NCBI RefSeq assembly: GCF_964213995.1
Contig: NC_135803.1
Span: forward strand, 54,374,001 to 54,438,000
DNA length: 64,000 nucleotides
Reading direction: 5' to 3'
Origin: Mustelus asterias
Lineage: Eukaryota
Part shown: one piece after another, positions 1 to 64,000 of the stretch
Layout: every line of letters starts with the position of its first letter
Position numbering within the stretch: the stretch's first letter is position 1
Notes under the pieces: generated by a model
Databases searched by the model: none
What the model saw: only the letters and a program-made list of their open reading frames with translations
What the model was told of the DNA's origin: nothing
Made by a program: the position numbers and the translations under genes

Positions 1-2659
1 TGTGAACTGCCAGTCACCTGAGAGGAGGATAATTGCGCACTTTTCGGGCTGAACTTGTGCTTGGTTTCCAAAAGTAGCTGGCAACTCTGATAATACAAGC
101 TTCTACTACTTGAAAACACTAATAAGCTTGATTAAAGCACTGACATAAATGATTTTTAATAGAATCCAAAAACATTTAACCTACAGAGTAACAGCGAGAT
201 CAATTTGTTTAGCAGTTAAAAGCTTATTGATTAAATTTAACCAGAAAAAAGGTCCAAGTGTTAATTATGTTTCTGAGAAGCTCTAACAAACAGTTCCTCG
301 TTTCTTTAAATGCATTGTATTTATACTTTTTTTTAATACAGTTTATAGTCTTTGCAGTCAGGGGCTCTGCTCCAGGCTTCAATGTAGATAGGTTTAATTT
401 CATTTTCCAGTTGCTACGTAACTTAATTTCATTAGCTAAGACCTGTTGAGTCTATTCACTGTAGTAGGATGCACTTGAAATGAAAAGATGCTTTCACTTC
501 CCAATTAACAGAATCATTCGCTTTCAACTAAAATGAATGTTATTGAAACCAATTAATGTGGACTGGAAAATCTCTCATTAATGAGGGGAGTGTGGGTGAG
601 TAAACAGCAATGAAAAGATGAAATTAGAGAAGAGCCTCTTCTTGTTGGCCTGGAATAATTACACGCTTAGTTGACTAATTGTCTGGTAAAAAGCATTGCA
701 GTGATAGTAACAGATTGCCACATTCATTAGGCTGCAAAAGGCCACCTGCTGCAGGGCCTCATTTGCTTCCAGTCTTTATACATGTGTTTATCCCGAGGGG
801 TTGATATTAGGACATAACATTAGCTGTGAAAGGCAAAGCAGCTTGCCAATATGCTGCAATATTGTGTCCTTTATGCAAAATACAGGAGCTTAATATGTCA
901 ACTGTAATGAATAAAACAAACAGTAATAATTCAGTATGTAACAAAAGTGATCTCATAATATGACATTATAGTTTCATTTGGCACATAGATGAATCATTTT
1001 GCAACCAAACGTTGTACTTCCAATGGTTACATTTATAAAAGTGTATAAAACTTAGCCCAAGCGAAAGAATTTCTCAAAAATAACACAACTGGCCAAGTAT
1101 TCTGCTGTGCTATGGTTATCATATATAGTGTTAGATTTTGAATGAGAGTGGAGTTGTACTACCGCATGATACCTGCGTGAAGTAACCATAATTTTGATTC
1201 AATCACGTCATGTGACAGTAGAGCCTCCAATATGTAGAATCTTTGACTCAATCAAGTCTGATCCAGAATTGTTGGCCAAACTGTTCTTTTTCTGGATTAA
1301 GCTCTATTCCATGCAATTGTCTGATTAAAATTGTAACCAAGGTGTTTCTTGATACATCTTTTCTTAGATCTAAAACTCTCAAAGGATATTGTTCTGAAGT
1401 CAATTTGAAACAAAATGAAGGAGAGTGATTCACTGGCATATTAAACAAGCAAATCTGGACCACTTTACTCCTCCAAAGTTTGCTTTGGTGCATTAAAACT
1501 TAATTACAGCAACCCCAATCCAATCATATTACTCAGTGGATTGTGCTGAATTTCATATTTCTCCAAATGTTTTTCCGTGCTCTTCCTTTCTCTCTCCACT
1601 GAAACCACAGATTGAACCATTTCAATTAGATCGACATATACTGCAATCCTATCATAATGGATTTAGCTTTTTAATTACATTCATTGCTATTGAACCATTT
1701 TAACAATACCTTCACCTGCTCATCATACTTATCTTACAAATAATCTCCAGCATGCCCAAGAGTGCAACACTCTATGCAATCCAGACCATGTAAATTCAAA
1801 TACTCTCTCCAAGGGGATGTTGTTGATGCTACCATTCATACAGCGTTCAAAGAATGTTGAATTATAATTTTCCAAATGCCACAGTAAATATCAATTAACT
1901 GTACACAAATTGAGAGGGCCACGCTTCCAGCAGTGAAAAATTTTAAAACCAGTTTAATTCTTGATTGTTTATGAGTGGCAGCATTTCATTTTTCTCAGAA
2001 CTTCTGATAAACACACACAGCACTAGATATAACGGAACCAGATTGTCGGAGGTCCCTTGTGTCAACTGCAAGCAAGCAAATCTTGGCCCCCTTCTATATA
2101 GCATCAAACAGATGCATCTGCCATAACCTTTCATTCTGTTCTTTGGTACCTGGTGAACCCTCAGGCCTCTAGAAGATGGATCTGAATGTTAGGACAAATA
2201 TTTTGGGCCTTTTTTTTACTGTTCCCTTTTTAACTAGACTGGTTATTATAATGATGAATAAAATATAACATTCACAAATGTTCCACCGAATAACCCTTCC
2301 AGATGCTAAGTGGTTTGTCAATAATACCTTGTCAAACATGATGATTTTTTGTACTATAGAAATTACGCATATTTATTTGCTTCCAGAGAGTCCAAAATTT
2401 CTATTTTTAAACTGAACAGACCTATTTCAAAAAGATGCAGTTTTTAATCCAAGCTTTCATCTGAATGACAACATACTGTTATCTGCACATAGGTAGAACA
2501 TTTTACTTTGTTAGTTATATTTATTGTACTTAAAAACAAAATTATACTCAAATTTAACTTAACTTATTTAATTAATTTAATGTATTCCACCATAGCTGTA
2601 AAAAAAAAAATTCCACCTCAACGAACAGTGGACAGAGTCTTCCCAAGAAGTGACATACA

Positions 2660-4245
2660 CTGAAATCTTGCTACAATTCATGCTGGTGGGATCTTATTGT
2701 CCCACTGATGGCGCATCCCAGCCACAGGTTTCCCGGCAACAAGGGGTGCATTCAACGGGAAACCCCGTTGACAGCGGCAGGACTATAAGATTCTGCCATC
2801 AGTGAGCGCGCACCATAGCCCACTCCATGAACCATGCAGTGGAGTGGGAGAAAAATCCCATCCAAAGGGCCGACCTTACCAAAAGAAAATTCTAAGTGCT
2901 GAACGAGTGTGAAAACGAGAGAGAGAATCACGCCCATTTTATTCGGTGAGAGAAAAATTCAATCTTATGCCACTGAGAGAAAAAAATGAGGCAAAGTGTG
3001 ATTCTTGCCAGTCGGGGCTGTGCACAGAGTCTATTCACACTGGGAAGCCAGCTACTGACCGCTGGAGAGCGCCATTGCGCATGTGCATGATCTCCCAATG
3101 CACTAAGTACAATAATAGATTGTGCATTGGAAGATTGTCACTCCCCCATTCCCCTGGAAATTGCCTTCCACACCCACCATGATCATGGTTCCCCCTCCCA
3201 CCATCCCACTGATTGTGGCCCCCAGGGTCCTAAGCTGGCAGTGCTAGGCTGGCAGTCCCCCCGCCCTGCCCCCAATTACCCGTGGGCTCAGTGGCCTCCG
3301 GTTGCATCGGCGCAGCCATCACATCTGGTCCCCGTTGCTGGGGACTATACGTGATCCTTGCTGGTGAGGGCCTACACCAGCGAGGCCATTAAGGCAAGTG
3401 AGCCCAGGCAATTATGTCCCAGGCTCATTAATAGTATTATAATTCTAGTTTAAATATTTAAATCAGCCTCATGCCATTCCCAGACACGAGTCTGATCACA
3501 TCAGCAATCCAGTACCAGCGTCATTGCGAGAGGCCAGAAACTGGGCGCGAACTATCACTGATGGACCAGCATGATGAGCCAGTACAATCGCCTGCACAGT
3601 GTCAGGTTCTGATTGAAAAGTGTTGTGTTTCTCCGGATCTCATGACACTTGGCCATTTTAAAGCATTTTTGCACTGTCATTTTAGGCCTCGTAACTCACA
3701 AACGCCAGCAGAAACCACGTGCCATTTTTAGAGGGCGCCCTGATCTCAAATTAATGTTAAAGACCTCCTCCTATTCCCTGACTTTGGGGCATCCCCCCAA
3801 TCACCAGCAATGGTCCCCCACCCCTAATCGCCCACATTAGGGCATTGGTGCCCCCGTCCATCACCTGCGCCCCCCTCCATATGAAATGAACCCTCATTAT
3901 GGGGTAGCCTTTGGTCCCACCCCCTATAGCCCCCCTCCCCCTAGCAGTGCCAAGAGACAGTACCCTGCCATGTCCCTAACCACACTGGCCTCCACAGCCC
4001 GCACCGCCCCCCCCCCTCCCCCCGGCCCCGGTCATAACAACGTTTCCATTTTTGGAAACCAGTAGCGATTCCCGCTGGCGGGTAATCAAGTTCACACCCA
4101 GCGAGGATGTGAATCTGATTATGTCATTGGCAGTGGACAGGGAAAATCTCATTTTGACATCTCCCCAATGCAAAGTACAACCCTCTCGCCAAAGTTTCCA
4201 GCCATAGTGGGATTTGCATCTGCCATGAATCGGTCAGAAAATCAG
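2660..4245. mobile_element. Cluster of non-autonomous Harbinger-like/MITE-like DNA elements
   Basis: GC-richer block. The start at 2867 (GGGCCGACCTTACCAAAAGAAAATTCTAAGTGCTGAA) resembles the left ends of the elements at 38395 and 60627. No coding remnant recognised; boundaries approximate. Confidence 0.45.
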
Positions 4246-4473
4246 TATGACACAAGAAACTTACACAAGTAATGGCATACATTACGAAACCTTTAGATAT
4301 TGAATATCCTTTGGCTCTTTAAGAATGCATCCATGCTTTCTGGCCACAATAGTTGCAGCAAGACTTTAGAGAGCTATTTTTAAGTCGATAAGCTGAATTT
4401 TTAAATGGCTGGAGAGGACATGTTTGTTTGGAGTGTGGGAGGAAACCGGAGTACCCAGAGGAAACCCACGCAG

Positions 4474-4775
4474 TGCTGCCTCACAGTGCCAGGGACCCGG
4501 GTTCGATTCCCACTTGGGGCCACTGTCTGTGTGAAGTTTACACATTCTCCCCGTGTCTGCGTGGGTTTCCTCTGGGTACTCGGGTTTCCTCCCACACTCC
4601 AAACATGTGCGGGTTAGGTGGATTGGCCATGCTAAATTGCCCTTTAGTGTTAAGGGGACTAGCTAGGGTAAATGCATTATAGAGATGGGGATAGGGGCCT
4701 GGGTGGGATTGTGGTCGGTGCCGATTCGATGGGCCAAATGGCCTCCTTCTGCACTGTCGGATTCTATGATTCTAA
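4474..4775 (+). mobile_element. HE1-type V-SINE (CR1-type tail), 5' end replaced by an inverted copy of its own body
   Basis: B box GGTTCGATTCC, V-domain GGGTTTCCTCTGGGTACTCGGGTTTCCTCCCAC, tail TGCACTGTCGGATTCTATGATTCTA. Confidence 0.9.
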
Positions 4776-5316
4776 CAAAATAAATAAGAATAAATCAAAG
4801 GAAAAAAAGCAACTATTATAGTTTCAAATTATGTAATCTGCCTGCTTTTTCAGTGCGAAGTCTGAAAACCCAAAGGTTTGCAAGGAAAGACTGGTGAAAC
4901 GACTGTTATTTTGCAATGTTCTTTTTATTTCATAGATGTAAAAATAGATAGAATGTTTTCAGTATTAATTATCATACAAATAAACAATAAATTAGACAAA
5001 ATGAGGAATAATGGAACATGGAAAGAATCAAAGTCCTCCTCCGAACCCCCCACACCAGCACCACTCTTGTCTAACTGTATCCAAGCAGATTCAATGAAGC
5101 AAATGCAACAAATTGCATCAAGTCTTAATAATACACGTTTGTGTGGTCAGACCACTGAAAGTGAAGTATCAGAGTACTCATTCTGTTCTTCCCTGGACAA
5201 ACGAAGTGTTAGAAATAGACGGCACTTCTGACAGATTGAGAAAATGGGCACAGGCCTTCAACAAAAAGCATGCTAAAATTGAGTAGAGCAGGCGAGGCTG
5301 ACTGGCTGATATTTCT

Positions 5317-5430
5317 GTTCCGATGAAAGTTTCATTATCAAAATATTAACCTGTTTTTCCCTTTTACAGATGGTGAAAGGTTTGCTGTTTATTTCCAGCA
5401 TTTTGTTTCAAATTTCCAGCATTTGCAATC
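5317..5430 (+). mobile_element. Degenerate Penelope-like element end fragment (hammerhead family 2)
   Basis: GTTCCGATGAAAG...AAAATATTAAC followed by ACAGATG...TTTCCAGCATTTT; same layout as 12138 and 50935/51826. Confidence 0.5.
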
Positions 5431-5454
5431 ATTGTTTTATTTATTAAAGTGCAG

Positions 5455-6560
5455 CATTAGTTTCACCCAACTCTATCTCATCACCATCTCTCGACTCCCT
5501 TCACTGTCGCTAAATTATCAGACTACTTTTCCGACATCCAGTACCACCACAAGCAGAGATTTCCTCCAATTAAATATTGGGAAAACTAAAGCCATTGTTT
5601 ACAGTCCCCAACGCAAACTCTGTTCCCTAGCTACCAACTCCATTCCTCTCCTTGGCAACAGTCTGAGACTTAACCAGACTGTTCACAACATTGGTGTTAT
5701 TTCTGACCCCCGATATAAGCTACCAACCACATTTTGCACCATCACTAAGACTGCTTTTTTCCATCTTTGTAACACTGCCCAACTTCATTGGTTGCTAATA
5801 CCCTAATTAATGCCTGAACTATCTCGAGACTTGACTATTCCAATGTATTCCTGGCTGATGTGCCACATTCAACCACCTGTGAACTTGTGGTCATCCAAAT
5901 CTCTGCTGTCTGTGACCTAACTTGCATCTTTCCATTCAACTCTCCGCCACCCTCCCATCACCCCTCTACACTCCATGCCTGGATATGTGAGTCATTGTCA
6001 TATTTTGTTTCATCATACTTCCATGGCATACATTGGGACATTTTATTTTTGTCAAATGAACTCTATAAATATTAGTTGTTGTATTCTTCCTAAGTAATGT
6101 GCAAATTTTACACTGACTTCACAAAATATAAGGATGCATAATGGCTTTCTCAAATGTAAGGCAGGCAATGGCTTTATTTAAATTTCTCATCCTTGTTTTC
6201 AAATCCCTCCATGGCCTTGCCCTTCCCTATTTCTATAATCTCCTCCAGCCCTACAACCCTCTAAATTACGTTACTCATTTAATTCTGGCCAGTCAAGCAT
6301 CCCTAATTTTAATCCCTCCACCACTACTGGTCATGCCTCAGCTATCTGGCTCTAAGCACTGGAATTCCGTTCCAATATTGCTTTGTCTCCTTACCTCACT
6401 TTCCTCTTTTAAGATGCGCCTTAAAACCTATCTCTTTGACCTTGTCTGATCTAATATCTCTTTATGTGAGTCATTGTCATATTTTGTTTTATCATACTTC
6501 CATGGCATACATTGGGACATTTTATTTTTGTTAAATGAACTATATAAATATTAATTGTTG
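5455..6560 (+). mobile_element. L2/CR1-group LINE 3' fragment (decayed RT C-terminus and tail)
   Basis: Translation RDFLQLNIGKTKAIVY and FKFLILVFKSLHGLALPY; tail TTAAAACCTATCTCTTTGACC. Confidence 0.75.
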
Positions 6561-6891
6561 TATTCTTCCTAAGTAAAGTGCAAATTTTACACTGACTTCA
6601 CAAAATATAAGGATGCATAATGGCTTTCTCAAATGTGAGCTTAATGTTTAATAAATAAATACAATTCTATAGAACAGGCCTTGATCATAGTTTGGTGTCA
6701 CATCCAGCACATATTATGGATGAGTTTGAACTGCTGTTAAATTTGGATTTGAGCTCTTTTTGTAAAATGGAGGCTTGCTCGTGAACTCATTACTTCAAAA
6801 AAGAGAAAATCTGTAGTGGTCATTAGTTTATTTAAAATGTTAACATTACTGCTTTCCTCCAGCCATCTCAGTCACTGCCAAAACAGAGAGT

Positions 6892-7074
6892 CATAAGGTG
6901 CGAGATGCCAGCATTGGACTGGGGTGGGCACAGTAAGAAGTCTCACAACACCAGGTTAAAATCCAAAAGGTTTATTTGGTATCACTCACCTGATGAAAGG
7001 GCAGCGCTCCGAAAGCTTGTGACACCAAATAAACCTGTTGGTCTTTAACATGGTGTTGTGAGACTTCTTACTGT
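6892..7074. mobile_element. Penelope-derived hairpin element, copy 1, with 11-bp TSD
   Basis: Inverted arms 6930-6985 and 7019-7074; direct repeat AAACAGAGAGT at 6881-6891 and 7075-7085. Confidence 0.8.
6986..7022 (+). ncRNA. Minimal type I hammerhead ribozyme motif
   Basis: TCAC-CTGATGA-A-AGGGCAGCGCTCC-GAAA-GC-TT-GTGA: stem I TCAC/GTGA, CUGANGA and GAAA core boxes, short palindromic stem III. Confidence 0.7.
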
Positions 7075-7114
7075 AAACAGAGAGTGGCATCGGTTTTTTA
7101 AAAGTTTTTTTCTA

Positions 7115-7403
7115 TGTCCCAAGTAGGCTTTCATTAACGCTGCAATGAAGTTACTGTGAAAATCCCTTAGTCGTCACACTCTGGCGCCTGTTTGGGTACA
7201 CTGAGGGAGAATTTAGCATGGCCAATTCACCTAACCTGCACATCTTTGGATTGTCAGAGGAAACCGGAGCACACGGAGGAAACCCATGCAGACACTGGGA
7301 GAATATGCAGACTTCTCACAGACAGGGACCCAAGCTGGGAATCAGACCCAGGTCCCTGGCGCTGTGAGGCAGCAGTGCTAACCATTGTGCTACCATTCCA
7401 CCC
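7115..7403 (-). mobile_element. HE1-type V-SINE, alternative tail B
   Basis: Reverse complement of tRNA head plus V-domain; tail CAGTAACTTCATTGCAGCGTTAATG. Confidence 0.9.
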
Positions 7404-8184
7404 TTGCTGCATTGCAGTTTCAAATGTTTCCAGACCTTCTGGTGTATCCCTAGACCTACAATACATGTAATTGAAACTATTTCAGTTATTTGTTTTAAGC
7501 AGGATGATTCTCACAATAAGATATTGAAAGTTCAAACAGTTAAAATGACTTGTGTTAATTTGGCTTATCTTATTTTCTGATTGTGTACTACTATTTAAGC
7601 AACGGCCACACATTATATAATTGGAGGAAAGGAGACTGAAGAAGTTACTAAGCCAATACTGAGACAAAGCCAAATTAATCTCAACCTCGAGAATTAACCC
7701 AGGGTACTTCAGTGGTCATGTCATTTCAAGAGCACAACTTAATTTAGCATTTTTGCACTGTTCAGCTCCCAGACAGTCTCCTTGTGTCTTCATCAGTATT
7801 CATTCTTCAAAATAAAATTAACACTGCAATACTATCACATAGGAAAAAACATTGAAAAGTCTAAATTAGAAACCAGTTATTTTTGAAAGGTAGTTTTATA
7901 GATTCCTTTTTACACCACTTGTTCCATGATTTATGTAAATTTTCCCAGCCTTAACTTTTCCAACTACTGCATTTTCTCTGAGGGACCAATGCTCCCATGC
8001 GATATTCTCCTGGGCATGATTTCTCATTACTATGCATAGCAAGAGGAGAACAATCAGTGTGAAACTGATAATGAGAAACCACAGACAAAAACAAGCTGAA
8101 TGGAGCTATTAGTGACGAAAAACACACAATAGGAGCAATCTGTATAGGACTGGCAGTGATGTACAAGAACAAGATCACAAGATA

Positions 8185-8710
8185 ATTATAGATTGAGGAA
8201 AGCCATTCGGCCCATTTTGATTCACCAACCTTGAGAGATGCTAATGTTCACTAACCGTACCATCAGGCTGTTTGTTAAACGATCTTTGTGCTGTTGCCTG
8301 CGAAACTGGAATGTCATCCTACACATTGATCATTCTGTGTGTGATATTTGCTCAGTTAAAACTTGTGTTCCCTTGTTCTTCTTCCACATGTTTTCTATTG
8401 CTCTAATTATCTTATATGTACTTCTACAAGATCAGCTCTCAGTTATTTCTTTTCTAGGCTGCAAAGCCCAACATTCTTTCAAACTCAAGACACTGAGGTT
8501 CAACTTTGTGTTCTTCTCTGCTTTGCCTCCAGGTCTTGACTGCCTTCCATTTCTTGGTGACCCAGAATTAAATATAGTGCTCATGATGTGGTCTGGCCAG
8601 AGCATTAAATAAATGTGATCATTATCTCCTCAGGTGTACTTCTTTGGTCTCCACAGTTAAAAATATTATTTATTTTGTTGGTTTCTGCTCTGCTTTGATT
8701 GGACAAGGCA
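8185..8710 (-). mobile_element. Old CR1 LINE 3' fragment
   Basis: GCCATTCGGCCCAT CR1 3' end motif; degenerate RT C-terminal sequence on the minus strand. Confidence 0.5.
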
Positions 8711-9034
8711 GATAGAATCATAACTAAGAAGATGCAGATTTAAAGTAATCAGCATTGATCTATACTAAGACAACTTAGGGTCAGAGCAATCAGCCTGTAA
8801 CTACAAGTGAGTAAGCTCAAGATCCTAGGAAAACTCACAGTCGTGTCAGCAGGAGTTCACCTTACAGGCACACTCAACTTTTGCTCCAGTTAGTTTATGT
8901 CAAGAAAACTCACAACATCCAATAGGTTAATAAGCATGGGTGGAGATAATCTTTCTTTTGAAGGAGTACCGTTCTTCAGGACTCAAAGATAAAAGTCAGA
9001 CAAGTACACTAACATAATCAGAAAAAAAAACGCT

Positions 9035-9280
9035 GAGTGGGATTTTACAGCTCTTCCCACCAGTGGGATCTTCCAGTCGCGTCAAAGGCAACCCCACATG
9101 AAGGAGGGGGGGGGGGGGTTTCCCCACTGGCGCAACAGGCAAGCTATGGAAGATGTTTGTAGATGTCAACAGGACCAGAAGATTACACCAGTGGCAAATG
9201 ACACTTTGTCACTGCCATCGGAAAACATATCACTCACTGGGATTGGGGGGGGGGGGGGGGGGGCAATAAAATCCTGCCTT
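9035..9280. mobile_element. MITE-like element
   Basis: Ends GGGATTTTA...TAAAATCCTGCC are inverted; internal poly-G runs; similar to 2660-2865. Confidence 0.5.
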
Positions 9281-9394
9281 ATATATTTAATAAAATCAAA
9301 ATAGAGCAAGAAAGCAATAATGTGACGTATCACCTAAATCAAGCAATGGACAGAAGTATATAAAGAAATAGAAGATATTAAGGATAAAGTGTGT

Positions 9395-9690
9395 GGTGGT
9401 ACAGTGGCACAGGGGTTAGCACTGCTGCCTCACAGCACCAGGGTTCAATTCCAGACTTGGGTAATTGTTTGTGCGGAGTCTACACGTTCTCCCCCTGTCT
9501 GGGTGGGTTTCCTCCGGGTGCTCCGATTTCCTCCCACAATCCGAAAGACTTGCTGGTTAGGTACATTGGCCATGCTAAATTCTCTCTATGTACCCGAACA
9601 GGTGCCAGATTGTGGCAACTCGGAGATTTTCACAGTACTTCATTGCAGTGTTAATGTAAGCTTACATGTGACACTAATAAACTTAAAACT
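9395..9690 (+). mobile_element. HE1-type V-SINE, tail B
   Basis: GGTACAGTGGCACAGGGGTTAGCACTGCTGCC head, V-domain, tail TTCATTGCAGTGTTAATGTAAGC...ACTAATAAA. Confidence 0.9.
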
Positions 9691-10799
9691 GAAAGTTTCA
9701 AGATAAATAGAGAGTGTAATTCACGATCATACTGAATAGTCAAGGCAAATAGTTAAGTACATGAGGGAGAAAGGAACAGAAGGATATTTTGAAAGGGTGG
9801 GATGAAGATATGGAAGGCACATGTGAAACATAAATGCCAGCACACATCCTGTTGGGCCAGATGGCCTATTTCTGCACTATAAAATTATATACAATCCTAT
9901 GAGCAGTACTTCAAACTAAATCATGAGAGTCGAATAATGGGGAACAGATTGAAACATAGAAATGATGGCAGAAATTTCTTGCTTGACATAAAAAACGATT
10001 ACCGCATGCAATGAACTTCTAAGTAGAGTGATGAAAGCAAAAATCCTGGGAATATTTTTTTTAAAAAGTAATAATGGGAAACTCCAATCTTGCTTAGCAA
10101 TGGATATAATGAATGACATAAAATAGAGGCATGCACAGGGTCCTATATCTTGCATGTGACCTGATTTGTGTATGCAATCTCCACACGTGGCATCTAGACA
10201 TTCCAGGATAATTTAACAAGCTTGATATAAATCTTCAGAAAGGTTATTTCTTTTTTAAAAATTCTGAATATTTGAAAATCATATTTGATCAGATTTTCAT
10301 TTCAAATGCTTCAACTATAAACGATCACAGACAAGGTGGGAAATTGGAAAACTTGCGTAGTTAAGAATGAATGTTGATGACAACAGCTTCCCTCAGCCTT
10401 CCAGAAAAATATTTATAAATATAGTTACAATAAATGTCAAAATAGAAAATAAAGTAACCAGCGTGCTGCAAATTACAATCAGTCTTAATTAAATAATCAT
10501 GAATGAAGCACAATCGTTGTCAAGTACAAATTATTTAATTATAGTCAAGAAGGCAGATTAACACAGAAGGCAATGAGCTCCGTAAGATGCCAGAAGACCA
10601 GCAGACTTATCATAATTATGTACTTCTGAAAGAATAATTTAGACCAGACGTTAGCAAAAATTTGTGGACATGAACCAGATAATTTAACATTTCTAATATT
10701 TAGGAGTGAATTTATAAGGTTGAATCTGGGATAATTAAATCAGTGCTTTTTAAACTTGAAATTCTTTTATGAAACTCAGGCCTTCCTGCTGGAGGAAGA

Positions 10800-11250
10800 A
10801 CAGAAATAATCTGCATTTAAAAATTGCTTTTCATGTGGTACAATGTTCCAATGCACTTCAGAGGAGCATGGTCAAACAAAATTTTATTGTATCATGGAAA
10901 CCCACGAAATAATAGCAGGGGTAGGCCATTCAGCCCCTCAAGCCTGCTCCACCATTCAATATGATCATGCCTGATCTTCTATCTCAATGCCATATGCCCG
11001 CTCTCTCAGGAGGCATCAGCACAGATGGGTAGGTTTTAAGGAGTTTCTTAAAAGAGGGAGAGGTAGAGGGGTGAGAGATTGTGATTATGAATTAGAGAGC
11101 TGAAGGCTGGTGGAGTGATGAAACTGGAGATGCACAAGAGACTAGAATTGGAGGTCTTAGAGTTCTCCAAAGGGCTCAAGGAGGTTACAGAAGTAAAGAT
11201 GGGCAAGGTGATGGAGAGGTTTGAAAACAAGGTAAGAATTTTAAAATTAA
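10800..11250 (-). mobile_element. L2-group LINE tail fragments interrupted by a CR1 3' end (about 10905-11005)
   Basis: Reverse complement of the L2 tail seen at 6400-6560; GTAGGCCATTCAGCCCCTCAAGCCTGCTCCACCATTCAATATGATCATG is a CR1 end. Confidence 0.6.
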
Positions 11251-11540
11251 GTTACTTTGATCTCCATTTCGCTGCTATTCTGTGAAATCAAACTCATGGA
11301 TTATTCTGTAACTGAGACCAGTTTTCTCCACTTGTACAAATCTTCCTCCTTCTACATTTGCCTCTATTTGTTGCAAAAGCCAGGGTCAAAATCCATGGAT
11401 TGAATACTCTATGGGTGATAGGCTCTCATCTTCAACTCGGCCTAAATACTGCACCCCATGTTTCCAATTACCCAAAATTAGCATTCTCATTACTCTTTAC
11501 AGTCACCAATCTCCATTGGTTCCCTATGAATTAACTCCCA

Positions 11541-11653
11541 CCATGCTAGTCTGAAAACACCCGATCGTGTCTGATTTTGGAATCTAAGCAGACTCAGGCC
11601 TGGTTAGTACTTGCATGGGAGACTGCCTGGGAATACCAGGTGCAGTAGGCTTT
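11541..11653 (+). pseudogene. 5S rRNA pseudogene (about 8 nt missing at the 5' end)
   Basis: CCATGCTAGTCTGAAAACACCCGATC...CTAAGCAGACTCAGGCCTGGTTAGTACTTGCATGGGAGACTGCCTGGGAATACCAGGTGCAGTAGGCTTT matches the vertebrate 5S sequence, with CpG decay and substitutions in box A and box C. Confidence 0.92.
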
Positions 11654-11942
11654 GGGCGGCACGGTGTCTCAGTGGTTAGCACTGCTGCCTCCGGGTTCAA
11701 TTCCGGCCTTGGGTCACCATCTGTGTGGAGTCTGCGCATTCTCCCCGTGTCTGTGTGGGTTTCCTCCGGGTGCTCCAGTTTCCTCCCACAGTCCAAAGAT
11801 GTGCGGGTTAGGTGATTGGCCATGCTAAATTGACGCTAGTATCACAGGATTAGCTGGGTAAATACGTGGGATTGCGGAAATAGGGCCTGGGTTGTGGTTG
11901 GTGCAGGCTCAGTGGGCCACGGGGCCTCCTTCTGCACTGTAA
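11654..11942 (+). mobile_element. HE1-type V-SINE fused directly to the 5S pseudogene
   Basis: Begins GGGCGGCACGGTGTCTCAGTGGTTAGCAC immediately after the TTT end of 5S; V-domain; CR1-type tail GGCCTCCTTCTGCACTGT. Confidence 0.9.
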
Positions 11943-11984
11943 CTTCAAATGATGGCAGTGGTTCTGCTGTTAGTATTTGCACCT

Positions 11985-12297
11985 CTGCTGGCCCCATGTT
12001 TTGTTTCTTTACTTCCCCCATTGCCACTGATTTATCCCTGGCAACATCATCCCTTCAGTCGCTTTATCACATCCATCCTATGCAAGACTTTGTTCTTTCA
12101 CTCCCTCTCACTCCACTTTTTCTCTAACTTCTTCCAGTTCTGATGAGCGGTCATCAACCTGAAACATTATACAGTAATGTGGGTCCTATTTTAACTCTGT
12201 CTAAGTGAATGGGTTTTGAGCGGGGCCCATTACCCCAGCTTTTCTCTCCGCAAATGCTGCCTGGGCGATTCTAGCATTTTGCTATTTTTATTTCAGT
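11985..12297 (+). mobile_element. Penelope-like element end fragment with hammerhead motif (12138-12170)
   Basis: GTT-CTGATGA-GCGGTCATCAACCT-GAAA-CATT followed by TTTCTCTCCGCAAATGCTGCCTG...AGCATTTTGCTATTTTTATTTCAG. Confidence 0.6.
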
Positions 12298-12627
12298 TGA
12301 TTGATGAAGTGTAGTGTGGCAAGTTAAAGATATTGTTATATCATTTTGTTACAATACAACATCTATACAATGGTTATTTGTGACTGTTTCTTTAATTTAG
12401 GGTAAAATGGAGCAATGCAGGGGCTCATGTGACTGTTCTGAATTCTGCCCAAGAACAAGCTTGGATGGCTTGAATGTTAAAGGGGAGCCGAGGTTGTTTT
12501 GCTATGAGAAGAAGATACAGGATGTTCACACCTGTAAACAATGGCAAGAGCATCTGTGATGGCTGTGAGACAACTGTTAGTCTCCAATTTCATAAGGAGG
12601 TATTTGAAATGTTAGGCCCTATAAACG

Positions 12628-12960
12628 TTCGCAGGAAGTTTTGTGGTGCAGTGGGTAAAGTCCCTGCCTCTGAGCCAGGAGCTCCAGATTCAAGTCCCAC
12701 TTTGATGGCCAAGGAAGGTATGTTCATAATGTGGCCAAACAGGTTGTGTGTCAATCTGCAAATCCAACCAACATGCCAGTGGCTGGCAGTAAGAGTGGGC
12801 GAGAGTCCTCTTCAGCCATGCTCGATGTGGAGTGGTGCCCCTCAAGCTATAAGCCTCTGGCCACAGACGACCGACCTGTTCCAGAATAACTGGCTATGGA
12901 AACAAATAAAAGCCTGCCTTAGTGCATCACTAAGTGTGGGAAGGGAACAGGGAATTGAAC
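12628..12960 (+). mobile_element. tRNA-derived SINE, a family distinct from HE1
   Basis: A-box-like TGGTGCAGTGG and B-box-like GATTCAAGTCC at tRNA spacing, followed by an unrelated body of about 270 bp. Confidence 0.6.
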
Positions 12961-13880
12961 AAATGTTTACACTTTAAATTGTCCATCTATTTCTAAGAAA
13001 GAATAGAATGGTATGGGGGCAGGGGGTGAGGGGATAACTAATTAGCATTTCTACCTGGATAGAGGCCCATATGATGCCCATGGGGATGAGCGGAGAATAG
13101 CTTAGTCTGGTTCCAGGAGAATAAAATGACAACTTATGGGACAGAGTAAAGTACAACTGTGACATGAGATTTTTGGTACTTTTAAAAGTTAAAGGGGGGG
13201 AAATTGTTTGGTAGTTTGAAGTATAATTTGCCAACTCAAGTATTTAGATACTGTTGCATTACATTTGTGACACATGATCCTTCCAGTTAGCACTGGAAAT
13301 TCAAGTATCTTTTTAAAAGTTTCTTTAAAATCCCTTCACTTTCACACTGACCTCTGACTGATACTCAGTGCTGCTAAAGACATCTCACATCCATACAATA
13401 AGACATGCTGTCACTGATTGTTTCTCCTCCCAATCTAGCCAACTGATTGTCATCTTGTTTTAGATTGCACAGTGTATAAAATATTAAAAATAGCACTTGA
13501 CATAAATCACGCAAAATGAAAAACTGATATTTAGTAATTTCTGCATTTTCTTGACCAGTGGTTTGGCGTATTTACAAGGGTGAGAAGATAATATTCTGCA
13601 GAGGAGAATGATACAAGAACAAGAATCTGCCACATTATGATGTAACTGCCCTCTTGTATATTGGTGTTTTCCAGAAAAATGAAACTAAAATGTAAAATTT
13701 GAGCTAAAGCCTTAAAAGCAAACAGTTCTGTTTCTGAAAACAAAGTAAAACTGTCTTGGGGTCGTTCATACATTCTTTTTGTTAATTCTATTTTTCCAAC
13801 CCTTTCATGCAACTAAATAATGCTTGCATCATAGCTTAAAGCACAGTGATACCTTGCATTTTCATATCACAAAGCTTCCT

Positions 13881-14422
13881 GTGGCAGCACAGTGGCACAG
13901 CAGTTAGCACTGCTGCCTCACAGCGCCACCCAGGTTCAATTCCAGTCTTGGGTGACTGTCTGTGCGGAGTCTACACGTTCTCCCCGTATCTGGGTGGATT
14001 TCCTGCGGGTGCTCCGATTTCCTCCCACAGTCCGAAAGACTTGCTGGTTAGGTGCATTGGCCATGCTAAATTCTCCCTCAGTGTATCCAAACAGGTAGTC
14101 ATGATGTGGAGATGCCGGCGTTGGACTGGGGTAAACACAGTAAGAAGTTTAACAACACCGGGTTAAAGTCCAACAGGTTTATTTGGTAGCAAAAGCCACA
14201 CAAGCTTTCGGAGCTCCAAGCCCCTTCTCTCACTTGAAGAAGGGGCTTGGAGCTCCGAAAGCTTGTGTGGCTTTTGCTACCAAATAAACCTGTTGGACTT
14301 TAACCTGGTGTTGTTAAACTTCTTACTGTCCAAACTGGTGCCAGGGTGTAGCGACTCAGGGACTTTCGCAGTAACTTCATTGCAGTGTTAATGTAAACCC
14401 ACTTGTGACACTAATATATAAA
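13881..14422 (+). mobile_element. HE1-type V-SINE (tail B) split by a hairpin-element insertion
   Basis: Head and V-domain 13881-14096; tail resumes at 14329 and runs to GTGACACTAATA. Confidence 0.9.
14097..14328. mobile_element. Penelope-derived hairpin element, copy 2 (92-bp stem)
   Basis: Arms 14137-14228 and 14238-14329 with one mismatch; flanking repeats TCCAAACAGGT and TCCAAACTGGT. Confidence 0.85.
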
Positions 14423-14869
14423 CTCCTATCAATGTTTTGGTTCCGAGAATACATGAACTCGGCCAAAAAAGGAGCAAAAGCATATTTAGTGAAAAATTTC
14501 TGTAAAGTGAAAATCATATTCAGAAAAGTAATAAGTATGGCTAGGATTTTCCGATCCTGCTGTGGCAGATGTGGCAAGCCTATCAAAAGTCCATTGGCTT
14601 TGGTGGGACTGGAAGATCCCACCAATGGGCAGGACCAGAAAATCAAGGCCTATGTAAAAACTGTACACGAGATTTTTTGCAGATAAACAATGATAATTCA
14701 GTCATGAAACAACCCTTTTCATGAAATGGCTTGCAAAATATCATTTTTTCAGCAAGAATGAAAGAAAATAGATATATCTCCATGTCAGGATGGTTTGTGA
14801 CTTTAGGGGATTTTATTGGTGATGCTGCTCCCACAACACGGCTGCTTTCATTCTTTCGGGTGGTAGAAG

Positions 14870-15223
14870 TCATAGATATTAGAAACTTAGAAAGCCTACA
14901 GCACAGAAAGAGGCCATTTGGCCCATCGAGTCTGCACCGACCACAATCCCACCCAGGCCCTACCCCCATATCCCTACATATTTACCCACTTATCCCTCTA
15001 ACCTACACATCCCAGGACACTAAGGGCAATTTTAGCATGGCCAATCAACCTAACCCGCACATCTTTGGACTGTGGAAGGAAACCGGAGCACCCGGAGGAA
15101 ACCCACGCAGACACGAGGAGAATGTGCAAACTCCACACAGGTAGTGACCCAAACCGGGAATCGAACCCAGGTCCCTGGAGCTGTGAAGCAGCATTGCTAA
15201 CCACTGTGCTACCGTGCCGCCCC
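14870..15223 (-). mobile_element. Full-length HE1 SINE, CR1-type tail
   Basis: Ends GTGCTACCGTGCCGCCC (reverse complement of the head); V-domain; tail reverse complement GAAAGCCTACAGCACAGAAAGAGGCC. Confidence 0.95.
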
Positions 15224-15764
15224 AACCTTGACGTGTTGCTACAGTATATCCCGATGATAGTATATACTGGAGCTACAATACACGGGTGGCGTAAAGGGTG
15301 AATATTGAATCCAATGGCAGGGGGACAAACTGCTACATTACACTGTTGAACTTCTAGAATGTTGTACTACCCGCATCCATCCAGAAAGTGGCAAGTATTC
15401 TGTCACAATCCTGAATTGAATGTTGTCGATAATGAAGAAACTTTTAAAGTTTAGAAGATGAAACAGAGGATCCAGCCCCTGACCTATTATTGTATCAGGG
15501 TGTTGATGAGGCAATTCCAGTTCAGTTTCTAGTAAATAGTCAGTCCTAGGATGTTAATAGTGGGGCCCCTGAAAGATGTGGAGAGGTGGCTGGGCTTGCT
15601 CTTATTGGGATGGTTATTACCTGATGCTTATGTGATGCTAATGTTACCTGCTATATGTCAACCCAAGTTTGGATACTTTCTGGGTCCTGTTGGTGGCTGA
15701 CATGGGCTGATACATTGTCAGGGCTCTTGTAAACAACAGCTTCAACAGGAGCTGAACAACATCA

Positions 15765-15955
15765 ACAACTCACCTGTTCACGAATGTCCTTTCGGGAAGG
15801 AAATCTGCTGTTCTTACCTGGTCTCTGACTCCAGAGCCACAGCAATGTGATTGGTTCTCAACTGCCCTCTGAAATGGCCACTCAATTCAAGTGCAACTAG
15901 GGATGGGCAATAAATGCTGGTCAACCAGTGATGCCCATGTCCCACCAATGAATTT
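15765..15955 (+). mobile_element. Deu-domain SINE (SacSINE1-like) 3' fragment
   Basis: GTTCACGAATGTCCTTTCGGGAAGGAAATCTGC...AACTGCCCTCTGAAATGGCC...GGGATGGGCAATAAATGCTGG. Confidence 0.8.
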
Positions 15956-16950
15956 AAAATATTTTTTTATTCCCCTATTACTTTAATTCCAGTGAATTGT
16001 GGGATGAACTCTTTCATATTTACTTGCCCAAATCAAAATGCCTACTTTTCAAATGATGCTCTTTTTGGCCTGATGACCAAAGAAATTAAAGTACAGTCAA
16101 ATAGACATCAGACTACACACATAGTTCCAGGTAATGATGATGTTTGTGTTCCTAACAAGTGAAGTGAACCTGATGACAATTTATTTAATCATTTTTAATT
16201 ATTTTTTTCCAAATTGTTTCAAATATTGAATTATTTAATCAATGAGACTGTTCCCTGGCTCCATTTACTCACGAAAAATGTTTGTTTTATTTGAGCACAG
16301 AACAAATTAGTCTATTCATGTCATGCACTATTCCAATATCTTAACTAAAGTAATTAGTAAAGGTAGTTCTGAACTGGATTAAGCTATTTGTTAGCTTGAC
16401 TTGGTATTTTCCAAGTGACTAATTTGATTTTTGTCCAGATAGGTGATTGCTAAATTGATGTAACTAATCTCACGCAATGGGCTGACCAGGGATTTACATT
16501 TAATGAGGCACCTGATTGCTGTGTATCTCATTCAGACTGAAACTCAGTAAAACAGAGAATAATGAGAGATAGATTGAACACACCTTGAATTCATAATTAG
16601 GTTATTCAGGCAGTTAGAAGCACAAACTAGATCAGAAGTAAGCCTAATGAATTTCCAATCAGACCACCAAACCTGATACCCGACAAGACAGGTGACACTT
16701 AATTACTTTAATTCCTGGATTACATAACATTGTGACTTTATGTGTCCTAAGTAATCCTAGATTCCTCTCTTTAAAAAAAACAGTCTGATTTTCTTGAAGC
16801 TTTTCCTTTGTTCACTTTGATTTGATACACAGGAGAATTTAAAATTTGTTTAACCTGTAAGCATTTCAATTGTTTTCCAATTTTTTAATAGAATCTGGTA
16901 ATAAATCAGGTGCAGATGCAGCTTGCAATTCTTAAACAATAGCAATAATA

Positions 16951-17283
16951 GGGGAGGCAATGGTGTAGTGGTATTGTCACTACACTCGTAACCAAAGATC
17001 TAGGATAATGTTCAGGGGACCTGGGTTCAAATCCCACCATAGCAGATGGTGAAATTTGAATTCAATCAAAAAAAAATCTGGAAAACTAATACTGACTATG
17101 AGTCATTGTCTGGTTTACTAATACCCTTGAGGGAAGCAAATTTGCCAATCTCACTTGGTCTGGCCTACATGTGACTCCAGACACACAGCAATGTGGTTAA
17201 TTCTAAATGGCCTAGCAAGCCTCTAAGTTGAGCAAGCCATTCAGTCCAAGGGCAATTGGAGACAGGCAATAAATGCTGGTCCA
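16951..17283 (+). mobile_element. Deu-domain SINE (SacSINE1-like)
   Basis: tRNA-like head GGGGAGGCAATGGTGTAGTGG...GGGTTCAAATCCC; Deu domain TGGTCTGGCCTACATGTGACTCCAGAC. Confidence 0.85.
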
Positions 17284-17559
17284 TTTAAGAAATTTTAAAA
17301 TTTGCATTTTCTAGAAATTAAAATATATCTGTTCAACCTCCATTCAGACTACGTGCAATAGTGGGCGTCTCCAGCAGCACGTTTTCCACTACTCAGAATA
17401 GCAAATTCAGCGCTTAGAACATCATTAATTATGCAAGTTCCCCTCCAAGTCTCCTGTCGGGACGGCAGCTGATTTGTCTGCCTGCCCTCAGCTGACAGGT
17501 TCATAGGTCTGGATGCCGTATTTGAATACCAGTCCAGCCCACCTGTCTGCACCAACACG

Positions 17560-19190
17560 TCCAGGACCCAGGGGCAAACATCCAGCAGCTTCAAGAAGAA
17601 GGCAGCGTCTGCTTTCAGTGCTAGGGCCCTTGAGGCCCTTCTTTAGGGAGTGCAGGCCCACTAACTTCTACCCAGGGATGGCTCAAAAGAAGAATACCAA
17701 CCTCGCATCACTAGCCAGGTTAGCCAGCAGGTTAGCGTGACTGTCACCTGCCCACTAAACATCACACAGTAAAGAAGTATTTGTTCCAATATCAAACTCT
17801 CAGCCTGAAATCATGTATTCAAATGGCTACTCTCTTCACAGATCTCACACATCCATTAGCAGGGTACACATTTCAACACACACTCTCAACAGGACTTTCA
17901 CACCACCATCCCATTTGCCTTGTTGCTCCAAATCCAACCTCTGTCCCTTCTGGGTAGGGCTCACCACACACAGGAGGCATACATTCACCCAACATCTGCT
18001 CCATTCTCTCTGATCACATCTCTTTCTTTGGTCCCCATACAGACCAAACTTGCTCACAACAAATGCAAACGAGCCCAGACTTGGGGAGGACAGCAGGAAT
18101 CATCAGCCTCACTGAGTTTGAAGAGGCTGTTACAGAGCTCACCGCCGAGGACCAGGATCACTCCTGTGCGGAGCTTGGCCTCTCACAACAACCTAGTACG
18201 AATCTCAACTTCACCCAATTCTGCAATTCAAACTGAGTGCAATATTCTCTGAATTAACTTCGGCTCATCCACTAAAACTATCCTTTTGTCTTTCGTAGGT
18301 CACAGCACACCATGCCCAGTTAACCAGACCAGCAGCACCCCAAGCCTCCAGAGCACATCTGAGAATGAGGGCGTTCAGGAAGAACCATCATAGTGCTTCC
18401 CTGCACTCTTCACCAGTTCAGACACACACACATCTCAGTGGGTATAGTTCAAGATTAGACTCAGGGTCACTTTCTGGACCACATCTCACACACATGGCGT
18501 CACAGCCGTCGGAGGCAAGAACTGCACAGGTCTGCGATACTTGGAGGGCTGCTGGAAACCAACCACCTGCTCAGTCCCAGACAGATGATGAGCCTCTGGA
18601 AGAGGATGCCAGCTCACTGGTTGAGGCAGTGGAACATTAGGCAGAGCTTCGACAGTCACTCGCCAGGGTAGAGTGCACGATGGAGAAGTTCCTTCATGTT
18701 CTGTCTAATGTTGTGGCTCCTACATGTAAGCGCATCAATGGGGAGGTTGGCAACCACCATGGAAACCTTGGGCCTGCCAGATTTGTGCTTGGCCATGCAC
18801 TCCATGGTGACACACTCTGGTGGGCACCATCAGGGTGTAGGCCACATGGGGACCAAGAAGCTTGACCTCTCTCCAGGTGTCCATCTCCTCCCTCTGGTAC
18901 CACAGGGAGGATGTGTCAGCTGAACACCCTGGAGCCCTCCACTCAGGACACTCCAAGGTTGAGCAGCAGCTCAGAGTCCCCTTTGCCTGTGCCCACACCA
19001 ACCATCAGTACAACCGCTGTGGGTGCTTCTGCCCCTTATGAGGCTTGGCCCCTCCAGGGCCTGGGCCACCAGAGAACATCCACCAAGGTTGTCACAGACA
19101 TCAGGATGTAGCAGTCAGCAGGCTGCCTCCACCCCTGCTGCGGATGTCAGGGCTGCACCAAGGCATAGTGGTAGGTTAGGAAAATTAAAA
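17560..19190 (+). pseudogene. Harbinger accessory Myb/SANT-like gene remnant, apparently intron-containing
   Basis: FYPGMAQKKNTN...LARLAS segment; KLAHNKCKRAQTWGG after a pyrimidine tract plus AG at 18042; second acceptor-like CTTTTGTCTTTCGTAG at 18298; low-complexity S/T/P-rich C-terminal part. Confidence 0.55.
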
Positions 19191-19426
19191 TGTTTTGATG
19201 TCACCTCAGGGCCACGGGTTCTCAATCACTGTGAACAAATTGCTCTTTTTAATACCATTCCATTGGTTTCTGAATGCAATGTTCAGATGAAAGAATTATG
19301 ACTTGGATCTTTGCAATCCTCCTATTCTGATGTTCAACCTTTCTCACACTCAGGAGTGTCCACTTTTAAGATCCACATTCATATGATGCCAACCTCAGTG
19401 CTACTTATTATCAGACCCTTATGTGT

Positions 19427-19952
19427 TGTCGGGGAGATGTATGTAATTCTTTATTGGGAGTGTATAATGGGTGAGTTCCAAAGGGATAGCAATGGCTGAT
19501 AAGGGCTCATCAGCAATATGACTCTCTATGCATCAGAGTTTCCTAACTGTTAATGTCCCAAACCAAGACATGCACTATAGGATGAGAACCCTACGCTGGT
19601 CTGCACTTCCTTAGTTGTAGTATTTATATCCTTACATGGTGTAGGAAGCATCCAGCTTCGGCTTTCACCGCTGTACTCCCTTGCTGGATTTAAAGTTGGC
19701 GGAGTGAGTAGATTACCAGAACATTAATAATCACAGCTAAGATCTGGCCCTAGTCAGCCGTGAGCTCTTAAGGCCCAAGTGTAAATTACCCATCGCCTTG
19801 GCAATGTTTTGGCTATCCCTTCAGAAGTCACAAAATGGCTTGCAGGGCTCGAGGAGATGTCTCCTGATGATCGGTCTTAAATATTTACTCCTCTTCAAAC
19901 CTTTCAGCTCTGAGGTACGCCTCCCAAATCGCCCCTCTTCTGTGACATCACA
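19427..19952 (-). mobile_element. Solo-LTR-like element nested in the Harbinger transposase 3' end
   Basis: TG...CA ends; minus-strand TATAAATA (about 19621-19628) and AATAAA (about 19450); flanks GTGT and GCGC (possible decayed 4-bp TSD); host sequence rejoins across it. Confidence 0.55.
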
Positions 19953-20950
19953 GCGCTGATGTTGTCCCTCAATATCCCTCTGGGATTCCTGTACCTCCTC
20001 ACCTTCATTAACTGAGGAGGGCTCCTCCTCATCCTCCATTTCACCCTCTGGCAGGGCCACACCTCTCTGCATGGCCAGATTGTGAAGGGGACAGCAAACT
20101 GCATTGATGCGACACACCCTCTCTAGTGTGAATTGCAAAGAACCACCTGAGTAGTTCAGGCACCTGAATCACATCTTCAGCAGTCTCATAGTCTGCTTTT
20201 CTCTCCTCAGCTGGAGTCTGAGGGCGACGCATCAGGACCATGAGCCAGTGTTTAAGTGGGTAGCCCTTATTCCTTCAGCAACCATCCCTGCAGATTTTCT
20301 GACCCCTCAAAGAGCTCAGGCTCAGAACGGCTGAGGATGTAGGACTCATGCAGCTCCCAGGGAACCGTGCACAAACATGCAGGATGTGCTTCTGATGGTT
20401 GCACACCAACTGACAGAATGGACGCCCTTTTTGGTTGATGAACATCAAAAGCTGCTGCCAGGGAGCCCTTATAGTCATGTGGGTACAGTCTATTGCTCCC
20501 TGCCTCCTAGTGAACCCAAAGATAGCTGTGAAGCTCATGAATCTCTGAGCCAGTCTATTCTTGTCCAGGGAGTTCAAATAATGATGGGCCCTCCTAAAAA
20601 GGGCATTGATCACCTGCTGAATACACAGATGTGGTGCTGACTATGAAATGCTCACCGAATAGACTCAACTTCAGAGTGACTGGCAGGGAGAAGCCTGCAA
20701 ACCCACTTGGCATTAGTTCTTCTTAGAGCACGTGGCACATGTGGCAAACTATATGGACAATCGCAGTCTTGCCCTGTACTGCCTGTCACTCATTTGCAGA
20801 AAGGAGTCTTGTGGACAATAGACCCTCAGCGTTGCCAGTCATTTCCGCAGTCTGGGTCTCTCTTCCTCAGCCTCCGGTTTATGCTCACCCTCCCCCTTAA
20901 CCATGTCCCACATAGAGTGCCTCCTACTGGAGCTATGTGGGCAGATGCCT
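19953..20950 (-). pseudogene. PIF/Harbinger DDE transposase (HARBI1-like family) pseudogene
   Basis: GFTRRQGAIDCTHMTIRAP...FINQKG...QLVCNHQKHILHVCARFPGSC, then VCCPLHNLAMQRG and an acidic tail; frameshifted across several ORFs. Confidence 0.9.
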
Positions 20951-21112
20951 TTCCGTTCTTCACCTCCTACCTCGAATAAAGGTTTGTCGAAAAGCTCCCT
21001 GGACAAAAGCTCAGAGTGGGTAAATGTTGCTGAGTACAAAGATGTGAAGAGCTATGGGGGAAGTTGGGTAGCTAAGCTTTGGCATTTTAAATCGCACTGT
21101 TCCTCATGCTAC

Positions 21113-21836
21113 TGTTGAAGGGAGATTTAAAGAATAGGTTTAAAGAAAATAGCATCATTGGTCTAGGTGCCTGCATAACAATTTATATTCTTAAGTGCCT
21201 GTATAACAATCTATATTTGTAGGAATAGATATTATATAATGAATGTGTGTGAATTTATTGCTATCCGATCAAGTTCAGAATATTAAAACGACACAAAATG
21301 GATACTAGCTGGGTTAGCCACATTCCTGAACACAATTAGCCAGGTTAGTCACAAGCTTGTGTACAACAGCAGAGACAACCACGGGTACTGGTGGCTGGCA
21401 CCAACATTTGGCCCAAGGTCGCAGATGGAAGCCAGATACATTAGATTAGGGAGGGCATTCATAGAAAATGATAAGGAGGCCCACCGGACAAGGAGTATTG
21501 TGAACTCAAGGACTCCAGATGGGAGAAAGGAAGATAATATTAATGAGATACCATGAGTCATGTCCATGAGACCATGAGCAGATCACGCACAAGCCCAGCT
21601 TACGTAATGCCATTTTCATTGGTTATGTGACTAATGTATGTAACCTAAAATCAATATTATTGGATAAGGTCCAATAGTGTTTGGAAAATGTATAAGAATG
21701 GGTGTTTTTCCTTTGTTCATCGGAGAGAGGTACTGGGCTTTACCAGATGCCATCTCCCCGCGGGAAAATAAACCGTTTGATGCGAGGATCAGCCCTGGGC
21801 ATTGAGTGATTTCTTTGAGACTCTCTCCCGCTAACG
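21113..21836 (+). mobile_element. Solo LTR (724 bp)
   Basis: TGTT...AACG (decayed AACA); flanks CTAC and CTAT; TATA-like TATAAGA at about 21691; AATAAA at about 21767. Confidence 0.7.
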
Positions 21837-23879
21837 CTATCTTACCCCTGGGACTCTAGCACACACATTGAGGTTAGCAGCTTTCCATTTCACAGGTGTT
21901 ACATGTGGAGCCCAGTGTGGGGGTGAGAACAAGTGAATGACCTCACTGAGCTAATGTGACTCTGAGCTCCACTCGTTGATTTGATATATACAAGCACTGG
22001 TTTGTTCATGGTGAATGAATGGAATCCATGTGACCACTGATGGATGGCATTAATTGTTAACACGTGACTCCCCCTCACTGACAGGATGGCAGAATTGGTG
22101 CAGTTGTCCTCCCTTCATTATAACCTTCACTCCCCAAGGCTGCATTCCTGTTTTCTACTATGTAACTTTTCAAAATTTGATGTAAGCGTATTGATTTGTG
22201 CCAATCTCTTTCATAGAGCAAAATTAGAAATCTGATTTGCCCTTGTTTCCTGGGCAATGTGCTCTGAGTCCTGTCTAACTGACCTGGATCCTGTCCACTG
22301 TGAGTACATGTTGCAAGATGGAGCTCCAGAGGCCAGTTTTTTGGTCCTCCCACACTTTACCATACCTCTTCCAGACAGAACCAATCTTATTTTCAATTTT
22401 GGAAGGCACCATTTTACATGAGCACCAAGGTGGTGATGTTCCAACTTTATTATACTCCAGCAATGATTTGAAATGTTAGAAATTATGTTTCAACTTTGGT
22501 TAAAGTCTACAAATTGAAAACAATACAGTTGGCATCCTCACAAAGTTCCATGTTCCCATCACCCTATCTTCATCAATATCCAGTGACATTCAGCGTCTCA
22601 GCATGTAAACTTACAATTTCGTACAAATTTTAAACACCCCCACACACTGCTTCCTGCAACCTCTTAACTTTCTTTACTGCATTTACTCTCAACTCCTCAA
22701 AAATTCAACACATCCTCAAGCCCAACTCCAGCCATTCAGTCACTGGCGGTTGTTGCATTATTATATTATTTGTAAAAAGTTGAGAACTAATTGTTATGAG
22801 AGTTTACAAGCAGGGTATACACCCAGAGCAACAATGGCCACATATGGAGTGTTGTAAGAAACACAGTCCAAGAAGCCCCAGTATTTTGCATCTAAAAGTG
22901 TGATGATTTCAAAGTTACAGGAAATAGAGGACATAACAATGGGCCCTTTCAAACACTCAGGGAAACATAATGGAATTATTCAGTCAGTGCTCCTCTCACT
23001 TGTCTTCAATTATGCCTTTAGTTGCTCATCAATGCTATTACCCTCTCCTCTCTCCATACTTGCTAACTACTGTGTCTCTTTCCCCCTCTGAAACATCATC
23101 TCCCATCTGAGGCATGCTATCATAAATGCAAGTTTTTCTTGTGAAAGCAAAGAAATAAATTGCCTCCATCTCTAAAAGACAGACCAAAATTAATCACTCA
23201 AGTATGTCAGGTATCTTTGGTTTGTTTTCGGAATATCCTTCCTATAACCATAGCATTTTAATTTAATCACAGTGATCCCTTTCATGCCACAAATGAATTG
23301 TTTATAAGACATCAAATTATTAAAAGGTATTGATTCATTGATCAATAAGGCCATGCTGTCATATTATTGAAAATCCCTTTCCAAAATGAAAGATGAAGTG
23401 CAAGTTGCAGAACTCTAAATATCCAATGATTCAATGTGACCTGTAATGACTGGAAATCAAACAGTCACATAAATTTTATGGTGGAAATCCATAACATGTT
23501 GGTGGTAAATCTTTTCCGTGTTCCATTTAAATCTCATTGTTATTTGTCCAAGCCATTGAATTCCTTCGTTTAATCCTCCCGTTTTGTTTGGTTTATTTTG
23601 CCTTGCAGAGCATGAACCTCACAAATGATAATTTTATTTACAAGGGAAAAGGGAATAACATGGTAAGCGCATTTTGAGAAAAATAGTAATCACAGGAAAA
23701 TTACAAAGTAGATAATCATTTTCTCCCATGATCAGTTTATCCATGATACTTTCATCAGTCAGGAGGGCAGTAAACTTACGGCAGCTGACAGAGTAACCAA
23801 TCCAGCAGTGCACGATAACACTCTCCGCTATGGCCACTCAAATAATTTGAATCAGTTAAGCCCCACAAAAGGGGAAACG

Positions 23880-25560
23880 AGTATCGATCCAAACTGAAAT
23901 TGAATGCTACATAATTTGATTCAGCTCCAAAACCGCATCTGTACTGCACGTGCATATTTCCGGCCACTCTGAACACATTTTGGGTAAGTCGGTAGCATGG
24001 GTGCAGGGCGCATGCATAAAGGCCGAAGATGCAGACTGTGGTCAGCTTAGAAAGCTGTTTTGACTCTAGCAGCGCCATTTTTGACCCAAATACTCCAACT
24101 ATCTTAACCTTGCACAGCTGAAAACACATTTAGCAGCAGGAATGGCCCGCAATTGAGCTACTTTAAGGGATTGTCAATTACTTTCAGGTTAGTTGCTGAC
24201 TGATTTCTGCTGGCTGTTGCTAAGTTAATAGAAGTGTTCAGAGTCTTGTACTGGACATTGAAATTGCTGACTTATCCAGGGAATAGTTTGACACGTGTGA
24301 AGGAATTGGTTCTGACTTCCAGGGTTCTTCTCAGACCACTTGTTCCGGCCATGGGTGACATAGTTTGCATCCCCTTTGGCCTACAGCATGACAGAGAAAA
24401 GGAGCAGAGGAAACACTGAAACTCAAACACTAAGTTGCTTAAAGACTTTGGGGGAAGCAGTCGACACTTGTTTGGTATTAAGCTGAGCTTGCCTGGCCTC
24501 AGCCTTAGCTTCCACTGTAGCATTCAGACATTGGGTAGCTGCTACTTCTATTGCAATGGCAGCTGTGACATCCGGCATCAAATGCTACATCATGGTTGGG
24601 TCCACATCTGTCAGCCTTTTTCTGTAATTGCCCCTTCAAAGTCCTCATCTGAGTTCTCCGCACCAGAACTCAGAGATTAGTTTTCCTTGAGGTTGCTACT
24701 ACCTGCTGCACCCAGGAAAACCAGGAAAAACCATGATCTCACTGGTGGTCACTGCTGACACCTCTGACACTGATTGCTACAGTAGCCCATAGCCCTCATA
24801 TCTCGCCTTTCATGATTTATGTGAGGACCATTACCACATCAGCAGCAACCAATCTTCAATTGTGCTTTGCTGGCACAAAGTAAATCTAAAGGGCATCTAA
24901 GGCTTCACTATTCAGGCTTAAGGATTGATCTCTGTACCAAAAATGGACTTGCTGGAATTTCTAGGGCTGCATGTATAGTGTTCAGCAACATTAAATAACA
25001 CCGAAAGGTTGGTGTGCCTCTGATTGTTCAACATTTATCTTTTAGCTCAGCCAAGCTTGAATCGACAGAAGAATGACAAAGCACCCCCGAATCCGAATCA
25101 CATGTAAAGTCCCAGGCAAAATCCCAAATTATCAGGACAAGGCAGTTGCCAAGAGCTACGAGAAAAACTGAACCAAGTGGTAATGCTTCAAGAGGAGAGG
25201 TCAAAGGCCCAACATTAATAAAGAGAAGGGCTGATTCACCTTCAGAAGTAGCCTTGGAGCCATTATTGAGATTAATTGATCAGTTTCAGAATCAATGAAG
25301 TGTTGAAGGATGTTCAAAAATGTTCAAACTTGTAACATCTCTCAGCTCATAAAAGTTTTCTGCAGCTACCGAGGGTACACCAAACTGAATTTTCAGAATA
25401 CCCTGGTAATTTTTACAGACATGCTCCCTTGATGCGTTGGGGGTGCTGGGGAACATTGATGGATTCACCCATCCAAAGGAAGAGGAAAGAATGCTAATCG
25501 CGGGGTGGAATCACAGGAAAACTGCCATGTTTTCTGGTCCTCTGTGGGTAATTCTTCCAG
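23880..25560. mobile_element. Internally deleted Harbinger-derived element
   Basis: MGDIVCIPFGLQHDREKEQR (24351-24410) parallels the minus-strand transposase start at about 47170-47240; remainder degenerate. Confidence 0.5.
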
Positions 25561-27439
25561 CTCTAATCAGGGCATATGGTTCATAACATCGTTAATATCA
25601 CTCTACTGCATAATTTTGTGTGGAATTTACATATTGAAAATTTACTGTCATTCCTTAGTTTCATTTTTCTCAAACTCTTTGGTTCTCAGTATCTTCTCTC
25701 CACACTGCTTGGAGATCCACTGAACTCAGTTTCCAATGATGCCTCCATCATTTGAAAAAAATGCTGATATTATTGAAGAGGAAGGATAACATTGAATACT
25801 TTCCTCAAAAATCTGAGCAACATTTTTAAACGGGCAGGAACCATAGCAGTGCTTAACGTTGATATCAGTACATATGCTGATTCTTTCTTCTTCATTTGCC
25901 CCAATATATCTGCTAAATCCGGCCATTTCCAGAAATTAAGGACTCCACATTTAAAAGTCCTGGATGCTGAATTTGGTGACTTTTAGAAAGGCATATTTTA
26001 TCAAGTATAAAGTTTTATCAAACTAAACTGAAATTTAGGCAAACTTTTGTTTTCATTTCAGTATAAATACAAATATGCAACTTGAAATACCTCCATTAAA
26101 TTTCCCCTCATTGTTTCTTGTTAATAGCCCATTTCCTTCCACTGTGAGCAAGACAGACTTTTCTGCCTTCCAGGAAGTATATCCATTTATTTGTACATTT
26201 AAATATGCTGTCGCACATGTCACGGTCTACCTCCATCATCCCATCCCCCTTCCCACAATTATTTCAATCCACTGTGAGTGCAGTCCATAAACATGGGCAG
26301 CAATTTCGACACAGGAAGTAAATTACTGAAATGTTTTGAAATTAACAACCCTCTGCTCAGTCTACGGGATAGCTGATGTCATTGGTTTTGTATGACTGAG
26401 ATTGCCACATCTAATCAACAAACAACCTCAAGGAAACATCCCCAAACACATTGGGTCTTTTGACAGAGGACCATACATTCAAAGGAAATGTAAATGCACG
26501 ACCAAAGTTCACATCCTGTGTCACCCTTATAAATAAAGCAATAAATCCAATTAAAAGCACCTGGGTTGATTGGCCACTCATAATTCAGATAGCTAATTAA
26601 TTGTAATAGTGCCCTATTTGGATCTATTGTTCAATAATCTAATTACACTAATTTTCTGTAAGTGCAACGAGTTGGATGATCTAACAGATCGCTCAACAGA
26701 CTAAGGAAATGTAACATAACATTGAAATGTAACTGTATAAAAGCTCAGAACTTGGAGAGAGATTTTTTGATTGGATTTAAATATCAAAACATATCTTGAA
26801 ATTCTTTACATTGTAGAATTTTTTTTTTTTTGCTTAATTGCCAAATGACAGTCACAACAAAATCTATAAAGCTTAATGAACTAATTGTTTCCCTCCAGTG
26901 ATAAACTATATATTCAATACCTATCTAAAGAACTATTTTAGTATGGCATCAACATTCCAGATTCTTCAATTTCTTCTTTTTAAGTTGCAGCTTTATCATG
27001 TTGTGTATGAATTAACCATATTCCTTTTTTGTTAGTTATTGAAAATACATTATTCTCTGCTCTGACTCCAAGAAATAAATGTCACTATATATGTATGCAT
27101 GAGCAAACAATGTAGGCGTAGGAGGGTATCTGAAACATCTATGACCAAGACTTGGTACTGTTTTATTCCCGTTATTCAGATAAATCAGTATGTTTTTCCT
27201 GAAATGAGGACATCACTCACAAGAGTTTGATTTGGTCAATACTTTCCAGATATATTTTTTCCAAAAAAAGAACATGACATAACAGTTCAAATTTGACAGT
27301 ACGTCAAGTGCATACAGCTCAATTTCTTTCCTTACAGTACGTGGTACTCTGTTAGTGTAGTGAGGCACCTCAGTTACAGGTATATTACAATATGCATTTC
27401 CTGTTAGCAATGCACATCGGTTTTGCACAGGTTCCAGCT

Positions 27440-28570
27440 CCTTGATTTACGATGGCAGGAGGGCCTTAGAAGGTGGCTTTTTCCCATTGAGCCTTAGCAG
27501 CAGTTGGCACAAGCTTTAGTGAGTCCTTCAGCAGGTTGTCCTTAATCTTGGAATGTGCCAGTCTGCAATACTATGTCATCAGCAGCCCTTTGCGCTGGAA
27601 GACCAGCAAGTTTCAGGCAGACTAAAGAGTTTTATTTACAAAGTTAATAATCCACCACTCACAGTTGTGTCCTTGAGAACAACCCAAAAGTCACATTGTC
27701 TTGCATTTTGGAGCTATTCACAATAAACTTTGACAAAAACCACTCCATCTCTTCCCAGACCTTCTTTGCAAAGGTACTTCCCAGAATGAGATGGGTGACG
27801 GTCTCCTCCTTACCGCAGCCAACATGAAGACAGCATATGCTGGTGCTGAGCTCCAGGTGTACATGAAGGATTTACACCAGCCAAGCCACATACCAGTGCT
27901 TTCTGCAAGTACTGATGATAATGTATTCTGTCAAATGACAATTCTAATCCAGGAACCATCTGATAGGATCCACCATCTAGGCTCCACCATCTGCTTAGGT
28001 GCACAAATCTTTTCACAAGGGATAGGGATGGTGGTGACAGGAAAGGAGGGCACCGAGGGTGTGGCCAATATCACACAAGCTCAATGAAGACTGACAACTG
28101 CTGTGAAGATGCCTAAGGAAGTTGCAGAATTGTTGAAGAGATATGAATATATCTATAATGACACAACAAACAACCAACAGCAATAGCCATGAATCATCAA
28201 ACCTCAAACACTGACTGGTTCAGGCCTTTTATCCAGCCTTGGATCAAGAGTGGTGAAATTTGTGAACACTGCTGGCCGACTTGCCTGTTTGCCAAGCATG
28301 AAAGTGCACAGACTATGCAAAATTCAGGACAATTACATGTATAATGTGTTTAATTGCCCATTTAATTGTCAGCGGGCAGGCTTCCAGCTTCCATGCACGC
28401 CCACCGACTATAATTTTGTGCCAGAGCATGAAGACACCAAGACGTCCATACGTCCAATGTCTTCTCACACAGTTTTGGATTAGGCATGTGCCCACTCAGG
28501 CTGCATACAATTCTATCCATTATTTTTCTGCAATGCTTGACTATCTCATTTTTATGAGCAGAACATCATA
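27440..28570 (-). mobile_element. Tx1/L1-group LINE ORF2 C-terminal fragment
   Basis: Minus-strand translation near 27725-27810, GKEETVTHLILGSTFAKKVWEEMEWFLSKFI, resembles the zf-RVT region (ETxxHL...FAxxVW). Confidence 0.65.
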
Positions 28571-28613
28571 CCACATATTCCTATACCATACATTTTTAGT
28601 TTACTTATATGTG

Positions 28614-29604
28614 TGTTATGACTGGTTCCCAGGCAACATCCCCCAATTTATTATGCTTTCGGGTGAACTGACTTTAATCAACCCCTTCAGTTGGTCACAG
28701 CAAAGTTAATTTAAAAAGGATCCCGTCCCTTGAGGATACATTTTCTCAGTTCAAAATTGTATTTATGTTTTGAAAGCAGCCAATTTAACCAGGCTTGAGT
28801 TAAAGGAAGTTTATTAGTATTAAACGCGAGAAGAAAAAAAGAAAAATGTTGATATACATACACAGAGAGTAGAAATGAGAAATAGGTCCAAAAGCGAAAG
28901 TTAAAAAAGATATACTAATCAGTCTTTGGTTTGTCTGTGAAGAGTAGATAGTGAAACGTTGTAGCCGTTAAGTTGTTGTTTGGCAGTTGAACCGTTGGTT
29001 TAGAGATTCTTCGATCTGGGAGTTAGCTGAAAGGAATCACACTGTTTCCTTTTTGACTTACTTCCAGTAATCAGAGAGTTTTTTTTACCTGAAAGTATAG
29101 GGTCGCTTAGTGGACGTCCTCAGTTGTGCCCTTCACAGCAAACATTAGCACAGTAGAACTAGAACACCAGACTAGCACATACAGGCCAAGTTGCTGTTGG
29201 GTTATAACTCCTTTCCTTGTGTATTCTTGGAAGAGAAAAAACAAACCCGTCCTTCACCCAGGAATTGCTTTCTTTCAACTCACAGCATGTCCACAGTCTG
29301 GGATATAACTCACAGGGGAAGATTCTGCTAAAGTGGTAATCAGCCTCAATTAACTCCACAGGAGATTACAGTTTGGTTTTGCCGTAGCGTCCCTTCCTGA
29401 GGTGTCCCTGTCTGAAAAAGTTGTGACATGCCATTCTCTCTGGACAAGTTGGTTAAGTGCAATTCACATAGAAATTCCAGCAAATGGTTATGTTACAGTC
29501 TCAGCCAGTTTCTGCTTGTATGTCTTTAAAAAAGAAACACCAGTCTTATTTAAAATTTCAATATGTCCATAAGTAACTTGGGGCTATGATCCGTTGTCAT
29601 GACA
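28614..29604 (-). mobile_element. Solo LTR (991 bp), probably Gypsy-type
   Basis: Ends TGTTATGAC...GTCATGACA (8/9 inverted match); perfect 4-bp TSD TGTG at 28610-28613 and 29605-29608; minus-strand AATAAA at about 28810. Confidence 0.8.
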
Positions 29605-30971
29605 TGTGAATTATATGAATTTAGAAGTTGCAGTAAATAGCAAACAAGATCTGTTAATTAGGTTTTCAGTACAGGTTGTAAACTACATTAAAATTCATTC
29701 TGGAAAATATATTTTTAACGCATTTCACATGAATATCAATAAGCAAAACATATTTCAGCCATTTGCCGCACGTTTTGTGATCACGACCACATTCCAAAAG
29801 TCGACTTTAAGTTGTAATTTTAATATAGAATCATATAACTTTATATTTTTCCATAGCACACGCTCAATCAATTTTCAAAGTTCAACATTTGAACAACCAC
29901 TCAATCAGCAAAATTTCTTCCTGCTGTCAATTCCACTTTATAGGACATGTATTGTAACAACAAGGAAATTAGCAGTGAATGGTGCAGCACAGTCCTTGGA
30001 CTCTTAATCAGATTTTAGGACACTATGTACGTTTCCTGATGTCTGGCCTGCCAACATCAGCTAACACATAAAATAAATATTTATTGTAGAAAGGGAAACA
30101 TTTATTTCCTTTTCATGGCACAGAACAATAATTCTACTTTATACAATTAATTGCACAACCAGTTCTCAGACCAGGAGTAATTATCACACTTCCCTGCATT
30201 CTTCATAGGCATTGTCGTAGACTGACAGTGTCCATTAGGCTTCACCAGATTTTTCTCACAGTGTCAAGGAAATTTATGCGGAAAAGAATAAACAAAATAA
30301 TTATTACAGGATATTATTCTGATATTATGGACAGTGCTACCTCTTAAACAATAACCATATTTCAGTGGAACATTTCCTCTTTGTAGTTTTCACTGAATGA
30401 CTCCATACTTACAGACAAAACAGTCTTTTACCATTACTTGAGTGCTAATAATATCTTACAAATGAAAAGCCTGCACTTCCAACGACTAAAGGTTGCAAAT
30501 AAATGTCTTCACATATCACACTAATTTAAAGGGGGATTTTTTTTAACAGAAGCAAATGAAAGCACAGCACCAATATTCAAATTTGGATTACTACAGCTAC
30601 TACAGAAAGTTTTCAATTAGATTGAATGTGTAGTTTAATAATTTTGCAGCAAAATTAATCAGTGTTTCACATGATTATAATGCATGCAACTATGGACTGT
30701 GACAAGAATCTGCTGCACTTTCTTCAGCATCTGCTTCTTTCATATTCATGGTATATCTACAGACTGCTTTAAAAAAAAGTGAAATTTCTATTCCGTCTTG
30801 GAAGTAAACTTTGCGAACCTCAAACTTTCACATTCCAACAAAAAAGGGAAGTAGCTTGAGAGAGTTGACTATGGACAAATTGGAAAATAAATGTAAGATG
30901 AAACAAAAAATGATCCATTCCAAGCTTCAAATGGTAATTGTTTTCACATTTATCTTTGCAGTGAAGATTTA

Positions 30972-31236
30972 TCATAGAAATCATAGAAACCCTACAGTAC
31001 AGAAAGAGGTCATTCGGCCCATCGAATCTGCATCGACCACAATCCCACCCAGGCCCTACCCCCATATCCCTACATATTTCCCACTAATTCCTCTAACCTA
31101 CACATCTCAGGACACTAAGGGCAATTTTTAGCATAGCTAATCAACCTAACCCGCACATCTTTGGACGGTGGGAGGAAACCAGAGCACCCGGAGGAAACCC
31201 ACGCAGACACGAGGAGAATGTGCAAACTCCACACAG
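30972..31236 (-). mobile_element. 5'-truncated HE1 SINE
   Basis: TCATAGAAATCATAGAAACCCTACAG tail and V-domain; tRNA head absent. Confidence 0.92.
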
Positions 31237-31819
31237 ATTTATATTTTTAAAAATCATCATCATCAAGGTAAGGATAATTATTGTACTAGATTTAGGCACC
31301 TGGGGTTGGACTTGGGCTATCAAATCCACAGTTAACCAAAACCTTTTCCGCTTCGAATCCAGAAAAATAATTATCTTCAAAGAACCTCATTATTCCTACT
31401 CATCACCCCCACCCCCTAGAAAAGTCCATAATTGACACATTGATGCTAAGATCTCTTGTCTTCAAAGATAAAATTTAGAACCCAGCAACCCTCTACCTCA
31501 CTCTTTGGTGCTAAAAGAATATTTGTATTCATGAAGGCTTGCAAATTGGGGTGGATTCCATCAATGTCAAGTTTCTGCAGCTTTAATACTGAGTTACCAT
31601 TTCTTGTCTGGATATTTCTTGTCTAGTATCATACGTGCCGATGAGCTGTGAACTTATTGTAGCAGATGTAAATTACCTGGAATTGCATAAGGGTGCCCAG
31701 AATTGGTGACTAATGCCTTCATTCACAAATTTAAAAAGGAGCATCTGTTGGCATCTGACACTGGCATAAGTGCTTTACTTCGGAGCCCACAGCCTAAAAA
31801 TATTTATTGATTGCAAAGT

Positions 31820-32625
31820 AAGCAAAGAGAATAAGCACAGATATATAGACAAGTTACATGCATGGGCAACAAGAGGGCGAGTGGAGTGTAGTATAGGGAA
31901 TTGTAAAGCTACTTACTTTGGTTGTAAGAATAGAAAAGCAGAATATTTTTTAAAATATGTGAAACTTCTAAGTGTTGATGTTCAGAGAGCCTTGGGTGTA
32001 TTTGTACAGGAAATGCAGTTGCAGCAAGCATTTAGGAAGCTATATGGCATGTTGGCCTTATTGCAAAGGGATTGGACATGAATAAAGAATTCTTGCTACA
32101 ATTGCAATTGGCTTTGGTGAGCCACAGCTGGACTGGTCTCCACATTTGAGAAAGGGTATGCTTGCATTGGAAGCAATACAGCAAAGGTTCACTAAATTGA
32201 TCCCTAGGATTAGGGTGGTTGCCCAATGATATGAGGCTGAGTAAATTGGGCTTATATTCTCTGGAATTTAAAAGAATGAGGAGCAATCTCATTGAGGGAA
32301 GAGGCTAAGAGTTTCTTTTCACTAGTCAGGGAATTTAAAACACAAAGTACAGCCTCAGGCTATGGGGTCAATCATTTTGGACTAAGAAGAAATTACTTCA
32401 CTCAAATGGTGGTGTATATTTGGACAGAGGGTTGTGGTTGCTCCATTGTTGAAGAAATTTAATGCTGGGATAGACAGATTTTTGATCTCTCAGGAAATCA
32501 AATGATGTGGGGAGTAAGTAAGAAAGGGGGTTGAAGCCCAAGATGAACCATAATCATAGTTAATGGCAGAGCAAGATTGCGAGGCCTTATCATCTACTCC
32601 TGCTCCTCCTCCTTTGATTCTCCTT
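31820..32625 (+). mobile_element. CR1 LINE 3' fragment
   Basis: IDKLHAWATRGRVECSIGNCKATYFGCKNRK...VQRALGVFV; tail CTACTCCTGCTCCT. Confidence 0.8.
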
Positions 32626-32808
32626 GTATTTATGAAATTATAAGAACACTTTTAGATCAAAATATTTGCTGCACAATGAATTTGGCTTCAGCCAGCCTGG
32701 GAACTTGTAACACCACTTGAAATTCTTTCAGCCTTCACAAAGTAAGAAGTTACGAGTCAAAGTTGGAGGATTCCTGATCAGCATCCCATTGTGTGCTATC
32801 TGAATGGA

Positions 32809-34365
32809 CTTTGAAGTCGTCCTCAACCGACCGTCATCTATTAACGATGAGGCGATAGACAGGATTTCCCAGGTCGATATCAACAGCGCCATGGATGACC
32901 CACCGGTAGTAGCCGAAGTCACGAAAGCTTTTAGCCAGCTATCTAGTGGCAAAGCCCCAGGGGCAGATGCCATACCCACAGAGATCTACAAAGCTGCTGG
33001 TCCTGTACTTATCGAGAAGCTCACCGAGTTGTTCCAGTCCTTTTGGAAGCAAGGATCCATTCCTCAGGAACTTAAAGATGCTTCCATCGTACACCTCAAC
33101 AAGAGGAAGGGCAATCGGCAAGTATGTGACAACCATCGAGGAATCTCGTTGCTCTCCATCACAGGAAAAACCCTCGCAAGAGTCCTGCTAAATCGTCTGG
33201 TCACTCATCTGGAGCTGAGCCTGCTTCCAGAGTCACAGTGTGGCTTCCTCAAAGGTCGCGGGACTATTGACATGATTTTTGCCGCACGCCAACTTCAGAA
33301 GTGTCAGGAGCAGAATCGCGAGCTCTACATAAACTTTGTTGACCTCGCGAAAGCCTTCGACACTGTCAGCTGACAAGGCCTATGGAGGATCATGTCAAAG
33401 TTCGGCTGCCCCCCCAAATTCATTCAGATGGTACGCCAGTTCCATGATGGCCAGAGTACTGGATGGCGGAGAAACCTCTGAGGCATTCCCAGTCACCAAT
33501 GGTGTCAAACAGGGCTGTGTGCTCGTACCCACACTGTTCAGCATGATGTTTACTGCCATGCTGAATGATGCCTTCCAGGACAGTGTTGCTGGAATCAGCC
33601 TTAAGTACAGAGTGGATGGGAAGCTCTTCAACCTGAGGAGACTTCAAGCTATTACCAAAGTGAAGGAGACTGTTCTGAGAGACTTCCTCTTTGCCGATGA
33701 CTGCGCCCAGTGTACTGGCTCAGAGCCAGAGATGCAAGTCGGTATGGACAAATTTTCCATGGCTTGTGACAGCTTTGGACTCACCATCAACATTAAAAAG
33801 ACCGAAGTCATGCACCAGCCTGCTCCTCATGCACCATACACAGAACCCATAATCACAATCAAAGGGCAGAAACTACAGGCAGTGGACCAGTTCACTTATC
33901 TTGGCAGCACCCTCTCCCGAGCAGTGACTATTGATACAGAAGTTAACTGCAGAATAGCAAAGGCAAGTTCTGCTTTCAGTAGACTGCGTTCCACTGTATG
34001 GGAACGTCGAGGAATCAGCCCAGCAACAAAACTGAAGGTCTACAGCGCCGTGGTACTCACGACCCTCCTGTATGCCTGTGAAACGTGGACTGTGTATCGA
34101 AGGCATGCAAGACAGCTCAATCATTTCCACATGACTTGTCTTCGCAGAATATTACACATCAGATGGCAAGACAAAGTACCAGGCACTGAAATTCTCTCTA
34201 GCGCAAGCCTACCATCAGTCCACACACTGCTGATGAGAGCACAGACCCGGTGGGCAGGTCATGTCATCCGTATGCCGGACGAGCGCATACCCAAGCAGCT
34301 CCTTTTTGGGGAACTCTCTGCTAGAAGACGCTCGCATGGAGGACAGAAGAAATGTTACAAAGACG
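32809..34365 (+). mobile_element. RTE-clade LINE reverse transcriptase segment, weakly diverged
   Basis: GKAPGADAIP, KRKGNRQVCDNHRGISLLS, LPESQCGF, FVDLAKAFDTVS, GVKQGCVLVPTLF, catalytic FADD, LLYACETW, RWAGHVIRMPDERIPKQLLFGEL; one stop (33371) and a frameshift. Confidence 0.95.
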
Positions 34366-35367
34366 CATTCTACAGTTATGGTTGTAAAGGGGGCGGCCCT
34401 AAAATAATTAATGAAGTAATTTGTCTCACTTTGTCACCACCGTCCACTGCTCCATCACCCCATCTCCAGTTCAAATACAAATCATTTCAATCAAAACACA
34501 ACATGAAACCAGATCAGAACTTCTCTGTCTCAACTCGACCCTGCATTTCCTCACCTGTTCCATAATTGAGTGTGAAATAACTGCATTTACTTTCATTGAA
34601 ACAAATATCAACAGTAACCATCCCGTAGATCCTGGCTGTCTAAATGTGCCCTCCTTTTTCCTATTCTAGCACTTCTCCATGCAACCTGAGGGACACTATT
34701 ATGGGAGATGATTGACTGTTCGTGATACAAAAGGTTCCTGGGAATGTGGCAATTGAACCTGTGAAAAACCCACCATGGCCTGCATCTCTGGAACTCTGGT
34801 CTGGGTGGACTGGACTTGTCTCATATGTGTCCAAGGGTGTTCAAAGAGGACAGGTGAGATGCCTGACATGTCCTGCAGTTCTGGGAAACAAAAGCAGAAA
34901 GCAGGTGGAATGTACATAGCGCCATTCTATTAGGCTCTGGATCTGTTTGTCCATTAAACAATGAGATGCATGGTCTAATAGCTGCCATAAGGTTATGAAA
35001 AATTGCGAGACAGCAGCTGTTATCCCAGAAATAAATGTTGGAAAGCCAAAATGCAGGATTCTTTCTAACCTGCTTCCTTTCTCTTCTGCTTCCAGTTTGT
35101 CTTTCCATGAAAGAGTAGGTACTGACTGATCCAGACCAATAGCGATCAAGGAATGTTGTAGATTCTAATGAAGGCCATACACTCCATTAATGCCTGTAAG
35201 GCCTTCCTTGATGCCGCTTAAAATGAGGGATGAGCTCTCCTGTGCCAACCCTATTAGTTATTAATTCTCAACAATGATCTCAGTGCCAGGGGACAGAAAC
35301 TTGTTCCAGTGATCTCTGTGTGACTTAAAGTTTATCAGTCCAGTCATCATTATTATCCTCATCATTT

Positions 35368-35720
35368 GGGGAGGCAGTGGCAGAGTGGTTTTGTTGGTGG
35401 GCTAGTAATCCAGAGACCCAGGTTAATGCTCTGGGGACCTGGGTTCAAGTCCCGCCATGGCAGATGGTGATATTTGAATTTAATAAAAATCTGGAATTAA
35501 AAGTCTAATGATAATCCTGGAACCATTGTCGATTATTGTAAAAACCCATCTGGTTCACTCATGTCCTTTAGGGAAGGAAATCTGTTGCTCTTACCTGGTC
35601 TGGCCTACATATGACTCCAGATCCACAGCAATGTGGTTGACTCTGAAATGCCCTCAGGGATGGGCAATACATCCTGACCCAGCCAGCAATGCCCACATCC
35701 CATGAACAAATAAAACAAAA
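35368..35720 (+). mobile_element. Full-length Deu-domain SINE (SacSINE1-like)
   Basis: tRNA head with GGGTTCAAGTCCC; Deu domain CTGGTTCACTCATGTCCTTTAGGGAAGGAAATCTG; tail GCCCACATCCCATGAACAAATAAAA. Confidence 0.88.
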
Positions 35721-36245
35721 TAGTCTACAAGCTTTCTTCCCTGCCTGGCATCAGACAAATGATACAACATATGTGGTGGTAGAATACTGTTAAAATTTGT
35801 CGAAGTGTTCTTAAGTTCTGTATGTAAATAATTATTGTAAAGCTAAGTACCAACATAATCAATGAATGCAATCAATGAATTGTTGAATCTATAATGCAAT
35901 GAGAAAGAAGATGTACACAGGATGGCACAGGTTTTCTGGTGCCCAAGAAAGAGAGGGAAAACTGATTGGTCTATGTATTTTGGCTTCATTAAAATTAATC
36001 TTGCAGTGGCACGAGGTGGTGGTCATGGGGTAGGGGTGGTGATGCTAATAATAGCTTTGACAATTTTCTACAGTTTCCTTTACAATTCATTGAGGTCCTC
36101 TGCTGTTATTTCCTGTCCCATTTTATTGACATGGAGCATCTGGATCACTCCAAAAAATAAACTAACCCTAAGGAGCAGAAACTGCTTCCCAGAGATTCTT
36201 AAAGTATAGCATCTATGTGCTTCTCTATCCTTTGAATGATTAATT

Positions 36246-36530
36246 GGGGCGGCACGGTAGCATGGTGGTTAGCACTGCTGCTTCACAGCACCAGTGATCC
36301 GAGTTTGATTCCCGGCTTGCGTCACAGTATGTGTGAAGTTTGCATGTTCTCCCCGTGTCTGCATGGGTTTCCTCCGGGTGCTCCAGTTTCCTCCCACAGT
36401 CTGAAAGATGTGTTGGTTAGGTGGATTGACCCGAACAGGCGCCGGAGTGTGGCGACTAGGGGAATTTCACAGTAACTACATTGCCATGTTAATGTAAGCT
36501 TTACTTGTGATGAATAAATAAACTTCAAAC
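36246..36530 (+). mobile_element. HE1-type V-SINE, tail B
   Basis: GGGGCGGCACGGTAGCATGGTGGTTAGCAC head; tail AACAGGCGCCGGAGTGTGGCGACTAGGGG...AATAAATAAAC. Confidence 0.92.
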
Positions 36531-37923
36531 TTAATATATCTCAACCAAACAGAGCATTCCTCTGCGTAAATACTCCTCACATTCAATGATTGTGTCATGA
36601 CAAATTATAAGATTGAAGCTGAAAATTGAATGCCAGTTAATGGCAAATTAAAAACAGTTATATGCTATAAATGTGAAAGTCCTGAAGAAAGTTTGCACTT
36701 AGTTGCCACAATCCGATAGGCAAATAATACTTAACACAGTATCTACCCAGCTGTGGAATATTGTAGCCCTGGTATGGCAAGTTACAGTGAAAATCTAACA
36801 CCTGTTACTGGACCCAACATACACCAAAGTCATTAAGATCACTTCACCAGATAAAAATGTGTTAGTCCAGTCCGTATTTGACATCAGTAATATGCGGTCA
36901 AGCATTCAGCAAAGCACCACTTCAAAAGAAGCAAGTGTTTAAATTACAATTCCCTGGTTATATTACAAACACAAAAGGTTCCAAGAACTCCCCTCCAGAT
37001 GGTAACATTGTTTGGAATTATATCTCCTCTGTGAAGAATTAACGACAATTGCTAAAAGAAAATGGGTGCTGGAGAATGTATGAGGCCATTCAAAGCTCCA
37101 GGTTACATCTTAGAAAATTCCTTCAAGATTTTCTGCATTCTTAGTTAATAGTTGATTGGTATTATGAATATCGATTTGCCCTTGTTGAATTGTTTCCAGC
37201 TGTATCCTGTTATCATGCAGCTAAGCATATACGTATGGAACCCTTACATCAAAGCAAAGCATTCAGCCCATTAGTCTGAAGTTAATATGAATCTATGTTT
37301 TAGAGTTGAGTGTTCTAAAACATAGCACTGCCCAGAGTTAAAAATGTAAAATTTTAGCAAGAATCTGGTTGTATCTAAAGTGGCAACTTTAATATTTAAT
37401 GGTTTTAGTAATTCTCCACAAAAGATGGTCCAAAAAGTTTTATCTGTATAACTAAAAACTTCATGCAACATAACTATTGAATAATTGAATGAAAAATTGT
37501 TGCACCTCTATGTATATATTAATTTCATAAACTGTGACTGAATACTTGGAACAAAGCATAGGCCAAAATCTTTTGGATGATGGGACCTTGCTTCTTGCCA
37601 TCTGAAGAGTCCCTGCCAACTCCAACTGCCCCGAGACATTTCACGCTCGAATGAACTTTAAGTGCTAATGTAAGCCCGCTATTCAAAAAGGTAGGTAGAG
37701 AGGAAAAAGGGAACTATAGGCCAGTGAGCCTAATGTTGGTACTGGGGAAGTTGCTAGTGTCTATTATCAATTTCATAACTCGGCATTTGGAAGGCAGTGG
37801 TATAATTGGACAAAATCAGCATGGAATTACAAAAGGGAAATCATGCTTGTCGAATCTTTTGGAATTTTTTGAGGATGTAACTAGTAGAGCTGACCATGGA
37901 GAACCAGTGGATGTGGTTTATTT

Positions 37924-38270
37924 CATAGAAATCATAGAAACCCTACAGTGCAGAAGGAGGCCATTCGGCCCATCAAGTCTGCACCGACCACAATCCCACC
38001 CAGGCCCTACCCCCACATATTTTACCCTCTAATCCCTCTAACCTACGCATCCCAGGACTCTAAGGGGCAATTTTTTTTTCACCTGGCCAATCAACCTAAT
38101 CCGCACATCTTTGGACTGTGGGAGGAAACCGGAGAACCCGGAGGAAACCCACGCAGACATGAGGAGAATGTGCAAACTCCACACAGACAGTGACCCGAGC
38201 CGGGAATCGAACCCAGGACCCTGGAGCTGTGAAGCAGCAGTGCTAACCACTGTGCTACCGTGCCGCCCCC
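37924..38270 (-). mobile_element. Full-length young HE1 SINE
   Basis: Close to the other full-length copies; intact A and B boxes; (TTTCTATGA)n tail. Confidence 0.95.
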
Positions 38271-38394
38271 TAAGCCTTTCAGAAGGCTTTCGACAAGGTC
38301 TCCACATAACAGAGTACTATGTAAAGTTAAAGCACATGGGATTACAGGTAATGTCTTGAGACGGATAGAAAGCTGGTTAGTAGATAGGAAGCAA

Positions 38395-39551
38395 ATTTTA
38401 CCATTTTGATTCTAAGTGCTGAATCCGGGCGTGATTCAGATCCGAGTTGTAAACCTGTTCTCAGGTGCCCCCATACGCACTCAGCCTGAAAAAAAAGTCA
38501 CGAATCTGAATCGCGCTGTGGACAGGGCTTCTTGCGCCCGAAATGCTGCTGCTCTGATCAGAGCCTTCAACTGCGCATGCGCAGTTTTTAAAAATTTTAA
38601 AAATTTGAAAAGCCGATCGCGACCCCTGTCCCACTTCCCCTCCACCGATTGCCCACAGAGTGGCAGCGGACCCCCCTCCCCGCCACCAGAGATCCATCTG
38701 GTCTTCCTCCTTCTCCCCCCCCCCACCAGAGAATGATTTGGCCCTCCCCCCCCTACCCCACTCGAGAACGATCTGGCCCACCTCCCTCCCCCCCCACCAG
38801 AGAATGTTCGGGCCTCCCTCCTCCCTTCCCTCCACCAGAGAACGATCTGGCCTCCTGCCCTCCTCCCTCCCCAACCAGAGAATGATTTGGTCTCCCTCCT
38901 CCTAACCCCCACAACCATAGAACGATCCGGCCTCCCTGCACCCCTCCCCCCCACCAGTGAATGATCTGGCCTCCCTCCTCCTCCTCCCCCCCCTCAACCA
39001 GAGAACGATCTGGCCTCCCTTCCCCCCCCCCAACCAAAGAATGATCTGGCCTCCCGCCTCCTCCCCCCCACAACCTCCCCCCCCTCCAACCAGGGAATGA
39101 TGTGGCCCTCCTCCTCCCCCTCGCCCCCCAATCAGAGAACGATCTGGCCTCCCTCTTCCTTTCGATCCCCCACCCCACCTGAGAATGATCTGGCCTGCCT
39201 CCTCCTCCCCCCCCCCTCCACCAGAGAATTATCTGCCCCACCCCCACCAATCTGAGTCAGAGAGCCGCTGGAAGTTCTGGACTTATCTCTTCATAAGCTG
39301 GAGCGCCCAAAACAGACCTTTGCCGAACATGTCTGCTTTGCACTGAATCTGGACGGGCGAATGCTTTTAAATACATTTAAATTGACATCGCGCCCGTTTC
39401 AGGCATGATGTCGATCACGGCCATTTTCGGGTCTTGGTGAAGAGGGAATCGGCGTGGACACGGGTGCAGATCGTGCTATTCGCCCCAAGCCTGACCTCGC
39501 CAAGTTTTCACACCTGAAAACAGGCGCAACGCAATGGTAAAATCATTGCCC
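38395..39551. mobile_element. Non-autonomous DNA transposon (Harbinger-like MITE) with internal minisatellite
   Basis: Inverted ATTTTACCATT / AATGGTAAAAT near the ends; CR1 host sequence rejoins across it. Confidence 0.7.
38685..39250. repeat. C-rich minisatellite, about 14 units of about 40 bp
   Basis: Core CCAGAGAAYGATCTGGCC separated by variable C/T-rich spacers. Confidence 0.9.
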
Positions 39552-39607
39552 AAAGAGTTGGCGTGAATGGGTCTTTTTCTGGTTGGCATTCAGTGACTAG
39601 TGGGGTC

Positions 39608-39897
39608 ATTGCCATGCACCTTTATCTTGTGCAGCAGCTTTTTGTGCGGCGCCTCGTCAAATACCTTCTGGAAATCCAGATTCACCACATCCATAGGTTC
39701 CCCGTTGTCCATCATGCTCATAATGTCCTCAAATAATTCCACTAAATTAGTTAAATATGACCTGCCTTTCATGAACCCATGCTGTATCTTCCCATTGGAA
39801 CAATTTCTATCCAGATGTCTCGCTATCTCTTCCTTGATGATAGATTCAAGCATTTTCCCCACTACAGAAGTTAAGCTAACCGGCCTATAGTTACCCA
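39608..39897 (-). mobile_element. CR1 RT fragment
   Basis: GNYRPVSLTSVVGKMLESIIKE...QHGFMKGRSYLTNLVELFED...LDFQKVFD. Confidence 0.9.
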
Positions 39898-40409
39898 ATA
39901 ATTACAAATAGGCCACTTAAGGGCATCAAGTGGGCAAGGATGAGCTCTCATCTGAGATCTTGGCTGCCCCGGCATGAAAGTCATTGAATTGTTGGTGCGG
40001 ATGGGAACCACCGCTCTTCCCTCTCCCCAGCATGCATCCCCCCGCCACCTTGCCTATAATCCCTCCGGTGGGGGAACATAGAATTCTGGCCATAATCAAA
40101 CATGCTGACCCACAGCAAATAACTTTGCCTTCAGAAAGTACAGATCTTCTGGATTTTCTGATTTAAAAGACAGAATACAATGCAACTAACGTACAATAAA
40201 ATCCCTGAATAAACTGTTTTTTCCCATGTGTTAAATGCTGTATTTCTCAGCACAGATATTTATAAATCCACATCACTGACCTATGAATTCAGCTGTTTTT
40301 CAAGTTAACTGCTAGCGGATTGTGACCATTAACTCAACACTGATGCAAAATAGGAGTGATGATCTGGGAATTTTTATTATTGCTAATATCAGTTAATTAT
40401 GTCTTATAT

Positions 40410-40525
40410 GGGAGTTGGTTCACTCAATTGGCTGGATAGCTAGAGTATGGTAAAGAATGATGCCAGCAATGCAGGTTCAATTCCTGTACCAGCTGCAGTA
40501 GTTCATGGAGGCCTGCTTCCTTGCC
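40410..40525 (+). mobile_element. Degenerate tRNA-derived SINE head
   Basis: A-box-like TTCACTCAATTGG and B-box-like GGTTCAATTCC. Confidence 0.4.
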
Positions 40526-41945
40526 TTGCCCCATGCTGTTCCAGAACAACTACAACACTGGCATCTACCTGGCAATGTGGAAAATTGCCCAGGTATGTCC
40601 TGGACACAAAAAACAGGATAAATCCAACCTGGCCAATTACTGCCCCATCAGTCTACTCTCAATCATCAGTAAAGCGATAAAAGGCATTATCAACTGTGCA
40701 ATCAAGCAGCACTTGTTTCAACAACTTGCTCACTGACACTCAGTTTGGGTTCCACCAGGGCCACTCAGCTCCTGACCTCATTACATTCTTAATTCAAACA
40801 TGGACAAAAGAGCTGAACTCTAGAGGTGAGGTGAGAGCGACTGCCCTTGATATCAAGGCCTCATTTGACTGAGTGTGGCATCAAGGGGCTCTACCAAAAC
40901 TGGAGTCAATGGGGATCAGGGGGAAAATTCTCTGCTGGTTGAAGTCATAGATAGCTCAAAAGAAGATTACTGTGGTTGTTAGAGGTCAATCATTTCAGCC
41001 TAAGGACTTCATGGCAGGAGTTCCTCAGGGTAATGTTAATGCCCACTCATCTTCAGCTAGTTCATCAATGGCCTTCCTTCCATCATAAGGTCAGAAGTGG
41101 GGGTATTTGCTGATGATTGCACAATGTTCAGCACAATTCACGACTCCTCAGACACTGTAGCAATCCATATCCAAATGCAACAAGACCTGGACAATATCCA
41201 GGCTTGGGCTGACAAGTGACAAGTAACCCAAATGCTAAGCAATGACCAACTCCAACAAGAGAGAATCTAACCATCGCCACTTGATATTCAATGGCATTAC
41301 CATAACTGAATCCCCCACTATCAACATCCTGGAGCTTACCATTGACCTGAAACTGAACTGGACCAGCCATATAAATACTGTGGCTACAAAAGCAAGTCAG
41401 AGGCTACGAATTCTGTGGCAACTAACTCAGCTCCTGACTCCACAAGGTTGGTCCACAATCTACAAGGCACAAGTCAAGCGTGTGATGGAATATTCTCCAC
41501 TTGTCTGGATGAAAGCAGCTTCAACAATACTCAAGAAACTTGACAAAGCAGCCCACTTGATGAGCATCCCTTGCGCCAACATTCACTCCGTCCACCACTG
41601 ACACATAGTAGCAACAATATGTACCTTTTACAAGATGTACTACAGGTTCCTTAGACAACACCCTTCAAACCCACAACCAGGACCATCTAGAAGGATAAGG
41701 GCAGCAGATACTTGGAAACACCACCACTTCTGTTCCCCTCCAAACCATTCACCATCCTACCTTGGAAATATATCACCATTACTTCACTGTCGCCAGGTCA
41801 AACTCTCTCCCGAACAGCATCATGGGTGTATCTATGCCAGATGGACTGCAGCGGTTCAAGAACATCGCACACCACCACCTTCTCAAGGGCAATTAGCTGA
41901 ATGCAGGCCATGCCAGCAAAGCCCACATCCCTTGAATGATTCTTT
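40525..41945 (+). mobile_element. CR1-group LINE 3' half whose tail matches the Deu-SINE tail
   Basis: WKIAQVCPGHKKQDKSNLANYCPISLLS, QFGF, LDIKASFD, FADD, IYKAQVKRVMEYSPLVW; tail AAGGGCAATTAG...GCCCACATCCCTTGAATGA. Confidence 0.85.
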
Positions 41946-42316
41946 TAAAAAGTGTTTGCTACGGACTGTGCCTCTAGATCTATATAAGTACTTGTCTGTC
42001 TCAAACGGAGAGAGATGCCGATGCTCCATCATGGACAATAGCTAATTACCATTTTATAGCACCATGCTATGGATACATAGTGGATTGACACAATTGTAAT
42101 CTATTCTTAACATCATTACAAACTGTTGTAGAAGTGTTATTTACTATAATTAGGATAAATACGTATTGACATTCTTGTTTTAATCTCGACATTTATCCTT
42201 CAGTTATAGACAATTCCAGTTAATTATTGCCTGAGGTCTGATAATTAAGTTTGAGTGAAACAGATCATGAAATTCTCATTTTTGCCCTATGACTTCACTG
42301 GTAAGGTTGTTGAGTG

Positions 42317-42655
42317 TCATAGAATAGAATCATAGAATCATAGAATTATACAGCACAGAAGGAGGCCATTCAGCCCATCGAGTCTGCACCAACCATAATT
42401 ACTCCCAGGCCCTATCCCCACAACCCCATGCATTTACCATAGCTGGTCCTTCTGACACTAAGGGGCAATTTAGCATCACCAATCCACCTAACCCGCACAT
42501 CTTTCGGACTGTGGGGCGAAACCAGAGTAACCGGGGTAAACCCACGCAGACACGGGGAGAACGTGCAAACTCCACACAGACAGTGACACAAGCTGGGAAT
42601 CGAACCCAGGTCCCGGGCGCTGTGAGGCAGCAGTGCCAACCACTGTGCCATGCCA
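42317..42655 (-). mobile_element. HE1 SINE
   Basis: Repeated TCATAGAA tail units, V-domain and tRNA head on the minus strand. Confidence 0.93.
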
Positions 42656-43379
42656 TCATGATCAAGTTCCATATGAGTCTGAAGATGCAAGGTAATTTTG
42701 AAGTTCCTAATTCTTCCACATGGACCTCCTGACTCTCGATATTGCAGCTCTGTGCTGAACTCTGACCTCTTCAAGTACCTGGAATTTTCTTAAGCATACT
42801 TTGCTTAACTGTACCTGTACACGTCAGTACTCCACTCACTCTTCAAAATATCTTCAAGACATCATTTTGAAGTACATTTTCAGACCAAAATAAAGGAAAT
42901 TTCATACGATTGCTTATTCTGTAATACTGATTGGTTTCCCTGTTGGTTGGCATTGCCACTGTTAATTATCTCTGTATCCTGTCCTAAAAGCGCATTAATG
43001 CACAAGCTTTCTACAATTTTGAACAGGCAAAGAACATTCATTCTGATCAACAACAACTGTTTTCTCTACTTCTCTCCAAGTTCCTTGAAAGACATATTTA
43101 CTTATCTGCCAGAATACCATTCAATACAGAACAATAAACAATGATTAGTACAAGTAGCATTTAATTCATTCATTTCAGATACTGAGTTACATTTTTCATA
43201 TATATATATCTCACTAATCCAGCAGCTTTTTTTGGTCAACACTGTCACAGTAATGGTGTGCTTCTTATTATCAAATTTTGCCTTGCTACTCTTCTGGTAC
43301 TTTCCTTCTTTTCATGTCTCACCTTATTCCGGACTGCCCTCTCCGCCCCCCTCCCCTGCCCCCATCTCTTATTAAATGT

Positions 43380-45070
43380 CTTTATTCTCTACCACCTATC
43401 CAAGAAATTTTCATGAATTCCCTCCCTCAACATCTGCACAAAGCGATGTCTCAACCTCGGTGACTTCAACCTCCATTTTAACTCACCTCTGAGTTCAGTG
43501 CCTTCTTATCCTCATTTCCATTGCTCCCTCCATGTAAATTCATGGCCACCTGTTGACCTTGCCACTTCACCTGGTCTCGCTACTCCCATTATGGCAATTA
43601 CAGATAAGACTAGCTCTGATCACTTCCTTGTGTCACTCTCCACCCAAACCTCCCCTTCCCATTCCAACATGACTTCCTTTTGTGTCCACCCCGGAAGAAA
43701 ACTTTCCCCCAATTAAGTTACAACTGCACATTCAAAATCCCAACGATCTAGCTTTTGTCCTTCAATTCTTCACCACATTTCTGCAGCTATTGATTTGTTC
43801 AAATTCAACCTTAGCTCCACTTTTGATACCTGCATCCCAACTAAACCCACTACTCTCTCTCACCCTGGCCATTCTCCCTCGTGAGGCCCTTATCTCTACT
43901 CCCTTAACTTCAAAGGAGGCAAACTTATAAGGTTATAGTGGATAACCGCTTTAGCCATTCACTGCAAATTTGACTGGACCATATAAAGCTCAAACAGCTC
44001 CTGTTCTCATCTGCAAAAGCTGCTCACTCCAGAATGCAAAAATAACCTGTGGCTTCTTTTTATTACTGCAAACCGTTTCTTTAAACCCTGCTCCCTCATC
44101 TCTTCAACCTCTAAAAATAAGTGCAATGAGCTCATGTGTTTCTTTGTCACTAAGATTGAGACACATCTGATCAGCTGCCTCTGCCACTTCCCACTAGGCC
44201 AAGCTTCTTCTTGAGCTCTGCCACCCTAACCTGGAACTAGAATTTTTCTTTAGCTTCTCTCCCATCTCCACTCATGCCCCGTCCAAGAAGCCAACCTTTT
44301 GCTCCCTTGATCCTTTTCCCACTAAACCGGTATCCAGCTAATTTCCCTCCCTGGTCCCAAAGAACGAAGGCTGATATTTTCTCTCTCTTCAGGTACTGTC
44401 TCCTCTCCTTCAAATCTGCCATCAGCAGCTCTCCCCTCAAAGAACCAACACTTGACCCCACCCTGCTTCTAAATTACTGCCAATCTCCAACCCACTTCCC
44501 TCTCCAAAGATCTTAAACGCGTTGCCACCTCCCAAATCCAAGCAGATCTTTCCTAAAACTCCATGTTTGTATCCCTCCAATCAGATGTCCGCCTTTGCCA
44601 CAGCACCCAAACGGCTCTAATCATAGTCACAAATGACACAAGGATAAACTATCCTTCTTAGTCCGTCTGGATCTGTCTGCAGCCTTACATAGTTATCTTC
44701 CTTTGTTTGTAAATCCCTCCATGGTTCAACCCCTCCCCACCTCTAGCCCCATAACCGTCAAGATATCTGCTCTGCCCTAACCATTTCCTCTCTGGCATCC
44801 CCAGTTGTAACTGCTCCAACATTGATGGCCGTGTATTCAGCTACCTGAGTCCTGAGCTCTTGAATCCCCTCCCTAAAGTTCTCTTCCTTTCCACCTCTCT
44901 TTCTGCTTTCAAGATGCTCCTTAAAATCCATCCATTGTCCGAGATTTTGAGCTGCCATTAATATTGCCTTATATAGCTCTGTGTCAAATGTTGTTTCGTA
45001 ATATCCCTGTGGTGTCTTGGAATGAATGTTTTGTTACATTAAAGACTATAAAAATACAAGTTTTTGTTGT
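43380..45070 (+). mobile_element. Highly decayed L2-group LINE (endonuclease to tail, internal deletions)
   Basis: CTCGGTGACTTCAAC (LGDFN), SSDHFLV, CACAGCACCCAAACGGCTCTAATC (HST.TAL); L2-type tail. Confidence 0.7.
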
Positions 45071-45412
45071 TATTATAAAATAATATCTGCATTTTGTTTC
45101 TCTTTATTGATGGTGTTGACGTTTGGGTTCTCTAATTTGTTTCCTGAAACAAAGAGGATGAAATTTAACTCACTGTCGCTTGTTTTGTCAAATGAACTGT
45201 TGCAAAACAGACTGGGGAGTTAGCTGCTTCGACTGCCCCATTGATGCCCAAGGCCCAGCTAGCTGAAGGTGAACATTTAAATGGGCAAGCCTGGAATAGG
45301 TGTTCAGAATTCTTAAACATATTCGGTTCCTATAATGGTGGGAGGAACCTTTGGCAAAATTCAGGTACAAGTGGATGGGGCATGTGTGTTTATTTTCTGT
45401 CCAGACATCAAG

Positions 45413-45655
45413 TAGAATCACAGAATCCCTACAGTACAGAAGGATGCCTTTTGACCCATCTGCTCCAACAACAATCCCACCCAGGCCCTATCCCTGTAAC
45501 CCAATGTATTTACCCTGCTAATCCCCCTGACACTAAGGGGCAATTTACCATGGCCAAGCAACCTAACCTGCACATCTATGGAGTGCGGGAGGAAACTGGA
45601 GCACCCGGAGAAGACCGATGCAGATATGCGAAGAACCTGCAAACTCCACACAGAA
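45413..45655 (-). mobile_element. 5'-truncated HE1 SINE
   Basis: Tail AGAATCCCTACAGTACAGAAGG plus V-domain on the minus strand. Confidence 0.85.
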
Positions 45656-47843
45656 GTAGAAATTCTCCAGGTGGATCCATAAACAATCTCTGTACCATTA
45701 CCAATATTAGTTAAAATGATCATTTCACCCCCCCCCCCCGCCCTCCCCATACCCTCCCCCTCCCCCCATCACCGCAATGTCTTAAGCCAGTTATATTCCA
45801 CATTTTACATCATTGTGAAATGGCTTTGGTTTCCTATCTAAGTGAAACTGAGCAATCGGGTTCAATTTGAAGTTACTTCAACCAAATTTACAGAAGCAGC
45901 ATGAGACCACATTGAAAAAAGTTGCATGAGTTTGCATGAACTGTAGTATAACTGTCATCAAACTGAAAATCAAATTTTAAAGAATTTCCAATAAGCCGAA
46001 TGTAAAACAGACTTGGTGGACCACACGAAGCAATTTTTGGAAGAAACAGAAGTTCACAGTGGTTAAAATTAATTCCGTTTTTCTCCATGGAAAGATAGCT
46101 TCTGATTCATTCCGAACAGGAATTCATAATTCATGGGTGCTGATGAGTGAGTTAAAACATAGATAGAATGCTTCAATGAGCTCTGATACAATCTACCCAA
46201 AATGCCAAGTTATGGATTAAGTATTCAATATGAAATAAAATATTGACTTCAACCCAACATAAAGAGAAGTAATAATGTATTGAAACATATGAAAAGGAAG
46301 AAGCTCTTTGATGTGGCAGGTGGACAGAATTTTTGTAAGAGCATTGACCAATGAGGTCTCTGTTAGTACTTGGTGCACTGAATGAATCCAGAATGATGAG
46401 CACCAAAGCATCATTATTATTCCCATACCAAGAGACAATAAATCACTCTGCAAAACCTATCAGGGAATCACGTTTGTCAATTCCTAGTAAAGCCTTTTGC
46501 AAAATGATTTTTTCTGAGAATAATATCTGCCATTGACAAGCTGTTTAAAAAACAGCTCTGTGTCTGGCAACAATGTTCCTGCATCGGCTAAATTTTCAGT
46601 CTGCACTTGCTTGTCAAAAAATGACTTTGATTTCAGATTCCCATTGTAGCAAATGTTATTGATTTTTAAAAATACCTTTGATTAAGTACAAAGATCAAAC
46701 ATGTGGAAAATTGCATGTCTTGTTTTCTTGCTTTTGATTCCAATTCTTCTGCGGACTTTCTTCTCTTTCTTCTCCTTTCCTTAATGCAAGTGGTTGTCTC
46801 AAGAGTTTGGATCTTGGTCAGCATAATTCAGTTGCAAAAGAGCAGTATTTTTGACACCACAGATGTCACTTCTAGTGCTGGCTATGCTGCGTGCCATTTT
46901 GTTCCAGACCTTTTATGCAAGAACAGGGAATGTGCACCAAAGGTATGCAGTGTAGGCAGACTGATGTGAAGCCTGGGGTGCCATTTTTGGCCAAATGCTC
47001 CAGTTAATGCGCATTCAGCAGCTAGAAGAACGTGTGACACACTATTCCCCGCTGTGGTTCAGGAAGGAGAAATGCGCCTGCAATTCCCTGGGAGATATAG
47101 GGCCATCTGCTGAAACCCTTTCTCTCCCTCCTCCTTCTCTCTCTTCAAGCAGCTTTTCCCACTCTCTGTCACCTTTACTCATTCTCCCTGTCATGTTGCA
47201 GTCCAACAGGGATGGAAACCTGCTTCCAGAACTGGAAGTAAATGCCACAGCAGAATGACTGAAGTGAGAACCAAGGGCTTCATCAATGTGCCACACCACC
47301 AAATCCTTCTACAAACTTAGTGAGTGAAAACCTATTAACAGCTAAAGGTAATGGATAATTCCTTTAAATAGTCTGGGGGCAGGGTCCTTTGTACCATTGA
47401 ATGCATGTTCAGCTTTGGGAGGTTAAGAGTAGGAGCAAGTGTGGTCTGAAGCATGGACCAAGATGGCGGCACCGTTGTCAAACACGTGCTACATGCTCAT
47501 TGACATCACTATCTGCTAGCTCTGCAAGGCTGCAAACAGTCATTAGATGTGCACGCACAATCCCCTTTCCAAATATTTACCAGGAATTTGCTGTTAGAAT
47601 GGAGGTCCTGAGGTCAGGCAGATATGCATGTCTTGACACACGGGATGGGTCTTCCCTCTGTATTTTCTCATCAACAATGAAGGGACTGCTGTCAAATGAG
47701 CCTATGAATCAACAGCGGCAGGAGGATTCTGGTATCGGCAGCTCACACGCAGCTGGAATTTTTAAATGCACCTGTGCAACAGTTAAGCAGCTTGAACCCA
47801 GAGGCAACAAGGAGGGGTGATCAGTTGCGATGGAAGTATGGAA

Positions 47844-48070
47844 ATGGAGACAGAATGAGGAAAGGTCACCCTACACTTCAACAATGCCACCTTTGAGGCA
47901 GTTCTGGAAGCTGTCTATGAAAGGAGGAATGTTCTCTTCGCTGAAGAGGAGAGGGGGAAACCAGCAAGTGTCACCAAGAAGATATGGCTGGAGGTGACAG
48001 ACATCGTGAACAACCAAGGTGTCATTGCCAGATACCAGATCCAGTGAAGAATGAAGTGCAATGATCAGCA
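47844..48070 (+). pseudogene. Harbinger Myb/SANT-like DNA-binding domain pseudogene
   Basis: METE*GKVTLHFNNATFEAVLEAVYERRNVLF...KPASVTKKIWLEVTDIVNNQGVIARYQIQ*RMKCND; two in-frame stops, so absent from the ORF track. Confidence 0.8.
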
Positions 48071-49009
48071 TCAGTCTGGATACACAAGTAGTCAACAGTC
48101 TGCTACTAGAAGCACACTATTAAGTGACAGGCCCTCATGAAATCTGAGGCTAGGAGGTAGGCCATGCATGGGACAACACCAGAAACCAGTGTTAACATTA
48201 AGGCATCCAGTTAAAACCAGGTTCAGGCATGGGTGAATGCTACATTGATTTGGCTGAATGGCCGCCTCAACATGCCACACCAGTGGTGCAGAATTGCATA
48301 TCTACAGTGCCTCAGAGTGAACGATACATTGCTGATCGGTCAGTACTGATATTGCCTATGTTAATGCTTGCAGGGGATGGGTGTTATGAATACCAGGGAG
48401 TGCCAATGGACCAGGGGTAGATTTGTTGATATGATTGTGGTGACATAAATGGAAGAGCAGGTTGTGCAGATGGGAAGGGTCACTGCAAGATAGCCTGTTA
48501 CTGAGGACAAGGCAGGGGTGGAGGCTCTGGAGAGTGCATAAAGACTTGTTTGCATCCAACATTCCCTGCAGCATGTCTGGCATGTGGTACCTATCTGGGT
48601 TGTCACCATTACTGTACATTCCTGAGCAAAGAGAAGCAAGAGGCCTCGGTTGAAGGACCTCATGTTTCACCTTCATGATTTATCTGCAGCAGGTCCAGCA
48701 GCAGATGAGGGACAGATGAAGAATACAGCCACATTTGAAAGCTCACAGGATGTAACATCATCTGAAAACACTGCTTCACTTCATTCCTGTGCATCCTCCA
48801 CCAGAGTCAGTGGGTTTTGCTGCATGTGCAGAATGGGAGGCACAGTCTGTGGGCACTTCACGGACATGCAGGAGGAACGCAGGAAGTAACAGCTATGGTC
48901 ATTTCCCCTTGGAGGAGTGAGGAGAGACCTTGTGATGCTCAGCTTCATGCATAATGCCGAGTTTCAGATATCATCTTCAAACCAGCTGAGGCTCCACTGA
49001 TGCAGCAAA

Positions 49010-49357
49010 TGTGGGACTTGCATGGGGAATCACTGATTGACTTCCCTGTAGGACTCTTTTAATACGAGCTCCTTAGGGCCAGCAGGAGAGCTCACGGGAG
49101 TTGGACCCCAGGGCCTTGGCCATTACCGACGCCGGCGCCTCCCACGTGGGTCACTCCGACACTTTCGCCATAATTAACTCACCAGGTGGAGTTCGTATAC
49201 CAAGCCCTGTATAAAGTAGGCCCCTGAGTGGGTCCATTATTGTATTGTCCCAGTTGGGACCTGTTTGCGTTCACCACAGGCTTGTGGTTTTGCTTTACTT
49301 TACTTTGTGCAATAAAGCACTGTTCCTTTACAGCCAATTCCTGGACTTATTATCACA
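49010..49357 (+). mobile_element. Short solo-LTR-like insertion
   Basis: TGTG...CACA ends, TATAAAG at about 49210, AATAAA at about 49311, CpG-rich; host frame QQMCEELLK rejoins across it. Confidence 0.65.
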
Positions 49358-49561
49358 TGTGTGAGGAACTGCTGAAATTCCCAGATGCAGTGAAGTCCCC
49401 TGCTCAAACAGTGGAAGATTCCATTCATGAATCGAGTGAATCCATTTCTCTCACACATGAACATATTCCATTATCACTGAGAGTGGCGACCCTCATGGAG
49501 AGTAGGAGCAAGTGGATGCTGGGATTTTGAGTGGATATCCAGAGCATGGTCTCATCAATAT

Positions 49562-49725
49562 AGTAAGAAGTTTAACAACACCAGGTTAAAGTCCAACAGG
49601 TTTATTTGGTAGCAAAAGTGTGGCTTTTAGTGTGGCTTTTGCTACCAAATAAACCTGTTGGACTTTAACCTGGTGTTGTTAAACTTCTTACTGTGTTTAC
49701 CCCAGTCCAACGCCGGCATCTCCAC
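49562..49725. mobile_element. Penelope-derived hairpin element, copy 3 (opposite orientation, ribozyme core deleted)
   Basis: Inverted arms AGTAAGAAGTTTAACAACACCAGG.../...CCTGGTGTTGTTAAACTTCTTACT; TSD CTCATCAATAT at 49551-49561 and 49726-49736. Confidence 0.85.
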
Positions 49726-50249
49726 CTCATCAATATGCTCAGGGCAGTGATGGATCCTAAATATACACACATATTTATGTGTTATCAATTAGCACTTAAT
49801 GTTCAACTATATGAAACTCAGAAGCTCTTCATGGGACCTACTGAGCATATAATTTATAATAGTGAAAATCGCCCTTAAATATCGTCATCAATGGACAACA
49901 TTCAAGTCGCCGATTAAACAAGCTGCCAATCAACAGGGACTCATGCTGGCAGCCCGCCTATTTCATGATAATGAGGAACCCTGCAGTTTCATCTGCTAAC
50001 TATGTCCATGTAATTAGGTGCATACTGTCAGCTTACATTCTTACGGTAAAATCTGTTTATCCCTTATTTTCGGCAATCACTCTTTTCAAAGGCCATTAGG
50101 CCAAATTGTATTATGTCTGTCATTTGCTTGTGTGGAATTTTAAATGAAATGGATAGAGAATGGCCAGCACTTGATTTTACAACAGATGTTTGTTTTTATT
50201 CAGTTTGTTAAGTATACAATCTATTCTATACATTCTTGTTGTTATATGA

Positions 50250-50395
50250 ATTAGGTTAGGTGAATTGGTCATGATAAATTCTCCCTCAGAGTACTCGAAC
50301 AGGCTCCGGACTGTGGCAACTAGGGGATTTTCACAGTAACTTCATTGCAGTGTGAATGTAAGCCTACTTGTGACTAATAAATAAACTTTATACTT
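50250..50395 (+). mobile_element. HE1-type SINE tail B fragment
   Basis: GGGGATTTTCACAGTAACTTCATTGCAGTGTGAATGTAAGCCTACTTGTGACTAATAAATAAAC. Confidence 0.85.
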
Positions 50396-50934
50396 TATAT
50401 ACTTACCTTCACTTAAACAGCACCAGCCCACTGAAGAAGTCCGCAAGTCCAATCAAAGAGAAGCTAGCCAATGAGCTGCCATATTCAAAGTTATGTTCAG
50501 ATTTTCCTTGGGATTTGTGCCATTCATGACATAGGGTATGTGACATGCCATGAATTACTCCATTCCATTTCCCAGGGACTTCTGTGCTGTGTCACCATTA
50601 TGCTCACTGTAAACAGTTGAAAGGTCCATTGCACTACACCCATTTAAATCAACTATCTCTATGTTCTTGCAAATAAGCCAGTTTTCACATCATTTGCACC
50701 AAATGTAATGGCAGTGGAGGGCCCTTGATGACTGGACAGTGACACGAGTTATTGCTTTGGGCTCGGTTATCATCAAACAGTTGGCCTGAGCTTGTTTACT
50801 TAGCTCCTGAAGAACCAAACCATTCGTTTAAGTGGGGTCATGCTTCTGTAATTTACCAAAGAGAATAAATACAAACCTGTACACATAATAGGGATAATTT
50901 TCAACTTTGCTGCCTGGGCAATGACTTGGCAGAG

Positions 50935-50964
50935 TTCTGATGAAAGGTCATTGACTTGAAACAT
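50935..50964 (+). ncRNA. Minimal hammerhead motif (family 2), 3' strand disrupted by an insertion
   Basis: GTT-CTGATGA-A-AGGTC-ATT-GACTT-GAAA-CATT; the rest of the host repeat resumes at about 51826-51915. Confidence 0.55.
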
Positions 50965-50965
50965 T

Positions 50966-51820
50966 GGGTTGGATTTTACATTTTTCGGAGGTGGGAAGGA
51001 GGTGGAATGGTAAGTGAGTGGTCTGCTTGCTCCAACCCTTGCTATCTCATCTCAGCAAGTCAAGCATTGGATGGCCATCCCAGCAGGAAGGAGGCCAATC
51101 TGTAATGTAATGGAGGAGATCCACGTCCAATTAGGAGTGAGGGGATGTCATGCAGCAGAGGGGCTGTGCTGCGAGAACTGAAACATTTTGAAATGTGGGT
51201 TTGCAAGAGAATGGAACGGATCAGATGGACAGAAAAAGTCAGAAGTGATAAAGTGCTGAGGTGAGTGAATGAACAAAGAAATCTGCTGAATGTAATTAAG
51301 AACAGAAACTGGATAGTGCACATCTTGAGAGGAAATGGACAGGAGGTTGGTCATGGCTACAAATGTAAAGGTCCCCAGCTCTTTGAATGTATCTTTATTT
51401 GTTTTGGAAGGCTCAAAGATGTCAATGAACAAAGTCAAAAATCATACATATGGTGTCACCTTCACTAGCAGAATCTACTGCTACATTCAGCCATCGTCCA
51501 GTGACAGGCCTTTTCTTCCACACTTGTGCAGCCTTGTCATACTTGCTGTAAAGCATACCCAAACAATTTCCTGTCTGACACCCAAAAAATGCAGCTGGCA
51601 ACAAAAAAAATTGCAAGTAAGTGGCTCTTTAACATGCTAAATAGCTTGCTAATTGGCAAATGTCAAAATGGTGGAAGGGCTCCTGATTTCAGTACCCACT
51701 TGCCTTCCATATGTTTTGAAATTGGCGTGCTGAACTCGCACTGCTGAACAGACATCACCACGCCATATTTTAGGTTCACACAGGGCGGCCGCCCAATCAG
51801 TGGTCATAAAATCCAGCCCC
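50966..51820. mobile_element. MITE-like DNA element
   Basis: Inverted ends GGGTTGGATTTTA / TAAAATCCAGCCC. Confidence 0.65.
51172..51340 (+). repeat. RTE-clade (BovB-like C-terminus) fragment, arm 1 of an inverted duplication
   Basis: HFEMWVCKRMERIRWTEKVRSDKVLR*VNEQRNLLNVIKNRNWIVHILRG; 168/169 identical to the reverse complement of 54012-54180. Confidence 0.85.
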
Positions 51821-52919
51821 TTCACTATGTTTCTCTCTCGACAGATGTTGTCTGACAGACTATTTCCAGCATTTTCTGTTTCTATTTCAGGTTTCCAGCA
51901 TCTGCCGTATTCTGCTGTTCAAGTCACTCAAGTGGCCAGCTGTTGTAAAACCCACACAATTTTCACTCCAGCAATGGTTGAAAATAAGCTCTGGGCTTCA
52001 TAAGCATTGACCATCCACCATAGCAATGCTAAAAGATTATTTTTATTACAGTAGGGATGAATGCATTATTACACCACCAGTCCTGTTTTGCAGTGAAGAA
52101 AAATATGGGGACTGAGTCCCACAACATACGATTTTGCAGAGGAAACCTTTTCACACTTGTTCTTGAATTTGTGCAAAATAAATTGGCCTTTGTACTGATA
52201 ATCACTGATAGCGTTAAGATTAAAATTAAGTTTTGGGAAGATATGTACAATAAAACGTGTGACCTCTCTGTGGGTCTTCCCCACAAGAACATCCACCATA
52301 AATGAGGAAAATATCCCTTGTGTGTATCCACTCAAGATTCATGGACCAGAAATTATCCAAAGATTTGCTGCATAATTAATTTTAATAGCCTCAGTTTAAA
52401 GGTGGTATAATTAGAATCATCATCTTTATCGAGTCAAAGAAATGGCAAGAAAACTGTAACGATTTGGTACGATGAATATAAAGTTGCGTTGTATTCCATA
52501 CATATCTACATGCAATTTATGAGGAAGGTTAATTAGATAAGGCTAAAGTGCTTGTGGAATTTTACACTGATTGAGCTTAAACTTAGGGACAACTTGGAAT
52601 TTATGATAAAGGAAACTTCAGCCTTTAAAAGAGCATCATTTCCAAAAGTAATTGGCAATTTTTAAAAACATTGCTTGCCAAATACTGTCATGGAATGACC
52701 TAACTTGCAATGAAACACATCACTGCACTTTAAAAATATCTAATTGTTTAAGCATTGCATCATTGCAATGAAAATGATGTGCAGCTGTTGTGTTTGTGGC
52801 CTGACAGCTAAGATAGTGCCTCTGTATAAATGATAAATGAATGAGCCAAAACCTCACTAATGCATCTAACTGATGTGATGGCTCAATATCATGTGCTCTT
52901 TCATGGCAGAATCTAAATG

Positions 52920-53300
52920 TCACTAGTCATTTCTAATCCAAACATGAATACCCCTATTATCTTACTTATGCATTCATTTAGACCACGTATTTTCACCTCT
53001 GTAACATGGCTGATTTTGCCCATTAGGCTGCTGAAACCCTCAATCATGCCTTTGTTACCTCCAGAATTGCCTATTCCAATGTTCTCCTGGCTGGTCTTCC
53101 ACAGTCTACCCTCCACTATGTTGAGGTAAAGCAATATCTTCATTTAAAAATTCTTATTCTTGTTTTCAATTTTTCTTCAGTCACCCTTCCCCATCTCTGG
53201 AATCTCCTCCAGTCCAAAATCCCTCCAAGGTATCCATGCTCATCTCATTCTGACCTCTTCAACATCCCCACATTTAAAGGCCATGCCTTTAGTTGAGTAA
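52920..53300 (+). mobile_element. L2-group LINE fragment
   Basis: GCTGCTGAAACCCTCAATCATGCCTTTGTTACCTCCAGA...TATTCCAAT (AETL.HAFVTSR.DYSN-like); continues with the tail at about 54185-54400. Confidence 0.7.
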
Positions 53301-53429
53301 ATCCTCATCAGCATGTGTGTTCTGTCCAAAGTTAGATCCTTGCCTCAAAAGGTCTTCTCTGTGACTCTCTGGCCTCTACCAGCCTTTCTATTTTCTAATA
53401 ACTTCCTTCATTTTCCAAGCCAACAAACT

Positions 53430-53920
53430 GGAGTAGTAGTAGGCTACTTAATCCAGCAAGCTTGTTCCATTATTCAATATGATCTTGGTCGATCTTGGAC
53501 TTCAGTTCTATTTTCTACCACTTCCCATATCCTTTAGTCCCCTGAGAGACCAAAAATCTATCTATCACATCCATAAATGTGTCCAATGATGAAGCATCCA
53601 CAATCCTCATTGGTCGAGAATCCCAATGATTCACAATCCTGTCAGTGAAGTAGTTTCTCCACATCTCAGTACTAAATGAACAGCCCCTTACCCTGAGAGT
53701 GTGCCCCCATGTTTTAGAATCCCCAACCAGCAGAAACAATTTCTTATCATTTATCCTATAAAGTTTCTTTTAAATTGTGTGGGTTTCAAGGTGACCACCT
53801 CTCATTCTTCTCAAATCTAAAGAACACTATCCCAGCTCACTCAGGCTCCTATCAGAGGGCAATCCCCTCATCCCAGTGAGCAATTGTAGTGCCTCCAATG
53901 CAAGCATATCCTTTCTCTAA
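53430..53920 (-). mobile_element. CR1 LINE 3' end
   Basis: SKTWGHTLRVRGCSFSTEMWRNYFTDRIVNHWDSRP...IDRFL. Confidence 0.85.
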
Positions 53921-53924
53921 ACAC

Positions 53925-54180
53925 AATATTCCTGCCAGGCAACCAGAATTGATGTTCTCTTCCTTCCTCTTACTTTTTCCTTGAAATCTTCCCTCTGTAA
54001 AGTATTTTACGGTCCATTTCCTCTCAAGATGTGCACTATCCAGTTTCTGTTCTTAATTACATTCAGCAGATTTCTTTGTTCATTCATTCACCTCAGCACT
54101 TTATCACTTCTGACTTTTTCTGTCCATCTGATCCGTTCCATTCTCTTGCAAACCCACATTTCAAAATGTTTCAGTTCTCG
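53925..54180 (-). mobile_element. RTE-clade fragment containing arm 2 of the inverted duplication
   Basis: Same sequence as 51172-51340, extended by about 85 bp of further RTE-like C-terminal sequence (GGGAAGATTTCAAGGAAAAAGTAAGAGGAAGGAAG). Confidence 0.8.
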
Positions 54181-55767
54181 GGCCTATTCTCTGGAATTCC
54201 CTCTCTACACTTCTCTGCCTCTTGGCCTCGCTTTCCTTCTTTAAGCAAACCTTAAAATCTACCTCTTTGACCAAACTTTTGGTCATCTGACCAAAGTTCT
54301 CCTTACGTGGCTCGGAATCACTTTTTTCTTACACATCTCTTGTGAAGCACCTTGGGATACTTTATTACATTAAAAGTGCTAAATGTCTTGCTTTTGTTGA
54401 CCTAATGTAGTTCAGTCATGCAGTCAAGGAAGATTCTGGGTATGCTTCCATGTGCTAAGTCAGCTAGACCATGGTGGATATAGGAGCCCTGGAAATGAAC
54501 TCAAGTAATGCTGAGGTTAGGGTGACAGGGGTAGTGCAGTGACAGAGTGAGGAAGAAATTGATGAAAGCCCCACATCTGATCACTTTCCAATTACCTCTG
54601 CTGGAATTGCAAATACATGAGGACTGAGTTTTAGATCAATATTGCATTAGAATTGAGTCAGATATGGGATACAAATGACAACTGTACTTCCTCCATCTGT
54701 CTTCTCAAGTACTATGTAATCTTCCTGTGACCTGTTCAATTTGTTCATTTTCTACTTATGCCCACTTTGGAAGCTTCCTCCTGATCTTTTGACATTACAC
54801 ATAATTGACTTGTAACCTGGTATTATGGCTATGTAACCCTGGAGAGTAGAATTAGTTTGGCTACCTCCCCTCCCCTCTCATACCCCCCACCACCCCATCA
54901 CCATCACAGCCAAACAGCTGGCTGGCTCTTTGTCAAGGCTCACGCGTGAATTGTGGACACCCAAGCAAGCTCCTGGAATCCATCCAGCATTGCGGAATCC
55001 TACCCAAGCAAGGAGCCAATGACAGGAAGGAGATTAAAAAGGGGAAAAGAGAAAATAAATGGAGCAGAAATACAGTAGGCACCAACTTTCCCAAGAAGGA
55101 GGCCAGCTCAATTAATCTCTGCAGATGGAAGATTTATTTTCCTAAAATCAATAACAATGGGATGGCCCCAATTGTGAACCTATCAAAGCTTTAGTATGAA
55201 GTGAAGACTGTAGATATGAACCATACAGTTTGCAATTCTTCAGCTGTGAGAAGGAATTATATAGTCCAGATATAAAATGCTGCCTTTAGGTTTGAGAGAA
55301 TGTATGTGTTAATTATAAAAGCATCTCTGGAGAGCTATTAGCTTCTAGCTGGACATCTATCAATTATGCATCTGAAAGACTTTAAGAAATTATTAGAAAA
55401 TGTTATTCTTACTTACTTGACCTTTATTTCAAACTGTACACAGAGTAAAAAGAGGAGGGAATATATAATAGACACTAGTAATGTCGTTGTGAGAAATTCA
55501 GCATGCAATATACACCAACTTCAACATTGCGATGATTTTAAAGTTGGTGTGTAAACTGGGATTGGCCCCAGCTGTTTTGCAAACCATGGGAAACCTGAGG
55601 AGAAACCTTTTAAGTGTCCAAGTCAAGTTGGCACCAGAGAGAGGTGACTTTTTGTGAGCTGCTCCCAGCATGCCTCTAATTCTATCTTTCACTCTCATTC
55701 TATGCTTTTAAAACTGTACTCTAACTCTTTTCAGTATATTCTGCACCCTCTCCTTTCCTTCTCTATG

Positions 55768-56038
55768 TTTATTTTATTTATTACTCACAAGTAAGGCCTA
55801 CATTAACACTGCAATGAAGTTCCTGTGAAATTCCCCCAGTCGCCACAGTCTGGCACCTGTTCGGATCAATGCACCTAACCAGCACATCTTTCAGACTGTG
55901 GGAGGAAACCGGAGCACCCGGAGGAAACTCACGCAGACACGGGGAGAACGTGCAAACTCCACACAGACTGTAGGCCGAGCCAGGAATCGAACCCGGGTCT
56001 CTGGCGCTGTGAGGCATTAATGCACCGTGCCACCCATA
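55768..56038 (-). mobile_element. HE1-type V-SINE, tail B, with 7-bp TSD CTCTATG
   Basis: TSD at 55761-55767 and 56039-56045; inserted in a probable Rex1-like LINE tail (TACTTTTCACTGTATCCCAATACATGTGACAATAA). Confidence 0.9.
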
Positions 56039-57342
56039 CTCTATGAATGGTATGTTTTGTCTGTATAGCACGCAAAAAATAATACTTTTCACTGTATCCC
56101 AATACATGTGACAATAATATATCAAAAAGGTTGTTGATGTGAAGCCTCCAATAGCTCGGAACCAAGATCCCAGAACACAGTGTAAGCAAAATCCCCTTAA
56201 GTTTGGCTTCAAAAGTGAGCAATGAGACTGGATAGCCTAAAAGCCCATTGCATCACAACACTGTGATGTCAACTGTTCAAAATTAAGTGGGTGGAGTTGA
56301 ATATTTTTTTCTTCATCTGAGATGGGCAGGTTCACAGATGCAATTTATTTATTGACTCTTCGCCGTTTCTCTTTTCATTTCTAATTGGATGTAACGCCTA
56401 GAGAAAATGGAGCAAATGCTTTTCATTATGAGTAAACTTATAAAACTTCAACATACAAGTAGCACAATGAAACTCCTGAATTTCATATTTCTGCAATAGG
56501 TTTAAAGGAATGATTTTTATTTACCTGACTAGCTGGAGCCAAGGTGTCTGAAAGTTGCAGGGAACCCAGGACACGGGATTCTCTTCCCCAACACTCCAGT
56601 ATGCTCAGTGTTTAATTGACAAATTGACAGGCTTGATTCCTAATCAAGCTGGGAGCCTGTTGGTGAAGGCCGCAGTCAGGTATCACCGCAGTGGGTGGTG
56701 ATACCTGATTGTGGGGGTTGCTTGGGCAGGCAGCTGGATCTAAGGGTTAGGGGTATCTGCCATGGTTTGACTGCATGTAGCTGCCAGGATGCCCTCGGAT
56801 CAGGAAACCTGGCCAGCCAGAATGAAAAGCTGAATGTCAATGAAGTCTTTATCAGCTTCAGTATCATTTTTAATGGACCAAACCATCTCCTTGGTGTCAG
56901 CTTGGTGCCTGCCCAGCTTCCGGCCTCAGCTTGGTTGAAATCGAGGCAGATTTGGGTCAAGAATCTGACTTTTAAAGCCAATGCACCCTACTCCCACTCA
57001 ATCCATTTCAAAGATTGATATGATCTAGTTCATCTCTTTATGGCACTTTCAAGCACTGAAACTAAAGCAGCATTATAAATGCAGTTCACAAACTTCTCGA
57101 ACAATTACATATATGGTAGGTGAAGAAACTTGCAAACACAGAACACACGGCACATTCCCCATCACTACAAAGTCATAACTGGAAAAGTACAACTCATGTC
57201 TGCTTGAGATTTATGGGAAAATTACCTAACCTTCAATAAAAGAGAACTTCTCCTTATTCTCTAACCAGTCTATTGGTAAGATTGTCCTCCTTACAAAAAC
57301 ATTTTAGTGTTTTACAACTAGAGTGTGATAACAATTAATGTG

Positions 57343-57561
57343 ATGATGTGGAGATGCTGGCGTTGGGCTGGGGTGGCCACACTAAGAAGGCTTACAACAC
57401 CAGGTTAAAGTCCAACAGGTTTATTTGGTATCAGGAGCTTTCGGAGCTTCAGGTGAAGGAGCAGCCTGAGGAAGGAGCAGTCTGAGGAAGGAGCAGCTCT
57501 CTGAAAGCTCATGATTCCAAATAAACCTGTTGGACTTTAACCTGGTGTTGTGAGACTTCTT
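57343..57561. mobile_element. Penelope-derived hairpin element, copy 4, with 12-bp TSD
   Basis: TSD ACAATTAATGTG at 57331-57342 and 57562-57573; arms about 57383-57440 and 57503-57562; loop contains repeated CTGAGGAAGGAGCAG. Confidence 0.85.
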
Positions 57562-58524
57562 ACAATTAATGTGGACCACAAACATGAAGAATTGCATTAC
57601 CCTAAACTTTGCAGTATCTGGTCTATGGCGTCAGTATTGTTCTCAATCACAGTAATAAATAATTCCCACAATTTTATGTTCCTCAACCTATTGACAAATC
57701 TATAAGATTATTAGATCATAAGAAACTAGAAGCTGGAGTAGACTATTTAGCCCATCAAGCCTGCTCAACTATTTAATAAGATCATGGCGGATCTGATTGT
57801 GGCCTGAATTCCACATTCCTGCCTGTCCTCAGGACCCTTGAGTAACCCATGCTCTGCAGCCTGGCAGCAGTCAAGGGGAAATGGGCACTCAACTTACCGC
57901 CTCAAGTCCCCTCAGAGCCCAAAGTGCCAGGCCAGCGTATCAGTGTCAGGGTGCCAGGGGACAGTGCAATATTGGCACTGTCACGGCACTAGGCCTGAAG
58001 GGGGGCTGTGTGGGAGATCTGAGGGGAGAACGGGCTGGATGAGAGGGGTCTGAGGGGGATGGGGGGGGGCTGTGTGGTGAGTCTGAGGGGAAAGAGGAGC
58101 TGAGAGGGGGTCAAGCACTCTCATGCCGGTGTGGATTGGGGTAAGAGGATGCCCCCCTTTATTGTGGGGTTTCTGGTGCTCCCCTGGACCCTCGAGATCC
58201 AGCACGCCATGTCCCCACTTGTGGGTAGCACATGGAAAACCCACCTGGTGCTTGTCCCACTGGCAGGCTGGCTGAATGGCGGGAGGCTGATGAATTGGTT
58301 GTCAAACCCGCTAATGATAATCAAATTATTGGGTTTGCATAATTATCAGGTTACCATCCACTCTGGGCAGGAACCCAATCGGGGCCGGCAGGGCAGATTG
58401 GGTGAATCCCAAGGGCCCTCATGCCCATTGGGAATGCTGATTTTAGGCTGATGCCACATTCACTGCCAGCTGTCTGAAGGGGTTGGAGAATCATCCCACT
58501 GTCTGGTCTGCTGGGATTTTCCAT

Positions 58525-60300
58525 CATTTTCTGTTTTTGTTGTAGCCTGGTCCTTGGTTGGTTCTAGAATGTTCTGAGAAACTGTCCCAAATACATTGAA
58601 TGAACTCATATTCAGGGCTATCTTTGCCAATTTGATTCACCCAATCTGTATGAAGAATAGAATATCTCATGATTATTGCAGTACCTTTCTTACCTTTCCC
58701 CATGATTACTTCATATATACTCTGTCCTATAATGTAGTTACTGTCAGGGTACTTGTAAACCATTCCCACCAGTGACTTCTTTCCTAGCTATTTCTCAGCT
58801 CCACCCAAGCTAGTTATATCTTTTGATCCTCTGGACAAATTAAATTCTCACCATTATATTGATCTTGTCCCTGATTAACAGAATTACCCCACCCACCTTT
58901 TCCTTTATTCCTGCCCTTCCAAAACGTCAAATATGCTTGAAGAAAGAAGGTCCCAGCCGTGGCCACTTTACAACCATGATCTGTAATGACTGTCATATCA
59001 AATTAATTTATTTTGATCTACTCTATCATTTCACCCTTCTTGTTATGAATGCTGTATGCATTCAGATAAAAAAGAGCCTTTAATTCTGCCTTGTTACTAT
59101 TTTCTCTGCTCTGACTTTATTGGCTGGTCCACTTTTGTGTTTCTACACTGTGTCCCTTCTTGTCACACTCTGGTTATCATTATCCACAATGCAATCCTGC
59201 ACTACTGCCTTGTCGTCTCTCTTTAATTTTCTAAATTGCCCTCATGTGAAGGCCCCCCCACCTCATTATTCAGTTTAAAGCCCTCTCTACAATCTGAGTT
59301 GTATGGTTAACCAATAATTGGTCCCAACTGGTCCCAGCACGGTTCAGTGAAGGTCCCCAATGGTACAGCTCCCATTTTCCCCAGTACTGATGCCAATGTC
59401 CCATGAATTGAAAATCATTTTTCCCACAGCAGCCTTTGAGCCATGCGTTCAACTCTGATCTTATTTACTTTATGCCAATTTATTTCTGGCTCAGACATCC
59501 CCTACACTAGAATGCCTTCTGCATCATGTTACCATAAACAATGTGCCCATCCTCCCTGTATCCCCTGCTCTCGGCCACAGAAGCTGCAAGGACGCCAAAC
59601 TTGTTGGACAATAGCAAAGGCTGAGGCTCCTTTATTGCTACTTTCTGCATCCCCATACCTGCCTACCTTACAGTCACACTCTCCTATCCCTGACAATGAA
59701 CCAAATCAGAAGTACCTAACTTAAGAAGTGGAAGTGTAAGAACTTAAGAAGTGGCACGGTAGCACAGTGGGGCGGCACGGTAGCACAGTGGTTAGCACTG
59801 CTGCTTCACAGCTCCAGGGTCCCGGGTTCGATTCCCGGCTCGGGTCACTGTCTGTGTGGAGTTTGCACATTCTCCTCGTGTCTGTGTGGGTTTCCTCCGG
59901 GTGCTCCGGTTTCCTCCCACAGTCCAAAGATGTGCGGGTTAGGTTGATTGGCCAGGTTAAAAATTGCCCCTGAGATGCGTAGGTTAGAGGGATTAGTGGG
60001 TAAATATGTGGGGGTAGGGCCTGGGTGGGATTGTGGTCGGTGCAGACTCGATGGGCCGAATGGCCTCCTTCTGCACTGTAGGGTTTCTATGATTTCTATG
60101 AACTGCCTCCTGGCATAAAGTACCCAGATAACTCTTCAATTGATCCCCCAACCCCTCCAATACATTGCAATGTCCAAAGCTCAGACTCCAGCTCATCAAC
60201 TCAAAGACAAAGTTGCCCGAGTTGCAGACACTGCATGAAGGTATGGCTGCTGTGGGTCAACCAGCTCCCACTTGCTAGAGCTGTAACACATCAACTGCCT
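58525..60300 (-). mobile_element. CR1 LINE 5' part: ORF1 esterase (SGNH-like) and ORF2 endonuclease remnants
   Basis: NAWLKGCCGKNDFQFMGHWHQYWG...LNRAGTS...ERALN; KGKGGWG and YKYPDS endonuclease-like motifs. Confidence 0.8.
59752..60100 (+). mobile_element. Full-length young HE1 SINE inserted in CR1 ORF1
   Basis: Intact head GGGCGGCACGGTAGCACAGTGGTTAGCAC, B box GGTTCGATTCCC, tail TTTCTATGATTTCTATGA. Confidence 0.95.
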
Positions 60301-60626
60301 GTCACCATTATTTCAAATTTATTTAACTAATTAGGTCTCAAGTTTAGAATTTCATACAATTATTGGTAGTTATATTATGGAGTTTAACCAATTATTTATA
60401 ATGTTAATAGCCCGGTTCTTCCAAAGAACAGCAGTCATCATTTGATTTTCGCTCTGCTCATGACTTCCCCCCTACCTGAATCTGCTCTGCATTTCTTCTG
60501 GGACCTTCCAAGCCTAACTTTCTCAGAACTGCAGAGTGCGCTGTTCCTTTGTTAGTTAGGTCGCAGCAGAGGAGAGATGGAGCAACACAAAGCACACCCC
60601 TTTATATGCTCCAGTTGACAGATGAT

Positions 60627-61610
60627 GGGCAAATTCTTACCAATAAATGGCAGAGTGTTGTTTCCGGTGAGAAAACCAGTGTTTCTCTCCACAGAAACCG
60701 GTTGGTTTTCTCTCCAGATTATACGACACTACCAAAAAAAATCAAGGGTGAATGTTTCACAGAGGCTTCAGCATGCTAGCAAAACCTCGCTGCTCAGAAA
60801 TAGGAGCGCCATCTTTAAAAGGATCCCTGATCAGAACCTGAGTAATCCATCCCCAGCCCAGCACAGAGGTGATCTCGGGGTCCTCTTCACCACCCATGAT
60901 CAGAGTTGGCAATTCTCTACCCTCACCCAATCATCTGCTCCTCCTCTTTCCCACACCCCACCACCCCCCACCCCCAGTCTGAGTCACCTCCTACCCTCCA
61001 CCAACCCCCACCTCTGCCCAATGGCCACCCATTGGCACAGTTTGGCTCTGCCAAGTTGGCATAATGCCAACCTGAGCCAAGGGGCATTATCAGGCCACTG
61101 CCTGGTCTTGTCCCTCTCCCCCGGGGGCTATACTTACTTTTACAACCCTGGGGAGACCCCCAGGACAGATCTGCATCTAGGTGAACTTATTGTAAATGGT
61201 GCCTGCGTGACGGCACATCAGTGCCGATGGGGGTCATGGGTGCAGTCGGATGGTCAAGGGGGTGATGGCAGGGTCAGCGTGAGTGATTGGAGGGCATCAA
61301 TTCTGTAGTTACCCAGGAGTTAGATGAGGTTTCAATTTTATAACATTTCCAAGGTAACGATTCAGGAAAGTACATCAGAAGTATCCGGAGTCTCCAACTT
61401 TAACTCAGAATTGGAAACATTCAAGATAGTCTCAGGAGCAAGAGAATTGCCCATTGGAAATTCAAACTTCCCAGTCAATTTCCATGGAGGTCAACGGGTC
61501 TGGACTTCCACAGGGCCCTGGCATGCATCTCCGGATGATCGCAGACCAGAAGATTTGGACAAAATAATACTTGTATCGCCCCGGTACCAGTCTACTTTGG
61601 GTAAAGAGAA
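60627..61610. mobile_element. Harbinger-like non-autonomous element
   Basis: Left end GGGCAAATTCTTACCAA resembles the ends at 2867 and 38395; C-rich interior; right end near TTTGGGTAAAG is uncertain. Confidence 0.45.
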
Positions 61611-63309
61611 AAGAAACATAAAACTCACCAATTACCTACCTGCATACCTAATTAAAGCCTATTGGCATCAACTCTCAGTTCTTGCTATCTCTGGCTCCCT
61701 CTCTTGGACCACTCCTGTTTGTAAAAGGCCAGAACAGCACTTCCTCCCTCACTGTACCAAATTCCTTCACCTACCAAATTCCCAGATTCAAGTGCTTGAT
61801 CAGCTGCACTCAATTTCCAGCTGCCACTTTCGTGGACTTGCATCCGATTAACACAAAATCATCTAAATCCAAAACAAAAATAGAAAACATTGGAAACACT
61901 CAGCAAGTTAATTAGCAGTTGTGGAAATAATAAACAAGTTCATGGAGACAAAATAGGAAAATTAGAAAAAGTACAGATAAGCGGGAGTTATAAAGAAACA
62001 GAACAAAGGGGAGAATAACATGATCATACAGCACAGAAGCCCATTTGGCCAATTATATCTGTGTCATGGTTTGAAAGAACTATCCAATTAGCCCCACTTT
62101 CTTGTTCATTGCTCAGAACCTGGCATGTTGTATTACCAAGTATAATGAGAATAGAAACAGGCACGTGAATGGCCTACAAAGTTCATGCATGGAAAGCAGA
62201 AGATGTTCAAATGGCTGAAGTGAAATTAATATGAGTCAATAGGAAGCATAATTGAGAGAAATTAAATGCATTTAAGAGACACAGAAAATGTATGAGTTGC
62301 TAAGGGAGCGAGACGTAAGACAATGAGAAATAGAGAGAAAAGCTGCAAACTGGAAGGAGCATTAGCCCAGGGCCCGAGAGAGGATGCTAATCACGGAGCC
62401 CATGCCTCATGGAGGCCCAGGTTTATTGGCTGTAGCATGTCAATCTGATAGTCAATGTCTAAAGCAGCTAATATGGTGTAGACCCATCCCAATTGACAGG
62501 CTAAATGACCAATGATTTCTGGTATTCTGAACAACAGTAATCTCTGGCCAAGTAGTCGGATGTGCCAGATTCCCCAGACCCTCCTTGCCTATCTCGTGGT
62601 TTGGGAATTGTCGTTGTTCAGGTGCTGTTTTGTTAATCTTCATTCTTCTTTCTTCAAACCTGACTGCTGGAGCACAAGGTCGGAAGTACCTAGTGCCTCA
62701 CATCTTCTACTCTTCCCGACCCTCCTACCTTGACGATTGTGGGTCCTAACCCCTGGGCCGGGTCCTTCTCAATCCCCTCCAGTCACTACTCGGTGTTAAT
62801 TTAGAGTTCCACCATATTGTCATATCCTGTGAAAAATCCTGCAGCTCCATCGATTAATATCATGATATATATATTATTCCTGACAAATAATTGATGACTG
62901 TCTGGGTATCAGAATGTGCAGCCTGTTTCTGTATCCCCGGTTCATTTTCACTGCGACCTGGCTTGGGATCCTCTGATGGCACACCCTGCTGCTCCCTAAT
63001 TCAGTGATCATGAGACCTTGGGGATAGAATCTGTATTTCTAGTCTCCGGTCAGGATTATGGTGTCAGGGCCTTGACAACATAAGGTGGAATTCTAATGAT
63101 GGGGACAATGCCAGTGTCGGCAGGTTCTTACATTGTTACTGAATCCCAGGGGAACGTCCTGGAATCCTTAACCAGAACAGGTACTGGATCAGCAGGCAGA
63201 GGGCATGGAGATTATATCAGGGTCCTTAGCAACTTTCATCTCCAATACAGGTTCAGACTTTACCTCCTCCACTGGTGGCTCTGGTTCTGTTTCTGAATGT
63301 GTTCTACCA

Positions 63310-63593
63310 AGTAAAGTTTATTTATTAGTTACAAGTAAGGCTTACATTAACACTGCAATGAAGTTACTGTGACATTCCCCTAGTCGCCACAGTCCGGGGC
63401 CTGTTCGGGTCAATGCACTTAACCAGCACGTCTTTCAGAATGTGGGAGGAAACCAGAGCACCTGGAGGAAACCCGCAAAAACACGGGGAGAATATGCGAA
63501 TTCCTCAGAGACAGTGACCCAAGCCATGAATCGAGCCTGGGTCCCTGGCACTGTGAAGCAGCAGTACTAACCACTGTGCTACTGTACCGCCCC
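63310..63593 (-). mobile_element. HE1-type V-SINE, tail B
   Basis: TTTATTTATTAGTTACAAGTAAGGCTTACATTAACACTGCAATGAAGTTACTGTG...GTGCTACTGTACCGCCCC. Confidence 0.92.
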
Positions 63594-64000
63594 GTAGGGT
63601 TCCATGTTTCCTCCTGATCACAGTCCTCCCTTGATGAGTGAATGTGAGTGTATGTGAGGGAAAATGAAAACACAAACACACAGACATACACCCACCAACA
63701 ACTTATCCACACACAGATGGGAAGAGGCGGAAAACCTTGGCTGAAAGGCAAGTCACTTCCCACCCTGATTTTCATATGAATCCTGCCAACATCAGCTCAG
63801 AGTATGCACCGCCAAACACAAACACAAGGTCAGTGTCATTTTAACCCATGTTCACTGTTCAGACCTGTTCTCCTTGCACCTCCCTGGTGACTGGGACTTG
63901 GGGCTTAGTCTGTCTCTCTCTAATTCTGCTTCTTAAATGAAAAGGCAAACAGGTTCTTTTAGTTAGCTCTGCTGCCTGGCATTTTTTAATGGTTACTTTT

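What the first reader, a model, noticed from the sequence alone, without database searches (positions are those of the whole stretch)
6881..7085. Family of short TSD-flanked hairpin retroelements carrying a hammerhead ribozyme
Seen: four insertions in 64 kb (6892-7074, 14097-14328, 49562-49725, 57343-57561) share one architecture: a ~35-40 bp unpaired tail (GATGTGGAGATGCCGGCGTTGGACTGGGGT-like), a 55-92 bp inverted repeat and an 11-12 bp TSD. In this copy the loop holds a minimal hammerhead core (CTGATGA...GAAA-GC-TT, stem I TCAC/GTGA). Established: Penelope-like elements carry minimal type I hammerheads in their pseudo-LTRs and often insert with inverted 5' segments. Inference: these are either a non-autonomous, retrozyme-like ribozyme/hairpin family or stereotyped abortive Penelope insertions. 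Either way they would seed the genome with long dsRNA hairpins and possible self-cleaving motifs.
Basis: partly seen in the sequence, partly recalled or inferred. Interest (0 to 1): 0.7.

Follow-up and report, generated by a model that had tools for sequence, protein, structure and literature searches.

The report
Penelope stumps record ribozyme cuts
These hairpins are short, dead, two-armed insertions of a very abundant Penelope-type jumping gene of a known kind, but a few percent of such insertions across the genome begin exactly where the element's tiny hammerhead ribozyme is predicted to cut its RNA, which is likely a genomic trace that the ribozyme cuts in living cells.

Summary
The four inserts are real, but they are not a replicating ribozyme family. 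They are 5'-truncated, head-to-head insertions of Neptune/Nematis-type Penelope-like elements (PLEs). The terminal 35-mer has 154,065 exact genome matches, and pLTR-ORF-pLTR masters with a ~892-aa RT/GIY-YIG ORF share it. Inverted arm, one-sided tail, TSD and minimal hammerhead are published PLE features. Breakpoints are copy-specific; the copy-1 junction is 5 of 100 listed short hairpins. Only copy 1 has a whole core plus stem I, and it lacks the conserved G10.1-C11.1 pair.

Two results go beyond the papers I found. (1) 78 of 79 inverted pairs carry one tail, on the longer or shorter arm equally (23 vs 24), arm lengths correlate, and targets are TG-N16-CA (80 of 119): likely twin priming on one RNA. 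(2) In young family B, 1,329 arms start exactly at the predicted scissile bond (151 four bases on; patterns not base-matched), and their partner passes the cut in 2 of 41 pairs against 15 of 27 controls; family C 1 of 20. Window copy 3 is of this class. Cleavage itself is untested. The scan noted these readings before, in this and other genomes.

The parts
6881..6891 (+). Copy 1 left target-site duplication (11 bp); the empty site reads TG-N16-CA
6892..6929 (-). Copy 1 PLE 'tail' (about 38 nt); in the master it ends at the ORF start codon
6930..6985 (-). Copy 1 short, tail-bearing arm; ends within 0-3 nt of the predicted cut, at a 3-nt microhomology (CAC, 6983-6985)
6983..7074 (+). Copy 1 long, tail-less arm; starts 36 nt upstream of the predicted cut
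6986..7022 (+). Minimal type I hammerhead motif; predicted scissile bond 7018/7019; lacks the G10.1-C11.1 pair, and its 3' stem I strand pairs with the inverted arm in the predicted fold
7075..7085 (+). Copy 1 right target-site duplication
14097..14328 (.). Copy 2, family B inverted insertion (arms end at -27 and -36 from the cut); core box mutated to TTGAAGA at 14234-14240; TSD 14086-14096 / 14329-14339, 10 of 11 identical
49562..49725 (.). Copy 3, family B, opposite orientation; the tail-bearing arm starts at 49630, exactly at the predicted cut (0); partner ends at +6; no hammerhead core; TSD 49551-49561 / 49726-49736
57343..57561 (.). Copy 4, older family A inverted insertion with duplicated core fragments at the junction; TSD 57331-57342 / 57562-57573

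Best explanation
The four hairpins are 5'-truncated head-to-head insertions of abundant Penelope-like retrotransposons; each was likely made when a paired enzyme cut both strands of a symmetric target and copied one RNA twice, and the few percent that begin exactly at the predicted hammerhead cut were likely copied from RNA that the ribozyme had already cleaved. Shown: membership of autonomous PLE families, copy-specific breakpoints, one tail per pair, ~12-bp TSD, TG-N16-CA target, correlated arm lengths, and a wall of 5' ends at the predicted scissile bond. Inferred: the two nicks prime reverse transcription at the two internal start sites (outer = tail end at the ATG, inner = ~37 nt upstream); both cDNAs stop at or near the same point of the template; host end-joining links them by microhomology or templated insertions. 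Inferred: because the start sites lie only ~62 and ~100 nt downstream of the cut, a cleaved linear RNA can give only stumps like copy 3, so long copies would need uncleaved or re-circularised RNA. Copy 1 itself is an ordinary microhomology junction: its long arm passes the cut by 36 nt.
For: Identity: RVT_1 E=1.3e-9 on the 892-aa ORF; GIY-YIG E=2e-4 on a truncated copy; CX4CxxC linker, DKG and YIDD motifs; pLTR-ORF-pLTR at L113 and L116; 154,065 exact terminal matches. Twin priming: of 86 candidate pairs, 79 were kept and 78 of these have exactly one tail; of 66 measurable pairs the tail arm is longer in 23, shorter in 24, within 3 nt in 19, identical in 11; arm-length rho 0.93 against a maximum of 0.74 in 2000 re-pairings; TSD mode 12 bp (51 of 143), centred TG-N16-CA in 80 of 119 sites, at most 14 for any other spacing. 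Ribozyme: stem I bp 1 covaries C-G 64 / U-A 41 of 115 arms, and the base 5' of the cut is U, A or C in 114 of 115. Cut-site wall: 1,329 family-B arms lose homology exactly at the cut against 151 four nt further on; nested counts fall 9.4% across the cut and 6.2% across the next 4 nt (49,966 / 45,289 / 42,469). Of 50 cut-site loci read, 41 were paired and the partner passes the cut by >=4 nt in 2; of 50 control loci, 27 were paired and the partner is >=4 nt longer in 15 (Fisher p=3e-6); family C, with a different sequence at the cut, 1 of 20.
Against: No cleavage was measured, and the run search gave assembled contigs only. The class is small: in 225 arms not chosen for their junction the stop rate at -2..+2 (0.68%/nt) equals its surroundings (0.55-0.62), and the larger, broad excess lies at -47..-33 (1.96%/nt). 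The patterns are not base-matched (the control forbids A at two places and the junctions are A-rich), so 1,329:151 overstates the ratio; against that, 13 of the first 30 control hits have the flank of a duplication of the post-cut bases. Family C has no shifted control count, and 6 of its 20 pairs join through a self-complementary AT. One unpaired cut-site locus (L222) also has sequence from beyond the cut. G is the commonest base 5' of cut-site ends (25 of 48), as a cap could give, but also of control ends (29 of 47). The hammerhead is not the predicted lowest-energy fold of any of four monomers. In Anolis Poseidon no RNA reads began at the cut and cleavage was dispensable in vitro (PMC11167929).
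Confidence: 0.68

Rival explanations
1. Ordinary truncated PLE insertions whose wall at position 0 is a reverse-transcriptase stall at the folded or protein-bound ribozyme core, or a by-product of microhomology joining, with no RNA cleavage.
For: Junctions are rich in microhomologies and templated insertions. Truncations are frequent all through the ribozyme region. A shared stall would also stop both cDNAs at one place.
Against: The wall sits at the predicted bond in two families with different bases there. Many cut-site arms are joined through unrelated inserts of 13-251 nt, where no partner microhomology fixes the end. Arms ending 4 nt further on have freely longer partners.
Confidence: 0.17
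2. Position 0 is a capped transcription start inside the pLTR, and both cDNAs run off the capped end.
For: G is the commonest base just 5' of cut-site ends (25 of 48). PLE promoters lie in the pLTR (PMC6765202, passages).
Against: G also leads at control ends. The only TATA- and Inr-like words in family B point to about -37, not 0 (sequence), where the broad excess lies. A start would have to fall on the scissile bond in two families.
Confidence: 0.08
3. Head-to-head palindromes arise by fold-back or self-priming, as proposed for Adineta Penelope (self-priming on an antisense template, PMC3846280), not by twin priming.
For: Arm lengths are nearly equal and loops are short, as fold-back predicts.
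Against: Fold-back fixes which arm holds tail and loop; here the tail arm is longer in 23 and shorter in 24 pairs. The wall lies at a sense-strand ribozyme site, and the target is two-fold symmetric.
Confidence: 0.05
4. A non-autonomous, retrozyme-like hairpin element that replicates as a unit.
For: Some junctions recur: one spacing in 27 of 100 short hairpins, copy 1's in 5 of 100. One head-to-tail array of three 111-bp cut-start units exists (L351).
Against: Recurrent junctions lie at microhomologies, differ in family-diagnostic bases and carry the tail on either arm. Lengths are continuous up to full-length masters. None of the four window copies is a tandem array; the L351 units hold no ribozyme core.
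Confidence: 0.02

Closest known systems
Canonical C-terminal EN+ Penelope-like elements, Neptune/Nematis type (Craig et al. 2021, PMC8557442; passages read)
   Same: Single RT + C-terminal GIY-YIG ORF, CX2-5CxxC linker, partial tandems forming pLTRs, adjacent inverted 5'-truncated copy, 30-40-bp tail at one end, hammerhead in the pLTR.
   Different: In the passages read, the tail is ascribed to EN resolution of an intermediate, Neptune targeting is linked to microsatellites, and hammerhead function is called unclear; here the target is a symmetric TG-N16-CA site and a class of ends sits at the cut. No tree was built to separate Neptune from Nematis.
Poseidon_Ac of Anolis (Frangieh et al. 2024, PMC11167929; parts 1-2 of 4 read)
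   Same: Two internal RT start sites bounding the tail, nicking and extension on both strands, predicted dimer, protein-assisted hammerhead.
   Different: There the ORF starts inside the ribozyme and RT starts 111-118 nt into the ORF; here the ATG ends the tail, ~100 nt downstream of the cut. They saw no RNA ends at the cut; the parts read do not analyse inverted pairs.
Minimal hammerheads of metazoan PLEs (Cervera and de la Pena 2014, PMC4209133; parts 1-2 of 4 read)
   Same: Type I, short helix I, 5-6-bp helix II with an extra base at 9/10.1, G10.1-C11.1, palindromic two-base helix III; that paper also noted opposite-strand motif pairs 100-700 bp apart.
   Different: [quoted passage not shown]
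Adineta vaga Pen2a with inverted pLTR, 31-bp tail, 9-bp TSD and TATA-Inr in the pLTR (Arkhipova et al. 2013, PMC3846280; passages read)
   Same: Same head-to-head layout, one-sided tail and TSD.
   Different: Explained there by self-priming on an antisense template; the arm statistics here favour two target-primed cDNAs.
Non-LTR retrozymes (bioRxiv 10.64898/2026.07.22.740005; parts 1-2 of 5 read)
   Same: PLE pLTR-related, non-coding, type I hammerhead.
   Different: Defined as head-to-tail arrays with a ribozyme in each unit; these inserts are inverted single events.
L1 twin priming (recalled, not read here)
   Same: Both target strands prime cDNA on one RNA, giving an inversion.
   Different: L1 arms cover different, non-overlapping parts of the RNA; here both arms start ~37 nt apart and overlap, giving a hairpin.

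Membership tests
EN+ Penelope-like element | One ORF with RT and C-terminal GIY-YIG joined to the same terminus | tested here: met
   892-aa ORF, RVT_1 E=1.3e-9; GIY-YIG E=2.2e-4, just under the curated cut-off, on a truncated copy; motif at residue 792; terminus 260 nt downstream
EN+ Penelope-like element | Partial tandem forming pLTRs, variable 5' truncation, adjacent inverted copy | tested here: met
   L113, L116 tandems; L111, L114, L115, L116 inverted; breakpoints spread from +21 to beyond -250 in 225 arms
EN+ Penelope-like element | 30-40-bp tail at one end and a TSD | tested here: met
   78 of 79 pairs with one tail; exact TSD >=8 bp in 143 of 169 pairs, mode 12
Neptune/Nematis-type PLE | CX2-5CxxC linker before the GIY-YIG domain (absent in Penelope/Poseidon) | tested here: met
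   CHSNLCKTC at residue 754; definition from PMC8557442
Neptune/Nematis-type PLE | RT phylogeny with reference clades | not tested
   No reference PLE proteins were fetched
Minimal type I hammerhead (family level) | CUGANGA and GAAA boxes, helix I and II with covariation, G10.1-C11.1, palindromic helix III, NUH triplet | tested here: met
   115 arms; note that the boxes were required by the script, the pairing and the H17 rule were not
Minimal type I hammerhead (copy 1) | Intact G10.1-C11.1 pair and free stem I | tested here: not met
   A at 10.1; stem I 3' strand paired to the inverted arm in the predicted fold
Minimal type I hammerhead | Self-cleavage at the predicted bond | not testable with these tools
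   Only the indirect genomic wall; no raw RNA reads
Non-LTR retrozyme | Head-to-tail array with a complete hammerhead in each unit | tested here: not met
   All four window copies are single inverted inserts
Non-LTR retrozyme | A fixed unit shared by the copies | tested here: not met
   26 junction spacings in 100 listed of 796 short hairpins
Non-LTR retrozyme | Abundant circular RNA | not testable with these tools

The most novel reading that the evidence does not exclude
The genome holds a fossil record of the PLE life cycle: a dimeric RT-endonuclease cuts a symmetric TG-N16-CA site, primes two cDNAs 37 nt apart on one RNA, and over a thousand germ-line insertions were copied from RNA whose 5' end was made by the minimal hammerhead. 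That would be in vivo evidence that PLE hammerheads cleave, and it implies that the cleaved linear RNA is a dead-end template unless it is re-circularised.
Probability: 0.6. Interest if true: 0.75.

Novelty: new member of a known kind. Interest (0 to 1): 0.55.

Why it matters
The inserts themselves are routine Penelope debris. The family statistics bear on two open questions stated in the papers read: whether PLE minimal hammerheads cleave in cells, and how PLEs make inverted, one-tailed insertions. With about 50,000 young arms of one family, both become testable at single-base resolution, and the data name the exact bond, target site and RNA ends to assay. Tens of thousands of near-perfect hairpins may also feed dsRNA or small-RNA pathways, which was not tested.

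Tried and rejected
1) First idea that copy 1's junction marks a cleavage hot spot: it came from a BLAST sample biased by the query. In a junction-neutral listing it is 5 of 100, beside other microhomology junctions, and its long arm passes the cut. Rejected for copy 1.
2) My first clade label, Poseidon: dropped after the CX4CxxC linker was checked.
3) A sharp transcription start at the TATA/Inr-like A at -37: there is a broad excess of ends at -47..-33, but family-B tile counts fall only 7.5% over those 21 nt (38,474 vs 35,598) and no extra-G signal stands out (3 G among 7 non-reference bases). Left open.
4) The first breakpoint map lacked family-A references and mis-set its cut; redone.
5) Rfam: no hammerhead model hit; the mir-879/548/2114 hits are below threshold and reflect perfect hairpins.
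6) RNA runs: no RNA holder on record, contigs only; no reads were laid.
7) A base-matched comparison of the full listings was not completed, and no shifted control count exists for family C.
8) Lunse et al. 2016 (PMC5785218) is not held; it is cited only through PMC6765202. No supplements were opened; Fig. S2 of PMC11167929 and the Repbase entries could bear on whether this family and these end statistics are already described.
9) Literature searches that found no report of twin priming or cut-site ends for PLEs: (open-access library only).

Full report
Observation. Copy 1 (6892-7074) has an exact 11-bp TSD, a 38-nt unpaired tail, a 55-bp inverted repeat and a minimal hammerhead at 6986-7022, the only core-plus-stem-I hit on either strand of the window. 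It folds far better than shuffles (z = -9.2). The other three do not carry an intact ribozyme: copy 2 has a mutated box, copy 3 has no core, copy 4 a scrambled one. Copy 1 lacks G10.1, which 113 of 115 family arms keep (paired with C in 103, with U in 10). Rfam does not detect these motifs.

What they belong to. A 35-mer of the shared terminus has 154,065 exact matches in the 3.68-Gb genome. Walking upstream gives RT and GIY-YIG frames on the same strand as the hammerhead, 15,772 RT candidates (150 scored), and pLTR-ORF-pLTR masters with a ~892-aa ORF whose ATG is the end of the tail (L113, L116). The CX4CxxC linker places it with Neptune/Nematis rather than Poseidon by the criterion in PMC8557442; no tree was made. 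At least three families (A, B, C) share the end; their similarity to the B master stops about 285 nt upstream. Copies 1 and 4 are family A, copies 2 and 3 family B. The host looks like a cartilaginous fish from its SINEs (recalled, not tested). Inverted 5'-truncated copy, one-sided 30-40-bp tail, TSD and pLTR hammerhead are all published PLE features.

Replicating hairpin or truncation products. In 225 arms from loci not chosen for their junction (window, L031-L080, L117-L150, L181-L220; most were chosen for holding the terminal 35-mer), 5' ends run from +21 to beyond -250 relative to the predicted cut. Among the first 100 of 796 short hairpins, 26 junction spacings occur; copy 1's is 5 of 100 and sits on a 3-nt microhomology. 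Copies with that junction carry the tail on either arm. Kilobase-long inverted pairs have the same layout. A retrozyme-like unit is therefore not supported.

How the hairpins likely form. Of 86 candidate pairs, 7 were dropped for lacking a TSD or a close junction; 78 of the other 79 have exactly one tail. Of 66 measurable pairs the tail arm reaches further in 23, less far in 24, and within 3 nt in 19; 11 end at the same base. Arm lengths correlate (rho 0.93; maximum 0.74 in 2000 random re-pairings). TSDs peak at 12 bp, and the empty site is two-fold symmetric, TG-N16-CA in 80 of 119 (a lead from earlier scan notes, tested here on a set that includes pattern-selected loci). Fold-back or antisense self-priming (PMC3846280) would fix which arm holds tail and loop. 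Two cDNAs primed from the two nicks at the two internal start sites shown in vitro for Anolis Poseidon (PMC11167929), stopping together on one RNA and joined by microhomology or inserts, fit all of these counts. This mechanism is inferred.

The ribozyme. At family level it looks functional: stem I bp 1 covaries (C-G 64, U-A 41), helix II pairs across sequence variants, and the base before the cut is U, A or C in 114 of 115 arms. It is not the lowest-energy monomer fold, as expected for dimer- or protein-assisted motifs. In the 225-arm sample the cut site shows no visible excess; the excess is broad and lies at -47..-33, near TATA- and Inr-like words, which I could not confirm as a start site. 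Genome-wide counts in young family B are more sensitive. Nested exact matches fall 9.4% across the cut and 6.2% across the next four bases. 1,329 arms lose homology exactly at the cut against 151 four bases on. These two patterns are not base-matched, so the safe statement is at least 2.7% of 49,966 arms at one base.

The partner test is independent of that bias. If the RNA began at the cut, neither cDNA could pass it. Of 50 cut-site loci read (of 1,329), 41 were paired, 8 unpaired and 1 unresolved; the partner passes the cut by 4 nt or more in 2 of 41, and one unpaired locus also holds sequence from beyond it. Of 50 control loci (of 151), 27 were paired, 21 unpaired and 2 unresolved; the partner is at least 4 nt longer in 15 of 27 (Fisher p = 3e-6). 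In unselected pairs with an arm ending at -30..-5 the figure is 14 of 27. Family C, with a different sequence at the cut (365 hits; 30 loci read, 6 duplicates, 4 unpaired), gives 1 of 20. The arm that reaches the cut is the tailed one in 33 of 41 (B) and 14 of 20 (C), which I cannot explain. Window copy 3 belongs to this class; copy 1 does not.

Reading. The simplest account is that a few percent of insertions were copied from ribozyme-cleaved RNA. An RT stall at the core and a capped start at the same base remain possible. Because RT starts only ~62 and ~100 nt downstream of the cut, a cleaved linear RNA would give only stumps, so productive copying would need uncleaved or circular RNA; this joins the circle model of PMC4209133 with the in vitro result of PMC11167929. 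No RNA data could test it.

What is known. The papers read call PLE hammerhead function unclear or without in vivo evidence. Eight searches of the open library found no report of twin priming or cut-site ends for PLEs; subscription papers, supplements and Repbase were not seen. Earlier AI notes of this scan reach the same readings in this and other genomes. I looked them up; they are not independent support, and they gave me the clade check, the symmetric-target test and PMC3846280.

Verdict. The finding as stated is a new member of a known kind, and the retrozyme reading fails. The family-level footprint of likely in vivo cleavage and the twin-priming statistics are what deserve follow-up. 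Interest 0.55.

Noticed in passing
window 11533-11651 (+): 5S rRNA-like sequence, Rfam 67.7 bits, directly followed by a tRNA-derived SINE; pseudogene or 5S-headed repeat.
   Followed up: no
window 38666-39251: Array of about 14 C-rich ~40-bp units with a conserved CCAGAGAAYGAT core.
   Followed up: no
window 51172-51340 and 54012-54180: 169-bp inverted repeat, 99% complementary, 2,671 bp apart; possibly the ends of a young DNA transposon.
   Followed up: no
window 5984-6160 and 6463-6639: 177-bp direct repeat, 97% identical, 479 bp apart.
   Followed up: no
L351 (G000:C4:98883400-98884800): Head-to-tail run of three 111-bp units, each a target piece plus element sequence from the family-C cut site onward, behind a long family-B copy; no ribozyme core in the units.
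   Followed up: partly
L113 pLTR, about -67 to -37 from the cut: TATA-like word 30 nt upstream of an Inr-like CCCACT at the 5' edge of stem I in families A and B; 5' ends are broadly enriched at -47..-33.
   Followed up: partly
L046, L061, L148: Separate insertions share the same TSD sequence within a repeated LINE-like target, a recurrent target site.
   Followed up: no
L221-L250, L311-L330, L281-L310: Junctions often hold templated duplications of the first post-cut bases or captured 20-250-nt pieces of other repeats, like polymerase-theta end joining (label recalled).
   Followed up: partly
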